From positions 124,001-188,000 of IMG/VR virus record IMGVR_UViG_3300018891_000001: DNA of 64,000 nucleotides; one strand, 5' to 3'. The number at the start of each line of letters is the position of its first letter. Position 1 is the first letter of the stretch. The notes under the pieces were generated by a model. It was not told the origin of the DNA. It saw nothing but the letters and a program-made list of their open reading frames with translations, and ran no database searches. This document shows, piece after piece, positions 1 to 64,000 of the stretch. Both the position numbers and the translations under genes were made by a program.

Positions 1-639
1 GTGCATCAAAATGAATACTATGCGTCTTCTCCTACAACACTCAATGGAGGTTATCCCAGTCAATCCAACGTAGCATCACAGCAAAATTGGTATGAGCAAA
101 CTATGAAGCAATTTGACCCGCAAGGGTATCAGCAAATAAGGCAAGAAGAACAAAAAATGCAAGAAGCAATGCAATTTGCCGACCAAAACTTTCAAAATTC
201 TCAAATAGATTTTCCGTTTGAAAATACACCAAATACAGAAACACCTAAGTCATCACAAGAATTTCAAGCTATCCCACAGGGAAATATAGAGGCACAACCA
301 CAACCAGAAGCACAGCAACAAAACTTTCAAGCGATTCAATACGGTGTACCTGTAGATTCGAAAGAGCAAATTCAAGAACCATCCAAAGAATCTGCTTCGT
401 CTGCTAGAAATGAAAACCCATTAGAACATGTAGTACCTAATAATCCGTGGGATACACCTGAAAATCGGGAGCAAATCGAAATCTTTCGTCAGCATAAAGA
501 ACGATTAGGCATTAAACAAGATAGTCAATTGCTACCGTATGTGCGAGATTATTTTAAAGATGAAAAAGCAACAATTGCAAGCATTACTCCTGAAACATTG
601 AAAGGATTTAACACATATTTAGAAAACATTCATGTATAA
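1..639 (+). CDS. Hypothetical Gln/Pro-rich protein, probably truncated at the window start
   Basis: ORF runs from position 1; low-complexity Q/P/E/N region followed by a compact C-terminal helical segment. Confidence 0.55.
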   Translation: MHQNEYYASSPTTLNGGYPSQSNVASQQNWYEQTMKQFDPQGYQQIRQEEQKMQEAMQFADQNFQNSQIDFPFENTPNTETPKSSQEFQAIPQGNIEAQPQPEAQQQNFQAIQYGVPVDSKEQIQEPSKESASSARNENPLEHVVPNNPWDTPENREQIEIFRQHKERLGIKQDSQLLPYVRDYFKDEKATIASITPETLKGFNTYLENIHV

Positions 640-651
640 GGGTGAGGAAAC

Positions 652-1335
652 ATGGGAAGTGTGGAAGAATTAGCCCACTACTTTGTTTACGAAATTACAA
701 AAGCCAGAATCGGAATTGAAGGCCGATTGCAAAGTGCCTATCATGCCATTACGAAATTATTGGAAAAAGGATGGACACTACAAGAAATTAAAGAAGAGCT
801 TGATCAATTTGCACGAGATTATCCGCAAATTATCCTTAATGTCTATCACGTAGAAGAAATCATGGCGAAGAAAGAACCACCCAACAATTTACTTCAAGCA
901 GATATCTTTTATTATCACAATATATTAAGGGAAGTATCGCCTCCTGTAAAAATTGCAAAGGATCCAAAAACCGGTCAATTAATTCGCCAATCGCATCCGT
1001 TCTTTCTTGAAATGAAGAGACGGTTTACTATGAAGGATTTGCTGAATTATTGGTATGAGCAAATGGATATTGCACCAAGCGAGCATCTAATTCGTCAAGA
1101 TGAAGGAAAATTCAAGTATATGCTTTCCAATTATACACTTGATGAAATTTTATTTGCCATCGATGTTGCTAAAACCATCCGGAAAGAACAGCAATTACGA
1201 CCGCTTCGTAATGCTTTCGATCTTGAAAAATATATAGAAGACGCACGTGAGTTTATTCGTGCCAAAGAAAATATTCATCGGCTGCAGGGGATCAATCGTG
1301 AATTCAAACGACATGACACAAACTGCTACCACTAA
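652..1335 (+). CDS. Hypothetical protein, possibly replication-associated
   Basis: RBS ggtgagg; overlaps the primase start; no recognised family motif. Confidence 0.6.
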   Translation: MGSVEELAHYFVYEITKARIGIEGRLQSAYHAITKLLEKGWTLQEIKEELDQFARDYPQIILNVYHVEEIMAKKEPPNNLLQADIFYYHNILREVSPPVKIAKDPKTGQLIRQSHPFFLEMKRRFTMKDLLNYWYEQMDIAPSEHLIRQDEGKFKYMLSNYTLDEILFAIDVAKTIRKEQQLRPLRNAFDLEKYIEDAREFIRAKENIHRLQGINREFKRHDTNCYH

Positions 1336-2392
1336 TGCTGTGTGGGTAGAATGTGGAGCTGACTTAATCGGTCAGAAAATCCCCTTTACTCGAAAGCATT
1401 ATATGTTTCCGGAATATACGTGGCAATTTCGACAGGCTTACAACAATCAAGGGGTTTATCAAACAGCCATGCAATACATTAACCCTATATGGTATCAAGA
1501 TCATAAAGGAAAATGGCTGATTAATGCTGCCGAGAGTTTAAAGTGGGGCGACTTTTACTTAGACTTTGATACAGTTATTGAAAGTGAAACAGACTATCAG
1601 AAATTAAAAGAAGATGTTCGTATTGCTTTACGATACATTACAGTCATTATGAGTATTGACATTAATCAAGTTCGTTTCTTTTATTCGGGGGGCAAGGGAA
1701 TCCACCTTACCATTCCAGCAATCACTTTAGGACTAGAACCTCATGTGGCTTTAAATCAAATCTATAAAATGATTGCCGAAGATATCAAAACATACTGCAA
1801 ACACAACACATTGGATACTAAAGTATACGATGATAAACGAATGTTTCGGATGGTCAACTCATGGCATATAAAAGGAAAAGCATATAAAATTCCGATTACT
1901 TACGAGGAATTTATTCGTTTGTCATATGCAGAAATTCATCAACTAGCCCAACAACCAAGAACTATTACGGTTGCTGATCCCATTCCCTCAAACCGGGCTC
2001 GCCTTGTTATTAAACAACATATTGAAGAATGGACACAGAAAATTAATCGTCGTCAGGAGTTTAGTGGCAGGTTACGAAAACTCGAAACCGAACCCCCATG
2101 TATTCAAGCAATGTGGCAAAAAGTATTCCGAGAAACCATTGACGAGCGAAACAATAGTGGAACAGCATTGGCTAGTTTTTATCTGCAGCAGGGAATCGAA
2201 CTTGAAGAAACATTGGCTCGTTTACATAAATGGAATGAAGAACGTTGTTCACCGCCTTTAAAACCGAGGGAAATTGAAATTATTGTTCATTCTGTTTATA
2301 ACGGTCAATACAAGTACGGATGTGAAACCTTTAAGCGAGTCAGTGGGGTGTGTGAAAAAGAACAATGTCCATTGTTTAAAAAAGGATCATAA
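1313..2392 (+). CDS. Archaeo-eukaryotic-type primase (AEP) with C-terminal PriCT-like domain
   Basis: DFYLDFD, YSGGKGIHL and RMFRMVNS catalytic motifs; C-terminal RNNSGTALASFY...WNEERCSPPL..EI..IV.SVY; likely start ATG 1313 (ORF track starts at 1247). Confidence 0.8.
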   Translation: MTQTATTNAVWVECGADLIGQKIPFTRKHYMFPEYTWQFRQAYNNQGVYQTAMQYINPIWYQDHKGKWLINAAESLKWGDFYLDFDTVIESETDYQKLKEDVRIALRYITVIMSIDINQVRFFYSGGKGIHLTIPAITLGLEPHVALNQIYKMIAEDIKTYCKHNTLDTKVYDDKRMFRMVNSWHIKGKAYKIPITYEEFIRLSYAEIHQLAQQPRTITVADPIPSNRARLVIKQHIEEWTQKINRRQEFSGRLRKLETEPPCIQAMWQKVFRETIDERNNSGTALASFYLQQGIELEETLARLHKWNEERCSPPLKPREIEIIVHSVYNGQYKYGCETFKRVSGVCEKEQCPLFKKGS

Positions 2393-2418
2393 ATGAATGT
2401 AAGGGGAGTTATGATCTG

Positions 2419-2473
2419 CTCCCTTATGCAAAGTTTATTAGTCTTTGTGATTAATAAGTTTTGCATAGGGGAG
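2419..2473 (+). other. Long intergenic hairpin between primase and helicase
   Basis: ctcccttatgcaaa (2419-2432) pairs with tttgcataggggag (2460-2473); inner ttattagtc/gattaataa stem. Confidence 0.6.
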
Positions 2474-2492
2474 AGAATAGAAAGGAGATAAA

Positions 2493-3587
2493 TTGCCCAT
2501 GTCGGAGATCAACTTTCAAGCTATTTTTCATCAAATGGAACAACAAATCCAAAAGGATGAATCCATTTTTACAACAGATTCTATTAATCCATATCATGTA
2601 AAGTTGCTTGATCCACAGCGTTTATATAATCGTCCTTTAAATCCTATTGAAGCAAAAATGATTCAAAACGTGGCAAGCATTGACCAATATTCTTGGAATC
2701 GTGATGCCCGAGGTGGTTTGACAACGGGGTTTCCACTCTTTGATGAAGCATTAGATGGTGGAGTTCAGCCAGGATTGTTTCTGTTTGCTTCTCAACCCAA
2801 TGTAGGTAAATCAGCCTTATTATTGCAACTTGCCCAACAGATTTCCGATTTAAATGAAAATGTGCATGTTGCCTACCATTCTCTTGATGATAGTGCAAAT
2901 GAACTCGCTCCACGCTATATTGCTTGCAAGCAACAAATTACGATTTCTCAAGCTAAAAATCCTGCTAAATATGCTGATCAGCCAGAGATTTTAGAAAAGC
3001 GAAATCAGGGAATTAAGCATTTATACCGAAATGCTCACAGGTTTTCTTTATGGGATTCCAATGATGGAACCAGTGTGGAAGTCATTGAAAACCGTATCAA
3101 AGAAATGAAAATGCATTTCCCGGAAGACACAAAACTAGTCATTATGATTGATAGTATCTACGACCTTACTGTAGATTCCAAACAACTTCAAGAGAAAGCC
3201 TTATATGAGCATGTCGCAAAAGTCGTTAAAAATTGGTGTGTAGCCTATGATGTCCCTGTTCTTTGTACGGCCCATTTGCGCAAATTAAATGGAGGCCGTC
3301 GCCCAATGACAGACGACTTAAAAGAAAATAACCGACTGGAATATGAAGCTAACTTTATTGCTCTTCTTTACAATGAAGTCGGGATTAAAGAAGAAGGGGC
3401 ACAAATCTATTGGATTAGCGAGGAGAAAGAACAAAAAATGCCTGTTATCGAGATGAAGGTAGGTAAAAATAAATTTGGCAGCTTCAAGGGGACTCGTTTC
3501 TACGAATTTATTCCGGATATGTCTTATCTAATGGAAGCACCTATTGAAGATTGCCGCAGATATGCTTCATTGATTTATCAAAGCTAA
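2493..3587 (+). CDS. dnaB: DnaB-like replicative helicase
   Basis: LTTGFPLFDEALDGG, Walker A ASQPNVGKS, VIMIDSI, DDLKENNRLEYEANFIALL, KVGKNKFG. Confidence 0.85.
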   Translation: MPMSEINFQAIFHQMEQQIQKDESIFTTDSINPYHVKLLDPQRLYNRPLNPIEAKMIQNVASIDQYSWNRDARGGLTTGFPLFDEALDGGVQPGLFLFASQPNVGKSALLLQLAQQISDLNENVHVAYHSLDDSANELAPRYIACKQQITISQAKNPAKYADQPEILEKRNQGIKHLYRNAHRFSLWDSNDGTSVEVIENRIKEMKMHFPEDTKLVIMIDSIYDLTVDSKQLQEKALYEHVAKVVKNWCVAYDVPVLCTAHLRKLNGGRRPMTDDLKENNRLEYEANFIALLYNEVGIKEEGAQIYWISEEKEQKMPVIEMKVGKNKFGSFKGTRFYEFIPDMSYLMEAPIEDCRRYASLIYQS

Positions 3588-3608
3588 TTCAAGGGGGAGA
3601 GTATAAAG

Positions 3609-3902
3609 ATGGAGAAAAGCATGCTAAAAACAATTAAACATGTGAAAGGCAGAGTAGAAGCTATTTTGCGTGAGTATCCCGAAACTCGAAATTGTGACAA
3701 ATTGCTTTGTATCACTTATTGGAAGTTAATTGATGAAGTGAAAGATTTAGATGGAATTCAATTCGCTACATGTCCAGAAGCCATTCGACGAGCCCGACAA
3801 TGGCTTAATGAAAGAGGACAGTATTTGGCGACAGATCCAGAAGTGCTGAAAAAAAGACGATACAATGCCAGAGAAATGAGGATTGGAGTTGCAAAGATAT
3901 AA
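3609..3902 (+). CDS. Hypothetical phage protein
   Basis: RBS ggggag; ILREYPETRNCDKLL...EAIRRARQ. Confidence 0.7.
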   Translation: MEKSMLKTIKHVKGRVEAILREYPETRNCDKLLCITYWKLIDEVKDLDGIQFATCPEAIRRARQWLNERGQYLATDPEVLKKRRYNAREMRIGVAKI

Positions 3903-3907
3903 AAGGA

Positions 3908-4414
3908 GTGATTCAGATGTCCTCGCAAATGCATCAACACTTACGCAAATATGTAGAAGATGGAGTTCAGCAAAAAATACGGCTTCACAATTTGATTGAA
4001 GATTACAAATCGCAAGAACACAAAACTAAAGAACGTATTATTGATGAAAAAACATTAGAAGCAAAACTCAAACAAACCGGAGTCAGTCAGGAAAAAATTA
4101 ACCTGGTCATTGAACGATGCAAGCGTGACGAATCCATCTTAGAAAAGGTAAAGAAATTTATTGATGATACACAAAAAGATATGGATGGACTGACTCTACG
4201 CTTAAATGCTCATCTGGAAGAGCTTGCAGAAATTGAAATCCAGTCAGGTGGCTTTATTGCCCACGCCATTGGAGTCGATAGTGGTGCTCAGTTGGATAAA
4301 GAAAAAATGATTGTAAAAATGAAACCACAAAGCCGGATTGAAATTCCAATTGCCGCTCGACTCAACAAATGGAAAGACAATTCCCAGTTAACTATTAAGA
4401 AAATCAAAAAATAA
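3908..4414 (+). CDS. Hypothetical coiled-coil protein
   Basis: RBS aaggag; operonic spacing. Confidence 0.65.
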   Translation: MIQMSSQMHQHLRKYVEDGVQQKIRLHNLIEDYKSQEHKTKERIIDEKTLEAKLKQTGVSQEKINLVIERCKRDESILEKVKKFIDDTQKDMDGLTLRLNAHLEELAEIEIQSGGFIAHAIGVDSGAQLDKEKMIVKMKPQSRIEIPIAARLNKWKDNSQLTIKKIKK

Positions 4415-4429
4415 GGCAGGTGTGTATGT

Positions 4430-5434
4430 TTGTTATTCTCCTATTATTTTGATACCAAAAAGACTCACTTGTTAAATTGTCATTTTAAAATCCTGCAATT
4501 TATTGAAAAAGCAAATGGAATTATTGAAATTATGTTTTCCGCAGAAATTGCTGAGTGGCAGAATGGTGCCGTTAAAAAGAAAGAAACAAAGGTGGCCACA
4601 TTCACCTTCCCACCTGCACAACAAGGACAAACCAAACACGATATTGATTTTATCCGGCTTCGCTACGGAGATCAGAAGAAATGGATTTTTACAGTAATCA
4701 ATAATAAAAACAGTAATCAAAAAGTAGAAGTCGGATTGATTTCTGATACAGCCAATAAAAATCCATTAGGACTGGATGTGTATCATGATGATGAAGGGTT
4801 TGAAATGGAGTTAAAAGCTAATACACTATCCATTTTAGAACCAACTTATCAACCTCCAATCCTAACACAGACACTAGTAAATACAAAATTTGAACAAGCT
4901 GGGTATCCAGAGCGATTTGGATCTTATACTGCTATATATGATTCTACTTATCAAAATTACCGACTCAGTGATTTTATCCAGTATTTTTCAGAACCTATTC
5001 CACCGGAAGCGGCATTTAAAATCCAAATGGATATCGCACCAACAGAAGTGCAAACCGTTTCAGGCATTGAAATATTCCGTGTTATCGTTCCCCAGTTAGG
5101 CCGGGTCAGCCTATTAAAAAATGGATTTGAATTTCAAATTCATAACGGATTAACCTCCGATATTGTTCGAGCTCTATTGAATAAAGAGGTTGCGCCTATG
5201 GATTTTTGGAATCACGGAATGACTAGTAAAGCAAAATTATCCATTGAGGGGGACGGAAAAGGTAAGTTGTTTATCCGTTATTATGACACCACATTGGAGG
5301 CTACCTATGATCCTACTTGCTCATTCGTGGAATTAGAATTCCGTGGTGTACAAGCAAAAGACGGGGATGCTAATGATCCTAACAATTGGGTATTCTCCCG
5401 GGTTGACAATATTAGTGTTATTTATCAAAAATAA
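4430..5434 (+). CDS. Hypothetical protein (beta-rich)
   Basis: 334-aa ORF with RBS; no recognised motif. Confidence 0.7.
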   Translation: MLFSYYFDTKKTHLLNCHFKILQFIEKANGIIEIMFSAEIAEWQNGAVKKKETKVATFTFPPAQQGQTKHDIDFIRLRYGDQKKWIFTVINNKNSNQKVEVGLISDTANKNPLGLDVYHDDEGFEMELKANTLSILEPTYQPPILTQTLVNTKFEQAGYPERFGSYTAIYDSTYQNYRLSDFIQYFSEPIPPEAAFKIQMDIAPTEVQTVSGIEIFRVIVPQLGRVSLLKNGFEFQIHNGLTSDIVRALLNKEVAPMDFWNHGMTSKAKLSIEGDGKGKLFIRYYDTTLEATYDPTCSFVELEFRGVQAKDGDANDPNNWVFSRVDNISVIYQK

Positions 5435-5437
5435 TAG

Positions 5438-5464
5438 TATAATAAGCATATTGAAATGTATTAC
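5438..5464 (+). promoter_or_regulatory. -10 box TATAAT plus operator-like GAAATGTATTAC
   Basis: TATAAT 5438-5443; motif variant 5453-5464. Confidence 0.6.
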
Positions 5465-5483
5465 AAGATTAGGAGGAATTGAG

Positions 5484-5882
5484 ATGTTAATAGGGCCAAG
5501 TATTACACTCGAAAAACTAGAAGAACATATGAAAAATCGTGTATATGAAATTAAAATGGATCTACCTAAGCTAGAAAAGGAATTTCGACGTTTAGGTGAA
5601 GAATTTAAAATGATTCCACGTACTATCATCAATGAAGAAGGAGAAGAAATTACCAACCCTGATTTTATTGCTATTCCCAAACGCATGAGAGAGATTGAGG
5701 AAGCTATTCAAGAATTACAAGATCAGCAAGAATTTATGGAAGCCAAGCTGATGGAGTTAGAAGATATTGAGGAACGCTCTAAAGGACGAGGTAATGTTAT
5801 CAAATCTAGAGATAAAATTATACTAAGTCTTAATGACTGCATTAAGCTAGGAATTACCTTGAATGAAGAAACCAAAGCATAA
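5484..5882 (+). CDS. Hypothetical coiled-coil protein
   Basis: RBS aggagg before ATG 5484. Confidence 0.7.
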   Translation: MLIGPSITLEKLEEHMKNRVYEIKMDLPKLEKEFRRLGEEFKMIPRTIINEEGEEITNPDFIAIPKRMREIEEAIQELQDQQEFMEAKLMELEDIEERSKGRGNVIKSRDKIILSLNDCIKLGITLNEETKA

Positions 5883-5902
5883 GTCATAAGGGGAAGATAA
5901 AA

Positions 5903-6262
5903 ATGATCACGGTAGAAAAGCAGCGTATGCTAAAAAAATATGAAGAACGCTTGCAACTTCGTGAAGAATATGAACGAGAGAGAATAAAAGAAGTTCATAT
6001 CAAAGCCAAAAAGAGTGACCGATACGGCAAAGAAGATATGTTGAATCTTCCTCGTCATCGGATGTATGGTAAATGTTTGGATTTTGAAGAATGTCCAATC
6101 GATTATAAGTGCCGAAATTACAATTCCACTTATATGAAATGTGTGAACTGTGAATTAGTCAAAACCGGTGACATCTGTCAGAAAAAACACATTCATAATC
6201 CAGAAACCTTCAATATGATGATTAGTCGTGAAAGGATTGACCTAGATGACAAAAATTCGTAA
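5903..6262 (+). CDS. Hypothetical Cys-rich protein
   Basis: CLDFEECPIDYKC...CVNC...C pattern. Confidence 0.65.
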   Translation: MITVEKQRMLKKYEERLQLREEYERERIKEVHIKAKKSDRYGKEDMLNLPRHRMYGKCLDFEECPIDYKCRNYNSTYMKCVNCELVKTGDICQKKHIHNPETFNMMISRERIDLDDKNS

Positions 6263-6378
6263 ATGGCTTGCATTATGAATCAGACCAATTGTTTGAAAAA
6301 GACATTTATCTTGATTTGATAGTGAATAAAGATGGGAATATTGTGGTTGCTACATTATCGGAAAAGGAATGAGTTGGT

Positions 6379-6627
6379 ATGGCAAGAAAAAATCAATCAG
6401 CTTGGTCAGGAATGAATTTTCAACAAATCATGATGCAGCAATCCTATCAAGCCGCTTCATCACCTGCATATTGCCGATATTGTGGACATGACATTAAACA
6501 GCCTACACAAAACAGCACACAAACTGATACAGGTCGTTGGTATGATAGCTGGGAACTGCAAAACAATGCTCATTATAAGTGTTATGATCGACATCGATAT
6601 CAAATGATGCAAACATACAGGAGGTAA
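6379..6627 (+). CDS. Hypothetical protein with CxxC
   Basis: CRYCG; operonic position. Confidence 0.6.
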   Translation: MARKNQSAWSGMNFQQIMMQQSYQAASSPAYCRYCGHDIKQPTQNSTQTDTGRWYDSWELQNNAHYKCYDRHRYQMMQTYRR

Positions 6628-6632
6628 CAATA

Positions 6633-7172
6633 ATGACAACAGTAAACATTGAAGCAAAAGCAATTTCCTATTTTAATCGTGAACTTTCCTTAATTAAAGA
6701 TGCTAGTATTCATGCACTCTTTCATAATGCACTAGCGGTAGCTCCACAGTCTTTTCATGATGATGAGGAGTTATTAGAATATGTGAAAACCGCCTTTCAT
6801 ATTCTAAGAGGCATGTTGGAACAGCGAAACGTAACGGGACTAATACGAGATGCACTATTAGGAACAACATTAATCTGCGATATTATGTATAACGAATTTA
6901 ATGATGATATGAGACATTTACATACTGTAGCAGTACGAAAATACCTAGAAAAACATCAAGTGCACAAAGATGTGCAACAAGGATTATGGGAAAATATTAT
7001 GCGTGCAGTTGAAGCGCATAATGGCGACAAAGGAGCTTCTCCGATTCTAGAAGCCAAACCAGGAACAGCAGAATATGAAGTAGCTCAAGCTTTTGCGGTT
7101 GCTCGATTAGGATTTGTAAAATTAGACTGGGAGGAAGTTTATCGTGACATCGAAAGCAAAACAACGAATTAA
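6633..7172 (+). CDS. HD-domain-like protein, degenerate
   Basis: Layout resembles phage HD proteins (D.L...L..D, AVEAHNG) but has ICD where LHD is expected. Confidence 0.5.
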   Translation: MTTVNIEAKAISYFNRELSLIKDASIHALFHNALAVAPQSFHDDEELLEYVKTAFHILRGMLEQRNVTGLIRDALLGTTLICDIMYNEFNDDMRHLHTVAVRKYLEKHQVHKDVQQGLWENIMRAVEAHNGDKGASPILEAKPGTAEYEVAQAFAVARLGFVKLDWEEVYRDIESKTTN

Positions 7173-7386
7173 AACCACGGTTTTCTGGAGTGGAATCGCT
7201 TCTTCAATTATTCTATTTTCCCAATCAGTAACTACATTACTAGGATATGATATTCCAGAAGAAACCATTGCAACCATTATGGCTGCTGTGAATAGCTTGC
7301 TTTCTGTTTTAACCCTTAGCGGTGTATTGGTAAATCCAGAAGAAGTCGATTCGTTTCAGGCATTTAAAGTAAAAATAAAAAAATAA
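7144..7386 (+). CDS. Holin, phi LC3-like
   Basis: RIKTTVFW...two TM segments...VNSLLSVLTLSGVLVNP. Confidence 0.75.
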   Translation: MTSKAKQRIKTTVFWSGIASSIILFSQSVTTLLGYDIPEETIATIMAAVNSLLSVLTLSGVLVNPEEVDSFQAFKVKIKK

Positions 7387-7403
7387 AATAGGGGGAACTA
7401 CTC

Positions 7404-7676
7404 ATGGACTTTAGCCAAGCTTTGCAATTATTAAAAGAGGGCAAAAAATTAAGACGTAAAGGATGGAATGGAAAAGGAATGTGGATCGTTCTTATGCCAG
7501 CTCTTTATCTAGAACCGGGCATGGTGAATGGTCGAACACGAAAACATATTGGAGAAAATACACCACTTGATTCTCAGCCGTATTTCGCTATGTGGACCGC
7601 TCAAGGGAAATGGCAACCAGGATGGTTGGCTTCTCAAGCAGATTTACTCGCTGAAGATTGGGAAGTTGTAGAATAA
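7404..7676 (+). CDS. DUF2829 / Tad2-like protein
   Basis: MDFSQALQLLKEGKKLRRKGWNGKGMWI...W.ASQADLLAEDWEVV. Confidence 0.85.
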   Translation: MDFSQALQLLKEGKKLRRKGWNGKGMWIVLMPALYLEPGMVNGRTRKHIGENTPLDSQPYFAMWTAQGKWQPGWLASQADLLAEDWEVVE

Positions 7677-7683
7677 AAGATAG

Positions 7684-7729
7684 AAAAATATCCCTCACTG
7701 CAACAACATATAGTGAGGGATATTTTTTT
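7684..7729 (+). terminator. Rho-independent terminator, likely bidirectional
   Basis: aaaaatatccctcact / agtgagggatattttttt. Confidence 0.85.
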
Positions 7730-7741
7730 ACATACTATATC

Positions 7742-7800
7742 TTGTATTTAAGAATACAACATTATATAATAAGACTTGCACGCATGGAGTAATGCATTAC
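7742..7800 (+). promoter_or_regulatory. sigmaA-type promoter with palindromic operator-like site
   Basis: TTGTAT-17-TATAAT (7742-7770); GTAATGCATTAC 7789-7800. Confidence 0.7.
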
Positions 7801-7843
7801 AAAAAATAAAGAAAATTACTAAAAAGTTAGGAGAGAAGAAGCA

Positions 7844-10381
7844 ATGTTTACAAAAAGTTATATTGACAAGCTAAACAAGGATATTGAAAAATATACGACC
7901 AAATATCCAGAACGAAAAATCTTTCCAATCACTGAAAACATGACTCGCACATTTGAAGGCGTATCTCAAACTGTCATGCTTGACCGGTATTCTCATAATG
8001 ATATGCTTCATGAAACATTGGAATCCGGAGATTTTGTTGTATTAACAATCAAAGATGATCCAAAATGGCCAACCCAAGGATTTGGATGGGTGCAATCCAT
8101 TGATTGGAAACACCGAAAAGCCCTTGTTAAAGTGGATGAGCAATTTGCAGGAGCGTTAGAAGGAGAAGAAGCAGATACTCTTTTGGTAGAACGAAATTTA
8201 GATGTGGTCCAAAAACCATTAGAAATTTTCTATGAGCAAATTGCTAAACGAAACGCATGGGCACTTTCCCAAGTAGAGAAAACTGAAGAGAAAAGACAGG
8301 AATGGTTTGAAAAGTTCTATCACGAATTAAAAGAACTTCATTTTGTGCCTGCAGGACGTGTGTTGCATGGAGCAGGATCGGGAACAGACGTTACATATTT
8401 CAACTGCTATGTAATGCCATTTGTCAAAGACTCCCGTGAAGGCATTTCTGAGCATCGTGGTAAGGTCATGGAAATTATGTCTAGAGGCGGCGGAGTTGGA
8501 ACAAACGGCTCTACCTTGCGTCCTCGAAATGAAGTGGCCCGTGGAGTCAATGGAAAATCATCGGGTTCAGTGTCATGGTTAAATGATATCTCAAATCTAA
8601 CTAACTTAGTTGAACAAGGTGGAAGCCGCCGTGGTGCACAAATGATTATGCTTGCTGATTGGCATCCGGATATTGTAGAATTTATCATTTCAAAAATGCA
8701 AAATCCAAAGATTTTGAAATTCATCATCGAGAATACCCATGATGAACATATCAAAGAAGTCGCAAAAGCCAAGTTAAAATTTGTACCATTGACCGAAAGA
8801 GAAAAAAGAGCTTATGAAGCTTTAGTTAGATCTCATGTCACAGAAGATATAGATCCTATTGTAGAAGAAGCAAAGTCTATTCTAGCCGATGGTGGTACAT
8901 GGTCTGTTCATAACCCAGAATTTTTAACAGGTGCCAATATATCTGTCTGCTTAACTCATGAGTTCATGAAAGCTGTAGAGAACGATGGAGAATATAAACT
9001 TCGTTTCCCTGATGTCGCTAATTATACAGAAGAAGAAATGAAAGATTATAACGAAAAATGGCATGAAATAGGCGATGTACGTGAATGGGAAAAGATGGGG
9101 TATGATGTCCGTATACATCGTAAGATTCGTGCAAGAGAATTATGGAAACTGATTAATATTTGTGCAACGTATTCAGCGGAGCCAGGCATTTTCTTCATTG
9201 ATAATGCCAATGATATGACAAACGCCAAAGCATACGGACAAAAAGTTGTAGCAACCAATCCATGCGGAGAACAGCCATTAGCCCCGTACTCTGTTTGTAA
9301 TCTTGCAGCTATTAACTTAGCAAAAATGGCAAGTTTTGAAACTGGTACAGTAGATTTTGAAAAATTAAAACGTACAGTAGAAATAGGTGTACGTATGCAA
9401 GATAATGTCATTGATGCAACTCCTTATTTCTTACCGGAAAACACAAAACAAGCTAAAGGAGAACGACGGGTCGGATTAGGGGTCATGGGATTGCATGATT
9501 TGCTGATTAAATGTGGCTTGGAATACGGAAGTAAAGAGGGAAATCAATTAATAGATAAAGTATTTGAAACAATTGCCTGCACCGCTTATCGAACCAGTAT
9601 TGAATTAGCAAAGGAAAAAGGAAGCTTCCCATTCCTTACTACAGAAGACAAGTTAGATGAAATTGATTTACGAATGAAATTTGTCAATACCGGTTACATG
9701 AAAAACATGCCAGAAGATATTCGAAAAAGTATTTTAAAACACGGTATCCGAAATAGTCACTTGCTGACGGTAGCTCCAACTGGAAGTACAGGCACCATGG
9801 TAGGAGGAAGCACAGGCCTAGAACCATATTTTAGTTTCGTTTATTATCGTTCCGGCCGATTAGGTAAATTCATTGAAGTCAAAGCACCGATCGTTCAAGA
9901 ATATTTAGAATTTAAAGGGTTGCCACTTGATACACCACTAAGTGAATTGCCATCATACTTTAAAGGGGCAATGGACCTTACACCGGAACAACACGCTGAT
10001 GTTCAATGCATCATTCAACGTTGGGTTGATTCCAGTCTTTCTAAAACCGTTAACGCTCCAAAAGGATATACGATTCAACAAGTACAAGAAGTATATGAAC
10101 GACTGTGGAAAGGCGGAGCAAAAGGGGGTACCGTTTATGTCGATGGAAGTCGAGATGCACAGGTATTATCGTTGACCCCAGAAGAAAACGATGTAGAGGA
10201 ATTGGATATTCAAGACACAAAAGAAGAACTTGCAAATGAATATCTCCAAACTCAAGAAACCATCGTTTACGGTAGTGAAGTTGGAAACATCTGCCCTATT
10301 TGTAAGGCAGGAGAAGTCAAAGACTTTGGAGGTTGCAATAGCTGCTCTAATTGCGGAGCTCAGTTAAAATGCGGCTTATAA
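7844..10381 (+). CDS. nrdJ: Class II (B12-dependent) ribonucleotide reductase
   Basis: FVPAGR, NCYV, GGSRRGA, TNPCGEQPL, TVAPTGS, C-terminal Cys ribbon; no small-subunit gene nearby. Confidence 0.92.
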   Translation: MFTKSYIDKLNKDIEKYTTKYPERKIFPITENMTRTFEGVSQTVMLDRYSHNDMLHETLESGDFVVLTIKDDPKWPTQGFGWVQSIDWKHRKALVKVDEQFAGALEGEEADTLLVERNLDVVQKPLEIFYEQIAKRNAWALSQVEKTEEKRQEWFEKFYHELKELHFVPAGRVLHGAGSGTDVTYFNCYVMPFVKDSREGISEHRGKVMEIMSRGGGVGTNGSTLRPRNEVARGVNGKSSGSVSWLNDISNLTNLVEQGGSRRGAQMIMLADWHPDIVEFIISKMQNPKILKFIIENTHDEHIKEVAKAKLKFVPLTEREKRAYEALVRSHVTEDIDPIVEEAKSILADGGTWSVHNPEFLTGANISVCLTHEFMKAVENDGEYKLRFPDVANYTEEEMKDYNEKWHEIGDVREWEKMGYDVRIHRKIRARELWKLINICATYSAEPGIFFIDNANDMTNAKAYGQKVVATNPCGEQPLAPYSVCNLAAINLAKMASFETGTVDFEKLKRTVEIGVRMQDNVIDATPYFLPENTKQAKGERRVGLGVMGLHDLLIKCGLEYGSKEGNQLIDKVFETIACTAYRTSIELAKEKGSFPFLTTEDKLDEIDLRMKFVNTGYMKNMPEDIRKSILKHGIRNSHLLTVAPTGSTGTMVGGSTGLEPYFSFVYYRSGRLGKFIEVKAPIVQEYLEFKGLPLDTPLSELPSYFKGAMDLTPEQHADVQCIIQRWVDSSLSKTVNAPKGYTIQQVQEVYERLWKGGAKGGTVYVDGSRDAQVLSLTPEENDVEELDIQDTKEELANEYLQTQETIVYGSEVGNICPICKAGEVKDFGGCNSCSNCGAQLKCGL

Positions 10382-10393
10382 GGAGGAACATAA

Positions 10394-10681
10394 ATGATCT
10401 TCCGAGCACCACCTGGACACTGGTTATTAAGCAAACAAGAACTCCAAAAAATGATGGATTGCATTGCACAGGGAGAAGTACAAAAAGTTACAGAATACCT
10501 TCGATTTTGCTTAGAGGAAATTCAATTTTACGATGACATTCGTCGGCAAATCGAACAAAAGAAAATGCTCAAAGAAGATGGCGAACACTTTAAAGCGTTG
10601 TCCCTAGAAAATAAAATTCGTCAAAAAGTGCGGCAACAAACTGAACGAAGCCAACTAATACAATCTCAATTTCTATCTTGA
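10394..10681 (+). CDS. Hypothetical protein
   Basis: RBS aggagg. Confidence 0.7.
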   Translation: MIFRAPPGHWLLSKQELQKMMDCIAQGEVQKVTEYLRFCLEEIQFYDDIRRQIEQKKMLKEDGEHFKALSLENKIRQKVRQQTERSQLIQSQFLS

Positions 10682-10699
10682 TCTTTTGTAACATATTAC

Positions 10700-10729
10700 A
10701 AAAAAGTGGGCGACAAACCCACTTTTTTT
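10700..10729 (+). terminator. Rho-independent terminator
   Basis: aaaaaagtggg-cgacaaa-cccacttttttt. Confidence 0.85.
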
Positions 10730-10785
10730 ATATATAATAAAGATATTCGAAGAAAAATCAAGAAAAACAAAGAAAGGAGAACATT

Positions 10786-10863
10786 ATGGAATTAGTGCGT
10801 TCCTATCTTCAGAATTATGGAATCGTGGACTACATTATTATTTTCAAATTCACATTCAAATAA
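10786..10863 (+). CDS. Short ORF starting MELVRSYL (25 aa; possibly frameshifted)
   Basis: Strong RBS aaaggag; an overlapping frame continues to about 10950. Confidence 0.45.
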   Translation: MELVRSYLQNYGIVDYIIIFKFTFK

Positions 10864-10936
10864 GCGAATCTGGAAAACTACTCATTAAACCTTGTTGTAT
10901 CAACTCATATCATCCTCCAAAGGAGAGTGTTATCGT

Positions 10937-11188
10937 ATGGAATTAGTTCAACAATTATTGACAAAAAAGCAAGAAACAAAAAACAAAATTCAGCGATTAA
11001 AAGAAGAAGGGCTTTTGGTTCCTAAATCCATTACCATGAATGGAATTTATTCATCAGATAACTTAACATATGTTGGCCCCCTTGTAACTGGATCATTCTC
11101 AAGTCAATTAATAATTAATGATCAAGTGATTGGCAACGTCACTGTTACAGGAATGTCCCGGGAGGCGGAATACCAAACATGGAGATGA
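10937..11188 (+). CDS. Hypothetical protein (MELVQQLL...)
   Basis: RBS aggag; ATG 10937. Confidence 0.6.
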   Translation: MELVQQLLTKKQETKNKIQRLKEEGLLVPKSITMNGIYSSDNLTYVGPLVTGSFSSQLIINDQVIGNVTVTGMSREAEYQTWR

Positions 11189-11589
11189 TCAATAAATATA
11201 TCGAGCTTCACCGACCAGAAACATGGTATGAAAAAATGCTAAAGAACTTTTTCCGTTATCAATGGCAAACTCCTTCATACAAAAGAATTCTTTTACAGAA
11301 AATATATGAAGAAACAAAAGAACTAAAAGCAGAACTAGATGATTTCTATAATCGAACTAGATCTATGCCTAGAAGATCTGGGAAATCTTATTACTATAAT
11401 TCCATTTTATATGAGATTGCACAGAAAGAATTTGTGTGGCGCACAATCAAGTTACGATGGAACAATTTACGTAATGATCTTTTCATGGAGGAGAATGAAG
11501 ATGGAACTATGCCTTCAATATTTACTAATCCAATCTTCTCACAAACGACAAAAAGAATACGAGACCATCAAACAATTGGACCATATTAA
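11179..11589 (+). CDS. Hypothetical protein (MEMINKYI...)
   Basis: RBS ggagg. Confidence 0.65.
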   Translation: MEMINKYIELHRPETWYEKMLKNFFRYQWQTPSYKRILLQKIYEETKELKAELDDFYNRTRSMPRRSGKSYYYNSILYEIAQKEFVWRTIKLRWNNLRNDLFMEENEDGTMPSIFTNPIFSQTTKRIRDHQTIGPY

Positions 11590-11654
11590 AAAACATATTA
11601 CAAAGAAAGCGGAACGAGATTGGGATTTATTATTTAGGAGGTTGACAAGATCTG

Positions 11655-12389
11655 ATGGAACTGACCGTGAATGATTTATATGATTTTAAATCCTGTCCCT
11701 TACGTTTTAAATTGACTCGCATCGATAAAGTCTGCAAAGAAATCACCACCAATGATGGCATTCGAGAAGCATTGCAATCCGTGATAAATTATTATTATTT
11801 TCATCTGCAGCAAGGAAAACAGCTTTCAATTACAGATTTAAAAGAAAAGTTTAGCAGCATTTGGTATGGGAAACTTAATATCTATGACATTTACACAAAT
11901 AGTAAAACCGAACAACGAAAAAAGGAATTAGAAGCCATTGGTATGCTACATACGTTTTATCGTCAACAGCAATATGCACCTGATTATGTGATTGCTTCCA
12001 ATGTGGATTTCCGAGTTCCCTTTGGAAATGATTTTTATGTAAGAGGTAATCTTCCTGTCATTCGAGATACTCCAAGAGGCATTGAATTAGCGGTTTTTAA
12101 AATGGGAAAGCACAAATACAATGAGTTTTGGCAAAAAACCGATATGGGGCTTACTTTGATGGCCATGGCCTATCAATCCATGTTTAAGCAAGAACTCGAC
12201 AGTATCGCAGTCCATGTCTTGCGAGATGGTAGTACACTTTATGTGCAACGCAAAAAACAAGATTACAAGAGATTAATCAAAACCATCAATATGGTCAAAG
12301 AATCCATCGAAAAAGGGTGGTTGTATCCACGAGAAACTTATGCTTGTGATAAATGTCCTGCACAACATTTATGTATGGAATGGAGATGA
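11655..12389 (+). CDS. PD-(D/E)XK/RecB-like nuclease-fold protein, catalytic residues apparently missing
   Basis: YDFKSCPLRFKL and C-terminal CDKCPAQHLC; GNLPVI and ELAVFK where GxxD and DxK are expected. Confidence 0.6.
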   Translation: MELTVNDLYDFKSCPLRFKLTRIDKVCKEITTNDGIREALQSVINYYYFHLQQGKQLSITDLKEKFSSIWYGKLNIYDIYTNSKTEQRKKELEAIGMLHTFYRQQQYAPDYVIASNVDFRVPFGNDFYVRGNLPVIRDTPRGIELAVFKMGKHKYNEFWQKTDMGLTLMAMAYQSMFKQELDSIAVHVLRDGSTLYVQRKKQDYKRLIKTINMVKESIEKGWLYPRETYACDKCPAQHLCMEWR

Positions 12390-12395
12390 TATCAC

Positions 12396-12827
12396 ATGAG
12401 AAAATCTTGGAATCAATATTTCATGGAAATAGCAGAAATGGCTGCAACAAGAGCTACCTGTGACCGACTACATGTAGGGTGTGTTCTTGTTAAAAATCAT
12501 CGAATCATTGCAACAGGCTATAATGGAAGTATTAGTGGGCATGATCACTGTGAGGATATAGGTCACTTAATGCACGAAAACGGGTGTAAAAGAACCATTC
12601 ATGCCGAAATGAATGCTCTTTTACAGTGTGCTAAGCATGGAATTGCAACAGAAGGGGCTACGGCTTATGTCACTCATTATCCATGTCCAGATTGCATGAA
12701 ATCACTAAATCAAGCAGGAATTCAAACCATTTATTATAAGCATTACTATCCTCATCGCTACGAAAATAACTTTCATGAAGGAATGGAGGTGATTTCATAT
12801 GATGCTATTTCGGAAACTAATTTGTAA
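12396..12827 (+). CDS. dCMP deaminase (ComEB-like)
   Basis: HVGCVLV, ATGYNG, IHAEMNAL, PCPDC. Confidence 0.9.
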   Translation: MRKSWNQYFMEIAEMAATRATCDRLHVGCVLVKNHRIIATGYNGSISGHDHCEDIGHLMHENGCKRTIHAEMNALLQCAKHGIATEGATAYVTHYPCPDCMKSLNQAGIQTIYYKHYYPHRYENNFHEGMEVISYDAISETNL

Positions 12828-12960
12828 ATTCAAAGGACTTCATCATCCTGAATTTACAGGAAGCTATCATGTATTTGACTATGACTTCAAATATCCAAGG
12901 AAAATTCATGTTCATCGCTGTCCAAACTGTGGAGATTACAAAAAAATTATGGTGGATTAA
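12799..12960 (+). CDS. Small DUF1660-like protein (53 aa, not in ORF track)
   Basis: RBS ggaggtg; MMLFRKLICKFKGLHH...HRCPNCG. Confidence 0.6.
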   Translation: MMLFRKLICKFKGLHHPEFTGSYHVFDYDFKYPRKIHVHRCPNCGDYKKIMVD

Positions 12961-13048
12961 GTATGGAGATCGTATGTGAATAAACTGTATATCGTATGTT
13001 TGGAAAGAGATGATAAATGCATTATAAAAAGATTGTGGTGTGATATAA

Positions 13049-13624
13049 ATGGAATTGATTAAAGCATATCTTAATCTTCAATTTCAAAATGGGCGAATCA
13101 ACACATATGAATATATCAAAGACCACATTGGAAAGACACAATCCTTGTTACCGTCACATAATCAATTTGACCTTCGCCATTCAATTGATCCTTTTTTACC
13201 TGAAGGGTTTGAATGGATGCATGAATTGCAAGGCGGATTGATCATCCCTATTGAACAACCAAAAACAATGGAAAAATTACAACAAGAATCTGATATTCTA
13301 GAAAAAATGGCACATATGATAAAATGTGTATGGATGTTTATGGCCATTTTACTGATTATAACCAATCTTCTTGTATGGTTTTCAGGCACGAAATCACCAA
13401 TTGGGTTGATTATGTGGATCCCTTTTACTGCTGCTTATTATATCTACAGGTATTTTGAAAACAAGAAAGCAAAGATACAACAAACACTGGAAGTAAAAGA
13501 AATACAACGAATACTAGAAAAAGCGACAGCAGAAATCCTGGGAGAAACGACAGTAGAAATCCGAAGAACTGCACCAAGAGGTGTTAGACCTAGTTTGCAT
13601 TCTCCATCAAGAAGACATGAATAA
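13049..13624 (+). CDS. Hypothetical membrane protein (MELIKAYL...)
   Basis: Two predicted TM segments. Confidence 0.7.
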   Translation: MELIKAYLNLQFQNGRINTYEYIKDHIGKTQSLLPSHNQFDLRHSIDPFLPEGFEWMHELQGGLIIPIEQPKTMEKLQQESDILEKMAHMIKCVWMFMAILLIITNLLVWFSGTKSPIGLIMWIPFTAAYYIYRYFENKKAKIQQTLEVKEIQRILEKATAEILGETTVEIRRTAPRGVRPSLHSPSRRHE

Positions 13625-13699
13625 CCTTATGAAGAATAAAATATTGTAATGTGTTACAATGAATTTAAAGGATACAGGGGAATCTAAAGGAGGATTCCC

Positions 13700-14599
13700 A
13701 TGGAATTTAAGTTAGCAAACTTTCAAGTTAAAGAAGTCATCCCCGCTTCTGCCTATCGTGATGATTATGTTGATTGGGGATTAAAAGCAGTTGGTGCAGA
13801 AATTGCTTGGCAAAAATCCAAAGGAAGAGGCATTAAAGTAGCGGTTTTAGATACAGGCATTGACCGTGACCATCGTGATTTAATTCAAAATGTGAGAGAA
13901 ACGATTGATTTTACAGGATCTCCATACGGAGCTGAAGATGTACAGGGTCATGGTACCCATTGTGCAGGTATTATCGCCGGTGTAGATAATCAGATAGGCA
14001 TGATCGGGGTAGCACCGGAAGTGGAAATTTATTCAGCTAAAGTATTGGGAGATAACGGTTCCGGTAGTTTTGAATCTATTATCAAAGGAATTCGATGGGC
14101 AATGACACATAATGTAGATGTCATTTCCATGAGCTTGGGAACTGCGACTCGACCACCACAAATATTGCATGATACGATTAAGCAAGCTGTTGCACAAGGC
14201 ATTATCCTAGTTGCCGCTACAGGGAATGAAAATAGTGCAGTATGTTATCCAGCAGCCTATGATGAAGTCATTGCCGTTTCTGCTGTAGACCAAAAACTAG
14301 AACGTGCTAAATTCTCTAACTTTGGTATTCAAAATGCGATTTCTGCACCAGGAGTGGATATTGTATCGACTTACAAAAATGGAACCTATGCCCGATTATC
14401 TGGCACTTCAATGGCCACTCCACTTGTAGCCGGTGCATGTGCCCTGATTATTGATCGATACAAGCAGCTTCATAACGGACTAAAGCCAAGCGTAGAGTAT
14501 GTGCATCAAACACTACTCACCATGGTCAAAGACTTAGGGGAAATAGGAAAAGATGAGCTATACGGAGCAGGAATGCTAAATTTGGCACTTCTTCCGTAA
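13700..14599 (+). CDS. Subtilisin-family (S8) serine protease, no signal peptide
   Basis: VAVLDTGID, HGTHCAG, AATGN, SGTSMATP. Confidence 0.93.
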   Translation: MEFKLANFQVKEVIPASAYRDDYVDWGLKAVGAEIAWQKSKGRGIKVAVLDTGIDRDHRDLIQNVRETIDFTGSPYGAEDVQGHGTHCAGIIAGVDNQIGMIGVAPEVEIYSAKVLGDNGSGSFESIIKGIRWAMTHNVDVISMSLGTATRPPQILHDTIKQAVAQGIILVAATGNENSAVCYPAAYDEVIAVSAVDQKLERAKFSNFGIQNAISAPGVDIVSTYKNGTYARLSGTSMATPLVAGACALIIDRYKQLHNGLKPSVEYVHQTLLTMVKDLGEIGKDELYGAGMLNLALLP

Positions 14600-14604
14600 A
14601 AATG

Positions 14605-14635
14605 AAGGTAGGGTGTAAAAAACCCTATCTTTTTT
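14605..14635 (+). terminator. Rho-independent terminator
   Basis: aaggtagggt...accctatcttttt. Confidence 0.75.
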
Positions 14636-14794
14636 CTTTATCTATGTTATAATGTAGAATATGAAAGACATTACAAGGAAAAATGAGAGAGGTGGAGAAA
14701 ATGCAAGGAAAAATGGTGGATATCATTGAAGATATCGGAAAAGGAATTAAACAAGAGCAATTAGCACCAAAGACTGTAAAGGAGGAAAATCATA

Positions 14795-15271
14795 ATGATC
14801 GAACAGCTGCAGCAGAAAAGCCGAAGAATCGGAGCTAAGAAGAATTTTATGCGAGAAAGTCAAGCGGCCGAAATGGAGCAAAATAATAAAATTGTTATTA
14901 TACAAACCAAAAGCGATAAAGGTATTCAAAATGTGGACTTGATATTAGAGCCCGATAAATTCGATGAATTATCCAGTAAATGTCGATTAACATTCGAAGA
15001 ATACTGTGATGTTATCAACGAATTAATTGATGAGGAGGAACAAGAATGGCATGAGCTTCGTATGAAGGATCAAGTCAACATGACTCGTGATGCCATCATT
15101 CAGGCCACTATTCTCAAGTATGCCAAAGAGGAATACAATATTGACAAGAGCCAGTACGCTGGTATTGACATTAACTATACAAAGCGATACGATACGGAGG
15201 GTCGCTTCTTAGGAGAAGCAGTCATTGTAACCCTGACGGCCATCCCAATGATGGGAGTCAAAATTAAATAA
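14795..15271 (+). CDS. Hypothetical protein
   Basis: RBS aaggagg. Confidence 0.7.
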   Translation: MIEQLQQKSRRIGAKKNFMRESQAAEMEQNNKIVIIQTKSDKGIQNVDLILEPDKFDELSSKCRLTFEEYCDVINELIDEEEQEWHELRMKDQVNMTRDAIIQATILKYAKEEYNIDKSQYAGIDINYTKRYDTEGRFLGEAVIVTLTAIPMMGVKIK

Positions 15272-15287
15272 GAAGGGTGAATCATCC

Positions 15288-15854
15288 ATGAGAAAATCTT
15301 TGATTTTACCTATGATGATGTTTGGCAAATTCCAAAGCCGACGTGCTAAGCGAGATGAAAACGGAAAAGCAATTATTAAAGGATATTACAAAAATGGAAA
15401 ACCAAAATACGAAACGGAAAAATGTTGGGTCATTCATAATGAAAGCAAAGGAGACAAAGGGGTTTATCCAAGCGTCAATCATATTTACACTCGAATTGCT
15501 AAAGGAAGACAAAAGCTAACTGCAGCAGCAGAACGTTTGAAAGAAAGATGGGAAATAGAAGCACGTATGTGGGCAGAAGAAGTCGGCTGGCAACTTACTC
15601 AACAACAAAAAGTCGTAATAGAATTAACGGCTTATTTTCCGCCAGATAATATCAACCGGGACACAAACAATGTATTCAAACTCATGATGGATGCCTTTAA
15701 TGGTATTATTTACGATGATGATGAATATGCATTGCCTCGAGTCATGGATTTTCATAAAGTAAAAGAAGGGGAAAAACCTTACTTTCAATTAGATATTTAC
15801 TTAAAAAGCGAAGAACCGGACATTATGATGCAGCGAGTTATGGAGAAAGAATAA
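15288..15854 (+). CDS. rusA: RusA-family Holliday junction resolvase
   Basis: PSVNHIY; RDTNNVFKLMMDAFNGIIYDDDE. Confidence 0.8.
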   Translation: MRKSLILPMMMFGKFQSRRAKRDENGKAIIKGYYKNGKPKYETEKCWVIHNESKGDKGVYPSVNHIYTRIAKGRQKLTAAAERLKERWEIEARMWAEEVGWQLTQQQKVVIELTAYFPPDNINRDTNNVFKLMMDAFNGIIYDDDEYALPRVMDFHKVKEGEKPYFQLDIYLKSEEPDIMMQRVMEKE

Positions 15855-15856
15855 CA

Positions 15857-16627
15857 ATGAGTTACATTCATGCGCACGATCGTTACGTCATAGAATTTCA
15901 AAAAACAGGAGACTCTAGTAAACTCATTCTTCAATACAAAAATTTTCTTAATAAATATGCCACTTTGTTGTATCATGATTTGATTGATTTTCGAAACCAT
16001 GATATCCGTTGTTTCTTAGCTTGCTATATTTCCGATAAAGAAATCAATCAAAATCTTCGTAGAGGGAAATATCATTCTTCCGAGGCAATGGCTTCTGCGT
16101 ATCGTGCATTACAATACTTGCGTTCAAAATTACGAAACCATACTTATCAAGAAATAGAGCACGAATTATTAATTCCATTTCTTCGATGTGCTCAAATTTA
16201 TGAACCTAAAGGAAAAGGGTTTCAAAGCTATTTGTATAAAACTTACCGCTACGCCCTAAAACGACACTTGGATCGTATTCCAGTTGATATGTTGGATTAT
16301 CATCGATGGGTGTATCAAAATTTGTGGGTGGAAGAAGAGGAAAAAGAAGAAGAACTTCCTAGCGAACTTATCATCGAAATGGATCAATTTTTTGAATTAA
16401 GTGATCCTCGTTGGATTCATGGCAAAAGGGCAGGGGAACCCTTTAACCATCTGAAACCTCATGAACGTTACATACTAGTAAAATACTATTATGAAGGGTA
16501 CACCGATAAAGAAATTGCAAGAATGCTCCCCTACCACCCAAAATCTATTCATCGAATTCGTATGCGACTAATAAAATATTTTAAGCAGTTGTATGAGAAA
16601 GGGGAACTCAAATGTCTCAGGCTCTAA
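15857..16627 (+). CDS. Divergent sigma70-family RNA polymerase sigma factor
   Basis: Region-2-like LILQYKNFL and FQSYLYKTYRY; region 4 LKPHERYILVKYYYEGYTDKEIARML. Confidence 0.75.
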   Translation: MSYIHAHDRYVIEFQKTGDSSKLILQYKNFLNKYATLLYHDLIDFRNHDIRCFLACYISDKEINQNLRRGKYHSSEAMASAYRALQYLRSKLRNHTYQEIEHELLIPFLRCAQIYEPKGKGFQSYLYKTYRYALKRHLDRIPVDMLDYHRWVYQNLWVEEEEKEEELPSELIIEMDQFFELSDPRWIHGKRAGEPFNHLKPHERYILVKYYYEGYTDKEIARMLPYHPKSIHRIRMRLIKYFKQLYEKGELKCLRL

Positions 16628-16848
16628 CAGGATTAGATGAACCAATTGTTGCTATTGCATGTCAAGACCGAGAGGGTGCATTCCACTTTTATTACTGTGA
16701 TACACCTATCCAACTGAAGCATATCGATTTCCAGGATGATTTAATGCGAATCAACAATTTATGTATTGCATTTCACTGGTTTAATTCGATTGTAATTTGC
16801 ACAAGAGAAACGTTAGAGGAACTCAAGCGAAAGCTTGCAAATGCTTGA
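16612..16848 (+). CDS. Hypothetical protein
   Basis: Overlapping start, operonic. Confidence 0.55.
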   Translation: MSQALTGLDEPIVAIACQDREGAFHFYYCDTPIQLKHIDFQDDLMRINNLCIAFHWFNSIVICTRETLEELKRKLANA

Positions 16849-16866
16849 GATTTCTCACATATTCTC

Positions 16867-16914
16867 TTGTTTTCTTTCATATTCTGTAATATAATGATAT
16901 TGTAATGCATTACA
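16867..16914 (+). promoter_or_regulatory. sigmaA-type promoter with perfect palindrome TGTAATGCATTACA
   Basis: TTGTTT-17-TATAAT (16867-16895); palindrome 16901-16914. Confidence 0.7.
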
Positions 16915-16934
16915 TTATAAGGGATTGAGCGAAT

Positions 16935-17849
16935 GTGGGAGTATTAACAAATTTAGTGAATCATCACTATCGTGAACAATACAAAAAACAAACTCGTCCG
17001 ATGCGAAAATTGCATCCTTCGACCATTGGCATGTGTCAGCGAAAAATTGTTTTTGATATGCTGATGGTTCCTAAAAACATGCCAGAAGATCGGGCATTGC
17101 GTATTTTTGAAAACGGACACAGTATGCATCACCGCTATGAGACTTTATTTTCAGATATGGGAATTTTAGTGCAAAGAGAAATGAAGTTGGAATTTGAAGA
17201 TATTAGCGGTCATACAGATGCTTGGATTCGCATTTACAGTATTGAAAATCCAGTAGGAACAAACTATTTAATTGAATTAAAAAGTGCTTCCTCTAAAAGT
17301 TTTGAATGGATGGTAAAAAACAATACTCCTAAAAAAGAACATCGGGATCAGTTGATGTTCTATCTACATCTTGTTCAAAAGATGGGGCTACCCATCCAAA
17401 AAGGTATTATCTTTGTGGAAAACAAAGACACACAAGAAGTATGGGAGTATGAGTTGGAGTATGATCCAGCCTATGCAAAAACTTTAGAAGAGAAAGCCAA
17501 TTGGTGTATCGCATTGGCCAAAGAAAGAAAACTTCCACCTATCCCACCAAAACACACACCAAGTTATTATAAATGCGCTACCTGCGAGTACAATTTCTAC
17601 TGTCATGCAGGAACCCTCAATAAAGATGGGTATGAGCGTTATCCAATCCCATTCAAATTTGGCAGTAAGGCATACGCAGATGTATTTAGTATTATTGCAG
17701 CAATGCAACATGAACAACCGATCCCCAATGTCATTATCGGAGATACCAATGGGGCACTTGCTACAGAAGTGGAAATGTATAATAATATGCCACCAACTGC
17801 TCAACCAAATGAATTAATCAATCAGTATATTCAAAATCATACTCAATAA
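16935..17849 (+). CDS. Cas4-like PD-(D/E)XK exonuclease (no CRISPR context)
   Basis: PSTIGMCQRK, ISGHTDA, IELKS, QLMFY, CATCEYNFYC. Confidence 0.8.
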   Translation: MGVLTNLVNHHYREQYKKQTRPMRKLHPSTIGMCQRKIVFDMLMVPKNMPEDRALRIFENGHSMHHRYETLFSDMGILVQREMKLEFEDISGHTDAWIRIYSIENPVGTNYLIELKSASSKSFEWMVKNNTPKKEHRDQLMFYLHLVQKMGLPIQKGIIFVENKDTQEVWEYELEYDPAYAKTLEEKANWCIALAKERKLPPIPPKHTPSYYKCATCEYNFYCHAGTLNKDGYERYPIPFKFGSKAYADVFSIIAAMQHEQPIPNVIIGDTNGALATEVEMYNNMPPTAQPNELINQYIQNHTQ

Positions 17850-17852
17850 AGG

Positions 17853-18179
17853 ATGGGATTTTATATGTACAATACTCAATTTGTGGATATCGGATTTTCT
17901 AATTATGTGGAAGTAAGCAAAATTTTGACAGTGAATCGTCCGGATTCTTCTCCAATCAAAAGAGTTATTCAACACGCAAAAGAAACAGGAAACTTTCTTG
18001 ATTTAACACAAGGAAAAAAGACAAGAAGTATTATTACACAAAAAGGGGAAAATGGCATTGTCGTCACTGCTTCCGCCGTACAAACAACTACCATTATTGA
18101 TCGTATTCGTCGCTCGCAGCAAGCTAAAGAAGTAGTCGAAAAAGTATCCGACGAAATCGTAGAAACTACAGTCGAATAA
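17853..18179 (+). CDS. remA: RemA/DUF370-family protein
   Basis: FVDIGFSNYV...RPDSSPIKRVIQHAKETG.FLDLTQGKKTRSII. Confidence 0.85.
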   Translation: MGFYMYNTQFVDIGFSNYVEVSKILTVNRPDSSPIKRVIQHAKETGNFLDLTQGKKTRSIITQKGENGIVVTASAVQTTTIIDRIRRSQQAKEVVEKVSDEIVETTVE

Positions 18180-18199
18180 CATAAAGAGGAGGACATACC

Positions 18200-19690
18200 A
18201 TGTGCCAAGGCATACACGTTCATGTACATAGTGAAGAAAGTTTGCTTGACGGATTATCAACTGTCAAACAGCTTGTTGCTAAAGCCAAAGCACTTGGACA
18301 TATTGCTTTAGGGCTTACCGATCATGGTGTGTGTGGAGCTATACCGGATTTTATTTCTGAGTGTCAGAAACAGGGTATTAAACCTATTCCGGGATGCGAG
18401 GTATACATGACCAAAAATCGTTTAATCAAAGGAAAAGAACTAGAAGAAATGCGTATCAAACTTTGCACCAAATACAAAATTACAGATCATAAAGGCAAGC
18501 CTAAGATGAAATTACTCCAAGATTTTCTTCGAAAAGTAGAAAAGAATTATGCTTGCTTTGAAGAAGAGGCTCGCATCCTATTAAAAGACTATCTCATGTC
18601 AAGTGACCCTGAACCCAAGGAGGAGTCACTTGATTTATTTTCCATCTATGAAATAGATTTTAATGAACCTCTAGAAGCGAAAAAAGCTCCCGATACTGTT
18701 GAAGAAAAAATAGAAGCTTTTAAAAAAGAAGTGTTTCACTACCTTGACTATGGTAATTTTCACATGGTGTTACTTGCCATGAATAATCAAGGACTGGAGG
18801 ATTTATATGAGATTGTTTCTGATGCTCATATTAATGGCTTCTATTCTGATCCTCGTACCGACCTTGATTTTATTCGAGAAAGAGGTCTGGGCAGGAATCT
18901 TATTGCTACTTCAGCCTGTCTTGGGAGTTATTTTAGTCAGCTCTGTTTGGCAGGAAGAATTGAAGAAGCGAAACAACATATTTTAGAATGCAAAGAAACC
19001 TTTGCACATTTTTATTTAGAAAAACAGGCTACCTCTATCCCCGAACAACTTTATATTAACCAAATCATTGATCAATTAGCCGTTGAAACCAATACACCGA
19101 AAATTCTCACCACAGACGTACACTATGCCAATAAAGAAGACAATCACATTCATGATATCCTTGTTACATCTTCTATTGGTAAGTGTATCTCTGATGAAAA
19201 CCGTATGAAATACGCCCATGAATTCTGGATGAAAAATGACGAAGAAATGATGGAAAAATGTTACGATCCAGAAGCATGGGGGAATACACTAAAAATTGCT
19301 GAAATGGTCAATGTTTCCTTACCGAAGGAGCCATTATTTCCAAAATTCTTGATTGAAGGAAATGAAACGGCTGATGAACTATTGAGAAAGAAAGCATGGA
19401 ACGGTTTATTCGAAATGGCATTAACCGAAGATATTGATATTCAAGAATACTCTCGAAGACTCCAATATGAACTGGATGTTATTTGTACAGAAGGATTTTC
19501 AGATTATTTCTTGATTACCGAAGATAAAATGAGAGCCACAAATGAAGCCGGCTTTTTAACAGGTCCGGGGCGTGGTTCGGGTGCAGGCTCACTCGTATGT
19601 CGATGCCTCAAAATTACTGCACTGGATCCGATTAAAGAAAACCTACTATTTGAGCGTTTCCTAAATCCAGAACGTGCTGGATATCCTGAT
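18200..19690 (+). CDS. dnaE: DNA polymerase III alpha, exon 1 (PHP domain and start of polymerase domain)
   Basis: HVHSEESLLDG, TDHG, SACLGS, GPGRGSGAGSLV, FERFLNPERAGYPD; the join 18200-19690 + 21004-21683 + 23092-24451 is 3531 nt and in frame. Confidence 0.9.
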
Positions 19691-21003
19691 TGGCTAACAA
19701 AATTTGTAGCGTAATGCATTTCATTTTCCTATCAATAATGATACAATAGATATAGATTATTGATAGGAGGAAGCAATAATGGGGAAACTTTATACGTATG
19801 ATATTATCTGTGAAACATGTGGAGAAACTGTAACTGTTACACGTTCAAGAAAAAATTCGAGATATTGCTCTAAATCGTGTGCATCCAAAGCGCCTCGAAA
19901 ATACAAAAACATCAACGAACAAGAAATTATTGATATGTATCAAAACGGATTATCCTTACAAAAGATTGAACAACAAACAAGCATCAAGATAGAGAAAATA
20001 AGAAAGATCATTCATCAAATAGGAATTATGAGAAGCAATAAAGAAAACTCTCGCAAATATCATATTAATCATGATTATTTTGAAACGATTGATACTGAAC
20101 ACAAAGCATATTGGCTTGGATTTATATATGCTGATGGATATATTGCAAAAAGAAAGGGTAATCAAAAATGCATCGGTATTGCATTATCAAGAAAAGATGA
20201 AGATCATATAAAAAATTTCTTGTTCGACGTTGATTCTAATTATGTAATTAGACAGTATACAGGAACAACTCCAGATGGAAAAGATTTTGAATATTCAAGA
20301 GTGATTATTACATCTGATAAAATGTTCGATGATTTATTGAATAAAGGAGTTGTCGAACACAAAACATTGGTTCTTCAATTTCCTTCATTCGAAATTGTCC
20401 CAAAAACTTTAATGCATCATTTTATCAGAGGATACTTTGATGGTGATGGATCATTCTCAAAATGCATAGAAGGATATACTCTTCCATATAAAGTGAGAAT
20501 CTGTGGAACAAAAGAGTTTCTTCAAGGCATTGAGAATTTTATTGGAATCAAAGGGAATTACAGTAAACGTCATAAAGATGATAAGAATAATTGGACATTA
20601 GAATACTCCAATAAAGAAGATATCCTTCAATTTGCTAATACCATTTACGAATATTGCACAATCTGCTTAAACAGAAAATATCAACGCTACAAAGAAATGT
20701 TGGATCAGTCGTCCTAATAAGAAACTATTAGGATTATCACTCGGTGAATTGCTGGAAACTCCTTAGAGCCTTATACACCACAACGTAGTTGGAAACGACA
20801 AGCGTGATGGTTTGAAAAGTATAAGGATTGGACAATCAGCAGCCAAGCTCCTAAGTCACAAGATATGGAGAAGGTTCAACGACCATCCCGTGGGAGGGAG
20901 TAGGGCAAATGCCCGAAGTGCCGAGCACCCAAACCGTTAAGGTCGGTGGGTGAAGATATGGTCTATTCCCTATACAAATATGTCGAAAGACAGGGTATCA
21001 AAG
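19691..21003 (+). mobile_element. Group I intron 1 in dnaE, HEG in P1 loop
   Basis: Core motifs gaattgctggaaac, aatcagcagccaag, gttcaacgacca, aagatatggtcta; ends in G; removal restores PD|LDIDY; the U.G register at the 5' site is not clean, so the boundary may be off by 1. Confidence 0.85.
19779..20717 (+). CDS. Intron-encoded LAGLIDADG homing endonuclease with N-terminal Zn finger and HTH
   Basis: YWLGFIYADG and FIRGYFDGDG; CETCG...YCSKSC. Confidence 0.9.
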   Translation: MGKLYTYDIICETCGETVTVTRSRKNSRYCSKSCASKAPRKYKNINEQEIIDMYQNGLSLQKIEQQTSIKIEKIRKIIHQIGIMRSNKENSRKYHINHDYFETIDTEHKAYWLGFIYADGYIAKRKGNQKCIGIALSRKDEDHIKNFLFDVDSNYVIRQYTGTTPDGKDFEYSRVIITSDKMFDDLLNKGVVEHKTLVLQFPSFEIVPKTLMHHFIRGYFDGDGSFSKCIEGYTLPYKVRICGTKEFLQGIENFIGIKGNYSKRHKDDKNNWTLEYSNKEDILQFANTIYEYCTICLNRKYQRYKEMLDQSS

Positions 21004-21683
21004 CTCGATATTGATTACTCATATGATGGAGCACGATGGGTACAAATGTACTTAAAAGAAAAATACGGGCATGATAAAGTTGCACAAATTGGAACCAAAG
21101 GAACGTTAGCAGCAAGAGCCGTCATCCGTCGTGTCGGAAAAACATTAGGATTAGAAAACGCCACAGTGGATGCTTTTGCAAAATCGATTCCTTCCCGTCC
21201 TGGTATTACATTAAATGAGGCTTATGCTGAAGAACCAATGGTACAGCAATATGCACAAACTTATCCGCAGTGGTGGGAAGCGGCAAAAGCATTAGAAGGT
21301 CATATTAGTCAAGTCGGAGTTCATGCCGGAGGAATTGTCTTATCTCCTGTTCCTCTCACCAAAGTCACTCCACTTCGCTTGGATAGTGAAGGACTTGAAA
21401 CAACCCAATATGATATGAAGTGGATTGAAAAATTCCTCGTCAAATTTGATATTTTAAAACTCGATACGCTGGACTTGATTAAAAAGACGATGGAGTTTGC
21501 AGGTATTTGGGGAACGATGGATCCGTATCGAGATATTGATGTTAATGATCCAAACATCTATAAAAATGTGTATAATCAACTCAATTTATCTGGTATCTTC
21601 CAGTGTGAATCCGATCTGTTTCGAAAAATTATTAATGATATGAAACCCAACTCTTTTGCTGATATTTCGGTTATTGTTGCCCT
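21004..21683 (+). CDS. dnaE: DNA polymerase III alpha, exon 2
   Basis: LDIDYS, VAQIGT, GVHAGGIVLS, LVKFDILKL, GIFQCES. Confidence 0.9.
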
Positions 21684-23091
21684 TAACTAATCCGGTCAAT
21701 CGGGGGCAACATTAAAAAAGCGGGTTATATGCTGGAACACCCTAAAGCCTACGGTACGCATAGCGTAACAATCCGTATGGATGTAACAATGGGCAACCAG
21801 CAGGGAAGGGTAGCTCGAAACCCACCCTCAGAGACTGGGAGAATATCTCCGCTTATGGAAGGTAACGACCATAAGCAACCCCGCTAGGATTGCTGTGAAG
21901 CAAACCGAATGATACAGTCCGACCTCTAGTGAAAGCTAGAGAGCTAGGCAGAAATGACCTAGCCATTATGACAAACAGGTTGACAACATATGAATTAATT
22001 CAAGGCGCTTATAAGGAGTCCAATATGGAATAGCAAGGTATTTGTAACCATGTTGCAGCAACAATTCCTTTTTAATCTGATCACGTTGTTGAATTTTTAA
22101 CAAGTCATCTTCACCGTTAGGATGATATTTCTCATACAAGTGGTAATGTTGCTCACCATGGTATTCAACACAAAGCTTATATTCTTCATAAAAAGCATCC
22201 ACATAAAGATGTTTACCAGTTGCAGAATTAATCAAGAAATCAAAAGTCTTTTCAGTAACCATTGGTGTATCTAAAATAGATGAAATCATTTTAAAGTAAT
22301 ATTGAGCAGTTCGATTTTCCTTTGTATAGTTTGCAGGAACACCGGCAAGCTCACACGCTTTGACAAATCCGAATCGGCGTTTATAAGTTTCACTAGAAAA
22401 CTTCGATTCAGCATCCACTAATGATTGAGATACAAAACCAAAATCGTTGTAAAGATTTCTTAATTCTTGCAGCAATTCCTCATCTGGTATGTTTTGTGGA
22501 TTTGCAATTGAACAACCTGCTTTTTCAAAAGCATTGTTCCATGATTTGAATAAACGATAAATAACATTTTGCGAATATTTACCTTGCTTTAAATAAAGCT
22601 CCTTAGTAATGCGACCATTAGTTTGAAAGACTGATTGAATATCAGCAATTACTTCATCTTCTGTGTAAATCGTTTTTTTACAAGCACTTGCAGGATTTTG
22701 TTGATCACTAATTGGAACACCGGCTTCACTATAAGCTAAATACACAGAAGCAAATTCTCTTTTAAAAGTATCGTATTTCCATTTTCCATAAGTATTAATA
22801 ATAGCTTGAGTGACCTTGCCATGTTCCTTATATAATCGTTGAATTTCAGTAATCAATGATTCACGAGTAGGTTTAATATCTTCTCCTGTAAGAGCTTTAG
22901 TAAAATGAGAAATGCCACCAAACTTTTTAAGTTGATAATACGTGTAACGAGAATGATTCATATAAATCTGTTTGGTGACTTTCCCGTATTCTTTGTAAAG
23001 TCTTTCAAAATCATTTAATAATTGCTCATATGTTACGTCCATATATAATTCCTCCTTAAAAGAACCTGTTTGTTATATTGTAACATAAAAG
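21684..23091 (+). mobile_element. Group I intron 2 in dnaE, with antisense HEG
   Basis: P1 gttgccct/ggggcaac with U.G; P10 atcg/cggt; tatatgctggaac, aaccagcagg, ctcagagact, aatgatacagtcc; terminal G 23091; removal restores AL|GRPGP. Confidence 0.9.
21966..23042 (-). CDS. Putative homing endonuclease: helical repeats plus Vsr/DUF559-like PD-(D/E)XK domain, antisense to its intron
   Basis: Repeated E....I..L....GK.T....Y units; LYVDAFYEEYKLCVEYHGEQHY...RDQIKKE; RBS aaggagg. Confidence 0.75.
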   Translation of the reverse strand: MDVTYEQLLNDFERLYKEYGKVTKQIYMNHSRYTYYQLKKFGGISHFTKALTGEDIKPTRESLITEIQRLYKEHGKVTQAIINTYGKWKYDTFKREFASVYLAYSEAGVPISDQQNPASACKKTIYTEDEVIADIQSVFQTNGRITKELYLKQGKYSQNVIYRLFKSWNNAFEKAGCSIANPQNIPDEELLQELRNLYNDFGFVSQSLVDAESKFSSETYKRRFGFVKACELAGVPANYTKENRTAQYYFKMISSILDTPMVTEKTFDFLINSATGKHLYVDAFYEEYKLCVEYHGEQHYHLYEKYHPNGEDDLLKIQQRDQIKKELLLQHGYKYLAIPYWTPYKRLELIHMLSTCLS

Positions 23092-24451
23092 CGGTAGACC
23101 AGGACCTTTAGATCTAATTCCTACATATGTTGCTCGCAAATGGGGAAGAGAAAAAGTCACTTATCCATTTCTAGAGTTAGCACCAGTACTTGAAGAAACA
23201 TATGGAGTTTGGGTATATCAGGAGCAGCTTATGAGAGCTTCACAGATTTTAGGTGGACTGACACTAGGACAAGCTGACATGATTCGTAAGGGAGTTGCTA
23301 AGAAAAAATTTGATTTAATGAACCGATGGATTGATCTCATGATTTACGGCAGCGAGGAGTATAAACGTCGTCATGCTCAATTAGTCAATCAATATCCGTT
23401 AGATGCGGAAGGAAAATCCACCGTACCACTTAACGAAGAAGGAAAACCTGCCTTATGGGTCGATTATGAGTACGAGCAAGTTCCTGATGTAGAAGGGGCC
23501 ATTGCTCGTGGATTTGATGAACCAACCTTGCTCAAAATTAAAGCCGACTGGATTAAGTTCGGTAATTACTGTTTCAATAAAGCCCACTCAGCGGCATATG
23601 CCTTTTTATCATGCATTACCGCATGGTTAAAATGCTACTATCCTGTTGAATTTATGGCTGCTTTATTAACCATGGCAGAAGGAAAGAAAGATAAAAACGG
23701 AAATCCAAAAACCATTCACTACATGAAAGAATGTGAAGAAATGGGAATCCGTATTTTGTCTCCTGATATTAATCAATCCATGTCTGGCTGGACTCCAATT
23801 TCCTATAATGAGATCCAATACGATAATCAGAATCGACCATGTATCGGTGAAATTCGCTATGGTCTAGCAAGTATTGGCGGTGTAAGTGAAGAATCTGTTG
23901 TAGAAATTATTTTGCGTCGTTCGTATTCTTCCTTAGAAGATTTTATTGCCAAAGTCAACAGCACAAAAGTGAATAAAACCAAAGTAATAGCCTTAATTAA
24001 AGCGGGTTGTTTTGATTCCTTCACTCCTAATCGTAATCTTCTTCTTCGTAACTATTATCGATCCCGTGGTGAAGAGTATGAGCATATCCCAACAACTACA
24101 AACAAAGCTACTATTCTTTCTTACGAGCGAGAAGTTTTCGGGACAGCCATTAGTATTCGTTCTCGATGGGAAAAAATCGAAGAAGGAGCTCAAACTCAAC
24201 TCACCGGTCATATTAATGAAATCGAATCCTGGAGAGCGAAAACAGGAAAAACCCATTTTACATTGGTGGTTGAAACACAGGAAGAACCAATCTTCGTTAC
24301 GGTATGGGGTTATTTAATGGAAAAATATAAAAATGAACTTCAAATTGGAAACAAAGTCACCATTAAAGGGGAAAAATCGAAAAACAAGCTGATTGCAAAA
24401 ACCGTCCAACAACACGCCAATATGTATGAAGTAGATTTGCCTTCAGCATAG
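23092..24451 (+). CDS. dnaE: DNA polymerase III alpha, exon 3
   Basis: GRPGP, YGVWVYQEQLM, YCFNKAHSAAY, YYPVEFMAALL, OB fold at the C-terminus. Confidence 0.9.
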
Positions 24452-24577
24452 GGAATGGATGCCGTCACTAAAAGAGGACGGTATCTGCACCTGTCTCCTT
24501 TACCTAAGCTCGTCTATTACTACTATATGTACCTCCCAAGACAAGTAGTACAAAAAAGAAAAAAACAGGAGGTCAAA

Positions 24578-24910
24578 ATGGAGCTCGTTCAACAATACTT
24601 ACGGATGCACTGGGCCTATTATTTTTGGATAGCCGACCAAGAACATACCATTTGGTATATTGTTCATCAAGGGATTACATTAGAACCTTGTCCTATTTAT
24701 CTTAATACTTATAATGCTTCGATTCGAATGTTGAAGGAGCATTATGAAGAAATCACAGAACAAGCATATGGATGGCAAAATCGATACCCTAAAATTGTTC
24801 GTATGAATCAATTAAAAGAAGTGGAGGCCTTTGAAATGATTTGGAAAGGTGTCTCTTATGAAGATGATATCGTTATTATTCACTGTAAGGCGAAATGGAT
24901 GACGGAGTGA
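24578..24910 (+). CDS. Hypothetical protein (MELVQQYL...)
   Basis: RBS aggaggt before ATG 24578. Confidence 0.7.
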   Translation: MELVQQYLRMHWAYYFWIADQEHTIWYIVHQGITLEPCPIYLNTYNASIRMLKEHYEEITEQAYGWQNRYPKIVRMNQLKEVEAFEMIWKGVSYEDDIVIIHCKAKWMTE

Positions 24911-24919
24911 AAAAGTTAT

Positions 24920-25033
24920 ATGGATTTAGTAAAAATGTATTTAGAACAAACCGATAAAGAACAAAAATATAACCCATTAGGAAACCAACAAGGAATACTA
25001 TCTTTTCAGGATACGCACGTTTTATTCCATTGA
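24920..25033 (+). CDS. Short ORF (MDLVKMYL..., 37 aa; possibly frameshifted)
   Basis: RBS ggagtg; not in ORF track. Confidence 0.45.
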   Translation: MDLVKMYLEQTDKEQKYNPLGNQQGILSFQDTHVLFH

Positions 25034-25117
25034 AATTCAGATGCACCATATACCAATGAGGAAAGAAGCATAGTAAACGTCATTTTTCGTTTAAAAGATG
25101 GATTTTTCATCTAACCA

Positions 25118-25141
25118 TGTTATAATATGTAATGCATTACA
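25118..25141 (+). promoter_or_regulatory. Extended -10 promoter with operator-like palindrome
   Basis: TG-T-TATAAT 25118-25126; TGTAATGCATTACA 25128-25141. Confidence 0.7.
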
Positions 25142-25163
25142 AGAAACAGAAAGAGGGAATATT

Positions 25164-25679
25164 ATGGAGCTGACAATAGAATATCTAAAATATTATATCA
25201 AAGTGAATCAAGCCTTAAAAAATCAAAATCAATTATTTGTAAAGCTAATGAATACAGATGATCCTATTTTTATTCCATCAAAAAAATATCCAAGCGATGC
25301 CGGATATGATTGTCGGGCTCGAATTGAAGAATCCATTACTTTGCAACCGGGAGAACGAGTTCGTATTCCACTTGGATTTGCTATAAATATTCCATTACAC
25401 TATACAGGCGATTTACGTCCACGAAGCGGATTAACCTGGAATCACGGTATTATGGTAGGATATGGTACAATTGATCCGGGTTATACAGGAGAAGTGATGG
25501 CTACGATTTTTAATTTCAGCCAAGAACCTTTTACCATTCAACCAAAAGACCGTATTGCTCAATTAGTTATTTTGCCAACAATCCATAGCAATGATGAATT
25601 CATTACATTACAACCAGTCAATGAATTAGTAGAACTAGACCGTGGAGACAAAGGACACGGAAGCACAGGAATCCAATAA
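25164..25679 (+). CDS. dut: Trimeric dUTPase
   Basis: DAGYD, RPRSG, GTIDPGYTGE, RIAQL, RGDKGHGSTG. Confidence 0.92.
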   Translation: MELTIEYLKYYIKVNQALKNQNQLFVKLMNTDDPIFIPSKKYPSDAGYDCRARIEESITLQPGERVRIPLGFAINIPLHYTGDLRPRSGLTWNHGIMVGYGTIDPGYTGEVMATIFNFSQEPFTIQPKDRIAQLVILPTIHSNDEFITLQPVNELVELDRGDKGHGSTGIQ

Positions 25680-25797
25680 GAAAGAAGTGAGCATCATGAG
25701 TTTTGCGGATTGGATCATAACTATTCTATGGTCTATATGTTTCATAAGAATCTGTATATACATTCAAAATCAAAAAACACCAAAGGAGTGAAAGAAT

Positions 25798-26877
25798 ATG
25801 GGTTTTCAAATGAAATACCAAATTCAAAAACAATATCTTACTGCACCAAGTAAACGTCGCCCGGGAGTAGCAGTACCAGAAGTTCGATTTATTGTTGCGC
25901 ACGACACCGGAAATCCGGGATCAACAGCAAAAGGAAATATTGGCTATTATGAACGCACTCACAACAGCATAAGTGCATCCGCTCATATCTTTGTTGATGA
26001 CAAAGAAATTATCGAATGTATTCCTTTCCTTACGGGGAAACCGGAGAAGGCATGGCATGTGCTCTATAATGTAACAACCGATAATCAAATGTATGGAGAA
26101 GATGCCAATGATGTAGCACTAGGTGTAGAGCTTTGTTGGGGTCCTGGCATTAACTCTGAGGAAGCTTATAAACGTTACATCTGGGTATTAGCCTATGCTT
26201 GTTATAAGTTTCAATTAGATCCAACAAAAGCCATTGTTGGTCATGACGTACTGGATCCGGGTAGAAAGATTGACCCATCTAATGCACTAAAATATATGGG
26301 CAAAACGTATCAGCAATTCCTAAAAGATGTAGTAAATGAGTATAACCGTTGTGTTGAGAAAACAGTCATCCAACCAGCTAAACCCCTTCAGGAAGATACG
26401 TATACCATTCAACCCGGGGATACATTCTGGAATATTGCTCAACGCATGAAAGATATTACAGTACAAGATTTAATTCGATGGAATCCAACTATTGATCCGT
26501 CTAATTTACAAGTAGGACAAGTCATTTCCCTAAAGCCACCAAAAGAAAAAACGACGAAATCTACAACAAAAACGGATTCAAAAACCAATTCCAAGAAAAC
26601 AGAAACTAAGAAAAATGAAACAAAAAAGAAAATCACACTCCCAAATAAAACCTTAAAACGAGGAGATCGTGGTAACGATGTACTAGCTGTCCAAAAAGCA
26701 TTAGCTTCTCTTTCTTTCTATCCAGATAAAAATGCACCGAACTACGGGTGTGACGGCATATATGGTCCAAAAACAGAAAATGCTGTTTCCCGATTCCAAT
26801 CTGTATACGTTGGAGATGTAGACGGCATTTACGGACCAAAAACAAAAGCAGCTTTAGAGAAGTTGCTCAATAAATAA
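25798..26877 (+). CDS. Endolysin: Amidase_2 + LysM + PG-binding domain
   Basis: IVAHDTGN, SAHIFVD, IVGH...KIDP; YTIQPGDTFWNIA; DGIYGPKT twice. Confidence 0.9.
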   Translation: MGFQMKYQIQKQYLTAPSKRRPGVAVPEVRFIVAHDTGNPGSTAKGNIGYYERTHNSISASAHIFVDDKEIIECIPFLTGKPEKAWHVLYNVTTDNQMYGEDANDVALGVELCWGPGINSEEAYKRYIWVLAYACYKFQLDPTKAIVGHDVLDPGRKIDPSNALKYMGKTYQQFLKDVVNEYNRCVEKTVIQPAKPLQEDTYTIQPGDTFWNIAQRMKDITVQDLIRWNPTIDPSNLQVGQVISLKPPKEKTTKSTTKTDSKTNSKKTETKKNETKKKITLPNKTLKRGDRGNDVLAVQKALASLSFYPDKNAPNYGCDGIYGPKTENAVSRFQSVYVGDVDGIYGPKTKAALEKLLNK

Positions 26878-27017
26878 TACATTAGAAGGAGAAGTGAATC
26901 ATGGCACTTACTACCCAGGACATTTATATTTCTATCCCCCAAAAACCAAAAGGGGGACGAAAAGGAAAATAGATATGGAGGGGAAACCACCCAAATTTCA
27001 TATAAGGTGGATATGAG

Positions 27018-28280
27018 ATGAAAAAAGTCAGAGGAAAAATTAATTGGGAAGCCTATCCTGAAGCTGTTCAGGAAATTTTGCAACTTCGAGAAAAAGGGGA
27101 GAGCTATCCCATTATTGCTAAAATCATCAACAAGAAATTTCAACTCAATGCAAACCATCATATCATTAAACGAGTCTATAACAAGTACATGTTGCAATCC
27201 TTAAAATCTAAGACTCACTCCGCTTCAGAAAGGATTGCCCATGAAAAAGATGAATGGAATGTTTCATACAAAGAAAGTGTAGAAATCAGCGGTGATGGAA
27301 CGCATAGAAGTGATAAATTATTACGCATGTCAGCAGAACAATCAAAAGATGTGAATTACTTATTAGAAGCACATGGATATGATAAAGAAGAATGGGAGCT
27401 TGTATCTGCTCGAAATAATATTTGGAACACATACAGTAAACAAGATGGCATTATGGTGTTATATGCAAGTAAAATCACCGTAAAACCAAAGAATACAAAA
27501 TTCTCGATGGAAAAACTACTTGATTCAATTAAAGAAGTGCCATCTGTATGGATTCCAACCGAACCAGTAGTTTTAGAAGAAAAACGACTTCTAGAGATTC
27601 CTTTCTTTGATGCTCACTTTGGTATTTCTGATTACGAATATTACCGTCAAACACAATATGATACACTGCATATTATCCGATCTCGAAAATGGGAAGAAAT
27701 CTTATTCGTTATTGGACAAGATATGCTGCATAATGATAATTTCCGAGGTCAAACAGCAAACGGAACTCTCATACAAGAAGTCGATATGATTCAGGCATGG
27801 GAAGACTGTAAAAAATTTTATTATCCTCTTATTGAAGAAGCTATCCGACAGGCTCATTCTGTCAAACTTATTTTCTCTAAAGGAAATCATGATGAATCTA
27901 TGGGGTGGGCCTTTGTTCAGTTATTAAAAGAACGATACCCACAAGTAAGTGTAGACGATAGCTTTATAGAGCGAAAAGCCCATGTATTTGGAAAAGTGTT
28001 TATTGGAATCACTCACGGAGATAAAGCACGAAAAAACTTGCATAATTTGTTTCCTGTTGAGTTTCCGGACTTATGGAGTCAAGCTAAAACACGAGAGATT
28101 CATACCGGACACATCCATAAAGAAGATGGCCAAGATATATTCGGCATGATGGTTCGCACTTTATCTACTCGAAATAAAACGGATAAATGGCACAAAGATA
28201 ACGGATTTGTCGGTGCTCATAAACGGTTTATGTTATTTGAATACAATGAGGAAGAATTAAAAAGCATTCACTACGTCTAA
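27018..28280 (+). CDS. Calcineurin-like metallophosphoesterase with N-terminal HTH-like region
   Basis: DAHFG, GQDMLH, GNHD, THGD, GHIH motifs. Confidence 0.8.
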   Translation: MKKVRGKINWEAYPEAVQEILQLREKGESYPIIAKIINKKFQLNANHHIIKRVYNKYMLQSLKSKTHSASERIAHEKDEWNVSYKESVEISGDGTHRSDKLLRMSAEQSKDVNYLLEAHGYDKEEWELVSARNNIWNTYSKQDGIMVLYASKITVKPKNTKFSMEKLLDSIKEVPSVWIPTEPVVLEEKRLLEIPFFDAHFGISDYEYYRQTQYDTLHIIRSRKWEEILFVIGQDMLHNDNFRGQTANGTLIQEVDMIQAWEDCKKFYYPLIEEAIRQAHSVKLIFSKGNHDESMGWAFVQLLKERYPQVSVDDSFIERKAHVFGKVFIGITHGDKARKNLHNLFPVEFPDLWSQAKTREIHTGHIHKEDGQDIFGMMVRTLSTRNKTDKWHKDNGFVGAHKRFMLFEYNEEELKSIHYV

Positions 28281-28292
28281 GGAGGAAGCTAT

Positions 28293-28412
28293 ATGCAATG
28301 CCCTGACTGCTATGAATACTTTACTAAATGTCCATGCTGTGATACGTGGTTTTGTCCAAAATGTGAAATGACAGAAGAAGAATTAGAAGAGAGGGAATTA
28401 GATGAAATTTGA
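28293..28412 (+). CDS. Small Cys-rich protein (39 aa, not in ORF track)
   Basis: RBS ggagg; MQCPDC...CPCC...CPKC with acidic tail. Confidence 0.6.
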   Translation: MQCPDCYEYFTKCPCCDTWFCPKCEMTEEELEERELDEI

Positions 28413-28635
28413 AATCAACATAGGTTGGTCATGGGTTCTTCACAAGGTTCGCCTGGCTTTCCTTGTGGGCATCTTTTATATCCTCTATGTCTATGTCGCA
28501 CCGGTATGGGCGTTTATGTGGATTGCTTACTTTATTCTCAATGACTTATGGGAAATTGTACTAGACCTTGAAACATTAAGAGAGGAGAAAACACAAATAT
28601 GGAAAAATATCTCGCACAGACGCAAGGACTTTTAG
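28402..28635 (+). CDS. Hypothetical membrane protein
   Basis: Hydrophobic segments; RBS gaggg. Confidence 0.6.
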   Translation: MKFEINIGWSWVLHKVRLAFLVGIFYILYVYVAPVWAFMWIAYFILNDLWEIVLDLETLREEKTQIWKNISHRRKDF

Positions 28636-28838
28636 GACTCTTTGAAGCAACCATGAGTGAAAGCGAACATAAACGAGCCAAAGAAGTAGCTGAAGAAATT
28701 TGGGATGCAATGCGCCCAGTTATTGAGAAGCATAAATTAAACTTGCATGAAACCATGACAGCTGTCCTTACTTGTCATTTAGCCATCATGCAAATAGCGT
28801 GGGAACAAATCAATGAATACAAAAAGGAGATGGAATAA
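28599..28838 (+). CDS. Hypothetical protein
   Basis: RBS gaggag. Confidence 0.65.
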   Translation: MEKYLAQTQGLLGLFEATMSESEHKRAKEVAEEIWDAMRPVIEKHKLNLHETMTAVLTCHLAIMQIAWEQINEYKKEME

Positions 28839-28843
28839 TCAAA

Positions 28844-29434
28844 ATGACATCAACTTTACTAACCCATTTGAATAAAATCTTTTGTTTAATGGGACCATCT
28901 GGAGCCGGAAAAGATACTATTGTTCACAGTCTTCCTCTTCCAAGAGTCATCTCTTACCGCACTCGCCCCATTCGAAAAGGCGAAATCGATGGTGTGCATG
29001 GACATTTTATTGATCGTGAAACATTCTTATCCATGGATGAACAACATTTATGGATTGCAAAAACAAAGTATGCCGATCATTTTTATGGCATTACTCAAGG
29101 GGAATTATTAGAGCTAGAAGAAAAGCCAATGATGTATGTCGTTGATTGGGAAGGGGTTGTAACCCTAAAAGAATCCTTTTCCAAAATGGAAGGATATGAT
29201 CCTTCTCAAATTGTAAGCATCTTTATTCATACTCCAAGAGAAGAATTAGAGGCTCGCATGTATAAACAAGGAAGAGGCAAGCAAGAGATTCGTGCCCGAC
29301 TAGATCGAGCAGATCGAGATTATGCTGTCAGCAAAAAATGTGATTATGTGGTAGAAAATCTGAATGGAGAACTACATAAAACCCTATATGAAATTATGAA
29401 AATCATTTTAAAAGAAAGCTTTAAAACCACATAA
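28844..29434 (+). CDS. gmk: Guanylate kinase-like protein
   Basis: GPSGAGKD, SYRTRPIRKGEIDGVHGHF, HFYG. Confidence 0.85.
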   Translation: MTSTLLTHLNKIFCLMGPSGAGKDTIVHSLPLPRVISYRTRPIRKGEIDGVHGHFIDRETFLSMDEQHLWIAKTKYADHFYGITQGELLELEEKPMMYVVDWEGVVTLKESFSKMEGYDPSQIVSIFIHTPREELEARMYKQGRGKQEIRARLDRADRDYAVSKKCDYVVENLNGELHKTLYEIMKIILKESFKTT

Positions 29435-29447
29435 AGAGGAGTTTCTG

Positions 29448-29657
29448 ATGAAAATAATGAAGCATTTTAAACAGCATCGTAAACATTACCTTATAATGGA
29501 ATTGACCTTTTTTCTCTTCATGATTATTCTAGAGTGGTATCGGCAACAAGAGTACACACTGGTCGCATGGATATGTAGCGTCATTGGAATATTATGCTTA
29601 CTGGATTTGGCCTTACTATATTGGTTATATCCTTGCAAAGAAAATAAGGATAATTAA
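29448..29657 (+). CDS. Hypothetical membrane protein
   Basis: Two TM segments; RBS gaggag. Confidence 0.6.
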   Translation: MKIMKHFKQHRKHYLIMELTFFLFMIILEWYRQQEYTLVAWICSVIGILCLLDLALLYWLYPCKENKDN

Positions 29658-29695
29658 GAAACCCCCCACCTTAATTGGTAGGGGGTTTCTTTTTT
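29656..29695 (+). terminator. Rho-independent terminator
   Basis: aagaaacccccc...gggggtttctttttt. Confidence 0.8.
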
Positions 29696-29717
29696 AGTTT
29701 TAGGGTTGTCATTACTG

Positions 29718-29876
29718 TCACAATATATTATATTTATCTAATTTTTCCAATATGTCAATAACATCTTCTTTTTTTATCCCTATTTCTTCTAATTCTTCAA
29801 ATAAAAGTGGGTCACAAGTCTCCAGTTTTTGTTTCCACTCAGGTTCTGGCGTAAACAGCCATGATGAGAAACCCAT
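29718..29876 (-). CDS. Small hypothetical protein
   Basis: RBS ggaggtg before ATG 29876. Confidence 0.55.
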   Translation of the reverse strand: MGFSSWLFTPEPEWKQKLETCDPLLFEELEEIGIKKEDVIDILEKLDKYNIL

Positions 29877-29977
29877 AAAAGTTTCACCTCCATTGTCATA
29901 AGACGGGCTACACCTCTCTATATATATAATACACAACTGTAATGCATTTCATACGACAAAAACGGAGGAATACAAAA

Positions 29978-30127
29978 ATGGAAGGCATCGTTCTCTTGGT
30001 AGGTCAGATTGGTGTTGTTTTAGCTGGTTTTATAGGCACAGCTTCCGCCATCAGCTGGTATCACAACGTAGGAGGGAAGAAAAATGACAGATCTAGTAGT
30101 CCGTTGTCAAGCAAGAACGTACGATAA
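29978..30127 (+). CDS. Small single-TM protein
   Basis: RBS ggagg; first gene after TATAAT (29925-29930) and operator-like site 29939-29950. Confidence 0.6.
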   Translation: MEGIVLLVGQIGVVLAGFIGTASAISWYHNVGGKKNDRSSSPLSSKNVR

Positions 30128-30635
30128 TCGACTGATTCAAGTTGTTGTATCAGAATCAAAGAAATCTGCAACCATCGATAAGGATGATTATTATACACCT
30201 TTTATTCAAGCAGCGGCAAAGGAGGTGAAACAGTACCCCCTCATTACGCAAAGAAAAATATTTCAACTATTGACAGCCGCACAAATCGGACTCAGTTCTC
30301 TCGTTGTTACCACCGAAGCCCACGCCGAGGAGAGAATCCAATTTCCGATTCTCGAGAAGGCATACGAATTAGATATTCTTCCAAGCGAGATTGTGAATCT
30401 TCTTATTCAGATGATTATCGGGTGCGGGATTCTCGCAGTCGCTTTCGCCATGCTATGCTTCATGATCGCAGGAACGTATGCCATGATCGGACAAGTGGAC
30501 AAAGCACGAACATGGTCTGTCAACATCATCAAAGGACTCGGGCAAGTATTAGTGGGTCCAGCCATTATTCTACTGTTAACAACTTTAGCCGGACTCATAT
30601 TCCGCAATGTTCCCGGCTTAGACATCTTCTTTTAA
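30084..30635 (+). CDS. Membrane protein with VirB2/TrbC pilin-like C-terminal hairpin
   Basis: AxA signal-like TTEAHA followed by two TM helices linked by GQVDKARTW. Confidence 0.55.
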   Translation: MTDLVVRCQARTYDNRLIQVVVSESKKSATIDKDDYYTPFIQAAAKEVKQYPLITQRKIFQLLTAAQIGLSSLVVTTEAHAEERIQFPILEKAYELDILPSEIVNLLIQMIIGCGILAVAFAMLCFMIAGTYAMIGQVDKARTWSVNIIKGLGQVLVGPAIILLLTTLAGLIFRNVPGLDIFF

Positions 30636-30637
30636 GA

Positions 30638-31672
30638 GTGGGAGTACCGTTTTCTGTCTTATCTCTAAATGCCGTTCCACAAACTGCATCGGCACATACA
30701 TGGTTCAATCCTATTCATTTTATTCCGGGAGCTGAAGAAACACTAAACAAATGGGACATCATCGCCAACCATGTTGTGAATGTCATTGAATGGTTCAAAC
30801 ATTTCCGTGAAAATATCTTACAAGTTTCAGTGGATTTCATGACATGGAGTTTTGAAGCAATTACAAACGTGGTCTTGTTTACACCTGTTATCTTTTTTAA
30901 ATCAGAGTGGTTTTCCAATAACATTCTTATGTTTACTGGACTGTCAGTGGCAATGTCATCTGTTCTTACCATGTTTGAGGGCATAAAACGAATCCTAAAC
31001 AAAAATCACACCAAAATGGATCGCATCTCATGGCGATTTCCACTTGTAATTTTAGGAGCCGGACTTGCACCTTTAGGATTTCAAACCATCTTTTCGATCT
31101 TAAATGAATTGACAGAAATGATTATCAGCATCACCAGAGCCCAAATGAATGAGGGTTTAAAATCAATGGAATTTAGTGAAGCTGCCTTTTATGAGTTTCT
31201 TGCTTTTATTGGTTTTGATATTGCTTTAATTGGTATGATGATTCCTATTTTTCTGCAAAACTTTCGACGGTGGTTTGATATTTTAGCATTAGGGGCTATA
31301 ACTCCAATTGCACTATCTTGTTGGATGTTTAAATCTTATGAGCATTATTTTCGCATATGGTGGGAGCATTTAAAAAAATGTTCACTTGTTCAATTAGTGT
31401 ATGCGGTTTTTCTTTTACTTATTGGAGGGTTAATGTTTGGAGCTAAGCCGCCCGATGATGAAGGAGAACTTTTGATTAAAATGGGAATTGTCATAGGAGG
31501 ATTATGGCGCATGAGCCAACCACCTGCCATTTTACGCCGCTACTTGGATACAGGAACGGACATTAAAGGAATGTGGAAAGGAGCTGGAGATGCTATCACA
31601 CCACATCCACTTCTACGAAAAGGATTCCAATTATTTAAAAAATCATCTACTTCAAGAGGAGGCACAAAATAG
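30638..31672 (+). CDS. Polytopic membrane protein, VirB6/TrbL-like
   Basis: 5-6 TM segments; ALGAITPIALSCW...YFRIWW...SLVQLVYAVFL; start uncertain (GTG 30638; reading frame open from 30422). Confidence 0.55.
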   Translation: MGVPFSVLSLNAVPQTASAHTWFNPIHFIPGAEETLNKWDIIANHVVNVIEWFKHFRENILQVSVDFMTWSFEAITNVVLFTPVIFFKSEWFSNNILMFTGLSVAMSSVLTMFEGIKRILNKNHTKMDRISWRFPLVILGAGLAPLGFQTIFSILNELTEMIISITRAQMNEGLKSMEFSEAAFYEFLAFIGFDIALIGMMIPIFLQNFRRWFDILALGAITPIALSCWMFKSYEHYFRIWWEHLKKCSLVQLVYAVFLLLIGGLMFGAKPPDDEGELLIKMGIVIGGLWRMSQPPAILRRYLDTGTDIKGMWKGAGDAITPHPLLRKGFQLFKKSSTSRGGTK

Positions 31673-31673
31673 A

Positions 31674-31790
31674 ATGGAAGTATTATTAGTGGCTGGAACC
31701 ATTATGATTATGACCAACACTATGGTGCTGTTAATGTTAGCACCTACTATTTTAAAAGAGGTGAAGCATGGTGCCACTCGGAAATTTTAA
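31674..31790 (+). CDS. Small hydrophobic peptide
   Basis: RBS ggagg; MEVLLVAGTIMIMTNTMVLLML. Confidence 0.5.
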   Translation: MEVLLVAGTIMIMTNTMVLLMLAPTILKEVKHGATRKF

Positions 31791-34074
31791 ACGACTCTTT
31801 CAACCTAGTTTAATTCAAAACGAAAAAGACGTATCTTATCATTTGCCTTCTTTATCACGAGCAGAAGCAAAAGCCCTTCTCTCCGCTCCCTTAGCGGGGG
31901 GAGGGGTCTTTGGCCTAGAAGCCCACCAAACAAAAGACCATGAAAGTCTTATTTTTTTTGCTCCGCCTTACTATAAAGTGGAATGGAACCTCGCAGACCG
32001 AGACGCTGTTTTTGAAAATCTTGAAACCTATAAAAAACAAATCACCATCATGCAACTATATACGAGTAAATCCTCATTGTTTCCTCTCTCCATTGAATAT
32101 ACTCAGTCTTTTTGGGAACAGGTTCGGCAATTTGCAGCTGATGATATCGGAATTATTTATCAAATTGTACTTGCATACCGACAAGACCGATGGAAAGAAC
32201 GAATCAAGGAGCAATATCAACTGTATCTAAGTGGAATCCAATCTCCCGCTGATCAAAAATGGGTACGCAGTATTCAAAATCGAATTAATCACTCCTTAGA
32301 TCATCTCTTGCAATGGGAGTTCAAATATGCCCCTATTCCTGAAGTGGAACAGAAACTAAAAGAAAATGGATTTCGATATAGTATTCGGCTCATTCTTTAT
32401 GGCGGTAATCGAGCGAGGCGAAGAAAACTAATACATGAAATACAACAAATTTTACGAACCATGGAGTATATCAATGAATGGAAAGTGAATACCTTTTTTG
32501 CGTTTGACGATATTATTCAGAATATCCAAAAACGCAAGCTCGATAATGTAGGAAAGCAACAAGTCTTATGTGTATCCGAATTGCTGCCATTTCTGATGTC
32601 CGAACATGTAGTGTACATTGAAAAACCGGCCATAAAAAAGGTAACAAAAACAAAGGTAAAAAATCCATTCGATCTCCTGCCGATAGGCAAGAAAATTCAA
32701 CAAGTCGATGGGAGTCAAATAGCTCAAAAATTTGTTTACGCTCTCCAAGAGTTAAAGGTAATTAAAGAAGAAATTGTTGCTAAACGAGTTCAATGTGGGC
32801 CAATCATGATGAAAATCACCTTTGATTTACCGAAGGGGATGCGTCTTTCGGATATAACAAAGAAAAATATGATTGAGGATATTCAGACTCATATGGGAGT
32901 CAAACATCTACAGATCTTACAAGGGGAGGATACGGGAGAATTCGATATTATGTTGCCACAAGAAAAAAGGCAAAAAATCTTTTTACGAGATTATGTGGAT
33001 ACCTCTGAATTTATGGAGTTTGCCGGACAACATCCACTTCCATTCTTTGTAGGGGTGGACGAAATAGGACGCTCCATTTTTCGTTGTCTAAGTGAAATTC
33101 GTCATATTCTTGTAGCAGGAACAACCGGATCCGGCAAAAGCGTGTGGATGAATCAACTTATTCTTACCTTGTTATTAATTCGCAAACCCGATGAACTTCA
33201 ATTTTATATGATTGATCTAAAACAAGTGGAACTCACCTGCTTTCAAGATTTCCCTCATGTGCGAGAAGTCATCACAGATGCGAACAAAGCTATTCACCTA
33301 CTTAGGAAAATCCAAAAAGAGATGGACAGACGTTATCAATTATTTAGTGAAACAGGAGTAAAAAACATTGCCTTGTATAATAGAAAACATCCTCATCAAA
33401 AGCTCCCTTATATTGTGTGCATTATTGATGAATATGCGGAATTAGCATTACGAACGGATAGTATACATGAACTCGTTCAAAGTATGGCACAACTCGCAAG
33501 GGCTGCTGGCATCCACTTGATTATTGCAACCCAAGATCCACGAGTTGAAGTAATCCCAGGAATTATTAAGTCCAACATGCCGGGGAAAATCGGTTTCCGT
33601 TGCTCTAATGGAAACAGTTATCTAACATTTTTAAATACGAAACCACCTTTTAACCTATTAGGAAACGGGGATGGGGTCATGAGCTTTGAGGGGCAAATAG
33701 AGGAGCATATTCGCTTTCAGGGATGTCTGATTATCGATGATCCCAAAAACGAAGGGCTTGAAAGTCAGTTGATTGCACAAATCGCAAGTCATATGGACGA
33801 CTATGAAGGAGTAGATTTACCAGAATTAGAGGAAACAGAAGAAGTGCATATAGAAGAAACAGAGACAGAAATAGACCGACTTAAACGCATTATTGCTCAA
33901 ACAGGGGAAACAAGGGTATCACAACTAAGGGAAATGATGAAAATTAACATCAATCGATTGAATGATTTGATGAGGGAACTCGCAGAAGAAGGGTGGCTGC
34001 AAAAGCCAGAATCCAAACAGCAAGGATACCAATTAATTGCACCAGAAGAGGAATTGGAAAAGTGGAGACAATAA
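31768..34074 (+). CDS. FtsK/SpoIIIE-family DNA translocase
   Basis: HILVAGTTGSGKS, IDLKQVEL, IIDEYAE, ARAAGIHLIIATQ, LLGNGDG; C-terminal winged helix. Confidence 0.9.
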   Translation: MVPLGNFKRLFQPSLIQNEKDVSYHLPSLSRAEAKALLSAPLAGGGVFGLEAHQTKDHESLIFFAPPYYKVEWNLADRDAVFENLETYKKQITIMQLYTSKSSLFPLSIEYTQSFWEQVRQFAADDIGIIYQIVLAYRQDRWKERIKEQYQLYLSGIQSPADQKWVRSIQNRINHSLDHLLQWEFKYAPIPEVEQKLKENGFRYSIRLILYGGNRARRRKLIHEIQQILRTMEYINEWKVNTFFAFDDIIQNIQKRKLDNVGKQQVLCVSELLPFLMSEHVVYIEKPAIKKVTKTKVKNPFDLLPIGKKIQQVDGSQIAQKFVYALQELKVIKEEIVAKRVQCGPIMMKITFDLPKGMRLSDITKKNMIEDIQTHMGVKHLQILQGEDTGEFDIMLPQEKRQKIFLRDYVDTSEFMEFAGQHPLPFFVGVDEIGRSIFRCLSEIRHILVAGTTGSGKSVWMNQLILTLLLIRKPDELQFYMIDLKQVELTCFQDFPHVREVITDANKAIHLLRKIQKEMDRRYQLFSETGVKNIALYNRKHPHQKLPYIVCIIDEYAELALRTDSIHELVQSMAQLARAAGIHLIIATQDPRVEVIPGIIKSNMPGKIGFRCSNGNSYLTFLNTKPPFNLLGNGDGVMSFEGQIEEHIRFQGCLIIDDPKNEGLESQLIAQIASHMDDYEGVDLPELEETEEVHIEETETEIDRLKRIIAQTGETRVSQLREMMKININRLNDLMRELAEEGWLQKPESKQQGYQLIAPEEELEKWRQ

Positions 34075-34288
34075 TCTCCACTTTTTTGTGGTATTTTACA
34101 GAATAGCAAAACTATGATACTATGAAAAGAGAGAGAAAAAACAAAATTCTACAAAAATAGACAGGAAAAAACCCTTTACTTAGGGGGTAAAGGGTTCGAA
34201 AGGTAATATGCGCATATACAATATTCAACTATCTTTATTATAATGCGTATTCCTTTCCCTGTCAAAAAGGAAAGGAGATTTTTTTCGA

Positions 34289-34840
34289 ATGGAACACGAA
34301 AAACTGAATATCTTTGATCCGAATGTCATTTACTACGTGCAACTGCCAACAGGAAAGACTCGGAGATTGAGTGAAGAAGAACTAGAAAAAATAACACTCA
34401 ATTCCCCCAACAACATTCCTGAGTTAAACGGTAAAAAGACATGGATCAGTAACTACGTTGCTACGTTCTGGATGCCGTTTATGAAGCCAGGGCCATTTGC
34501 GGTTTACGTTCAATTGCAGAAAATGGCATATGGGGATAAAGATCATGCATTTCCATCTGTTCCGTATTTAGCCATGATTCTGGGTATTAGTGAACGAACT
34601 GTACAAAATTACATTGATCATTTGGTGGATCTGGGATTCGTAATTGTATTAGAACGGTTTGAAGCACAAAGCAACCGGCAGCTAAGTAATTTATATTTGC
34701 TATCAACAACGACTCCGTTTCTTCCTAGGGAGAAGTATGAGAAGTTGCCGAAGAAGTTACAAAGAGAACATGACCGATTTATGGATTACATAAAGTTTAA
34801 AAAGATTTTACACGAAGAACGAATTCCTGACTATGAGTGA
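34289..34840 (+). CDS. Replication initiator-like winged-HTH protein
   Basis: FAVYVQLQKMAY...AFPSVPYLAMILGISERTVQNYIDHLVDLGFV; directly upstream of the iteron array. Confidence 0.7.
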   Translation: MEHEKLNIFDPNVIYYVQLPTGKTRRLSEEELEKITLNSPNNIPELNGKKTWISNYVATFWMPFMKPGPFAVYVQLQKMAYGDKDHAFPSVPYLAMILGISERTVQNYIDHLVDLGFVIVLERFEAQSNRQLSNLYLLSTTTPFLPREKYEKLPKKLQREHDRFMDYIKFKKILHEERIPDYE

Positions 34841-34841
34841 T

Positions 34842-34868
34842 TAGCCCGCATTAGCGGGCTATTTTTTT
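34842..34868 (+). terminator. Rho-independent terminator
   Basis: tagcccgc-atta-gcgggcta-ttttttt. Confidence 0.85.
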
Positions 34869-34878
34869 ATGCTATTTT

Positions 34879-35121
34879 CTATCCACAAAAATCTGTGGAT
34901 ATGTGTATAAAAGGGGATGAAAATTTTACAGGGGGGAAACCGGGTGAAAAAATTGCAGGGGGATATCTAGGGGGTGAAAATTTTACAGGGGGATATTTAG
35001 GGGGTGAAAAATTTGCAGGGGGATTTATACACAAGAGGGGAGGGTGAAAATTTTACGGGGGTGTAATTTTTTCAGGGAAAGGATGAAAAATCTGCGGGGA
35101 ACGACTGAAAAATCTGCATCC
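34879..35121. repeat. Putative replication origin: about 8 iterons plus DnaA boxes
   Basis: 20-bp units GG[GA]TGAAAAWWTT[AG]CAGGGG at 34915, 34942, 34972, 35002, 35042, degenerate at 35059, 35081, 35103; DnaA boxes 34879, 34894 (1 mismatch each), 34902, 35025 (perfect). Confidence 0.8.
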
Positions 35122-35327
35122 GAATAAATACTAAGAAGAAGAAAGTCAATTTGAAGAAGTTTTTTAATGAATATCCCTTGTCTACCTTTTCTCTGATAAA
35201 AGACATTGCAGTTAGAACTATGTTCTAAATGCACAGTCGAAATGAGAGTGCAAGGGAAATTCATAAGAAGAAGAAATGGAGACAAAAAAAGCAAATGCGA
35301 CAATGCATCTGCTTCGTGATTGGATAC

Positions 35328-35552
35328 TTATTTTTTTAACATGAATCGTGGAATGGCATAGAAAAGAGCTGAAAGGGCTAAACCGACCAAAAAACTACCT
35401 AATGTAGCATTCGGATCAAAAAATGAACCAATGGCTGAGCACAAAAACATAGTGCCCAGAATATTTGGAATCAAACCTTTCCACCCATGCATCATATGTA
35501 ACTTCCAAAAAGCTATGACTAAGATAAAGAATAAAATTGTGCTGAGACTCAT
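35328..35552 (-). CDS. Small membrane protein
   Basis: Three hydrophobic segments; RBS gaggag. Confidence 0.65.
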   Translation of the reverse strand: MSLSTILFFILVIAFWKLHMMHGWKGLIPNILGTMFLCSAIGSFFDPNATLGSFLVGLALSALFYAIPRFMLKK

Positions 35553-35709
35553 CTTATTCCTCCTACTAAATCAAGTAAAAAGAAGACCTATGCCTTAAAA
35601 GCAAAGGTCTCAAAGTTTGGTGAATACAAAGTTATAAAATAACTAGGTTGGAAGATAATAAAAGAGACAGCATCATTATATCCAATCCTAAGCGATTCGT
35701 CTAGAAAAA

Positions 35710-37002
35710 TTAGAACAGCGAAAATTCCATTTGCCCTTCAATTACTTTACGACTTTTGAATTCTGCCATTTTGAGTTCCACCTCATACACTGCTGTTTCG
35801 CATACATGATGAGACGAAATACGATAAGAGGCTAATCGCTGCTGTCGTTCTTCTAAAAATTTTTGATTGCTTTCTACAAGCTGACGAATGATTTCAGCTT
35901 CAGAGCGACTTAATTTCGCATTAAACGGTGGATTGGTTGTAATACATTCAAACTTGATCTCTCTAGCATGGGCTTTTATAATTTGAATTTTTCGATCATC
36001 CGAAAGAGAATTCCACGGTTGATGCAAATCCTCCTCATATTGAAAAATCTCACGTTTTCGCAAATCTACTGGATGAACAAAAATATCTATTTGTTTACTT
36101 TCTTCTTCGAAAATCCGGATAGGTGCTCGGTATTCTCCCAATAGTGAATTTCCCCAATAAATACGAGTATCCGTATTAAACTCAAAATATCGGTGAATGG
36201 TTTTTGTTTCTGGGTTAATATGCAATCCCATAATCGGTTTTGGCACATATAAAAGAGAAGGCAAAAATAAAAAGGCTTGAATACAAGCCACTTTTACCAT
36301 CGTTAAACTTAAATCAGCACCTACTAAATTTAAGCAATTGGATGGCAGCACCATAGCAGCACCACCAATACAAGGTTCAAACTGACTATCCGTAGGAGAA
36401 GAATTTAGCATCATATTGATAGCTTCTGTTACTTGAATAGGAGTTGGAAAATAATCCAAATGTCCCTTTTGGCCATGTTCAGCCACAAAAGTAGACAATA
36501 CATCCGTGGGCTCTAAAAATAATAAATCCAAACTGAATTCCCGATACAACTCTTCCCAAAGAGAATCTGGAATCGAAGGACGTTTGCAATAGCTAATGCC
36601 TAATGCATAACCAATCCATTCAATAAAATCCGTAATCCGATATCCCCGATGATATACTCGATCCATGCATTTGGTTAACATTTTATAAGCAGGAGTATTC
36701 ATGATGGGCGAAGACCGAACCGGATTTTTCGGCATATCTCCATCTTGGTAAGATCCTTTGGCCAAGATAGAAAGCCACGCATACCAACGACCATACAGCA
36801 TGGTTTCAATCATCAAGCCCATTCCACGCATCCAGCCAAACCGGTACGAATCTTTCACATCTTGGGGTGGTTCTGTCCAAAGAGGAGAGTATTGAAGTTC
36901 TAATAATTTTCGTTGAATCTCCAGCCATTGTTCTGGGGAAAGGGAAGCACAGAACTCTTGGCCACGACGTTCCGATTCCAATCGACCATATGATTTTTTC
37001 AT
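35710..37002 (-). CDS. Orphan N6-adenine DNA methyltransferase-like protein
   Basis: DYFPTP, FEPCIGGAAM, GADLS, ITTNPPF. Confidence 0.7.
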   Translation of the reverse strand: MKKSYGRLESERRGQEFCASLSPEQWLEIQRKLLELQYSPLWTEPPQDVKDSYRFGWMRGMGLMIETMLYGRWYAWLSILAKGSYQDGDMPKNPVRSSPIMNTPAYKMLTKCMDRVYHRGYRITDFIEWIGYALGISYCKRPSIPDSLWEELYREFSLDLLFLEPTDVLSTFVAEHGQKGHLDYFPTPIQVTEAINMMLNSSPTDSQFEPCIGGAAMVLPSNCLNLVGADLSLTMVKVACIQAFLFLPSLLYVPKPIMGLHINPETKTIHRYFEFNTDTRIYWGNSLLGEYRAPIRIFEEESKQIDIFVHPVDLRKREIFQYEEDLHQPWNSLSDDRKIQIIKAHAREIKFECITTNPPFNAKLSRSEAEIIRQLVESNQKFLEERQQRLASYRISSHHVCETAVYEVELKMAEFKSRKVIEGQMEFSLF

Positions 37003-37004
37003 GA

Positions 37005-37256
37005 TTACACCTCAGATAGATGTTTGGTAATACAAATCTCTAAATCTGTTTCATTCATATCAGGGGAGGAGAGCCACGATTTTCGAACCCATTTATAGCT
37101 TTCCAATTCTTCCTTACGATAAACAGCTTTCCAATACTGACCATGAACACTATCTAGAAATATCGAACCGTGATGATCTAAATAAAAGACAAGGTGAGCT
37201 TTTCGTTTTGCCACAGTAAATCCTCCTGTATGCCGGATTTCATTGTTAGTTAACAT
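37005..37256 (-). CDS. Hypothetical protein
   Basis: Operonic ORF. Confidence 0.5.
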   Translation of the reverse strand: MLTNNEIRHTGGFTVAKRKAHLVFYLDHHGSIFLDSVHGQYWKAVYRKEELESYKWVRKSWLSSPDMNETDLEICITKHLSEV

Positions 37257-37354
37257 AAGATAAATTATCGGAAGTTAATGATTAAAAAGATTTATTGTCT
37301 CATTTTATTAAGTATTCTTGTGTTTTTGAGACAGAAAAGAAAAAGTGAAAGCCA

Positions 37355-37558
37355 TTAATTAGCTTTCACCAATTCATACTCATCTTTATTTAATACTATG
37401 TCACCGCCAAATGATTCTTCATAAACCGTAACCGATTGATCTTCTTTATCATAGTATTTTACTTCATAGATCTTTCCGATTAAATGTTCAATCGACAATT
37501 GTGCGACAGCAATACGTTGTGTGTCAGGTTTACTTGCGATGACTCTAACCTTCATCAT
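37355..37558 (-). CDS. Hypothetical protein
   Basis: RBS ggag; overlaps the doc stop. Confidence 0.6.
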   Translation of the reverse strand: MMKVRVIASKPDTQRIAVAQLSIEHLIGKIYEVKYYDKEDQSVTVYEESFGGDIVLNKDEYELVKAN

Positions 37559-38145
37559 TTTACTCCTTTATCCTTTTTGTATCCTTTTTGCATATCGTCC
37601 AATAATTTTTGGAGTTCTTTTCGTTCTTCCATTTCTTTTTCTGTTAAAATTTCCTGAATCTCTAATTCATTTAACAAGTCTATGTATTCTTTATACAATG
37701 GTATCAAGGTTTCCTTGCTTGGTTCCATTCCTTCTATATATTGAGATTCAGGAACGCTGTTTCTTTCTAACCAATCAGCCAATTTTTCCAGACTCCACTT
37801 TTTATTTGCAACCAATTTTGAAACAAAGTATAATTCCCAATCTGATATTACGACCACATATCCGTTAAATTCCAAAAAAGTGGCTGCAGTAATATATGCT
37901 GTACGTTTGTTTCCATCCACAAAGTACTGACTTGTGGCTAGAGTATGCATATATACTGCAGCTTTGGTAAATAAACCTGGATATGGTTCATACGTATGCC
38001 CACCAAAATCATAAGTTTGAAACGGTTTATATGCCAGACTATCAATAAGACCTGGTTCATACTCACCAGGCAACCCACCAAACTCTTGTAGAGCCATGTC
38101 ATGAAACATTCGAATATGTTTGGGCTCTAAAGATTCAATGTTCAA
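37555..38145 (-). CDS. doc: Doc/Fic-family toxin (His-to-Gln motif variant)
   Basis: EFGGLPG, LFTKAAVY, SQYFVDGNKRTA. Confidence 0.85.
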   Translation of the reverse strand: MNIESLEPKHIRMFHDMALQEFGGLPGEYEPGLIDSLAYKPFQTYDFGGHTYEPYPGLFTKAAVYMHTLATSQYFVDGNKRTAYITAATFLEFNGYVVVISDWELYFVSKLVANKKWSLEKLADWLERNSVPESQYIEGMEPSKETLIPLYKEYIDLLNELEIQEILTEKEMEERKELQKLLDDMQKGYKKDKGVK

Positions 38146-38285
38146 TTTTTACTCAACCTCTTTAACCCTTTGTAATTTCTGCGGATGACTTTGGCGGCAA
38201 TTTTTTGGAGTTTCGCATCCTTTTCATTGGATTTGCTAGTTCCTTTTTTCATTTCATCCTCCAATATTAAAACTTGTTGGAACAT
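38142..38285 (-). CDS. Putative antitoxin partner of Doc
   Basis: 47 aa, overlaps doc start by 4 nt; C-terminal KVIRRNYKGLKRLSKN resembles antitoxins found before doc genes. Confidence 0.6.
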   Translation of the reverse strand: MFQQVLILEDEMKKGTSKSNEKDAKLQKIAAKVIRRNYKGLKRLSKN

Positions 38286-38363
38286 ATATATTCCCCCTTT
38301 ATCCGCATTATTACTTATCATATTATATATTTTTTCTAAATTATACAAGCCTTTTCCTGCTTG

Positions 38364-38642
38364 TTAGGTGATATCACCAATGCCACCAAAGTAGCCCTTA
38401 TTATTGGCTTCCTCATCATTGTATTCAATCATAATTCGTTCGATTGTCTTTTCTGTTACTCCTTTAGCTCGAAGATCATCAAAGGATATACCTATTAAAT
38501 TGTAATGCTCTAGAATACCATCTGGGCCAACAAGCTCATAGTCTCCATCTAAAAGCTTATTGATGGCTTCATCGACCGAATCAGCCTCTACTTCTGCTGA
38601 ATCATATGAAATATAATATTTAGTGATGTAATATTTCCCCAT
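38364..38642 (-). CDS. Hypothetical acidic protein
   Basis: RBS aaggagg. Confidence 0.65.
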   Translation of the reverse strand: MGKYYITKYYISYDSAEVEADSVDEAINKLLDGDYELVGPDGILEHYNLIGISFDDLRAKGVTEKTIERIMIEYNDEEANNKGYFGGIGDIT

Positions 38643-38655
38643 AGTTAATCCTCCT

Positions 38656-38925
38656 TTATGGTTTTAAGTAATTAGCAATATATTGACAGGCTTCCTGAAA
38701 TTCTTTTTCTGTTTCAAATGCAGCAAATGCATGAATCTCGCCGCTTTCATGATAATACACACAATATGGCTTATCTTTAGGATTCAGCTCTAAAACAATA
38801 TTGCCATATAAATGATAAGCTGATTTCGTTGTTGTACATTCTGTAAGCCACAAGTCCTCTTTCGGACAACCATATTTCAAAAGCGTTTCCACTTTTCTTT
38901 CTTCAAACTCATGAATGGCAAGCAT
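38656..38925 (-). CDS. Hypothetical protein
   Basis: RBS aaggag. Confidence 0.6.
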   Translation of the reverse strand: MLAIHEFEERKVETLLKYGCPKEDLWLTECTTTKSAYHLYGNIVLELNPKDKPYCVYYHESGEIHAFAAFETEKEFQEACQYIANYLKP

Positions 38926-39955
38926 CCAAATTCACTCCTTTATGTTCGCTTGTTGTTTTTCTATACTTGTGTTCTAAATCCATCATCCAAGTATCTAGCC
39001 ATTGTTGAAATTCACCTTGATAAACTTGTTGAAGTTGTTCATATTCTTTCTGATACACCTCTTTTAAAGGTCTTCTTGTGTAATGGAAATAAGGAACACT
39101 TTTCATAGACTTATTGCCGGAACGCTGTGCTTTCCGGAGTTCTTCATCAAAATAGCAAGCTTTTAAAAACGACAAGGGTTCTTGTTCTATGATTTCTGTC
39201 CAACTCATTCCTTCTATATCACAATTAAACGGGCACAAGTAACATCGAGAACGTTTAGATGGCATGTTATGTGCCAATAAAAAATCAATACTTTCTTGTG
39301 TAGAAACATGTTGCTCCACTAATGGATAGGATAGATACATATATTTATATTGTGGAGATCGGTACGTACTAATCCGATGAATTTCATCATAACTAAATCC
39401 AATATCGATAATAAAAGCAATATGAGATGGCATTCTTTGATGAGGAGATAATCCGTGTTTTTCCATCACCAATCGTCTTGCTGTTTGTTTTACAGGAATG
39501 ATTTTAAAATCCACCGTACATTGTCTTGGCATTATGCCGGCTTTTTGTTCATGACCATATTCATCAATTCGATTAAAATACAAAGGCATTTGGAAACGCT
39601 GATAGTCGGTATGAATATACCGCATCAGCATTTCCTCTAATCCTTTTTCCATACTTTGATGGTGAGTAATAATAAAAGGAGTCGTGTTTTGATATTGAGT
39701 TTGTCGGCGTTTCCACCATTCAATTTGATCATGAATAAATTGAGGTTCTGCTCCAGTATCTGAGAAAATAATAAAATCATAGTGACGTTTTCCTTGCAAA
39801 TGTTCTTCTAATAGATGAGCGGATTGTGTGCCGCCTCCAAAAGAAAGAACATAATAAATATGCTCAATGCCTTTTTGATGTAACTCTTGTTCGATTTCTT
39901 GCTTTGTTTTAAAAACGCCATCTTTGTATTTCTTGTGTGTTCGAAAATCCTTCAC
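38909..39955 (-). CDS. PAPS-reductase/PP-loop (adenine nucleotide alpha hydrolase) family protein
   Basis: YVLSFGGGTQS, IIFSDTGAE, RQCTVDFKI, SRCYLCPF. Confidence 0.75.
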   Translation of the reverse strand: MKDFRTHKKYKDGVFKTKQEIEQELHQKGIEHIYYVLSFGGGTQSAHLLEEHLQGKRHYDFIIFSDTGAEPQFIHDQIEWWKRRQTQYQNTTPFIITHHQSMEKGLEEMLMRYIHTDYQRFQMPLYFNRIDEYGHEQKAGIMPRQCTVDFKIIPVKQTARRLVMEKHGLSPHQRMPSHIAFIIDIGFSYDEIHRISTYRSPQYKYMYLSYPLVEQHVSTQESIDFLLAHNMPSKRSRCYLCPFNCDIEGMSWTEIIEQEPLSFLKACYFDEELRKAQRSGNKSMKSVPYFHYTRRPLKEVYQKEYEQLQQVYQGEFQQWLDTWMMDLEHKYRKTTSEHKGVNLDACHS

Positions 39956-40257
39956 GCTTCTTCTCCTTTAGTATGGTGTTCTTGAGAATGATGCTCTTGT
40001 TTTAGAGCGTGAATCAATCCGGCCACAATCAATAAAGTCGCTACAACAGCAAATAATGTAGCCAATGTAAAATACGCCGCTGCATAGTTTGCATTGATAA
40101 TGTAGTTATAGGCATCGCCACCTACATACGCATTCACAGGGTCAGCGAAAGTATCTTCTGGGTTTTCATAATTATGAATCTTATCAAATCCAAAGAAGAT
40201 AAAAATCACGGAAACAACATACAACAATGCACTTGATACTTTAAAACGAATATCCAT
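39952..40257 (-). CDS. Membrane protein
   Basis: Two TM segments; NAYVGGDAYNYIINA. Confidence 0.7.
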   Translation of the reverse strand: MDIRFKVSSALLYVVSVIFIFFGFDKIHNYENPEDTFADPVNAYVGGDAYNYIINANYAAAYFTLATLFAVVATLLIVAGLIHALKQEHHSQEHHTKGEEA

Positions 40258-40275
40258 ATCAAAATCCCCTCTCCA

Positions 40276-40554
40276 TTAAGAATAAATAAAAGTTAATTGT
40301 CTTTCTTCAATTGAAGGTTCATACCCTTCTTGCTTCAAAACATCATATGCTTTTTCTACACGTTCAGTTACTACCGAGCGGCAATAGCCTCGCTGCAATA
40401 ATTCATAAAACAGTTCTTTGACGGATTGACCAAACTGATACTTATTGGACCATTGTTCCACTCGGTTAATACATGAATCCCATAATTGTGTATCTCCATT
40501 TAAAAAAGAAGGAGTTTGAAATTCCCAGCAAACCAGCGTCTTCACTATAATCAC
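40276..40554 (-). CDS. Hypothetical protein
   Basis: RBS gaggtg. Confidence 0.6.
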   Translation of the reverse strand: MIIVKTLVCWEFQTPSFLNGDTQLWDSCINRVEQWSNKYQFGQSVKELFYELLQRGYCRSVVTERVEKAYDVLKQEGYEPSIEERQLTFIYS

Positions 40555-40575
40555 CTCATTTATCTCACTTTTTGA

Positions 40576-40908
40576 TTAGAAATCAAACAAAGTCCCTTGA
40601 TAGTTTTCCATAATTATATTATGTTCACTAGTTTCTGCCTCTGCAGCGGATTCTTTAGGCTGAGAAATTTCTTTTAAATTGATTCGAAAGATACAATGAT
40701 CGTCTTTGAATTTTTTGTGTATACAATCTTCCGGCTGAATTTCTACTTGAATCGGATACATATGATGCACATAAAGCAACGGGTAATCAATATAAGTAAC
40801 CGTGGCATATCCGGTATAGTAATCGGAAGAAACATACACCACATCTCCCGTTTGGGGTATATTATAAGAATTCAATACTAACCGCTCCTTTAGAATTTGC
40901 AAACTCAA
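40576..40908 (-). CDS. Hypothetical protein
   Basis: Operonic ORF. Confidence 0.6.
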   Translation of the reverse strand: MSLQILKERLVLNSYNIPQTGDVVYVSSDYYTGYATVTYIDYPLLYVHHMYPIQVEIQPEDCIHKKFKDDHCIFRINLKEISQPKESAAEAETSEHNIIMENYQGTLFDF

Positions 40909-41116
40909 AAACAGACATCACGTTTTTAATATCGTCTGTTTCATCGGTAACAAATGCTAGGATCCGATGCAATTTCGGATCTTCTGCAAAAACCGGCTCA
41001 ACAAATACAAAATAAAACGAATGTTGCACATATACCGATAAATTATATTGTGTCGTATCTATATCCCGAAATAACGATACACTTCGAAACAAGTCATAGC
41101 TTTGTATAAGCTCCAT
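40862..41116 (-). CDS. Hypothetical protein (MELIQSYD...)
   Basis: RBS aggtgag. Confidence 0.6.
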   Translation of the reverse strand: MELIQSYDLFRSVSLFRDIDTTQYNLSVYVQHSFYFVFVEPVFAEDPKLHRILAFVTDETDDIKNVMSVFEFANSKGAVSIEFL

Positions 41117-41124
41117 AGACTCAC

Positions 41125-41280
41125 CTATTCTTCAATCTCCGCATAATCTTCAATGCTTCGATCATACCAAGTATGTTCAGAAGGATCCATCTCTTGTAAT
41201 TTGGCTTTTGCTTCTTCAAGATTAGAAGCTTCAATGACTTGTTCTGATACAGCTGTCAAAGAAAAAACATAAAGCGGCAT
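41125..41280 (-). CDS. Small hypothetical protein (51 aa, not in ORF track)
   Basis: RBS aaggaggg; V.A.NLEEAK motif. Confidence 0.55.
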   Translation of the reverse strand: MPLYVFSLTAVSEQVIEASNLEEAKAKLQEMDPSEHTWYDRSIEDYAEIEE

Positions 41281-41337
41281 GAATCTCCCTCCTTTATCGT
41301 CTTTTCACAAAATTCATGCATGATCTTGTGTGTATGA

Positions 41338-41484
41338 TTAATTCACTTCCCGCCATACAGGGGAATATCCATCATCCGCTAATGCTTGCATTTTCGTGTT
41401 TCTCTCTGCTTCGGTTTCTGCATAATCCACTTGTTCTTCTCCCATTTCGTTTAACCAAATGATTTTGTATTGGTATTCAGCCAT
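41338..41484 (-). CDS. Small hypothetical protein (48 aa, not in ORF track)
   Basis: RBS aggaggg. Confidence 0.55.
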   Translation of the reverse strand: MAEYQYKIIWLNEMGEEQVDYAETEAERNTKMQALADDGYSPVWREVN

Positions 41485-41534
41485 TGTTTGCCCTCCTAAC
41501 CATAGATAAATTTTTTATTTTTTATGAAAATCGT

Positions 41535-41936
41535 TTATAAAAAATCAGATTGACGCAAGCCATGATACCCCAATGGATTTCGTTCATAAGAGCGTCTGTC
41601 TTTGGCATGTTCGATAATTTCTTGAAACAAGTTTCGCCATTGTGAGGAAAACCAATTGACTCGATCATACAATAAGCTAAACAATGCTTCATGTACATCG
41701 GTTCGTGTTCCATATTCTTGTGCTAAAATATCATAGTATTCAACTTCTTCTTGCGTCATATAGACTGCATATAACGTGTCTACCACTTTTCTCATCGTAT
41801 CCATATCATCAATAGGATTCCATGGCTCTCCATGTTCATCAATATAACGGTCCAATTGATTGGATGCTTCTTCGTAGAACAATTCCTCAAACTGAGTTTG
41901 ATATGTGTTTGCCAATTGTTCTAATAGTGAAGTCAT
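41535..41936 (-). CDS. Hypothetical protein
   Basis: RBS ggagg before ATG 41936. Confidence 0.6.
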   Translation of the reverse strand: MTSLLEQLANTYQTQFEELFYEEASNQLDRYIDEHGEPWNPIDDMDTMRKVVDTLYAVYMTQEEVEYYDILAQEYGTRTDVHEALFSLLYDRVNWFSSQWRNLFQEIIEHAKDRRSYERNPLGYHGLRQSDFL

Positions 41937-42178
41937 GCTGTTGCATCCTCCAACCATTTTGAATAAATAACAGCGTCACCTTTCCAATATTGATACCCTC
42001 GACCAAAAGAGCGTTCTTGGATTACATCCAGATCATCTGGATATTCATAAGTTTTAAAATTTTTCTTTTCATGTTGCATATAGTAAGCAATTAAAGCCTG
42101 TTTCGGTTCTAATGTATATCGGGCCAATTCGTGAAATTCTCCATCTTCATCAAGCATCATAACCACAGAGACTGCCAT
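41933..42178 (-). CDS. Hypothetical protein
   Basis: RBS aaggagg. Confidence 0.65.
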   Translation of the reverse strand: MAVSVVMMLDEDGEFHELARYTLEPKQALIAYYMQHEKKNFKTYEYPDDLDVIQERSFGRGYQYWKGDAVIYSKWLEDATA

Positions 42179-42199
42179 TCTTTTTCCTCCTTATACTCG

Positions 42200-42229
42200 G
42201 TATAATTTTGTTTTACTTAGGGAAAAGTA
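42200..42229 (+). promoter_or_regulatory. Forespore sigmaF-like promoter
   Basis: GTATA-15-GGGAAAAGTA, matching GYATA-N15-GGnnAnAnTA. Confidence 0.65.
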
Positions 42230-42263
42230 AAACCAATCCTTATATATAAAGGTGGTGAAAGAA

Positions 42264-42449
42264 ATGTCACGCAATACAAATCAAATTCTCGTACCTACAG
42301 CTCAACAAGCATTAGAGCAAATGAAGTATGAAATTGCTCAAGAGTTTGGTGTTCAACTTGGAGCAGATGTCACTTCTCGCATCAATGGTTCTGTCGGCGG
42401 CGAAATCACTAAGCGTTTGGTGGCTTTAGCGCAAAGTCAATTGCGCTAA
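42264..42449 (+). CDS. ssp: Alpha/beta-type small acid-soluble spore protein
   Basis: [49 protein letters not shown]. Confidence 0.95.
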
Positions 42450-42455
42450 CATAGC

Positions 42456-42477
42456 AAAAGCCACTTAGGTGGCTTTT
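42456..42477 (+). terminator. Hairpin or terminator after ssp
   Basis: aaaagccac-ttag-gtggctttt. Confidence 0.7.
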
Positions 42478-42479
42478 GG

Positions 42480-42842
42480 ATGGTGATTCCATTCAACAAG
42501 AAAGCACATCTTACTATTGGAATTAGTATCGGAATATTGCTTGCATTGGTGTTCGAACATATTTTTCTTCATGATGTGTTTTACATCATCATAGGGTCTT
42601 TACTCCCTGATATTGATCATCCACGTTCAACATTTGGAAAATACAATCCATTTGTTCGTTTTATGAAACATCGTGGAAAATCACATACCATTGTAGGTAG
42701 CCTTCTCCTGTCTTTGCCTATGGTTATTATAGGGGTAGACCCTTTTGTTTTTACCTTTTTAGGATGTTTGATTCACATTTTGTCTGATAAATGCTACTCA
42801 TTTCTACCAGGAAAGCGCAAGTTTTCTATTCGATTTTGGTAG
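42480..42842 (+). CDS. YdjM-like membrane metal-dependent hydrolase
   Basis: GSLLPDIDHP, HRGKSHT, HILSD. Confidence 0.85.
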   Translation: MVIPFNKKAHLTIGISIGILLALVFEHIFLHDVFYIIIGSLLPDIDHPRSTFGKYNPFVRFMKHRGKSHTIVGSLLLSLPMVIIGVDPFVFTFLGCLIHILSDKCYSFLPGKRKFSIRFW

Positions 42843-42845
42843 AAG

Positions 42846-43010
42846 TTACTTATAGCAAATTTCCCGTAAATCTTTTAAAGCTTCAACCAATCCCGGCAGT
42901 TTCTTAGCGTTACTGTCATCAGGATGTTTCGTTAAGTAATTGATTTTAGCTTGCAAAAGAGCGTGCAATTCTTCAATTTGCGAACGCTCTTTGCTTGTGT
43001 TTATTTCCAT
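42846..43010 (-). CDS. Small hypothetical protein (54 aa, not in ORF track)
   Basis: Open frame directly following the 43013 stop. Confidence 0.5.
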   Translation of the reverse strand: MEINTSKERSQIEELHALLQAKINYLTKHPDDSNAKKLPGLVEALKDLREICYK

Positions 43011-43012
43011 TT

Positions 43013-43252
43013 TCAAACACTTTTCTTGATAATATCTTCGCTAAGAAACTTTAAGACTACAGGATTCTTCTGTTTTTTCAGCCATCGAATATAAGCGACA
43101 TTATCTGCTCCATAAGTCCCGCTTCGCTGACTAAATGGCACCTCTTGTTCAAATTGCTTCCACAAACGAAGATGTTCTTCCGGATATGCTGCTGCAAAAG
43201 TATTAGTAATAAAAATGGAACTTGCAATTGTATCAAGACTCATATTACGCAC
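43013..43252 (-). CDS. Hypothetical protein
   Basis: Overlapping operonic start. Confidence 0.6.
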   Translation of the reverse strand: MRNMSLDTIASSIFITNTFAAAYPEEHLRLWKQFEQEVPFSQRSGTYGADNVAYIRWLKKQKNPVVLKFLSEDIIKKSV

Positions 43253-43698
43253 TCCTCAAATAAATTCATTTGGTTTTGATCAGAAATTCCCCAATAGTTC
43301 ATAACAATCCCATCTTTTACGGCATATTCTTTCTCATCAACTACATATATACCGTCTGGAAATAAGACAAATTCGTCATCCATATTTCTAAATTGAATCA
43401 AATCTCCAATTGCGGCACCCTTTAACATAGAGAGGCCTATCTGCCCATCTTCAGTTTGCATAAGCTGACCTAATGGTGTTAATTTTCGAAACGAAGTGAC
43501 AACTGTTTTCTCCACAACGATTTCCAATTGAAACTGCATACGACAAGAAGGACATGCATACAGTTCTTCATCCGATAACTCATGGTCATATGATTCCCAT
43601 AACCGTTCTGCTAGTCGATCTTCTAATCCTACATAAAACGAATCTCCACAAGAGCAAAAAATATGACCATTAGAATATTGAATGCTCACAATCTTCAT
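43240..43698 (-). CDS. Hypothetical Zn-ribbon protein
   Basis: CSCG...CPSC; RBS aaggag. Confidence 0.65.
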   Translation of the reverse strand: MKIVSIQYSNGHIFCSCGDSFYVGLEDRLAERLWESYDHELSDEELYACPSCRMQFQLEIVVEKTVVTSFRKLTPLGQLMQTEDGQIGLSMLKGAAIGDLIQFRNMDDEFVLFPDGIYVVDEKEYAVKDGIVMNYWGISDQNQMNLFEECVI

Positions 43699-43738
43699 CT
43701 CCTTTTTTAAAGGGTGTGTAATGCATTACACACTTGGT

Positions 43739-45067
43739 TTATTCGACTTCTTGAAAATCGGATTCAAACGGATTAAACTCAAATTCTGGAATGCCTTGGA
43801 AATCTTCAATTTCCACTGGCGCATTATAATTAATTTGAACGCTTCGTACTGGAACATAAAGCTGCACACAATCTGGGTTTCCATTATTTAGTAAGCCTTT
43901 AAATGGTTGAATACCTGACGGTTTATTTGGCGCAGACGGCAAAAACTCAAAACGAATATAATCGTCATTGTTGTAGCGAGAAAGAGCTTCTTGTAAATAA
44001 CGAACATTGACCGCTACAATCACATCAGCCCCTTTTCCTTCCGTAGTAGAAATATCTTGCTGGAATGAACCAACTTCTTGTTCACGAGTATTGACTCGCA
44101 TTTGATTAAGTTCTGGTTTGATACGAATAATAATCGGCTCATCCGTATTATAAACCGTAGAGTTATTGAGCAATTCCTTAAATGAACCAGCATGAATTAC
44201 TACTGAACTTGCAGATTGTGATGAGTCAAAAATCAAACGATCTGTATCTGGATAATTTCCTTCTAATAATCGAGCATATAATGTAACATCTTCAAACTCA
44301 TAAACCACTTGAGTTGGATAAAAGTGAAGAATGACTTCTACTTCAGTTGCATCTAAGTGTTTTTTCACTTCTTGTAATACCGCTGCTGGCACAGTCATTT
44401 CCACATTTGTATGTTCTTCATCCAATTCGTAAACGTACTGACTTAATCGATGAGAGTCAGTGGCAACACATTTAATAACACTGCCAGAAATCTTATGAAA
44501 GACTCCTGTTAAAATCGGGCGTGTTTCTTTAGTGGATACCGCATAAACCGTATGATCATAAATACGACTTAATACATCTGGATGAATAGAAACAGAAGTA
44601 ATCTTTTCACCTAAATCCGGTGTACGTGGAAATTCATGTCCATCTAATCCGTGTAAATCAAAAGTTGGGCGACCCGATTTGATAACAGCCACTTTATCAT
44701 GAATACGTATCTCAGTATTTTTGTGATTCAGTTTCTTGACAATTTGAATAAATTTATCGCCCGGAAAACAAATGGAACCCGGCTTTCCTTCTGTAATTTT
44801 AAAATTCGTTCCTTCTTTATTTTGAGTTGCTACAGCTTCTGTTAAGTAATCGTTATTAATGCCACGGAAAATCAAACGATCTTCTTGAATTTCCATGTAA
44901 ATGAATTTATAAATTTCCTGTACGGCCTTTTTCGCTACAGAACGTTCTACTTTGCTTACCAGTTTCTTGAGCAAATCTGTTTGAATTGCTAATGCCACAT
45001 GAGTTTTTAATTCCTCTTCAATTTCTTGATCAATTTTTTCTACATCAATACCTTGTAATTCTAACAT
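43739..45067 (-). CDS. dnaN: DNA polymerase III beta sliding clamp with N-terminal extension
   Basis: AVSTKETRPILTGV, VATDSHRLS, RLLEGNYPD, VNVRYLQEAL. Confidence 0.9.
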   Translation of the reverse strand: MLELQGIDVEKIDQEIEEELKTHVALAIQTDLLKKLVSKVERSVAKKAVQEIYKFIYMEIQEDRLIFRGINNDYLTEAVATQNKEGTNFKITEGKPGSICFPGDKFIQIVKKLNHKNTEIRIHDKVAVIKSGRPTFDLHGLDGHEFPRTPDLGEKITSVSIHPDVLSRIYDHTVYAVSTKETRPILTGVFHKISGSVIKCVATDSHRLSQYVYELDEEHTNVEMTVPAAVLQEVKKHLDATEVEVILHFYPTQVVYEFEDVTLYARLLEGNYPDTDRLIFDSSQSASSVVIHAGSFKELLNNSTVYNTDEPIIIRIKPELNQMRVNTREQEVGSFQQDISTTEGKGADVIVAVNVRYLQEALSRYNNDDYIRFEFLPSAPNKPSGIQPFKGLLNNGNPDCVQLYVPVRSVQINYNAPVEIEDFQGIPEFEFNPFESDFQEVE

Positions 45068-45173
45068 TCTAGTATCCTCCCTTTATATGTTTCTTTTTTT
45101 CACCCAATAACCCGGAGGGTTTGTAATACATTACAATAATAACAGAATAAACATGATCTTACAACATCTGATG

Positions 45174-45455
45174 CTATTTGCAAGAGATTTCTTGCTGTTT
45201 TCTCTTGCGTTCTTCTAACCACTCTTTTGCGCTTTGTAATCCTCGGAAATGACATCCTCTTTTTGTCCATTCGTATATATACTCATGGGAAGTAATGTCA
45301 TAAAGGAGAATCAAATTGTAACTGCAGTATAATGCTAAAATGTCATGTCCTTCACAATTCGTAGTAATAATCCCCTTCCATTTTTTACTCGGAAGGGGAA
45401 GTTTACCTTCAAAAGCTCGAGTTAAACATTCATAAATTTGCTTCATAATAGCCAT
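45174..45455 (-). CDS. Hypothetical phage protein
   Basis: ORF with RBS. Confidence 0.6.
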   Translation of the reverse strand: MAIMKQIYECLTRAFEGKLPLPSKKWKGIITTNCEGHDILALYCSYNLILLYDITSHEYIYEWTKRGCHFRGLQSAKEWLEERKRKQQEISCK

Positions 45456-45501
45456 CTCACACCCTTCATGATTTTCATATTTACGGTTTTAATGTATATT
45501 C

Positions 45502-45810
45502 CTATTCCCATGAATCTAAATCATCATCATCGTGTTGGATGGAGTGTGGCTTAGTTTGTTGTATGTAGAGATATAAATCGAATAATTCTTCTGCTTCTGG
45601 TTCAGGTTTCTCCAACAACTGTTTTTTATGCTTTAAAAATTCCCGCAAAGGAACAAAAGGATACACTTTTAAATCTGTGTCTACATCACCTTCGGTTCCT
45701 TCTGGGGTGGAATATGTGTAACAACCTGTTTCAAATAAAAGATAGTAAATACCATTGGGGAGTTCTTCGATTTGATCAAGATCATCACAAAGAACTACTT
45801 CCCGAAACAC
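45502..45810 (-). CDS. Hypothetical acidic protein
   Basis: GTG start with RBS gagg. Confidence 0.55.
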   Translation of the reverse strand: MFREVVLCDDLDQIEELPNGIYYLLFETGCYTYSTPEGTEGDVDTDLKVYPFVPLREFLKHKKQLLEKPEPEAEELFDLYLYIQQTKPHSIQHDDDDLDSWE

Positions 45811-45824
45811 TTCCTCAGCATAAT

Positions 45825-46394
45825 TTATATCCCTCCCGTAAGCTCTTGAATCCGGCTAGTTGCATAATAATAAAGAGAACGAGCTTCATCAATATCTTTA
45901 GCCAACCACAATTTTTCTTCCATTTCTTCTTTTAGCTGTTTTAGTTCATTTTTTATCTCATCAATATTTAAAATTCGGGATTTAATGTATTCATCAGCCG
46001 GTGAACCTTCAGATATTCTCTGATATTGAAAAATTCGGGATTTAATGTATTCATCAGCCGGTGAACCTTCAGATATTCTCTGATATTGAAAAGTATCTTC
46101 ACAGCCTCTAAAGAGTTTAGAAATAGCGATTTTATGAGGTTCTTTTTGATTTTCAAGATGTCTGATTTGTTTTTCTAATTCCCTGATTTGTTGGTCAATA
46201 TCTTTAATGGCATTAAAATGAGGCTGCAAATTATTTTGAACAATAAACTCTTGTTTGAGCTCTTCCTTTCGCTGTGCTAATACATCTCGTCGGTCATAGA
46301 GAATATCATTGATTTTACCCTCAATCATATCAATCAGTTTCTCAATACGTTTTGCATCTAATCCTCGGTCATGACGAATAATTTGTGTAGTCAT
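45825..46394 (-). CDS. Hypothetical coiled-coil protein with a 20-aa internal duplication
   Basis: FQYQRISEGSPADEYIKSRI twice. Confidence 0.7.
   Translation of the reverse strand: MTTQIIRHDRGLDAKRIEKLIDMIEGKINDILYDRRDVLAQRKEELKQEFIVQNNLQPHFNAIKDIDQQIRELEKQIRHLENQKEPHKIAISKLFRGCEDTFQYQRISEGSPADEYIKSRIFQYQRISEGSPADEYIKSRILNIDEIKNELKQLKEEMEEKLWLAKDIDEARSLYYYATSRIQELTGGI
45970..46092. repeat. Perfect 60-bp tandem duplication
   Basis: 45970-46029 is identical to 46030-46089. Confidence 0.95.
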
Positions 46395-46396
46395 GA

Positions 46397-46642
46397 TTAT
46401 CCCTCCCAATGTCCATGACGTTTTAATATTTCAATGACTTCATTGATATAAGGCTCATCCATGTTAATTACAATATAGCTATTCAGTTTTTTTCCTTCTT
46501 CTATGCGACCTTTGTTGATTTCCTCGCATAAATCACGTAAATACATCTTCTGTGTTTCCCAACCGTATTTCTCTACATCTTCTGTTTTTAATACAATGTA
46601 TTTTGGGTGTTGTTTGATTTCTTGAATGGTTGAATCAATCAT
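46397..46642 (-). CDS. Hypothetical phage protein
   Basis: KYIVLKTEDV...YIVINMDEPY...V.EILK. Confidence 0.65.
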   Translation of the reverse strand: MIDSTIQEIKQHPKYIVLKTEDVEKYGWETQKMYLRDLCEEINKGRIEEGKKLNSYIVINMDEPYINEVIEILKRHGHWEG

Positions 46643-46660
46643 ACTTTCCTTCCTTTCGAA

Positions 46661-47260
46661 TCACCAGTTGATGGTACAGCTGCTATCACTCTCAAAATAT
46701 GGCTGAATAACTTCTTCCACTCGATAAAATACATCATTGTAATAAAAAACATTGCGATTTTGGAAATCACGTAGCTCTGGATACCCTTCGATTTTTTCCA
46801 CTTTTAAAATGATGAGGTGTTCATCAATATTTTCTAGATTTTCATAGTCCCAATCACTTGAAATTTCGTCTAACTCTTGTTCCAATTCATGTTTGTCTGC
46901 ATAAAACTCTATCTCATCACTATAATTATTGATGACAATATAGTGCATCGCTTCCTCTCGATCCATCTCAGCGTAAAAGGCATCTCGACAGGAACGGCAT
47001 TCATAATAATTCCCTGTTTGAAAAGAACCATAATCATGTTTTTCATGATAACATAATTCCTCGGTAGAACCGCATTTTCTGCATTTTTGTTCAATTTCAA
47101 AAGCTTCTAACGGCAGTGAATTAATGTAACGATGTGAGTCCAGGTAGGCATATTTATCACTGGCTCCGCAATACAGACATTCTGTTCCTTCAAAGTTTTC
47201 TGGTAATACACGACCGCAACGGTATTTTGAACAGTATTTCATCATAATCCTCCTTACCAT
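46661..47260 (-). CDS. Hypothetical multi-Cys protein
   Basis: Several CxxC pairs. Confidence 0.65.
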   Translation of the reverse strand: MVRRIMMKYCSKYRCGRVLPENFEGTECLYCGASDKYAYLDSHRYINSLPLEAFEIEQKCRKCGSTEELCYHEKHDYGSFQTGNYYECRSCRDAFYAEMDREEAMHYIVINNYSDEIEFYADKHELEQELDEISSDWDYENLENIDEHLIILKVEKIEGYPELRDFQNRNVFYYNDVFYRVEEVIQPYFESDSSCTINW

Positions 47261-47311
47261 TTATTCCATTTCTGTTTCCTATTGCCTACTTCAAATAGAA
47301 GGAGCGACCTC

Positions 47312-49753
47312 TTATAAAGCAAAGAGGTCTAGCTCCTGTTGCCCCTCAATAACTTGCTTCCGCTTTGGTACACCCTTATTGTATTCTCTAACGTTTTCTA
47401 CTTTCTTGATGACAGAATCAAACATGGATAAATAATCGTCAATGGCTTTACGAGTCCGACGAACATCTTCTTTTGTTGCACGACCGACCTTTGCTTCTTC
47501 TTCTACAAAGCGAATCAATCCTTGAGCAATCTTACGTACTGTATCAATACCGCCTTCAATTGGATTCATGATATAACCTTCATAATCCTGAAACTCCACA
47601 GCTTGCATTTCCTCAAAGGACTGATTTTTGCGGGCAAAGATATCATGTACCGTTTCAATATCTTCAAAGACATTATCATTAAGGAGCTGTTTGGCTAATG
47701 CATTCATGCCGTCAGAACTATCTGCCATGGCACGCAATCCTTCTTCAGAGAATTTTCCTTGCATAGCCATAGCTGCATCAATTTTGCGAGCAATATGTTT
47801 GAGAGCTTTCTCTTGAATCGTATCACGATACACATAGGTGTATACTTTTACATCTTTCGTTTGTTTGAGTCGCCATGAACGACGAGAGGCCTGCATGTAA
47901 TCATATGTGGAATAATCCAATTGGAAAAAGTGGATATTTGGAAAAGCAAGTAAATCTAATCCAACTTTCACCAATCGTGGATTGGTAATAAGAATGTCCC
48001 AATCGTGTTTCTCCATCATTCCATGAAGCCATTGTTCCCGTTGTTGAGAATTCTTTGGCATTCGAATCCCGTCATAGCTTCCACCATTTCGAAGAATTCC
48101 TACATTATAACCTCGACGTTTGAATTCTTCATACAAGTAAATATCCACTTGATTCCATGCTTCTTTTCCGGTGTATTTGACATAAATCAGATTCTTGCGA
48201 CCATGCTGATAAATTTCATCATCAATAATGCGGATCAATTGTTCTACTTTTCTTGGCACAAAATTTACTGGATCAAAAGTACGAGGAACTCCAAGAATAT
48301 GACGATGTCCATCTTTATCATATGTGACAATTTCTTCTACATTAAATGGTGTATCCGCATACTGATACATGGCATTGATAAAGGTAGAAATACTATTCAT
48401 GCCACCTAACCCTTCTGTTGAACGCATGGTTACGGCGACATCATGTGCAATTTGTCGATAAGCATCATGGTGTTCAGAACTCATATCTACCACTACCGGG
48501 ATTTCTCGATATGGCGGTAATGCATATCCCATGTCATTTAGTTCTAAGAAGGCACAATTATTCATCAGATGCATCGGGAATAAATGTGGTGAAATACCTG
48601 GTTTTTGTGAAGTCGTACGACGAATGCGACCATCTCGTGCACGAGTACTTCGCTCATTAATTCCATATCGACGATTAAAGAGTGATTCATCTTGATACGT
48701 AATGCCTTCCCGAAGAAGTCCTTTTGGATTTAAGCGAGCTAGTAAATAAAAAATATCTCGAGCCATTCCACCCATTAATGTCCCCGTTAGCAAAATTTGT
48801 TTTTCAGTATGGTTCACTAATTGGCCAAATGCAGTACCTGTTGTAGAATCTCCACTTTTGTACTCATGAACTTCATCAGCAATTAGGTATTTAAAGAATC
48901 CTCTTGGTAATTTCTTATTGATATACCAAGCTGGAGATACTTTTCGATATCCAGAATCCAGTGGAAGTTTTTCTGGCTGCCATAATACATATCCGCATTC
49001 TTGTTCCTCATCTGCCGGCACCCAACGATTACTATTGTAATCCAACTTCCATTCCTTAATTTCCTCTTTTGGTAAAAGAGAAGTTGGAACTTTGTTTCGG
49101 CAGCGATAATTTTCTTTGGTCATATTCTTTACCCAGTTCTTTGATGACTTGTTGTAAGTTTCAAAGAAATGTTCTTCTGCATATTCACCGCCACGTTCGA
49201 ATAATGGATTCCCACACTTTGGACAATAAAAACTGGTTTCGCCTACCGAATAAAACACATCAGGTCTTCCGCTCTCATAATTCCAGACTTCGTTTCGAAT
49301 CATGCGAACACGATACTCAGGATGAACAACTTGATGCATGCCATCTCCTCGTCGAACATGTCGAATTTGTTCAGGTTCTACGTCCTCTACAGAACGGAAT
49401 GTAATATCAGATTTATGAACACGCCAATCTTTGATAGGCTCCATCGGATAAGTAAACTTGGACAACTCAGAGCTCATGATGTAATATTCCCATTTCTCCG
49501 GTTTCTTGTATTTTATTTTTCCTTTTGCATCCATGTATTGGTTTTGTTCCTGGATTCGTTTTACGTCTAACCAATGTTGAATAATATGTGTTTCTACATT
49601 CGGTATTCGTTCTTTAATTTCCCGTGCCCATTTTTCTACCATAATGGAAGGACACAGGACAATAACCCGCTGTGGTTGAGGATTGGTTTCTACGTTTTGC
49701 AGCATTGCTTCTGTGATGTATGGAACTACTTCACCCATTGTGGTTTTACCTGT
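47312..49753 (-). CDS. SF2 (SNF2/DEAD-like) helicase, exon 2
   Basis: TGKT, IVLCP, LIADEVHEYK, LLTGT, GLDL, QASRRSWR. Confidence 0.85.
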   Translation of the reverse strand, partial: TGKTTMGEVVPYITEAMLQNVETNPQPQRVIVLCPSIMVEKWAREIKERIPNVETHIIQHWLDVKRIQEQNQYMDAKGKIKYKKPEKWEYYIMSSELSKFTYPMEPIKDWRVHKSDITFRSVEDVEPEQIRHVRRGDGMHQVVHPEYRVRMIRNEVWNYESGRPDVFYSVGETSFYCPKCGNPLFERGGEYAEEHFFETYNKSSKNWVKNMTKENYRCRNKVPTSLLPKEEIKEWKLDYNSNRWVPADEEQECGYVLWQPEKLPLDSGYRKVSPAWYINKKLPRGFFKYLIADEVHEYKSGDSTTGTAFGQLVNHTEKQILLTGTLMGGMARDIFYLLARLNPKGLLREGITYQDESLFNRRYGINERSTRARDGRIRRTTSQKPGISPHLFPMHLMNNCAFLELNDMGYALPPYREIPVVVDMSSEHHDAYRQIAHDVAVTMRSTEGLGGMNSISTFINAMYQYADTPFNVEEIVTYDKDGHRHILGVPRTFDPVNFVPRKVEQLIRIIDDEIYQHGRKNLIYVKYTGKEAWNQVDIYLYEEFKRRGYNVGILRNGGSYDGIRMPKNSQQREQWLHGMMEKHDWDILITNPRLVKVGLDLLAFPNIHFFQLDYSTYDYMQASRRSWRLKQTKDVKVYTYVYRDTIQEKALKHIARKIDAAMAMQGKFSEEGLRAMADSSDGMNALAKQLLNDNVFEDIETVHDIFARKNQSFEEMQAVEFQDYEGYIMNPIEGGIDTVRKIAQGLIRFVEEEAKVGRATKEDVRRTRKAIDDYLSMFDSVIKKVENVREYNKGVPKRKQVIEGQQELDLFAL

Positions 49754-50849
49754 CGATACCTTCTAGGTCGGGAATTTAACCCAACCACTCCCCTTTCGGA
49801 GAGGACGAGACTATATCATCACTCAGGCTCGGAGACAGCCTTCATCGTGTCGGGCGCTCGTGTCGGGTTTATTGGTCGGCATCCTCACCCGTTAGTCGTT
49901 GAACCTTCCTAGCTACTCAAGTGCCATTCGCTAGGCTTGGCTGCTGATTGCCATATCCTTTCGGACTTAGGTTTCCAGCAATTCACCCGATTTTACATGG
50001 GCTACAGGATAATGTTTTCGTTCCAGATAAATCGTTGCATTGTTGTAGAGGAAATTTACAAATTTCGCATACAATCCATTTCCACCGAATCGATAACCAA
50101 ATGCTCTTCCATTCTCTTTGTATTTTTCTCTTAGTGGCAATCCGTGTTCATGTAGAACTTTGGAATAAGCATCTAGGAATTCTTTTGTACCAATCACTTC
50201 TATATTCACTTGAGGTCTGGAATTATCTCTCGGATCATAGAAGTAATGAATGCTTCCATCTCCATCGAAATATCCTCTCATAAAATGATGCAATAAATGA
50301 TGTGGCACTTGCTCTTCTGTTGGGAATTGCAAGGTCAATGATTTGGCAGGCGTACAGCCTTTATCAATTAAATCCTGTACAATTTCCATCGATACGAGTT
50401 GTAATCGATAGCATAGATGACCATTCACGTTTCTTGGTTTGATGTCCATTTCAGGAGAGATAAAATCTCGAAATCGCTCAAGATGATTAACATCTTTTTC
50501 AGATAAGCTTAGTTCCAATGTTCCCCGTGGTTCATAAACTGAGCCATCGGCATATAAGAAGCCTAACCAATATGCTTTTTCCTCGGTATCGATTACTTTA
50601 AACGCATCGGTGTTGTGATTGTATTTACTTCTTCCTGTTGTCATCCCTCTGGATTTTATCTGTATCCCATCTGCTTTTAACATTTGGGATAATTTCTTGC
50701 GGTCAAAACCTGTGAGCTCTGAAATCTTTCTCAACGATTTACCTTCCAAAAACATTTGCTTTGCCATTTCATACATGTTATCACTCCCATAGGTATATTT
50801 CCTATACCCATAATAACATGCTATGAAATGCATTACGACCTGTTTGTTA
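49754..50849 (-). mobile_element. Group I intron 3, splitting the SF2 helicase Walker A, HEG in P1 loop
   Basis: P1 atgggt/gcccat with U.G; P10 cctgt/acagg; gaattgctggaaac, aatcagcagccaag, gttcaacgacta, gatatagtct; removal restores GEMG|TGKT. Confidence 0.92.
49967..50776 (-). CDS. Intron-encoded LAGLIDADG homing endonuclease
   Basis: YWLGFLYADG, FMRGYFDGDG; start ATG 50776 with RBS gggagtg. Confidence 0.9.
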   Translation of the reverse strand: MYEMAKQMFLEGKSLRKISELTGFDRKKLSQMLKADGIQIKSRGMTTGRSKYNHNTDAFKVIDTEEKAYWLGFLYADGSVYEPRGTLELSLSEKDVNHLERFRDFISPEMDIKPRNVNGHLCYRLQLVSMEIVQDLIDKGCTPAKSLTLQFPTEEQVPHHLLHHFMRGYFDGDGSIHYFYDPRDNSRPQVNIEVIGTKEFLDAYSKVLHEHGLPLREKYKENGRAFGYRFGGNGLYAKFVNFLYNNATIYLERKHYPVAHVKSGELLET

Positions 50850-51824
50850 ACCCATTTCTCCAACGATAAAACAAAAATCATCTTCCACCAATGTTTTAGA
50901 AACACCCATAACAGTATTGGCTTGCGGTGGATATAGACCTGTAATTCCTTGCTGATTGGCACATAAATTCACATCACGAAAAGCGGGATGATGTCGTTCT
51001 TTCTCCGGATCAAAACGAACAGCAATATTCTCTTGGATACGTTTTCCTAGCTCTGGTGCAAAGTGAGTTAAATAATCATCAATCGTCTGACAATGAGGTA
51101 ATATGGATTGACTTTCATCTCGGCCATCTTCTTCAATTGCAAAGTTTAACTCATATCCTTGAACTCCTTCTGAGATAATGTTTTCTAGCTGTTCTTCTGT
51201 AATCATAAGAAGTCCTGCTTCTAGAGAATAATTGGAACCAAAACACTTCACGGTAAGAGGTGTATAATAACCTTCCTCTTCTAGTCGTTCGACAATATAA
51301 TCAGTCCATTCCTCTAGCATTGGTGTATTATATCGGTCATTCAGAACATGAAACACTTGTTTTTTGTAATTACCATCCCATGCCAAAATGAGTTCAGCTA
51401 AATGGCTTGGAATAGATTCTGGATCTAGACCTTGATTGATTCGTTCTCTTTGTTCTGCTAACCATTGATTACGTGCTTTTAAATCTGGTTTTGCATTTTT
51501 GGCCACCATCAAAATATGAGTTAAATCATCAACTTTTAATACCTCTTCATCATACGGCTTTTTAGACGTAGGAATAGCAAAAACACTATGACGAATAAAT
51601 CCTGTTTCGTATCGATTTCCTTCAGCACGATAAATTTGTCCCGTTTTTCCATCTTGCATAAGCCATGCGGCTTGCTTTACTTTGGAATCCACACCAATCA
51701 AATTGGCTAAATAGATGACATTATCGCTATCTGTCACAAGTAGATCACAATAGGCTATGCCGCTTGAAGAATGACGGTTATACATTTCTAATGTATATAT
51801 TTCCGGCATATAAAGGCGTGGCAT
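50850..51824 (-). CDS. SF2 helicase, exon 1
   Basis: RBS gaggtg; ends LYPPQANTV...CFIVGEMG. Confidence 0.85.
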
Positions 51825-52035
51825 TTCTTTCACCTCTTTGTTTGTATTTTTTAGGCTTCCCATATTTTGATTTCATTTCTTATCCATCGTTTTTCAATAT
51901 TTCGTTGATGTTTATTACGGCGACGCTTATCTTTCCCTTTTACTCGTGGTGTTGGGTATTGCCCATCTTTTGTCCAATCCCAGTTACCATATGTTTTATT
52001 GGTTTCAATTTTAATTTGACGGTACATGTAATCAC

Positions 52036-53421
52036 CTACATGATTTTTCGGAATTGTCCTTTGGCATCTAAGATTTTTACGCCAATATTGTAAAATTCTC
52101 GTTCTACAACTTTGGTTAAGCCATCATCATCGGTTTCTGTAAATTCACGAACATCTTTAATGGCACTTCCTTTTACAAGATGCTGATCGGGTCCAGTGCC
52201 AATATATCCATTCAAAAATCCGGATGTGAGTAATAACATGATATGTCCTTTATGAAGTGGAGATGGTGTCACAGGATTATAGTTATTAAAAACTTGAGAA
52301 TTCTTCTCTTGATATACTTGCAATAACTTGGATTTTTGAAGGGATAATAAAGCTTCGCTTCCCGTAACCGGACCTACTCGGAATGATTGAATTTCATCTG
52401 GATGACAAGCCGGAACCTCATAAATAGGCTCCAATTGTGGTTCAATTACTCCATACATAGCATCCACTTTAGCTCGGAAGACTTGCTTTTCATATTGTTC
52501 ATGTCCTTCAGGAACTGTAATTTCACGAATCTTTCCAAAAGACTTATAAGGTCGTTCTTTGGTTCGAGCAATGGCCTTTCCTAATTCATAATGTTCTCGA
52601 GTCGCTTTCTTTCGTTTTTTGGCTAAGATAATGCATTTTCGATATTCAAGATATTCATCATCATCCAAACGGAGGATTCTAATATCTTCGTACTGATTCA
52701 CCAATTTAAAAGCAATCGTATCGTCAATAAATTCTTTTGGAGTAATCATGATTAAAATACCACCTGGGCGCAGGTATGTAGTTGCTCGTTGCAGCAGAAA
52801 CGCATCCCATCGCATGCTAGACATTTTCTTTTGTTGCTCTTTCATGGCCATGCGCCATGCTTTCACACGTTTTTCTAATTCGGCACGAATTTTTCTTTCA
52901 ATCCGCTCTTGACGCTGCTCTTCTGTTTCTTGGTCTTTCCGTTCGGTGTTATCTTCATTTAGTGCGCCAAAATCAATTTGCTTAGAAATTTGAGCTTGCA
53001 GTCGCTTCTTTTCTTCTTCTTGACGCAAGACTTGTTCTCGAATTTCTTTTTCAAAATTTGGCATATTATATGGATCAATCTGCTCAAACACTTCATGAAT
53101 CAATCGATCATCAACATAAGGATGAACCACCATAAGAGAGAAAACATCATTGGTGATCTTAGCTTCAGAGCGATAATCGGATTGGGAAACACGATAATAG
53201 GAATAAGTGTTTCTCATAGAATCACAATCCGCTGGTAATTCATCTACTCCATATAAAAAACGTTGGTCATGTTTTGAAGTTAACTGATGAAGAAAAGACC
53301 CATTGAAAGCTCTCCAGTCCATAGCAGTAATAGGTTGACCTTCCGGAAATTTTAAATACATTTGCAGCAATTTGGTTGTATATTGACTAAGCGGATGATT
53401 AATTTTCCATGGTTGTGACAT
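52036..53421 (-). CDS. SAM-dependent DNA methyltransferase-like protein (DUF6094-like), degenerate
   Basis: LYGVDE, LMVVHPY in place of NPPY, YLRPGGILIMITP. Confidence 0.6.
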   Translation of the reverse strand: MSQPWKINHPLSQYTTKLLQMYLKFPEGQPITAMDWRAFNGSFLHQLTSKHDQRFLYGVDELPADCDSMRNTYSYYRVSQSDYRSEAKITNDVFSLMVVHPYVDDRLIHEVFEQIDPYNMPNFEKEIREQVLRQEEEKKRLQAQISKQIDFGALNEDNTERKDQETEEQRQERIERKIRAELEKRVKAWRMAMKEQQKKMSSMRWDAFLLQRATTYLRPGGILIMITPKEFIDDTIAFKLVNQYEDIRILRLDDDEYLEYRKCIILAKKRKKATREHYELGKAIARTKERPYKSFGKIREITVPEGHEQYEKQVFRAKVDAMYGVIEPQLEPIYEVPACHPDEIQSFRVGPVTGSEALLSLQKSKLLQVYQEKNSQVFNNYNPVTPSPLHKGHIMLLLTSGFLNGYIGTGPDQHLVKGSAIKDVREFTETDDDGLTKVVEREFYNIGVKILDAKGQFRKIM

Positions 53422-53436
53422 ATTCTCATCTCCTTT

Positions 53437-53865
53437 TTAATGATGATAATCAACACATGTATACAAGTCTTCATAAACTTGATCAATGACTTCCATTGGT
53501 ACACCTGCATTCAGTAAACCTGTCACATTTTTTAAAGTCGGACCATGATATGTTTTTACATCTTTCCAAGAATCTGTACCATCAAGGGTTTCGATGGCTT
53601 CGCATTCAGTCACTATAAATGGACAGGGCGAACTTAATGTATATACCATAGATTCATCTGCATTTACTCCCTTGTATTCAAATCGAATCAAAGCTCGATA
53701 CCATTGACCCTCTACTTGAATACGTTTGTTTAGCATATAGAATTTCTGATTAGAACGACTATCCGTGTACCATCCTTTTCGTTTTAAGAAATGAAAGGTT
53801 CGATTGCTAATATTATTGGTTTCAATGGAAATACGATTACAGAGGTAAAGACGAATTAATTCCAT
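53437..53865 (-). CDS. Hypothetical protein (MELIRLYL...)
   Basis: RBS aaggagag; operator-like palindrome at 53881-53896. Confidence 0.7.
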   Translation of the reverse strand: MELIRLYLCNRISIETNNISNRTFHFLKRKGWYTDSRSNQKFYMLNKRIQVEGQWYRALIRFEYKGVNADESMVYTLSSPCPFIVTECEAIETLDGTDSWKDVKTYHGPTLKNVTGLLNAGVPMEVIDQVYEDLYTCVDYHH

Positions 53866-53880
53866 GATCTTCTCTCCTTA

Positions 53881-53907
53881 TTGTAATGCATTACAAATTA
53901 TATCATA
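53881..53907 (-). promoter_or_regulatory. -10 box with perfect palindrome TTGTAATGCATTACAA
   Basis: TATGAT on minus strand (53902-53907); palindrome 53881-53896. Confidence 0.7.
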
Positions 53908-53943
53908 AAAGTTAGGGAAAAGCAAAAAAGTTGAGGAAAATCC

Positions 53944-54486
53944 TCAACTTTTCATTCCCTTGATTCGCATTTGAATATCTTCTCGCAATGCTTGCTGTGA
54001 CTCATATCCAATCGGGTTAATGCCCAAGTCATAGTATATAACATCTAACACGATTTCAATTAACTGAGACTTGGTAATGGCACAGCCTCCATTAAACTGA
54101 TTGTTCGAGGAAAAGGTTCGCAACCACTCGAAGAGTTCCTTGTTGTAGCAATTAAAATTGGTCGCAACAGGTTTCACTCCATATGATGTCACGGACACAT
54201 CATCACGAGCGATTTGAAGGACTCCTGTTGGCAAGGAAGAATCCTTTTGAACTGCTACCATTGTATGTCGCACTTCTTTAACGGATTTTGCAACAGGTGT
54301 TTTTGGTTTTTCTGCCGTCATAACAGGTTCCACTGGTACATCTTCTACTATCATTTCCTCTTTTCTTGGCTCCTCTTCGATTTCTGGAATCGAAAATTTG
54401 ACTTTCGCACTTGGTTGCACAAATGGTGCTGAAGATGGACCTGAATTAGCATGAACTTGCTTCATCAACGCTTTAATTTTGTTCAT
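53944..54486 (-). CDS. Hypothetical protein
   Basis: RBS ggggg; C-terminal ITKSQLIEIVLD. Confidence 0.65.
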   Translation of the reverse strand: MNKIKALMKQVHANSGPSSAPFVQPSAKVKFSIPEIEEEPRKEEMIVEDVPVEPVMTAEKPKTPVAKSVKEVRHTMVAVQKDSSLPTGVLQIARDDVSVTSYGVKPVATNFNCYNKELFEWLRTFSSNNQFNGGCAITKSQLIEIVLDVIYYDLGINPIGYESQQALREDIQMRIKGMKS

Positions 54487-54578
54487 AATGGTACCCCCTG
54501 CACATATTTCCATAGGTTTAGTATATCGCAGGAAATAATGAGGGGGCAATTATTTATTATTTATTTTTTATGTTTTTA

Positions 54579-55346
54579 TTAACGTGGTGCAGGAGCACCA
54601 GGAACAGGAATGTTCACGGAACCATTTTGTTGCACTTGTTGTTGATACGCACTTTGGCCTCCTACAGCTTGTAATGCATTTAGAAGCTTTTCTAATTCAT
54701 CTACAGAAAGCTCATGAAGATGATTGAAATGTTTTACCGTTTGTGAAATCACTTGTGATAAATATTGCGGATTATGGCCTTGAGCCATGAGTTGCCCATA
54801 CATAGCGTTAATTTGATTTTCAAGACGAACTCGGTCTTGTTGTACTTGTTGCATATGTTGCACCTTCTTCATTTCTTCCTGAGAAGCCGATCCGGAATGA
54901 TATCCCATGTTGTCTAATGCACGACCTACTGCCGATTCTTCTGCATTCTCGACCCAAGCATTTTTATCGGCTCCTTTACCGCCGGCCATCGATAACGAAT
55001 AACCTGCTCCATCGGCTTTGGCTAAGACCGCTAAAGAAGCCAACGCAAGACCTGCATTTTGTGGAGTCACTGTATTAGCAATATTCGCAATCTTTTCATG
55101 AATACTTGAGTCTAATTCATCAAATGTCTTTTTGTCTTTCCAAATCAATGCTCCCATTACAATATAATTGGCAGCATAGTTCAAATCAGACATAGGAAAC
55201 GGTAAAATATGTGCATTTGGATGATCATTACGAAGACGCACTTTTCGAGATTTCACTGTTTCGTAGTTGTTTAAATCAAAGTTATTATAGTTTCCGTTAT
55301 TGTAATTCCCTTTATTGTAAGACATAACTAATCGTTCCTTTCCCAT
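54579..55346 (-). CDS. Sak/Rad52-like single-strand annealing protein
   Basis: YETVKSR...HPN and WVENAEESAVGRALDNMG. Confidence 0.6.
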   Translation of the reverse strand: MGKERLVMSYNKGNYNNGNYNNFDLNNYETVKSRKVRLRNDHPNAHILPFPMSDLNYAANYIVMGALIWKDKKTFDELDSSIHEKIANIANTVTPQNAGLALASLAVLAKADGAGYSLSMAGGKGADKNAWVENAEESAVGRALDNMGYHSGSASQEEMKKVQHMQQVQQDRVRLENQINAMYGQLMAQGHNPQYLSQVISQTVKHFNHLHELSVDELEKLLNALQAVGGQSAYQQQVQQNGSVNIPVPGAPAPR

Positions 55347-55363
55347 TATATTGAGATTATTTT

Positions 55364-55558
55364 TTAAGTCAAAATCAATTTGTCACCTGAAATCCCTTTT
55401 TGGTGGCAAGATGGACAACAAAACCAATACTCATCCAATTTCTTGATTTCATGAGCTTCTTCAATCGTAATAGAGCTATTACCATACTGGTAAGAAGTTT
55501 CCTTATTCCAGTTTTCAGAATCCGAAGTGTGTAAACATCGTGGACATTGAATGAGCAT
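55364..55558 (-). CDS. Small Zn-finger protein
   Basis: CPRC...CPSC. Confidence 0.65.
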   Translation of the reverse strand: MLIQCPRCLHTSDSENWNKETSYQYGNSSITIEEAHEIKKLDEYWFCCPSCHQKGISGDKLILT

Positions 55559-55571
55559 TCTTGATCACCTC

Positions 55572-55736
55572 TTATATATCTTGGGTATATCGTTCATGAA
55601 TGTTAATAGAGATTCCATGGCGTTCTTCTAATTCGTTCAGAATTTCTTCTAAACGATCAATGGCTTCTTGTTCTTGGATTTTAGATGAATCAAACTCCAT
55701 ATACGCATGAAGATGTAGTACCGCTTCTTTAGACAT
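55572..55736 (-). CDS. Small hypothetical protein (54 aa, not in ORF track)
   Basis: RBS aaggggg; overlaps the dnaG stop. Confidence 0.55.
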   Translation of the reverse strand: MSKEAVLHLHAYMEFDSSKIQEQEAIDRLEEILNELEERHGISINIHERYTQDI

Positions 55737-57102
55737 GAGTATCCCCCTTTTGTTTGTAATAGGCTACTTTATCTCTTAGAGATTCGTAAGACATTACAAA
55801 AAGCTCTGCATATTGTCTTGTTAAGATATCCAGTTGAATCGGATCTTGTTCTTCAGCCAATAATTTAACGACTCTTTCTATGCGATCTCCTTGAATTTCT
55901 CCAATACGGGCATAATGATATAGGATTTCATCTTGCTGTTCTCGGTAAACTTTTTCTACTCGCCATTGAGTTAATGTGCGAGTTCTCTTTTGAATGCATT
56001 TGGAAAGAGCATCGTCTAATAAGCCATATGTGCGACAAAGTGTGTCTGGATCATGTCCATCAGGAAGCGGGCATACTTGAACAGATAATCCATGTTTCAT
56101 TAAAATTAGGGCATCTTTTTCCATAGCCCGTAATCCAGCATCATCTCCATCTCTCATAAGTAATACATGCATAGCTCCAGCTCGTTTTAAAAGTTGCACA
56201 TGCTGTTCACTTAAATTGATTCCCATGGTAGAAACGGCATTACGAATACCATGTCGATGAAGCTGAATAACATCGGTAAAGCCTTCAACAAGAGTAGCTC
56301 TTTTCCATTGAGAAATGTAGCTTTTGGCTTGGTAGATACCATACAAATAATAATTTCGATCGAACTCGGGATAGGGATGATTTCGAAGATATTCTTTATT
56401 GACGTATTTTTCTGTTAATGGCCATCGATGATCATACTTAGGAGTGATTCGTTTTCCTTCTGCTTTTTGTTTTTCATTTAACTCCGCTAAGGCAGTAGCA
56501 CCAAACGGCACACGTCCCGTAAATGAAATAATATCTCCATAATAGTCATGAATCGGAAACGTGATTTTCCCTTTGGTATTTAAAAATTCTTGGTCTTCTC
56601 CATCACCGAAACCTAATCCCCAAATGTGAATGTCTAAATCTTCAATGCCACGGTTTCGAAGATACTTATAGGCATCCGGGTGTTGAAGCAAATTCTGTTG
56701 AAATCGTTGTTGAGCACGAAGACATTTTTCTACCCACCATTGATGTTGATTTAAACGATATTGCTGCTGTGGGTCAAGAGCGGGAAGGGGTACATTGAGA
56801 TATTTGGCCAACCATTCGATAGCTTGACCTAAATTGCAGTTAAAATACCCTTTAATAAAGCCGTACACATCCGAAGATGTAGCACGGCTATGGGTTGCAC
56901 TTCCCGCACCACACCCATTACATGACCACGTATTGGTTTCAGGTTTAATCATCAAACTAGGCCGATCATCATCATGAAATGGACAATGAGCGACATAGTT
57001 AATGCCAGATGATTTTACCCCACCAATAATGGTATTGATGACTTCATGTACAGGTGCAATCGATTTAAGATACTCCTTAAAGTCATCTGGGTACTTTGGC
57101 AC
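55729..57102 (-). CDS. dnaG: DnaG-type DNA primase
   Basis: CPFHDDDRPS...CNGC zinc finger; TFPIHD.YG.IISFTGR; LVEGFTDV; MRDGDDAG; DPD. Confidence 0.92.
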   Translation of the reverse strand: MPKYPDDFKEYLKSIAPVHEVINTIIGGVKSSGINYVAHCPFHDDDRPSLMIKPETNTWSCNGCGAGSATHSRATSSDVYGFIKGYFNCNLGQAIEWLAKYLNVPLPALDPQQQYRLNQHQWWVEKCLRAQQRFQQNLLQHPDAYKYLRNRGIEDLDIHIWGLGFGDGEDQEFLNTKGKITFPIHDYYGDIISFTGRVPFGATALAELNEKQKAEGKRITPKYDHRWPLTEKYVNKEYLRNHPYPEFDRNYYLYGIYQAKSYISQWKRATLVEGFTDVIQLHRHGIRNAVSTMGINLSEQHVQLLKRAGAMHVLLMRDGDDAGLRAMEKDALILMKHGLSVQVCPLPDGHDPDTLCRTYGLLDDALSKCIQKRTRTLTQWRVEKVYREQQDEILYHYARIGEIQGDRIERVVKLLAEEQDPIQLDILTRQYAELFVMSYESLRDKVAYYKQKGDTHV

Positions 57103-57184
57103 GGTGTTCTCCTCCTTATATTCAGTTTTCCCCAAATGCCCCGGAGGGGCCATCAAAGCATTCGTGTAATAAAAATCTTTGTGC

Positions 57185-58171
57185 TTACTTTTCTAAATGC
57201 AATACATATTTCACTAAGTCGCTAATCTCTTTTGAAACCTTTTCACGAAATTCTGTTCGACCCAATGCTAATGCATGGTTAGGACGATTAATATAATCAT
57301 CAATGGTATCAATAATCAATTGATGCATAAACCGAATTCGATTCGGATCCAACTCATATTGTTTGACGGTTTGATTTAGTTGCATACGAGTTTCATCCAA
57401 TTCTTGCTCCAAACGCTGAACCTTTTGTTGCATGCGATTTCGATCATCAATTAAATGTTGAATTAATTCTTTATTCTGTACAGTGGATAATTGTTCAGAT
57501 AAATCTTTAAGATATACAACTGTTTGATGAATGGTTTCATTCATAACAGATAAAATTTCTCGATCTTCATGTCGCAGCAATTCTTGAGCATCATGAACTT
57601 GGTTAGCCTGTTGCAAGAAACGTTCAATTTTTTCATCTAATGTTAGTTCTTTAACTTGAATTGGTTCTTCAATTTTGTTTTTTGTTAATGAAAATCCTGC
57701 ATCTATAGAATGAATCTCTTTAGAAGAAATATCTTCGTTCTTATTCTCCTCTCTTGTTTCTATTTCTTCTGCCACCGTCTGATTTCCTTTTTCCTCTTTT
57801 TTGTCTTTCTTGATATGTTTTTCCAAAAACTCACGAAATCTTTCTGCACTTTCTGGTGTAAATGTATCATGAAGTTCAATTTTTGGTTTTTCTTTCTTTT
57901 CTTTTATGTTTTCTGTTATATGTTCGTGCGCCTGATGTGGAAGACGATAAATTTTCCGTTTATATCTTCCTCGCTTTGGAGACAGTGAAAGATATCCTTC
58001 TTCGACTAATTTATTAAGATGATAATCCATTGTTGGTGCTTGTACGCCAAATTGATCTGCTAAATCTGAAGAAGAAATCTCTACTTCTCTTTCTGGGCTT
58101 TGTTCAATCATTTTGACAATTTCTCTATAAATTTGTTCTCGATTTACCTTTCGAAATGGCATGGCCACCAT
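57185..58171 (-). CDS. Winged-HTH DNA-binding protein with coiled-coil C-terminus
   Basis: ISSSDLADQFGVQAPTMDYHLNKLVEEGYL. Confidence 0.7.
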   Translation of the reverse strand: MVAMPFRKVNREQIYREIVKMIEQSPEREVEISSSDLADQFGVQAPTMDYHLNKLVEEGYLSLSPKRGRYKRKIYRLPHQAHEHITENIKEKKEKPKIELHDTFTPESAERFREFLEKHIKKDKKEEKGNQTVAEEIETREENKNEDISSKEIHSIDAGFSLTKNKIEEPIQVKELTLDEKIERFLQQANQVHDAQELLRHEDREILSVMNETIHQTVVYLKDLSEQLSTVQNKELIQHLIDDRNRMQQKVQRLEQELDETRMQLNQTVKQYELDPNRIRFMHQLIIDTIDDYINRPNHALALGRTEFREKVSKEISDLVKYVLHLEK

Positions 58172-58269
58172 GTAATATGCATCTCCTTTTTTCATTAGCT
58201 TCTCACATCTATAATACCATAATATCCAAGAAAAAAATAAAAAATGCAAGAAACTTAATGAATTTTTAT

Positions 58270-59466
58270 TTAAGAAAAAGAAATTACGGTAGATTCTACC
58301 ACTTCAGAAGGCAATTCGTCTAAAAATCGAGAAGGTTTATAGATACGAGATTTTCCGTCTTGTTGTGATCTTTGTTCTGCCCATGTGATCAATAATTCTT
58401 TTTCTGCACGGGTAATACCAACATAAGCCAAACGACGTTCTTCTTCGATATCTTTTTCACTTTGACTTCTCCAAGAAGGAAATATGCCTTCATTCCAACC
58501 GATGAGAAATACTACTGGGAATTCTAATCCTTTTGAAGCATGCATCGTCATCAAACGAACAGAGTCTGTTTTCTTATTGTTTTCAGAATCTGTCACTAAT
58601 GAAATGTCTTGTAAGAAATCTTCTAAGGTTTTATCTGGATTTTCTGTTTCATATTTATCGACAAGAATAAGAAACTCTTTTAGATTGTCAATTTTCTCAT
58701 CTGCTTTCTTGTCGTTTTCATAATACGCCCAAAGACCTGATTGTTCTAATACATAACGAACATAAGTGGACATTAGTAAGCCGCTTTCTAATTTCTTTTC
58801 AAAGTGATCGAGCAAATCGATAAATGCTGTAATTTTGCTAAGTGAACGTTTATTGATACTTGGAATGTCACTAGCATTTTTTAAAGCTCGATACACACTG
58901 ACTTTATGAATATGTGCGTATTCTTCAATTTTATCTTGAGAGGTCTTACCAATTCCACGAGATGGCTTATTCAGAATACGCAAAATAGCTGTATCATCTT
59001 TTCGATTAAAAATCGATCTTAGATACGCAATGGCATCTTTAATCTCTTCCCGATCATAAAAACCGTGACCACCAATGACTTGATATGGAATAAATTGATT
59101 ACGGAAGAAGTCTTCAATGACTCGAGACTGGGCATTTCCACGATATAAAATGGCAAAATCCTCATATTTGTATCCATCTTGAAGAACCTTCTTTTTAATC
59201 ATGGCTGCAATATAAGCGGCTTCTTGATATTCATTTCCACAACCAATGACTTTAATGGTTTCTCCTGGCTCTCTTGGTGTTCGTAATGTCTTTTCTTTTT
59301 GGTGTTTATTGTATTTTACTATTTCATTTCCTGCATGAACAATATTGCGAACAGAACGATAATTTTGTTCTAGTTTCACAACAGTAGCTTGTGGAAAATA
59401 CCGCTCAAAATTCAGAATAATATTAATATCAGAACCACGGAAACCATAAATGGCTTGATAATCGTC
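58270..59466 (-). CDS. pcrA: PcrA/UvrD helicase, exon 2
   Basis: DDYQAIYGFRG, LEQNYRS, ILYRGNAQSR, LMTMHASKGLEF, EERRLAYVGITRA. Confidence 0.92.
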   Translation of the reverse strand, partial: DDYQAIYGFRGSDINIILNFERYFPQATVVKLEQNYRSVRNIVHAGNEIVKYNKHQKEKTLRTPREPGETIKVIGCGNEYQEAAYIAAMIKKKVLQDGYKYEDFAILYRGNAQSRVIEDFFRNQFIPYQVIGGHGFYDREEIKDAIAYLRSIFNRKDDTAILRILNKPSRGIGKTSQDKIEEYAHIHKVSVYRALKNASDIPSINKRSLSKITAFIDLLDHFEKKLESGLLMSTYVRYVLEQSGLWAYYENDKKADEKIDNLKEFLILVDKYETENPDKTLEDFLQDISLVTDSENNKKTDSVRLMTMHASKGLEFPVVFLIGWNEGIFPSWRSQSEKDIEEERRLAYVGITRAEKELLITWAEQRSQQDGKSRIYKPSRFLDELPSEVVESTVISFS

Positions 59467-59949
59467 CGTAAATCTTGGAATTTCATCGCATATACACTTT
59501 GACCATAATTACCAACTACATTGTAATAACCATAACAGGCTATTACAGGAAGGAAGTTGATAAATATGGGTTGGTTATCCACCAAACAAGAAGCAATGAA
59601 ACGCCATTACATTGCGGTATGGCGGTAAACAACAGGTAAAGCGCATCTTTGAATACATATACAAGGATGTAACCATTTACCTTCAAAGGAAATACGAGAA
59701 ATTCTCTCTGCTATTCTCATAGCAGACGAGACCATATCTTCACTCTCTTTCAAGAGGTCCGGCGCTTCGGTTGTAGGAGTTTCACCTGCACCCTACTCCC
59801 TTTCGGGATGGTCGTTACACCTTCCTCATATGAGGCTTGGCACGGGATTGTCTCTCGTTACCGAGTCACTTCCCCCGTTAGCAACGTGTCCTTCTCACGT
59901 CACACCCTGCAAGTACAGGTTCACCGGATTTAACGTGAGCTAACAATTA
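59467..59949 (-). mobile_element. Group I intron 4 in pcrA, no intact HEG
   Basis: P1 cgtgggt/gctcacg with U.G; P10 attgtt/gacgat; aacgggggaa/aatcccgtgccaag, gtaacgacca, aagatatggtct; removal restores VVG|DDYQ. Confidence 0.92.
59603..59722 (+). pseudogene. C-terminal remnant of a LAGLIDADG HEG, antisense to intron 4
   Basis: AITLRYGGKQQVKRIFEYIYKDVTIYLQRKYEKF resembles the C-termini of both intact LAGLIDADG proteins; in-frame TGA at 59597. Confidence 0.65.
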
Positions 59950-60732
59950 ACCCACGACAAACAAATTGTATTGCGGCGCAGCAAGTAATAATAATAATTG
60001 AAATTGTGCATAGTTGGCATCTTGATACTCATCACTCATGACATATTGAAATTTTCCTTGCCAATAATCACGAGCTTCCGGATAATCACGAAGCAAAATC
60101 ACTGTATTCATAATGAGATCGCCAAAATCCATTGCGTTCATTTGCTTCATTTGGAATTGATAATGCATATACACTTGTGCCATGACTTGCTCATCAGCTG
60201 TTTCAGCTACGTGGTATGTACAGTATTCTGGATCCCATAGATTGTTTTTGGCATTATCTATATAGCTGAGTGCATACCCAGGCTTGTATTTGTCTTGAAT
60301 CCCCATTTGCTTATAAATACGCTCAATGACTTGCAAAACATCGCCTGTATCATAAATAACAAACTTGCATCGTTTGTTTTTTTCATCTTGCTCATATCCT
60401 AATAAATGACCGTGTTTGCGTAAAATGCGTACACATAAGCTATGAAATGTACCCATCCAAATGTGCTTCATCGGTTCTTCGCCCACTACTTTTTCTAAAC
60501 GTTCTTTCATTTCCCGAGCAGCTTTATTGGTAAATGTAGCACAAAAGATATTTTTTGCTTGAATTCCTTGCGATAGCATATTAGCAATTCGAACTGTTAA
60601 GGTTTTTGTTTTACCGGACCCGGCTCCCGCTAAAACAAGAACCTGACCATTAATCGTCGTAGCCGCTTCTCGTTGTTCTGGATTAAGTTCATTAAGCATA
60701 TTTGATACTTCCCATAAATTTAATGTAGACAT
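59950..60732 (-). CDS. pcrA: PcrA/UvrD helicase, exon 1
   Basis: LNPEQ, VLAGAGSGKT, TFTNKAAREM, GTFHS, SDEYQDAN.AQ, LFVVG. Confidence 0.92.
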
Positions 60733-60752
60733 ATCCGATTTCTCCTCCCTTT

Positions 60753-60986
60753 TTATTGATCTTCTGGTGCTTCTCCATAAGGAATTTCAAGATCTTCAGT
60801 AATTTCTGTAATATTTTCTGGATAAGGGTAATCAGGAGTTTCATACACAGCACTACGAATATTTTCAATGGCTGCTTTAGATACTACATCAAAGGCCTCA
60901 TCACTATCAGGCTCTACTCCTTCTGGAAGATCAACCACTACTCGGACCATGGTTTCAAGTGTAACCAACACCGCTTTTTTAGGCAT
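60753..60986 (-). CDS. Hypothetical acidic protein
   Basis: RBS aggggg. Confidence 0.6.
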   Translation of the reverse strand: MPKKAVLVTLETMVRVVVDLPEGVEPDSDEAFDVVSKAAIENIRSAVYETPDYPYPENITEITEDLEIPYGEAPEDQ

Positions 60987-61350
60987 TTGGAGTCCCCCCT
61001 TTAGATTGAATTCCATAATACACAATATCTCTATTGCTCAACTGAACTATCTGCGCTTGATCAATAACCAATAAGATTTGATGAATTTCTTGTATTTCTT
61101 CTTCCAAATGACGCTTTTTCAAATGATGAAAATCATAATCAGTGAAAAGGCCTTCCCCCGGATGTTGAGGTTTTGATTTAAACAATCTCAATAACCAATT
61201 AGTGTTTTGATACTGTTTTAATCGGTCTTCATAACGATTTATAATATTTTGGATTTGATTTTCATGATATTCCAATTCTTCTTGTAGCTGACGCATTTTC
61301 TTCAATGCAAAAGGATAGAAATCCTTAGCAGGAATATCCACTTTCATCAT
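60979..61350 (-). CDS. Hypothetical protein
   Basis: RBS aaggaggg. Confidence 0.65.
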   Translation of the reverse strand: MMKVDIPAKDFYPFALKKMRQLQEELEYHENQIQNIINRYEDRLKQYQNTNWLLRLFKSKPQHPGEGLFTDYDFHHLKKRHLEEEIQEIHQILLVIDQAQIVQLSNRDIVYYGIQSKGGTPNA

Positions 61351-61371
61351 AATCCCTCCTTTTTTGTGCAT

Positions 61372-61404
61372 AAAAAAGCAGACATGAGAAACATGTCTGC
61401 TTTT
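61372..61404. terminator. Bidirectional rho-independent terminator
   Basis: aaaaaagcagacatg-agaaa-catgtctgctttt. Confidence 0.85.
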
Positions 61405-61416
61405 ATCAGAGTGATC

Positions 61417-61620
61417 CTATGAATTTACTATTTCATTCATAGCATCTTCAAAACGCTTTTTAAAGCTCTTGATTTCTTGTTCACGAGCTTTCAGGTTTTC
61501 TGTTAAATTGACATGTCGAGCAGCATTGTTCCACTCTCGAACCATAGAAGCAGATTCATATTTCTTTAGAAGCTCATTAAATACTTTTTGCATTTTTGTT
61601 ATATTAGCCATTTTTATCAC
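61417..61620 (-). CDS. Hypothetical protein
   Basis: RBS ggaggtg. Confidence 0.6.
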   Translation of the reverse strand: MIKMANITKMQKVFNELLKKYESASMVREWNNAARHVNLTENLKAREQEIKSFKKRFEDAMNEIVNS

Positions 61621-61650
61621 CTCCCTTCAAGGAGGTGGTTTATTATCCGA

Positions 61651-63252
61651 TTACGATAAACGACGTTTCGCCTGACTAATTAATAATGGATGTACTTGGG
61701 ATAATTGACGATACAACTCTTCAAACGTTTCCCGAATATCCCATTGTGCTTCTTCGGATGTGCGAAGATTGATCAAATGATAAGCTTCCCATAAATCAAA
61801 ACTAGCAAATATATGACGACGATGTGCATTTAACACCACATATTCGGCTTCATTAGAAAAACCTGCTTCCACTAGTAAATTATACAATTCTTTAGATTGT
61901 TCAGCAATGTCTTTCAAGAGATTCTCTAATCCAGCTTCTTTAATTCTTGGTGGAATGGTAATTCCGAAATGTGGTGTTGGATTGGAAAAGACAAAATCTG
62001 TTTTCCGATTATGTCTTAATAACTGATGCCAGTTAGCTTCAGATACAAAAAATTCGACCTGATATTGGACATGTTTAAATTCTTCTGGTGCCATATCAAA
62101 GTGCTGCATTTCAAACAACAAATCTTTGATGATTTGTTCTTGTTTTTCTTTTCCTAAACACTTGGCTTTGTAATAAGCTGCCTTATACGGCAAATCTTCA
62201 TGTTTCATCAACAATAAAGCAATAATATGCGCAATGATTTCACTTTCCATTTTGACACTGCTTAAAACCGCTGATTTAGATGAAGCGGTTATTGTGTTTC
62301 TTTCTGTAAAATGAGTTTCCATTCGTTTTTTGGAATTTCGCTGATATTGCGAAGGTGTAGCGTATTTCAATAATACTGGTAACACCTTTGAAATCTCAGT
62401 TCGAATATCTTCAGCTAGTTTTTGAGATTCCTTGTGTTTTGAATTACCTAATACTGCGAGTGCATCTCGCCATGCTCGACCATTGGCCGTCATACCAAGT
62501 TGAGTATACATTGAAAGCGGCAAAACATAACGAGCATCTTCAAAAGCCAATTTTTCTAATACTGAATCCTTTTCTTCTGGATATGTTTTCTTGAGATACT
62601 CAAATACTCCCTTAATTAACTGCTCAAATGCATCAAACGCTTTATGAAAAAATTCTTCTACTGTTATACGAATATTTTCACTTTCTTTATCAATAGGATT
62701 ATGCCATTGACCACGTTCAGGTTTTTGGTAACGCTGACTATATTCCGTAATAGATAAGAAAGAATTGGCGAGCTCTAGTTCTGCAGAAGCCAATCGAGAA
62801 ATGCTTTCAATCCCCACATGAGCCACAGCATGTTCAGCAACAGAAGAATGACCATAGCCCACAGTCCACTTTTCGTGAAACTTTCTTGCCTTTTCATCGA
62901 GTTCTTTGAAGGATTCAATGCGTCCTCTAATGTCGTGGTCCTTGAGGGCGATTTGAAGATGTTGTTTAAACGACTTGGGAGAACGTGATACCCAGGCAAA
63001 TAGGGTTGCAATGAACTCTTCTGGCAATCCGACAATTGCATAAACAGGTCCATCCACGTTAGTGACATAGGGAGAAATATCAACTTCTTTTATTTGGTGT
63101 TCGTTCGGGGAAACCCCTTCACCACTTTGGCCAGTTTCGGATTCTTTTTCAGACCCTTCAAGGCGGTCTTGCTTCCGATTCCTATTCTTTTTGGAGTTTG
63201 TTTGATTTTCTTCATGGAAATCATCCTTTATTTCTTTTATTAGCTTAGACAT
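61651..63252 (-). CDS. thyX: FAD-dependent thymidylate synthase, long two-domain form
   Basis: GHSSVAEH, EYSQRY, EDARYVLP, NGRAWRD, QLLRH, INLRTSEEAQWDIR. Confidence 0.88.
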   Translation of the reverse strand: MSKLIKEIKDDFHEENQTNSKKNRNRKQDRLEGSEKESETGQSGEGVSPNEHQIKEVDISPYVTNVDGPVYAIVGLPEEFIATLFAWVSRSPKSFKQHLQIALKDHDIRGRIESFKELDEKARKFHEKWTVGYGHSSVAEHAVAHVGIESISRLASAELELANSFLSITEYSQRYQKPERGQWHNPIDKESENIRITVEEFFHKAFDAFEQLIKGVFEYLKKTYPEEKDSVLEKLAFEDARYVLPLSMYTQLGMTANGRAWRDALAVLGNSKHKESQKLAEDIRTEISKVLPVLLKYATPSQYQRNSKKRMETHFTERNTITASSKSAVLSSVKMESEIIAHIIALLLMKHEDLPYKAAYYKAKCLGKEKQEQIIKDLLFEMQHFDMAPEEFKHVQYQVEFFVSEANWHQLLRHNRKTDFVFSNPTPHFGITIPPRIKEAGLENLLKDIAEQSKELYNLLVEAGFSNEAEYVVLNAHRRHIFASFDLWEAYHLINLRTSEEAQWDIRETFEELYRQLSQVHPLLISQAKRRLS

Positions 63253-63282
63253 ATTGCTTCCTCCTTGTTCTTAGAATGGCAA

Positions 63283-63412
63283 CGCCATCACCTGAAACCG
63301 AGAAAAGGTGGTCGAGGTGTGTCTACCCTCCTTTTTATAGATTTGTTGTATTACGCATATCAAACCTCGGTTTCACATGATGACGGGCGAGCGACTCCCT
63401 CCTGCACTCGCC
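63283..63412 (-). ncRNA. Putative structured RNA in the thyX leader
   Basis: Four helices; three G.U pairs on minus become C-A mismatches on plus. Confidence 0.5.
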
Positions 63413-63446
63413 AGTGTTTTATGATATGAAAGCGATGAAAACAAAA

Positions 63447-63995
63447 TTACTGTACGGAAATTGCTTTCCCGTATACAAATTCTTCTACCGGAAGTTGCTC
63501 ACCAGCTACAAACCAGTTTTTAAAACGATCTGGCTGAATACCTTGTGTTCCTGGTGTAGCTTTCTTTACAAGCATGGTAGTTTGACATTCATGGCAATCT
63601 ACCATTTTTACTCCTTCTGGAATGTAATGGTTTCCTGTATTATTGCATTTAGGACAACGATAACGGCATCTGTAATGATTAATGCCATTTTTCACTTTAA
63701 TGCCCGTGTTATAATAAGAAGGAATCTCTTGTTCTTTTTTCTCTATCTCCTCCAATGCTTCTTCCATTGAAGAAGGTTCCTTCGTAATAACAACATTGTT
63801 GGTTACATGAGTTACAGTTGGCGTTTTTTCTTCTGATATGGCATGTTCAATTTTCATTTCTTTCGGTGTTACTGAAATTGAAAAGAAATGAAATAGGCCA
63901 TCAATCATTCTGTCAATCTGTGGAGAGGTGGCTTGTTCTACTTCTAATAATGCTTGTTGATGCTTATTTTGAACTTGTAATAATACTTTAGGCAT
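63447..63995 (-). CDS. Hypothetical protein with C-terminal Zn ribbon
   Basis: YRCPKC...CHEC. Confidence 0.65.
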   Translation of the reverse strand: MPKVLLQVQNKHQQALLEVEQATSPQIDRMIDGLFHFFSISVTPKEMKIEHAISEEKTPTVTHVTNNVVITKEPSSMEEALEEIEKKEQEIPSYYNTGIKVKNGINHYRCRYRCPKCNNTGNHYIPEGVKMVDCHECQTTMLVKKATPGTQGIQPDRFKNWFVAGEQLPVEEFVYGKAISVQ

Positions 63996-64000
63996 ATCTT

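What the first reader, a model, noticed from the sequence alone, without database searches (positions are those of the whole stretch)
42200..42842. Forespore-expressed cassette: sigmaF-like promoter, SASP and YdjM-like hydrolase
Seen: a plus-strand island in an otherwise minus-strand arm, with GTATA-N15-GGGAAAAGTA ahead of an intact alpha/beta SASP, a hairpin, then a membrane hydrolase. Established: alpha/beta SASPs coat and protect spore DNA and are normally transcribed by sigmaG; sigmaF acts earlier. Inference: the element expects to be in the forespore and makes SASP early, to protect or silence its own DNA or to harden the host spore.
Basis: partly seen in the sequence, partly recalled or inferred. 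Interest (0 to 1): 0.65.

Follow-up and report, generated by a model that had tools for sequence, protein, structure and literature searches.

The report
Phage SASP gene with forespore promoter
A 216-kb phage of a spore-forming, Bacillus-like host carries an intact spore DNA-coating protein gene and a small membrane hydrolase gene as one unit, behind a promoter that looks like those read only inside the developing spore. Phage-borne genes of this kind are already known (SPbeta sspC), so this is an interesting variant, not a new kind of system.

Summary
At 42200-42842 a two-gene plus-strand island sits in a long minus-strand replication arm of a complete 215,870-bp phage genome. It has four parts:
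- a promoter-like site, GTATA-N15-GGGAAAAGTA;
- a 61-aa alpha/beta SASP (Pfam E 1e-22, all family-invariant residues kept);
- a 9-bp hairpin;
- a 120-aa short YdjM/DUF457 membrane protein.

The promoter classifies as sigmaF-type, not as the sigmaG type usual for SASP genes. A sigmaF pattern matched 26/26 spoIIR and 0/30 cellular SASP upstream regions. A sigmaG pattern matched 26/30 SASP and 0/26 spoIIR regions. The phage site fits only the sigmaF pattern.

MGE-borne SASP genes are well known: SPbeta sspC (sigmaG-driven), SPO1 gp34.25, Tsamsa-like phages and 323 plasmid records. Three details are new:
- the sigmaF-like promoter;
- the carrier, a jumbo phage with no detected integrase;
- a recurring SASP-then-mini-YdjM pair, also found on two plasmid-like lineages.

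On three plasmid-like lineages the YdjM gene has its own forespore-type promoter. Its other close relatives sit behind LexA-box-like sites.

Most likely this is a forespore-specific add-on unit, silent in lytic growth and switched on when the phage genome is trapped in a spore. Timing and benefit are untested.

The parts
42200..42229 (+). Forespore-type promoter-like site: -35 GTATA (42200-42204), 15-nt spacer, -10 GGGAAAAGTA (42220-42229). The predicted transcript start near 42236-42238 is an inference.
   Evidence: Sequence. Only match to the sigmaF consensus in the whole genome. Fits the sigmaF pattern that matched 26/26 spoIIR and 0/30 SASP controls, and does not fit the sigmaG pattern. 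Identical in four independent assemblies.
42201..42206 (+). TATAAT hexamer overlapping the -35 element; a possible weak sigmaA -10 box.
   Evidence: Sequence. No acceptable -35 and no TG extension. The sigma-70 scan lists no site here. It lacks the palindrome that follows the phage's own TATAAT promoters.
42250..42257 (+). Shine-Dalgarno AGGTGGTG of the SASP gene, 6 nt before the ATG.
   Evidence: Sequence.
42264..42449 (+). Alpha/beta-type SASP gene, 61 aa.
   Evidence: PF00269 at E 1.2e-22. 80-87% identical to cellular SASPs of Parageobacillus, Geobacillus and other Bacillaceae. Keeps all 24 invariant columns, including the EIAQEF and GGEITKRLV motifs.
42456..42477 (.). Hairpin with a 9-bp stem, a 4-nt loop and A/T tracts on both sides. 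Probably a leaky two-way terminator.
   Evidence: Fold z -4.2. The pattern scan did not list it, because the T run is absorbed into the stem.
42467..42472 (+). Shine-Dalgarno AGGTGG of the YdjM-like gene, lying in the loop and 3' arm of the hairpin, 7 nt before the ATG.
   Evidence: Sequence and fold. No promoter-like site lies between the SASP start and this gene, so co-transcription by read-through is inferred.
42480..42842 (+). Short YdjM/DUF457-family membrane protein ('mini-YdjM'), 120 aa, with four hydrophobic helices.
   Evidence: PF04307 at E 4.6e-17. Invariant DxD, HR, H and H...D residues across 9 homologs. AF2 model with pLDDT 80, all helical. Hydropathy profile.
41933..42178 (-). 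Flanking minus-strand ORF (81 aa, no family), downstream of the island in the direction of arm transcription.
42846..43016 (-). Flanking minus-strand ORF (56 aa, no family). Transcription of the arm would run antisense through the island.

Best explanation
The island is a self-contained add-on unit (a 'moron') in a large phage that has no detected integrase and probably infects a Bacillus-like spore former.

In lytic growth it stays off. It has none of the phage's own promoter signature, and it lies antisense to the surrounding replication-gene transcription.

When an infected cell sporulates and the phage genome ends up in the forespore, host forespore RNA polymerase reads the promoter at 42200-42229. 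By sequence this is sigmaF holoenzyme, possibly sigmaG as well. The main product is a canonical alpha/beta SASP, which coats DNA and adds to the protection of the trapped phage genome and the host chromosome. It may also help keep the phage genome quiet.

A fraction of transcripts reads through the hairpin and gives a low level of a small membrane-embedded YdjM-family metal-dependent hydrolase. Its biochemical role is unknown. Its regulation elsewhere (SOS boxes or forespore promoters) ties it to DNA-damage or spore physiology.

Shown: the gene identities, the motif class, the layout and the recurrence of the pair. Inferred: sigma-factor dependence, timing, read-through, silence during lytic growth and any benefit.
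For: 1. The SASP is intact and canonical.
2. The promoter class was calibrated. The sigmaF pattern matches 26/26 spoIIR and 0/30 cellular SASP upstream regions. The sigmaG pattern matches 26/30 SASP and 0/26 spoIIR regions. The phage site fits only the sigmaF pattern. It is also the only strict-consensus match in the genome.
3. [quoted passage not shown]
4. Precedent: SPbeta sspC is sigmaG-regulated (PMC8270828) and shows GTATA-N17-CATAATA.
5. The SASP gene is a lone opposite-strand gene in SPbeta, SPO1, Thrax5, Chewbecca and KoopaTroopa as well.
6. The phage's own promoters are TATAAT followed by the palindrome TGTAATGCATTACA (19 sites). None is at the island.
7. The mini-YdjM homologs on plasmid-like contigs follow a SASP gene. 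In three lineages they carry their own forespore-type promoter about 58 nt upstream.
8. A related jumbo-phage fragment (74 shared proteins, colinear) carries a different SASP at a different place, within an SPbeta-like sspC segment. This argues for repeated acquisition.
9. No integrase or serine recombinase was found, and the phage encodes an FtsK/SpoIIIE-like protein.
Against: - There are no expression data.
- The genome-wide count of consensus matches equals the chance expectation (1 against 0.73). The statistical weight therefore rests on position alone.
- The relaxed sigmaF pattern was shaped after I had seen the spoIIR sequences. The strict consensus missed all 26 spoIIR promoters.
- The controls come from a Geobacillus-type family, and the real host is unknown.
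- A perfect TATAAT overlaps the site.
- Thrax5-like phages seem to use a sigmaA-like promoter for their SASP, so phage SASPs are not all forespore-driven.
- Early SASP production could harm forespore development.
- The hairpin may terminate well enough that the YdjM-like gene is barely expressed.
Confidence: 0.6

Rival explanations
1. The same forespore unit, but read mainly or only by sigmaG. This gives ordinary late SASP timing, as for sspC. The sigmaF-like look has no functional consequence.
For: SigmaF and sigmaG consensus sequences are very similar, and some promoters serve both (PMC3789822). The -35 GTATA is the same as in SPbeta sspC. The -10 ends in TA followed by A. All other forespore-type SASP promoters examined are sigmaG-type.
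Against: The -10 lacks the CA/CAT start found in 26/30 cellular SASP promoters and has GGG in its place. It fails the sigmaG pattern and passes the sigmaF pattern.
Confidence: 0.2
2. The SASP is expressed during vegetative infection, from the TATAAT at 42201 or by a phage factor. It would act as a takeover or DNA-compaction protein that coats and shuts down host DNA.
For: A perfect TATAAT lies at 42201-42206. Many of this phage's promoters are -10-dominated. Thrax5 and Chewbecca have a sigmaA-like TTTGCA...TGATACTAT before their SASP. The phage encodes a divergent sigma-like protein at 15857-16627. That SASP made in growing cells is toxic is my background knowledge, not tested here.
Against: There is no usable -35 and no TG extension, and the sigma-70 scan lists no site. 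The palindrome that accompanies the phage's own promoters is absent. The gene is antisense to its arm. The sigma-like protein matches only generic or ECF-type models below cut-off, not the sporulation sigma models (no region 2 hit).
Confidence: 0.12
3. Sabotage of sporulation. Premature, sigmaF-timed SASP blocks forespore gene expression, so the host cannot escape into dormancy.
For: [quoted passage not shown] Early timing is what the motif suggests.
Against: A protein that protects DNA and is degraded at germination is an odd weapon. The same protein type is beneficial in SPbeta lysogens (PMC8270828). Nothing here bears on it directly.
Confidence: 0.05
4. A recently transferred passenger with no role for the phage.
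For: SASP genes are common cargo of Bacillus plasmids and phages. The SASP is closer to cellular SASPs (up to 87%) than to other phage SASPs (at most 73%).
Against: Both ORFs are intact and keep all invariant residues. The island is base-for-base identical in four assemblies from different sources. A related phage acquired a SASP independently. The gene pair recurs on other elements.
Confidence: 0.03

Closest known systems
sspC of Bacillus phage SPbeta (SPBc2) and relatives (phi3T, Goe11-14)
   Same: A phage-borne alpha/beta SASP, about 70% identical. It is a lone gene on the opposite strand to its neighbours, with its own forespore-type promoter starting with GTATA and a hairpin after the stop.
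   Different: SPbeta is temperate and integrates. Its promoter is GTATA-N17-CATAATA (sigmaG type; sigmaG dependence from PMC8270828). It has no YdjM-like partner. Here the -10 is GGGAAAAGTA with a 15-nt spacer (sigmaF type), and the phage has no detected integrase.
SASP genes of lytic Bacillus phages: SPO1 gp34.25 and relatives; Tsamsa-like Thrax5, Chewbecca and KoopaTroopa
   Same: SASP as a lone opposite-strand gene inside early or replication gene blocks of large virulent phages.
   Different: 58-67% identity. No forespore-type motif was found upstream. The Thrax5 group looks sigmaA-like and SPO1 is unclear. No YdjM-like neighbour.
Bacillus phage G (gp266, gp267, gp417 SASPs; gp570 'metal-dependent hydrolase')
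   Same: The only cultured phage in the collection with a homolog of the mini-YdjM (41% identity). It also carries SASPs and other sporulation-type genes (PMC12484599).
   Different: The two gene types are more than 100 kb apart and lie on the same strand as most of their neighbours.
Plasmid-like contigs with an actin-like partition gene, a T4SS coupling protein and a relaxase (L011-L014, L018-L019)
   Same: The same order and orientation: SASP, then a hairpin or terminator, then mini-YdjM. YdjM is about 51% identical and SASP 66-70% identical.
   Different: They are conjugative-plasmid-like, not phage. The spacer is longer (127-277 nt) and holds a conserved small hairpin. The SASP promoter in L011 is sigmaG-type. 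In L011, L020 and L026 YdjM has its own forespore-type promoter.
YdjM of E. coli and the YdjM-motif gene of S. aureus (LexA/SOS regulon)
   Same: The same Pfam family (PF04307), a predicted membrane-bound metal-dependent hydrolase of unknown function. Four close relatives of the phage protein also sit behind LexA-box-like sites (PMC11442139).
   Different: The phage protein is a short form (120 aa, profile positions 4-108 of 176). No LexA box is present. It is placed behind a SASP gene and a forespore-type promoter.
Entrapment of lytic phage genomes in spores ('virospores'; phi29 and others)
   Same: A biological setting in which a forespore-only phage gene would pay off (PMC9429907 introduction).
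   Different: Known phi29 mechanisms act through Spo0A repression and genome segregation, not through SASP. No link to this phage has been shown.

Membership tests
Alpha/beta-type SASP (PF00269) | Profile match above the curated threshold over the full domain | tested here: met
   80.1 bits against a cut-off of 22; profile positions 1-59 of 59.
Alpha/beta-type SASP (PF00269) | The two conserved blocks: the germination-protease site E-I/L-A-x-E-F/M and the DNA-binding block G-G-E/M-I/M-T-K-R | tested here: met
   YEIAQEF and GGEITKRLV are present. All 24 invariant columns of a 9-sequence alignment with SspC, SPO1, Thrax5, plasmid-like and cellular SASPs are kept. The functional meaning of the blocks comes from my knowledge of the family.
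Alpha/beta-type SASP (PF00269) | Forespore-specific, sigmaG-dependent expression | tested here: inconclusive
   A forespore-type motif is present, but of the sigmaF class. It fails the sigmaG pattern that 26/30 cellular SASP genes pass. No expression data.
Alpha/beta-type SASP (PF00269) | Binds DNA and raises UV and heat resistance | not testable with these tools
   Needs complementation of an sspA sspB strain or in vitro binding.
SigmaF-dependent promoter | -35 GywTA, 15-nt spacer, -10 GGnrAnAnTw, placed at a workable distance from the gene | tested here: met
   10 of 10 specified positions match. The -10 ends 34 nt before the ATG. 26/26 spoIIR controls pass the relaxed form and 0/30 SASP controls do. 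The consensus itself is from my memory of Wang et al. 2006. The spacing and the G feature are cited from PMC5942855 and PMC3789822.
SigmaF-dependent promoter | Transcription depends on sigmaF in vivo or in vitro | not testable with these tools
   No reads were available.
SigmaG-dependent promoter | GnATr-N17/18-CAtnnTA | tested here: not met
   The -35 fits. The -10 heptamer AAAAGTA lacks the C and the T (3 of 5).
YdjM / DUF457 (PF04307) | Profile match above the curated threshold | tested here: met
   62.5 bits against a cut-off of 29, but only profile positions 4-108 of 176, so this is a short form. The NCBIfam PRK11648 match is far below its cut-off (29 against 216).
YdjM / DUF457 (PF04307) | Conserved His/Asp residues of the presumed metal site, and membrane helices | tested here: met
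   D44, D46, H64, R65, H69, H99 and D103 are invariant in 9 homologs. Four hydrophobic helices. Metal binding and hydrolase activity are family annotations that were never tested here.
YdjM / DUF457 (PF04307) | LexA (SOS) regulation, as in E. coli and S. aureus | tested here: not met
   No LexA-box-like site lies upstream in the phage. Sites scoring at least 9/10 occur upstream of 4 close relatives, against 4 of 2347 control windows.
Intrinsic terminator | GC-rich stem-loop followed by a U run | tested here: inconclusive
   A stable 9-bp stem, but only four U, and these pair with the upstream A run. The pattern scan did not list it.

The most novel reading that the evidence does not exclude
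SASP plus mini-YdjM is a portable two-gene forespore module of mobile elements in spore formers. A DNA-coating protein works together with a membrane hydrolase taken from the SOS regulon. In this phage the module has been retimed to sigmaF, so that SASP is made early enough to silence and shield the trapped phage genome. This would be a dedicated 'go dormant with the host' switch for a non-integrating phage.
Probability: 0.15. Interest if true: 0.72.

Novelty: new variant of a known kind. Interest (0 to 1): 0.45.

Why it matters
Phages of spore formers can persist inside spores, yet few phage genes have been tied to that state. This is a SASP gene in a large phage with no detected integrase. 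It is insulated from lytic transcription and sits behind a promoter that by sequence belongs to the early forespore class. That makes it a concrete, cloneable handle on two questions: whether lytic phages invest in surviving inside spores, and whether the timing of SASP synthesis matters.

The recurring pair also gives the first contextual clue to the YdjM/DUF457 family. That family has sat in SOS regulons from E. coli to S. aureus for decades without a known function. Here it is repeatedly placed next to a DNA-protecting spore protein and under forespore promoters.

If the promoter turns out to be ordinary sigmaG-dependent and the hydrolase irrelevant, the finding reduces to one more sspC-like phage add-on gene.

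Tried and rejected
- **Nucleotide search.** Megablast of 41000-45000 against phage records found nothing.
- **Strict sigmaF regex as a classifier.** It missed all 26 spoIIR control promoters, which read GTTTA-N15-GTCCACAATG. I replaced it with a relaxed form. That form was shaped after seeing the controls, and I say so.
- **Genome-wide enrichment of forespore motifs.** None: sigmaF 1 against 0.73 expected, sigmaG 11 against 11.3.
- **A phage sigmaF/G-like factor reading the site.** There is no region 2 hit. The only sigma-like protein matches generic or ECF-type models below cut-off. No support.
- **yfhP next to sspE in B. subtilis, as a sign of a general YdjM-SASP link** (a lead from memory). 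The gamma-type SASP is far from the YdjM-family locus in 5 Bacillaceae genomes. None of the 80 more distant genomic YdjM loci has an alpha/beta SASP within 3 kb. Dropped.
- **Fold of the mini-YdjM.** Foldseek against the PDB gave nothing below E 2.4. VIA-align wide gave at best Z 7.5 on unrelated helical bundles, which is within noise for helical models. The faint HD-phosphohydrolase rows and the Atlas HD row (TM 0.46) are too weak to use.
- **Rfam on the plasmid-like spacers and on the phage locus L001.** No credible hit.
- **Plasmid collection.** The mini-YdjM has only one distant plasmid hit, in a Fusobacteria plasmid.

Full report
**What the window is.** The window is bases 124001-188000 of a 215,870-bp IMG/VR virus record rated complete. 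Its 'terminal repeat' is a 61-bp overlap, so it is a circular assembly. GC content is about 37%, there are no tRNAs in the window, and no integrase or serine recombinase was detected.

The genes around the finding are replication and early functions on the minus strand:
- a DnaN-like clamp at 43739-45067;
- an SNF2-type helicase, a DnaG-like primase, methyltransferase-like proteins, a Fic/DOC protein and a LAGLIDADG endonuclease.

The plus-strand arm holds a ribonucleotide reductase, a split DNA polymerase, an endolysin and an FtsK/SpoIIIE-like protein. The FtsK/SpoIIIE-like protein has its best matches, at about 34% identity, in Bacillus phages.

The same phage, with a base-identical island, appears in a JGI metagenome, an ENA assembly and a Logan run.

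**The observation.**
- GTATA (42200-42204), 15 nt, GGGAAAAGTA (42220-42229);
- SD AGGTGGTG, then a 61-aa ORF at 42264-42449 that is a full-length alpha/beta SASP (PF00269, E 1.2e-22);
- a hairpin at 42456-42477 (z -4.2 against shuffles);
- a 120-aa ORF at 42480-42842 that matches YdjM/DUF457 (PF04307, E 4.6e-17), but only over profile positions 4-108 of 176.

Both neighbours are on the minus strand. In a crude gene map, this is the only two-gene plus-strand block with family support in a minus-strand arm of about 77 kb.

**The SASP.** It is 80-87% identical to cellular major SASPs of Parageobacillus, Geobacillus and other Bacillaceae. It is 58-73% identical to other phage SASPs. It keeps every invariant column in an alignment with SspC, SPO1 gp34.25, Thrax5, the plasmid-like SASPs and cellular ones. 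These columns include the EIAQEF block and the GGEITKRLV block. It is the only SASP gene in this phage.

**The promoter.**
- *Chance.* The literature-style sigmaF consensus (GywTA-N15-GGnrAnAnTw, from memory of Wang et al. 2006) matches once on both strands of the genome, and that match is here. Simulated genomes give 0.73 matches. The count is unremarkable, but the placement is not: I estimate about 7e-5 for a chance match in the right 40 nt and on the right strand.
- *SigmaG-type controls.* Of 30 cellular SASP loci from 26 genomes of a Geobacillus-type family, 26 carry GnATr-N17/18-CAnnnTA and none carries the sigmaF form.
- *SigmaF-type controls.* For spoIIR, a sigmaF-dependent gene in B. 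subtilis (my knowledge), all 26 orthologs in the same genomes carry GTTTA-N15-G(T/G)nnAnAnTn and none carries the sigmaG form.
- *The phage site.* It passes the sigmaF pattern and fails the sigmaG one.
- *Caveats.* The strict consensus missed all 26 spoIIR promoters. I shaped the relaxed pattern after seeing them. The real host is unknown.
- *Literature.* The common sigmaF spacing is 15 nt (PMC5942855). [quoted passage not shown] The phage site has GGG upstream and ends in TA followed by A. Use by sigmaF, perhaps continued by sigmaG, is therefore the fair reading.

**SigmaA or phage-specific transcription.** The TATAAT at 42201 has no usable -35 and no TG extension, and the sigma-70 scan lists no site in this intergenic region. 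The phage's own recurrent promoter signature is a TATAAT followed within a few bases by the palindrome TGTAATGCATTACA. It has 19 sites genome-wide and 12 in the window against 0.55 expected. One copy lies at 43717, between the clamp gene and the next gene. None is at the island. The one sigma-like protein of the phage (15857-16627) matches only generic or ECF-type sigma models below their cut-offs, not the sporulation sigma models.

**The YdjM-like gene.** It starts 30 nt after the SASP stop. Its SD (AGGTGG, 42467-42472) lies inside the hairpin. No promoter-like site precedes it. It is therefore most likely made at a low level from transcripts that read through the hairpin; this is an inference.

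Its nine closest relatives are 36-52% identical and 79-156 aa long. They share invariant D44, D46, H64, R65, H69, H99 and D103. The AF2 model (pLDDT 80) is a four-helix membrane-type bundle with no informative match to solved structures. Atlas clusters show that such short YdjM proteins are partly viral.

**The pair recurs.**
- On Logan contigs of up to 22.6 kb, the 51%-identical homolog P0005 lies directly downstream of a 58-aa SASP. The neighbours are an actin-like partition gene, a YonK-like gene, a T4SS coupling protein and a relaxase, so the element is conjugative-plasmid-like.
- A second lineage (P0002) has the same order: actin-like gene, then SASP, then YdjM.
- A third relative (P0007) has a SASP fragment 2.7 kb away.
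- Two further plasmid-like lineages (P0003, P0004) show no SASP in the sequence available.
- None of the 80 more distant YdjM loci from genomes has a SASP within 3 kb.
- PLSDB plasmids often carry SASP genes (323 records), but none carries this mini-YdjM.
- Phage G has both gene types, far apart.

**Regulation of the relatives.** In L011, L020 and L026 the YdjM gene has its own forespore-type site about 58 nt upstream:
- GTATA-N18-CATCCTA;
- GTATG-N15-GGGCATGCTA;
- GTGTG-N15-GGGTATACTA.

In four relatives that are not plasmid-like (L021, L024, L028, L029) the gene instead follows a LexA-box-like site, CAAACTARTGTTCG. This matches 9 of 10 positions of CGAAC-N4-GTTCG. Sites that good occur in only 4 of 2347 control windows. 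This echoes the LexA control of ydjM in E. coli and of the YdjM-motif gene in S. aureus (PMC11442139). The subfamily is therefore wired either to DNA damage or to the forespore. That makes its pairing with a DNA-protecting protein look meaningful, although its chemistry is unknown.

**Other phages.** SPbeta sspC, SPO1 gp34.25, Thrax5, Chewbecca and KoopaTroopa all hold their SASP as a lone gene on the strand opposite to its neighbours. Phage G and a Ruminococcus phage do not. Promoter types differ:
- SPbeta has GTATA-N17-CATAATA, and sigmaG dependence is known (PMC8270828).
- L011 has GTATT-N17-CATAATA.
- The Thrax5 group looks sigmaA-like.
- SPO1 is unclear.

**A related phage.** A 93-kb fragment from an isolate genome (G001) shares 74 proteins with this phage at 27-90% identity, in colinear order. 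It lacks the island at the syntenic place. About 20 kb away it carries a different SASP, within a segment about 88% identical in DNA to the SPbeta yotB-sspC segment, complete with the sigmaG-type promoter. Two related jumbo phages therefore acquired SASP genes independently. This argues for selection. The SPbeta-like segment also points to a Bacillus host for the lineage.

**Verdict.** The sequence observation is confirmed, and the sigmaF-like reading is supported in silico. The broader idea, that a phage makes SASP in the forespore, is established biology for SPbeta. What is new here:
- the sigmaF-class promoter;
- the carrier, a jumbo phage with no detected integrase;
- the SASP plus mini-YdjM module shared with plasmid-like elements.

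Sigma dependence, timing, read-through and benefit remain to be tested. No sequencing reads could be consulted. Only genetic code 11 was used, and no contig looked human.

Noticed in passing
window 16901, 25128, 43717, 53882 (exact copies); 7788, 29938, 45122 and others (1-2 mismatches); 19 sites in the whole genome: The palindrome TGTAATGCATTACA lies a few bases after TATAAT boxes and 10-50 nt before start codons. There are 12 matches in the window against 0.55 expected. It is probably the phage's own promoter/operator signature or a 5' stem-loop.
   Followed up: partly
window 31768-34074 (+): A 768-aa FtsK/SpoIIIE-like DNA translocase (phrog_3551, E 9e-169). It is about 34% identical to those of many Bacillus Herelleviridae. 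It may be relevant to moving DNA into the forespore.
   Followed up: partly
window 15857-16627 (+): A divergent sigma-like protein. It has region 4 only in Pfam (23.5 bits, just under cut-off), a phrog_351 match at E 1e-9 and TIGR02937 below cut-off. It does not match the sigmaF or sigmaG models.
   Followed up: partly
L011:2355-2465, L018:2900-2980, and the equivalent stretches of L020 and L026: On the plasmid-like contigs, the mini-YdjM gene is preceded by a conserved small hairpin (ACCAnCTCC...GGAG) and then a GC-rich terminator. In L011 and L018 this lies after the SASP gene and is itself preceded by GAATR-N17/18-TATACTA. It could be a small RNA or a leader. There is no Rfam match.
   Followed up: partly
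L021, L024, L028, L029: 60-77 nt upstream of the mini-YdjM homologs: LexA-box-like sites, CAAACTARTGTTCG, just after a TTTACA...TAnnAT promoter. Sites scoring at least 9/10 occur in only 4 of 2347 control windows.
   Followed up: yes
G001 (L003, L007, L173-L177): A 93-kb fragment of a related jumbo phage in an isolate genome assembly, labelled provirus. I saw no host flank, although about 10 kb (roughly 42.4-52.7 kb of the contig) had no match to this phage's proteins. It carries a yotB-sspC segment about 88% identical in DNA to SPbeta, which suggests recombination between SPbeta-like phages and this lineage.
   Followed up: partly
window 18200-19714, 19779-20717, 23231-24451; also 49967-50962: The DNA polymerase is split into N- and C-terminal parts. 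An endonuclease gene (phrog_4645) follows the N-terminal part, and the C-terminal part lies about 2.5 kb further on. A LAGLIDADG-type ORF overlaps the start of another gene in the minus-strand arm.
   Followed up: no
window 37555-38145 (-): A Fic/DOC-family protein (PF02661, E 2e-12), preceded by a small ORF. It could be a toxin-antitoxin-like or host-modifying pair.
   Followed up: no
window 45825-46409 (-): The 194-aa ORF contains a perfect tandem duplication of a 20-residue stretch (FQYQRISEGSPADEYIKSRI twice). This implies a 60-bp tandem repeat in the DNA.
   Followed up: no
L109 and L110, about 60-100 nt upstream of the SASP genes of Thrax5 and Chewbecca: A conserved TTTGCA-N17-(TG)ATACTAT stretch. 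It looks like a sigmaA extended -10 promoter rather than a forespore one, so some phage SASPs may be made in growing cells.
   Followed up: no

Follow-up and report, generated by a model that had tools for sequence, protein, structure and literature searches.

A covarying leader RNA with a start-codon-less Shine-Dalgarno core upstream of thyX in ~200-kb phage-plasmids of Bacillales

The window analysed here is a stretch of 64,000 nucleotides, taken from an IMG/VR virus record (bases 124001-188000) that is 215,870 bp long and carries direct terminal repeats. The record was assembled from biocrust metagenomes, and the leader sequence described below is found only in DNA runs of a biocrust metagenome. 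It represents a ~216-kb Bacillus-type jumbo phage/plasmid, and the region of interest is a DNA replication and nucleotide module that encodes ribonucleotide reductase, DNA polymerase, an FtsK-like protein, helicase, primase and a UvrD-like helicase. The thyX gene of this module (61651-63252, minus strand; identified from ORFs, PHROGs and Pfam Thy1, E = 1.2e-49) encodes a 533-aa flavin-dependent thymidylate synthase and is followed on the same strand by genes for the UvrD-like helicase, a primase and a helicase. Its start codon (AUG, 63250-63252) is preceded at a distance of 7 nt by the Shine-Dalgarno (SD) sequence AAGGAGG (63260-63266) and is separated by 194 non-coding bases from the stop codon of an upstream 182-aa ORF.

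On the thyX (minus) strand, the 3' end of the 182-aa ORF carries a terminator-like hairpin (63453-63473) that was detected in a consensus scan, has a weak tail, CAGUAAUUUU, and may mark the end of the preceding transcript. The next recognizable feature, at 63421-63434, is the block CGCUUUCAUAUCAU, identified by alignment; its core, UUCAUAUC, is kept in the related loci L215, L217/L221 and L219/L220, and within the window it is neither enriched nor recurrent. The structured part of the leader begins with hairpin H1 (63386-63412), predicted by RNAfold as an 8-bp stem, GGCGAGUG/CGCUCGCC, with an 11-nt loop, CAGGAGGGAGU, that bears a purine-rich, SD-like run, GGAGGGAGU, the second such run of the leader. 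H1 is directly followed by the long helix P1, which in the window is a 20-bp stem formed by the strands CGUCAUCA-UG-UGAAACCGAG (63366-63385) and CUCGGUUUCA-GG-UGAUGGCG (63283-63302) and is supported by both RNAfold and covariation; across the 64 kb of the window, P1 is one of only a few long-range inverted repeats. P1 encloses two arms, namely a lineage-specific arm, GUUUG...CAAAU (63341-63365), located in an insertion common to the window and L215 only, and an inner arm, AAAAGG..GGU/ACC..CCUUUU (63303-63336), predicted by RNAfold. The 5' side of the inner arm contains a decoy SD, AAAAAGGAGGG (63326-63336), which was delineated by its duplex energy with the 16S rRNA tail and lacks a start codon at initiating distance, and the 3' side is a pyrimidine strand, ACACCUC...CCACCUUUU (63303-63320), that pairs with the decoy in the RNAfold structure and resembles the 16S rRNA 3' tail. 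A small hairpin, AUGGC-GUU-GCCAU (63276-63288), overlaps the last bases of P1, and P1 itself ends 16 nt 5' of the thyX SD, in agreement with a sequence-only reading of this DNA that had placed a multi-helix leader just upstream of the thyX ribosome-binding site (RBS).

The H1 and P1 helices proposed in that reading are both recovered on the minus strand. The minimum free energy structure and the centroid structure of the leader coincide with the fold described above at -53.4 kcal/mol, compared to -33.5 +/- 3.6 kcal/mol for 200 dinucleotide shuffles, none of which folds as well (z = -5.5). The opposite strand folds more weakly (-44.3 kcal/mol, z = -3.8).

Roughly 590 relatives of the window's ThyX were listed, and loci were gathered from IMG/VR, metagenomes, GTDB genomes, 90% protein clusters with contigs and PLSDB plasmids. 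Homologues of the leader are present 5' of thyX at 13 loci that represent approximately 8 distinct sequence types and encode ThyX proteins 52-75% identical to that of the window; most of the relatives with a long non-coding gap 5' of thyX have the same leader arrangement. The closest relative is L215 (75% ThyX identity). The other members are L003 and L217/L221; L219/L220 (Priestia megaterium); L002/L245 (a Bacillus licheniformis plasmid), L225 (B. velezensis) and L246 (a B. halotolerans plasmid); L007 from Oceanobacillus profundus, with an intein-containing ThyX; L149, which is truncated by the contig end; and L223 (B. cereus) and L247 (B. thuringiensis plasmid pd), in which an 84-aa ORF is inserted between the element and thyX. 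The host replicons in B. licheniformis, B. halotolerans, B. thuringiensis, B. cereus, B. velezensis, P. megaterium and O. profundus are ~200-260 kb in size. The distance from the element to the downstream RBS is 16-70 nt, or 16-43 nt where this is the RBS of thyX itself; in B. cereus and B. thuringiensis, the element lies ~68 nt 5' of the RBS of the 84-aa ORF that precedes thyX. In all four element-bearing records that were searched in full, there is a single copy of the element, at thyX.

The leader sequences were aligned with MAFFT without structural guidance, and P1 was recovered from the alignment by RNAalifold. The helix is 17-22 bp long over the family, and its sequence has been extensively rewritten with preservation of pairing: 17 of the 19 base pairs are doubly compensated in the MAFFT alignment, and the covariation check on the 14-sequence alignment gives 17 of 18. 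Paired positions account for 97.0% of the P1 cells, as opposed to 33-42% after a shift of the 3' partners by 1-3 columns, and none of the 500 column shuffles matches the observed covariation. This is the kind of covariation support that is usually required for a new Rfam family. The three G.U pairs that had been noted as possible on the thyX strand only are indeed present, and the P1 alignment as a whole contains G.U in 13 cells and A.C in none. A covariance model of the element (R1) scores the sense strand at 64-90 bits and the antisense strand at 20-37 bits in every thyX-linked member, with a sense-strand advantage of 37-55 bits in the 11 thyX-linked members. Because of this asymmetry between G.U and A.C cells and of the R1 sense-strand advantage, the selected molecule is taken to be an RNA, read in the direction of thyX. 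The claim of a genuine, strand-specific, conserved structured RNA 5' of thyX is thus borne out by the homologues and the covariation of P1, and the element is very probably a functional RNA.

Conservation of the peripheral features is more restricted. The stem of H1 covaries over three lineages (GGCGAG/CUCGCC, GGGCAA/UUGCCC and GGCAAGG/CCUUGCC), and its loop, GGGAGGGA(G/A)UC, is conserved in the clade that contains the window, but outside this clade (L002, L223, L003, L007) there is a hairpin of different sequence or no clear hairpin at all. The clade of the window keeps H1, the small 3' hairpin and the upstream UUCAUAUC block. The stem of the small 3' hairpin is invariant among the members; the GGC-N3-4-GCC form is found in the window, L215, L217/L221 and L219/L220, and L223 has a longer-looped version of this GGC/GCC hairpin. 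The three-way junction that had been described for the leader does form in the predicted fold of the window sequence, but it is not a family trait: the GUUUG/CAAAU pairing exists only in the window and is lost even in L215, despite the common insertion, and all members other than these two are single long bulged hairpins. The features conserved throughout the family are the pairing of P1, with drifting sequence, and an A/U-rich bulge on the 5' side followed by the core, with the consensus AUAAAGGA-N-GGUGAAACACCCCU-C-AAC.

Upstream of the UUCAUAUC block, we observe a second long hairpin with a stem of ~20 bp or more in L215 (~1150-1230), L217 (~1243-1320) and L219 (~925-1010). Its interior contains GUCAUGUCCCU in both L215 and L217, and the variant GUCACAUCUCC in L219; the window lacks this hairpin and has a coding ORF in the corresponding space.

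The leader does not belong to any known RNA family that we could identify, as the sequence-only reading had anticipated. At gathering thresholds, a search of the whole window against Rfam 15 yields only three group I introns, all away from the leader; at 63100-63600, relaxing the cut-off to E = 10 adds nothing but noise at 12-18 bits, and seven related loci give nothing at the leader. ARAGORN calls no tRNA or tmRNA in the window or in locus L001, and the literature searched describes no structured RNA 5' of thyX. BLAST of the leader against GenBank phages identified no homologue, the only match being a weak one (E = 0.1) to a Vibrio phage tail gene, and BLAST and nhmmer comparisons with the first related loci returned short chance matches only. 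Exact-pattern scans of IMG/VR stayed at the chance level and produced no new members: there were 6 hits for a 16-mer, more than 119 for the 14-mer GGTGAAACACCCCT, and 52 for GAAACCGA-N-TCGGTTTCAG, in line with a roughly estimated chance number. The pattern AAAGGA-N-TGAAACACCCCT gave 9 hits, of which 2 are known members, 5 are identical copies of one sequence without a P1-like stem, and 2 are identical copies of a tRNA/tmRNA-like sequence adjoining an integrase. In the latter sequence (L234:1852-1992, minus strand, and L238), the 20-nt core AAAGGAGCGUGAAACACCCCU is followed by GUUUC within a tRNA/tmRNA-like sequence with a T-arm, on a high-GC viral contig beside a gene that appears integrase-like from its translated sequence; this match was judged coincidental because the pattern scan was expected to yield several chance hits. 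A pattern scan of 400 Bacilli genomes detected the element only in that of Oceanobacillus profundus (G006). A structured 5' leader with a non-initiating SD is of a known kind; the present one is distinguished by a self-masked decoy SD carried on a long covarying helix, and by its association with thyX in ~200-kb phage-plasmids of Bacillales.

Beyond the thyX loci, R1 was run against genomes sampled around that of O. profundus, 150 from its order and 150 from its family. A single good new member emerged, L233 (37.4 bits, E = 7.7e-7 per genome); two other hits, a terminator (L241) and an antisense match in a flagellar operon (L242), were classified as false positives. L233 combines a 16-bp P1 of unrelated sequence with an almost identical core, AAAAAGGAGUUGAAACACCCCUC. 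It belongs to a prophage in the chromosome, where Cro-like early genes flank it on one side and a Mu Gam-like gene on the other. Neither ThyX nor Pfam Thy1 is detectable in the L233 genome, whereas the control genome G006 gives matches. L233 therefore argues against both autoregulation by ThyX and sensing of a thymidylate-specific ligand, and suggests a more general role for the element in phage transcripts that precede genes of DNA metabolism. A second long hairpin is located just 3' of the L233 element.

The most conserved motif of the family is the decoy SD, with the consensus AAAGGA-N-GGUGA, which corresponds to the unused aaggagg without a start codon that had been pointed out in the window. 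With the textbook 3' tail of B. subtilis 16S rRNA, the decoy of the window forms a duplex of -12.7 kcal/mol, and the values for all 10 homologues tested fall between -11.4 and -14.6 kcal/mol; only 4% of the 100-nt windows of this genome reach -13 kcal/mol with the same tail. Among the nine homologues that have a downstream RBS for comparison, the decoy is at least as strong as the true SD (-6 to -12 kcal/mol) in eight, the exception being L149, with -14.7 kcal/mol for the true SD and -13.2 kcal/mol for the decoy. No ATG, GTG or TTG is found in the sequence ~5-10 nt 3' of the decoy and no conserved ORF follows it; likewise, there is no leader peptide or micro-ORF conserved among the homologues. 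The decoy is located ~85 nt 5' of the thyX start codon. The 3' half of the core, CACC(U/C)CU, is invariant or nearly so in the alignments and resembles the 16S tail, to which the CCACCUUUU segment of the window's pyrimidine strand adds a further 16S-tail-like part. The apical hairpin shows no variation in GGUG and CACC, and its purine strand pairs with the pyrimidine strand in different registers depending on the lineage; with an unpaired probability of 0.17-0.54 in the predicted ensemble, the decoy is partly masked. On paper, the GGGAGGG of the H1 loop could kiss the CCCCUC of the core, but this was rejected as the reason for the conservation of the core, which is also retained by clades that lack a G-rich H1 loop.

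We further compared the locus with standard regulatory architectures. The consensus scan finds no terminator 3' of the element, and no sigma-70-like promoter was called at the locus. The unpaired probability of the true SD ranges from 0.23 to 0.69 among the homologues without a pattern, so masking of the true SD by the leader was rejected as inconsistent between homologues. Attenuator-like pairing of the UUCAUAUC block with the 5' strand of P1 is no better than that of random 40-mers, and the block was also rejected as a recurrent phage promoter, given its lack of enrichment in the window and the absence of a sigma-70-like promoter call. P1 has the near-perfect double-stranded form of ~20 bp that is expected of an RNase III site (17-22 bp, 97% of cells paired).

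The leader most likely controls the stability or processing of the mRNA rather than senses a metabolite. In the 5' UTR of cry3A, a STAB-SD, that is, an SD sequence that binds the 30S subunit, blocks RNase J1 (PMC4113751, where the STAB-SD work of Agaisse and Lereclus 1996 is reviewed). At the sequence level, the decoy has two features of a STAB-SD, strong complementarity to the 16S tail in a 5' UTR and no initiating start codon. By analogy, we tentatively favour, among the specific mechanisms considered, a cis-acting leader in which a STAB-SD-like decoy is combined with an RNase III-type duplex. The decoy would dock a 30S subunit through the 3' tail of 16S rRNA without initiating translation, and the docked subunit would shield the mRNA from 5'-to-3' decay by RNase J1, as STAB-SD does and the polypurine 5' stabilizer of phage SP82 reportedly does; the internal anti-SD-like strand would hold the decoy in a partly masked state. 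RNase III could plausibly enter at the near-perfect P1 duplex, and cleavage there would separate the thyX mRNA from the upstream RNA and leave the GGC-N3-4-GCC hairpin and a strong true SD near the new 5' end, which these two features would protect. The observed conservation fits this model because the partner of the conserved core, the host 16S tail, is invariant across hosts, whereas P1 must only stay paired. A weak point is that the decoy is half-buried in the predicted fold and far from the AUG. Moreover, a cut in P1 by RNase III would detach the decoy, so that the two halves of the model may act on different molecules.

The resemblance to the cry3A STAB-SD of B. thuringiensis consists in a 16S-complementary SD without a start codon in the 5' UTR of a replicon of the Bacillus group. 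Unlike in cry3A, the decoy is longer (AAAGGA-N-GGUGA), sits atop a covarying helix of ~20 bp and is partly paired to a built-in mimic of the 16S tail; furthermore, the cry3A STAB-SD is close to the mature 5' end, and the leader's decoy is ~85 nt 5' of the thyX start codon. SD-dependent stabilization without translation has been documented for ermC in Bacillus, and the leader of phage SP82 has an RBS-like 5' stabilizer (Hue 1995, as cited in PMC7509114, which also covers ermC). Similarly to the SP82 stabilizer, the present element is a Bacillus phage leader in which a long RNase III-type hairpin is combined with a non-initiating, RBS-like purine run. The 5' stabilizer of SP82 early RNA, studied by Hue, Cohen and Bechhofer in 1995, reportedly consists of an RNase III site and a polypurine RBS-like sequence. 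In SP82, however, the purine run is 3' of the cleavage site rather than inside the hairpin, and a search with R1 of the whole record of SPO1, a sequenced relative of SP82, found no match at E values up to 1; hence there is no evidence of homology between the SP82/SPO1 sites and the leader. The near-perfect duplex of about two helical turns also resembles the intercistronic RNase III sites between early/middle operon genes of T7/T3 and lambda, which sometimes have a small internal loop; the conserved apical sequence has no counterpart in these sites. Finally, the intramolecular SD/CCUCC-type helix is reminiscent of hairpins in riboswitch platforms, RNA thermometers and translational coupling, but those hairpins mask a functional SD, whereas in the leader the masked SD has no ORF, and the SD in use is outside the structure and escapes consistent masking.

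If the decoy-SD model is true, the STAB-SD idea extends from toxin genes to phage genes of DNA precursor synthesis and gains a regulated, self-masked form of the decoy, and the element could provide a compact stabilizer module for Bacillus expression systems; if it is false, the strongly conserved 20-nt core still implies a specific partner. The element is present on sequenced plasmids of culturable species, namely NZ_CP035189.1 (B. licheniformis), NZ_CP114067.1 (B. halotolerans) and NZ_CP097261.1 (B. thuringiensis), carried by strains SRCM103914, B13 and Gxmzu777-1, respectively, and is therefore directly testable.

The conserved anti-SD-like CACCCCU and the UGAAAC spacer are explained only loosely by the stabilizer/processing model. 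It is conceivable, but unlikely, that the self-masked super-SD and the 16S-tail mimic form a switch that reads ribosomes and is opened by free 30S subunits or by a factor that recognizes SD:anti-SD, so that expression of thyX and the downstream replication genes would be coupled to the translational capacity of the host. A variant in which the element is a true riboswitch for a metabolite of the thymidylate pathway is less likely than such a ribosome-reading switch.

We consider equally unlikely that the element is a translational or stability operator, with a phage or host protein recognizing the apical hairpin (the A-rich bulge, GGUG-AAA-CACC and CCCUCAAC). The T4 proteins RegA, gp32 and gp43 act on their RNA targets by such recognition, and thymidylate synthases autoregulate in a similar manner. 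A stretch of ~20 nt of invariant sequence on a drifting helix is typical of protein operators, and the element is single-copy and gene-specific, but complementarity, either to the 16S tail or among themselves, explains nearly all of the conserved bases. Autoregulation by ThyX, in particular, is disfavoured by the L233 genome, with no detectable ThyX or Thy1, and by the equally basic N-termini of ThyX in leaderless relatives.

The leaderless relatives themselves show diverse arrangements. In nine loci (L004, L008, L018, L020, L021, L145, L150, L222 and L227), thyX abuts the preceding ORF. In L226, an Rfam-confirmed tRNA (954-1077, 49.7 bits) is found directly 5' of thyX; its anticodon loop carries a 56-nt insertion with a purine run and an ACCCC loop. 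In the same slot of L216 and L218 (~1350-1460), there is a sequence resembling a tRNA T-arm and acceptor stem that ends in CCA, although for the T-arm-like sequences of L216, L218 and L007 neither ARAGORN nor Rfam calls a tRNA. Since RNase P and RNase Z excise tRNAs, the occurrence of tRNAs in this slot is at least compatible with the P1 duplex being an alternative means to set the 5' end of the thyX mRNA.

The tRNA or tRNA-like RNAs in the same slot of L216, L218 and L226 could also be taken to favour a processed, stable small RNA acting in trans, in which the SD:anti-SD mimic would titrate 30S subunits or a factor or toxin that targets the 16S tail; the very stable, self-contained fold and the conservation of both the SD and the 16S-tail mimic would suit such a role as well. 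The conservation of the start-codon-less SD above all other parts of the element does favour the decoy option that the sequence-only reading had raised. Nevertheless, no promoter/terminator pair brackets the element, which is always beside a downstream RBS in the same orientation, and one copy per genome would make a poor titrator, so that action in trans is doubtful.

An improbable further option is that the leader acts in processive antitermination or modifies RNA polymerase, in the manner of HK022 put or the EAR element of Bacillales, allowing read-through of downstream terminators. The element is preceded by a terminator-like hairpin and followed, 3' of thyX on the minus strand, by the UvrD-like helicase, primase and helicase genes, and in L233 it lies in a prophage early operon just before the Mu Gam-like gene, all of which would be consistent with such a function. 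There is, however, no similarity to the Rfam models of put or EAR, the SD/anti-SD content would have no role in antitermination, and many close relatives lack the element.

Control of thyX by a riboswitch for folate, dUMP, dTMP, FAD or a related ligand, a possibility suggested by the sequence-only reading, seems still less probable. We found no positive support for folate or nucleotide sensing because the family shares neither a multi-helix junction nor a pocket, because no terminator or consistent SD masking offers an expression platform, and because the L233 element is unlinked to nucleotide synthesis in a genome without detectable thyX. In favour of a riboswitch, the leader is structured and covarying, has invariant unpaired nucleotides and almost always adjoins thyX, and two mutually exclusive apical pairings, GGUG/CACC or GGUGAAAC/GUUUCA, can be drawn. 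Against it, what is conserved has the look of an SD with its anti-SD and not of a pocket for a ligand, and the P1 of ~20 bp would lock the fold.

The notion of a relic without RNA function, be it the RBS hairpin of a lost small ORF (for which the SD:anti-SD hairpin of a real RBS just 3' of thyX, at 61616-61639, shows a possible sequence origin) or an inverted repeat acting in DNA as a protein-binding or recombination site, is very improbable and largely refuted by the covariation, given that the core persists without a start codon over the whole range of ThyX identity from 75% to 52%, with P1 rewritten by compensation, and that the G.U versus A.C asymmetry and the sense-strand advantage of 37-55 bits point to selection on RNA.

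The hairpin at 61616-61639 directly follows the thyX stop codon and consists of the 8-bp stem CACCUCCU-UGAA-GGGAGGUG (-18 kcal/mol, z = -2.65), which sequesters the RBS of the small gene that comes next, with its AUG near 61611. It is a genuine SD:anti-SD hairpin that probably mediates translational coupling to thyX.

Several observations concern the wider phage group. ThyX proteins of ~890 aa are encoded in L007 (1585-4278), L149 (133-2793) and L006 (1525-4197), where a LAGLIDADG-type intein/homing endonuclease domain (PF14528, PF05204) is inserted near the N-terminus; in this phage group, thyX is a hot spot for selfish elements. The same type of ThyX is encoded on circular 'plasmids' of 200-260 kb in Bacillus and Paenibacillus (PLSDB records NZ_CP035189.1, NZ_AP025341.1, NZ_CP021670.1, NZ_CP014843.1, NZ_CP114067.1, NZ_CP097261.1, NZ_CP118109.1 and NZ_CP048288.1), of which 7 of 8 are typed as non-mobilizable, which suggests a group of jumbo phage-plasmids with the window's virus as a member; among GenBank phage records, there is no close relative of this virus.

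All three group I introns of the window exceed the Rfam gathering threshold, with 97.5, 86.3 and 51.5 bits; they are located at 49787-50082 on the minus strand and at 20689-20985 and 21674-21941 on the plus strand. The two plus-strand introns are just 3' of a 504-aa DNA polymerase fragment (18200-19714), and the minus-strand intron is just 5' of an 808-aa helicase ORF (47312-49738), so both the DNA polymerase and the helicase genes appear to be split. The UvrD-like helicase ORF (59947-60732, minus strand) encodes only 261 aa, compared to ~660 aa in most relatives (266 aa as called in L219/L220), and an intron, intein or endonuclease insertion probably interrupts this gene, too. Finally, a non-coding gap at 34900-35060 contains an array of imperfect direct repeats of ~25 nt (GGGGGUGAAAAUUUUACAGGGGGAUAU-like units) that are iteron-like and could represent a replication origin or a binding site for a partition protein or regulator.
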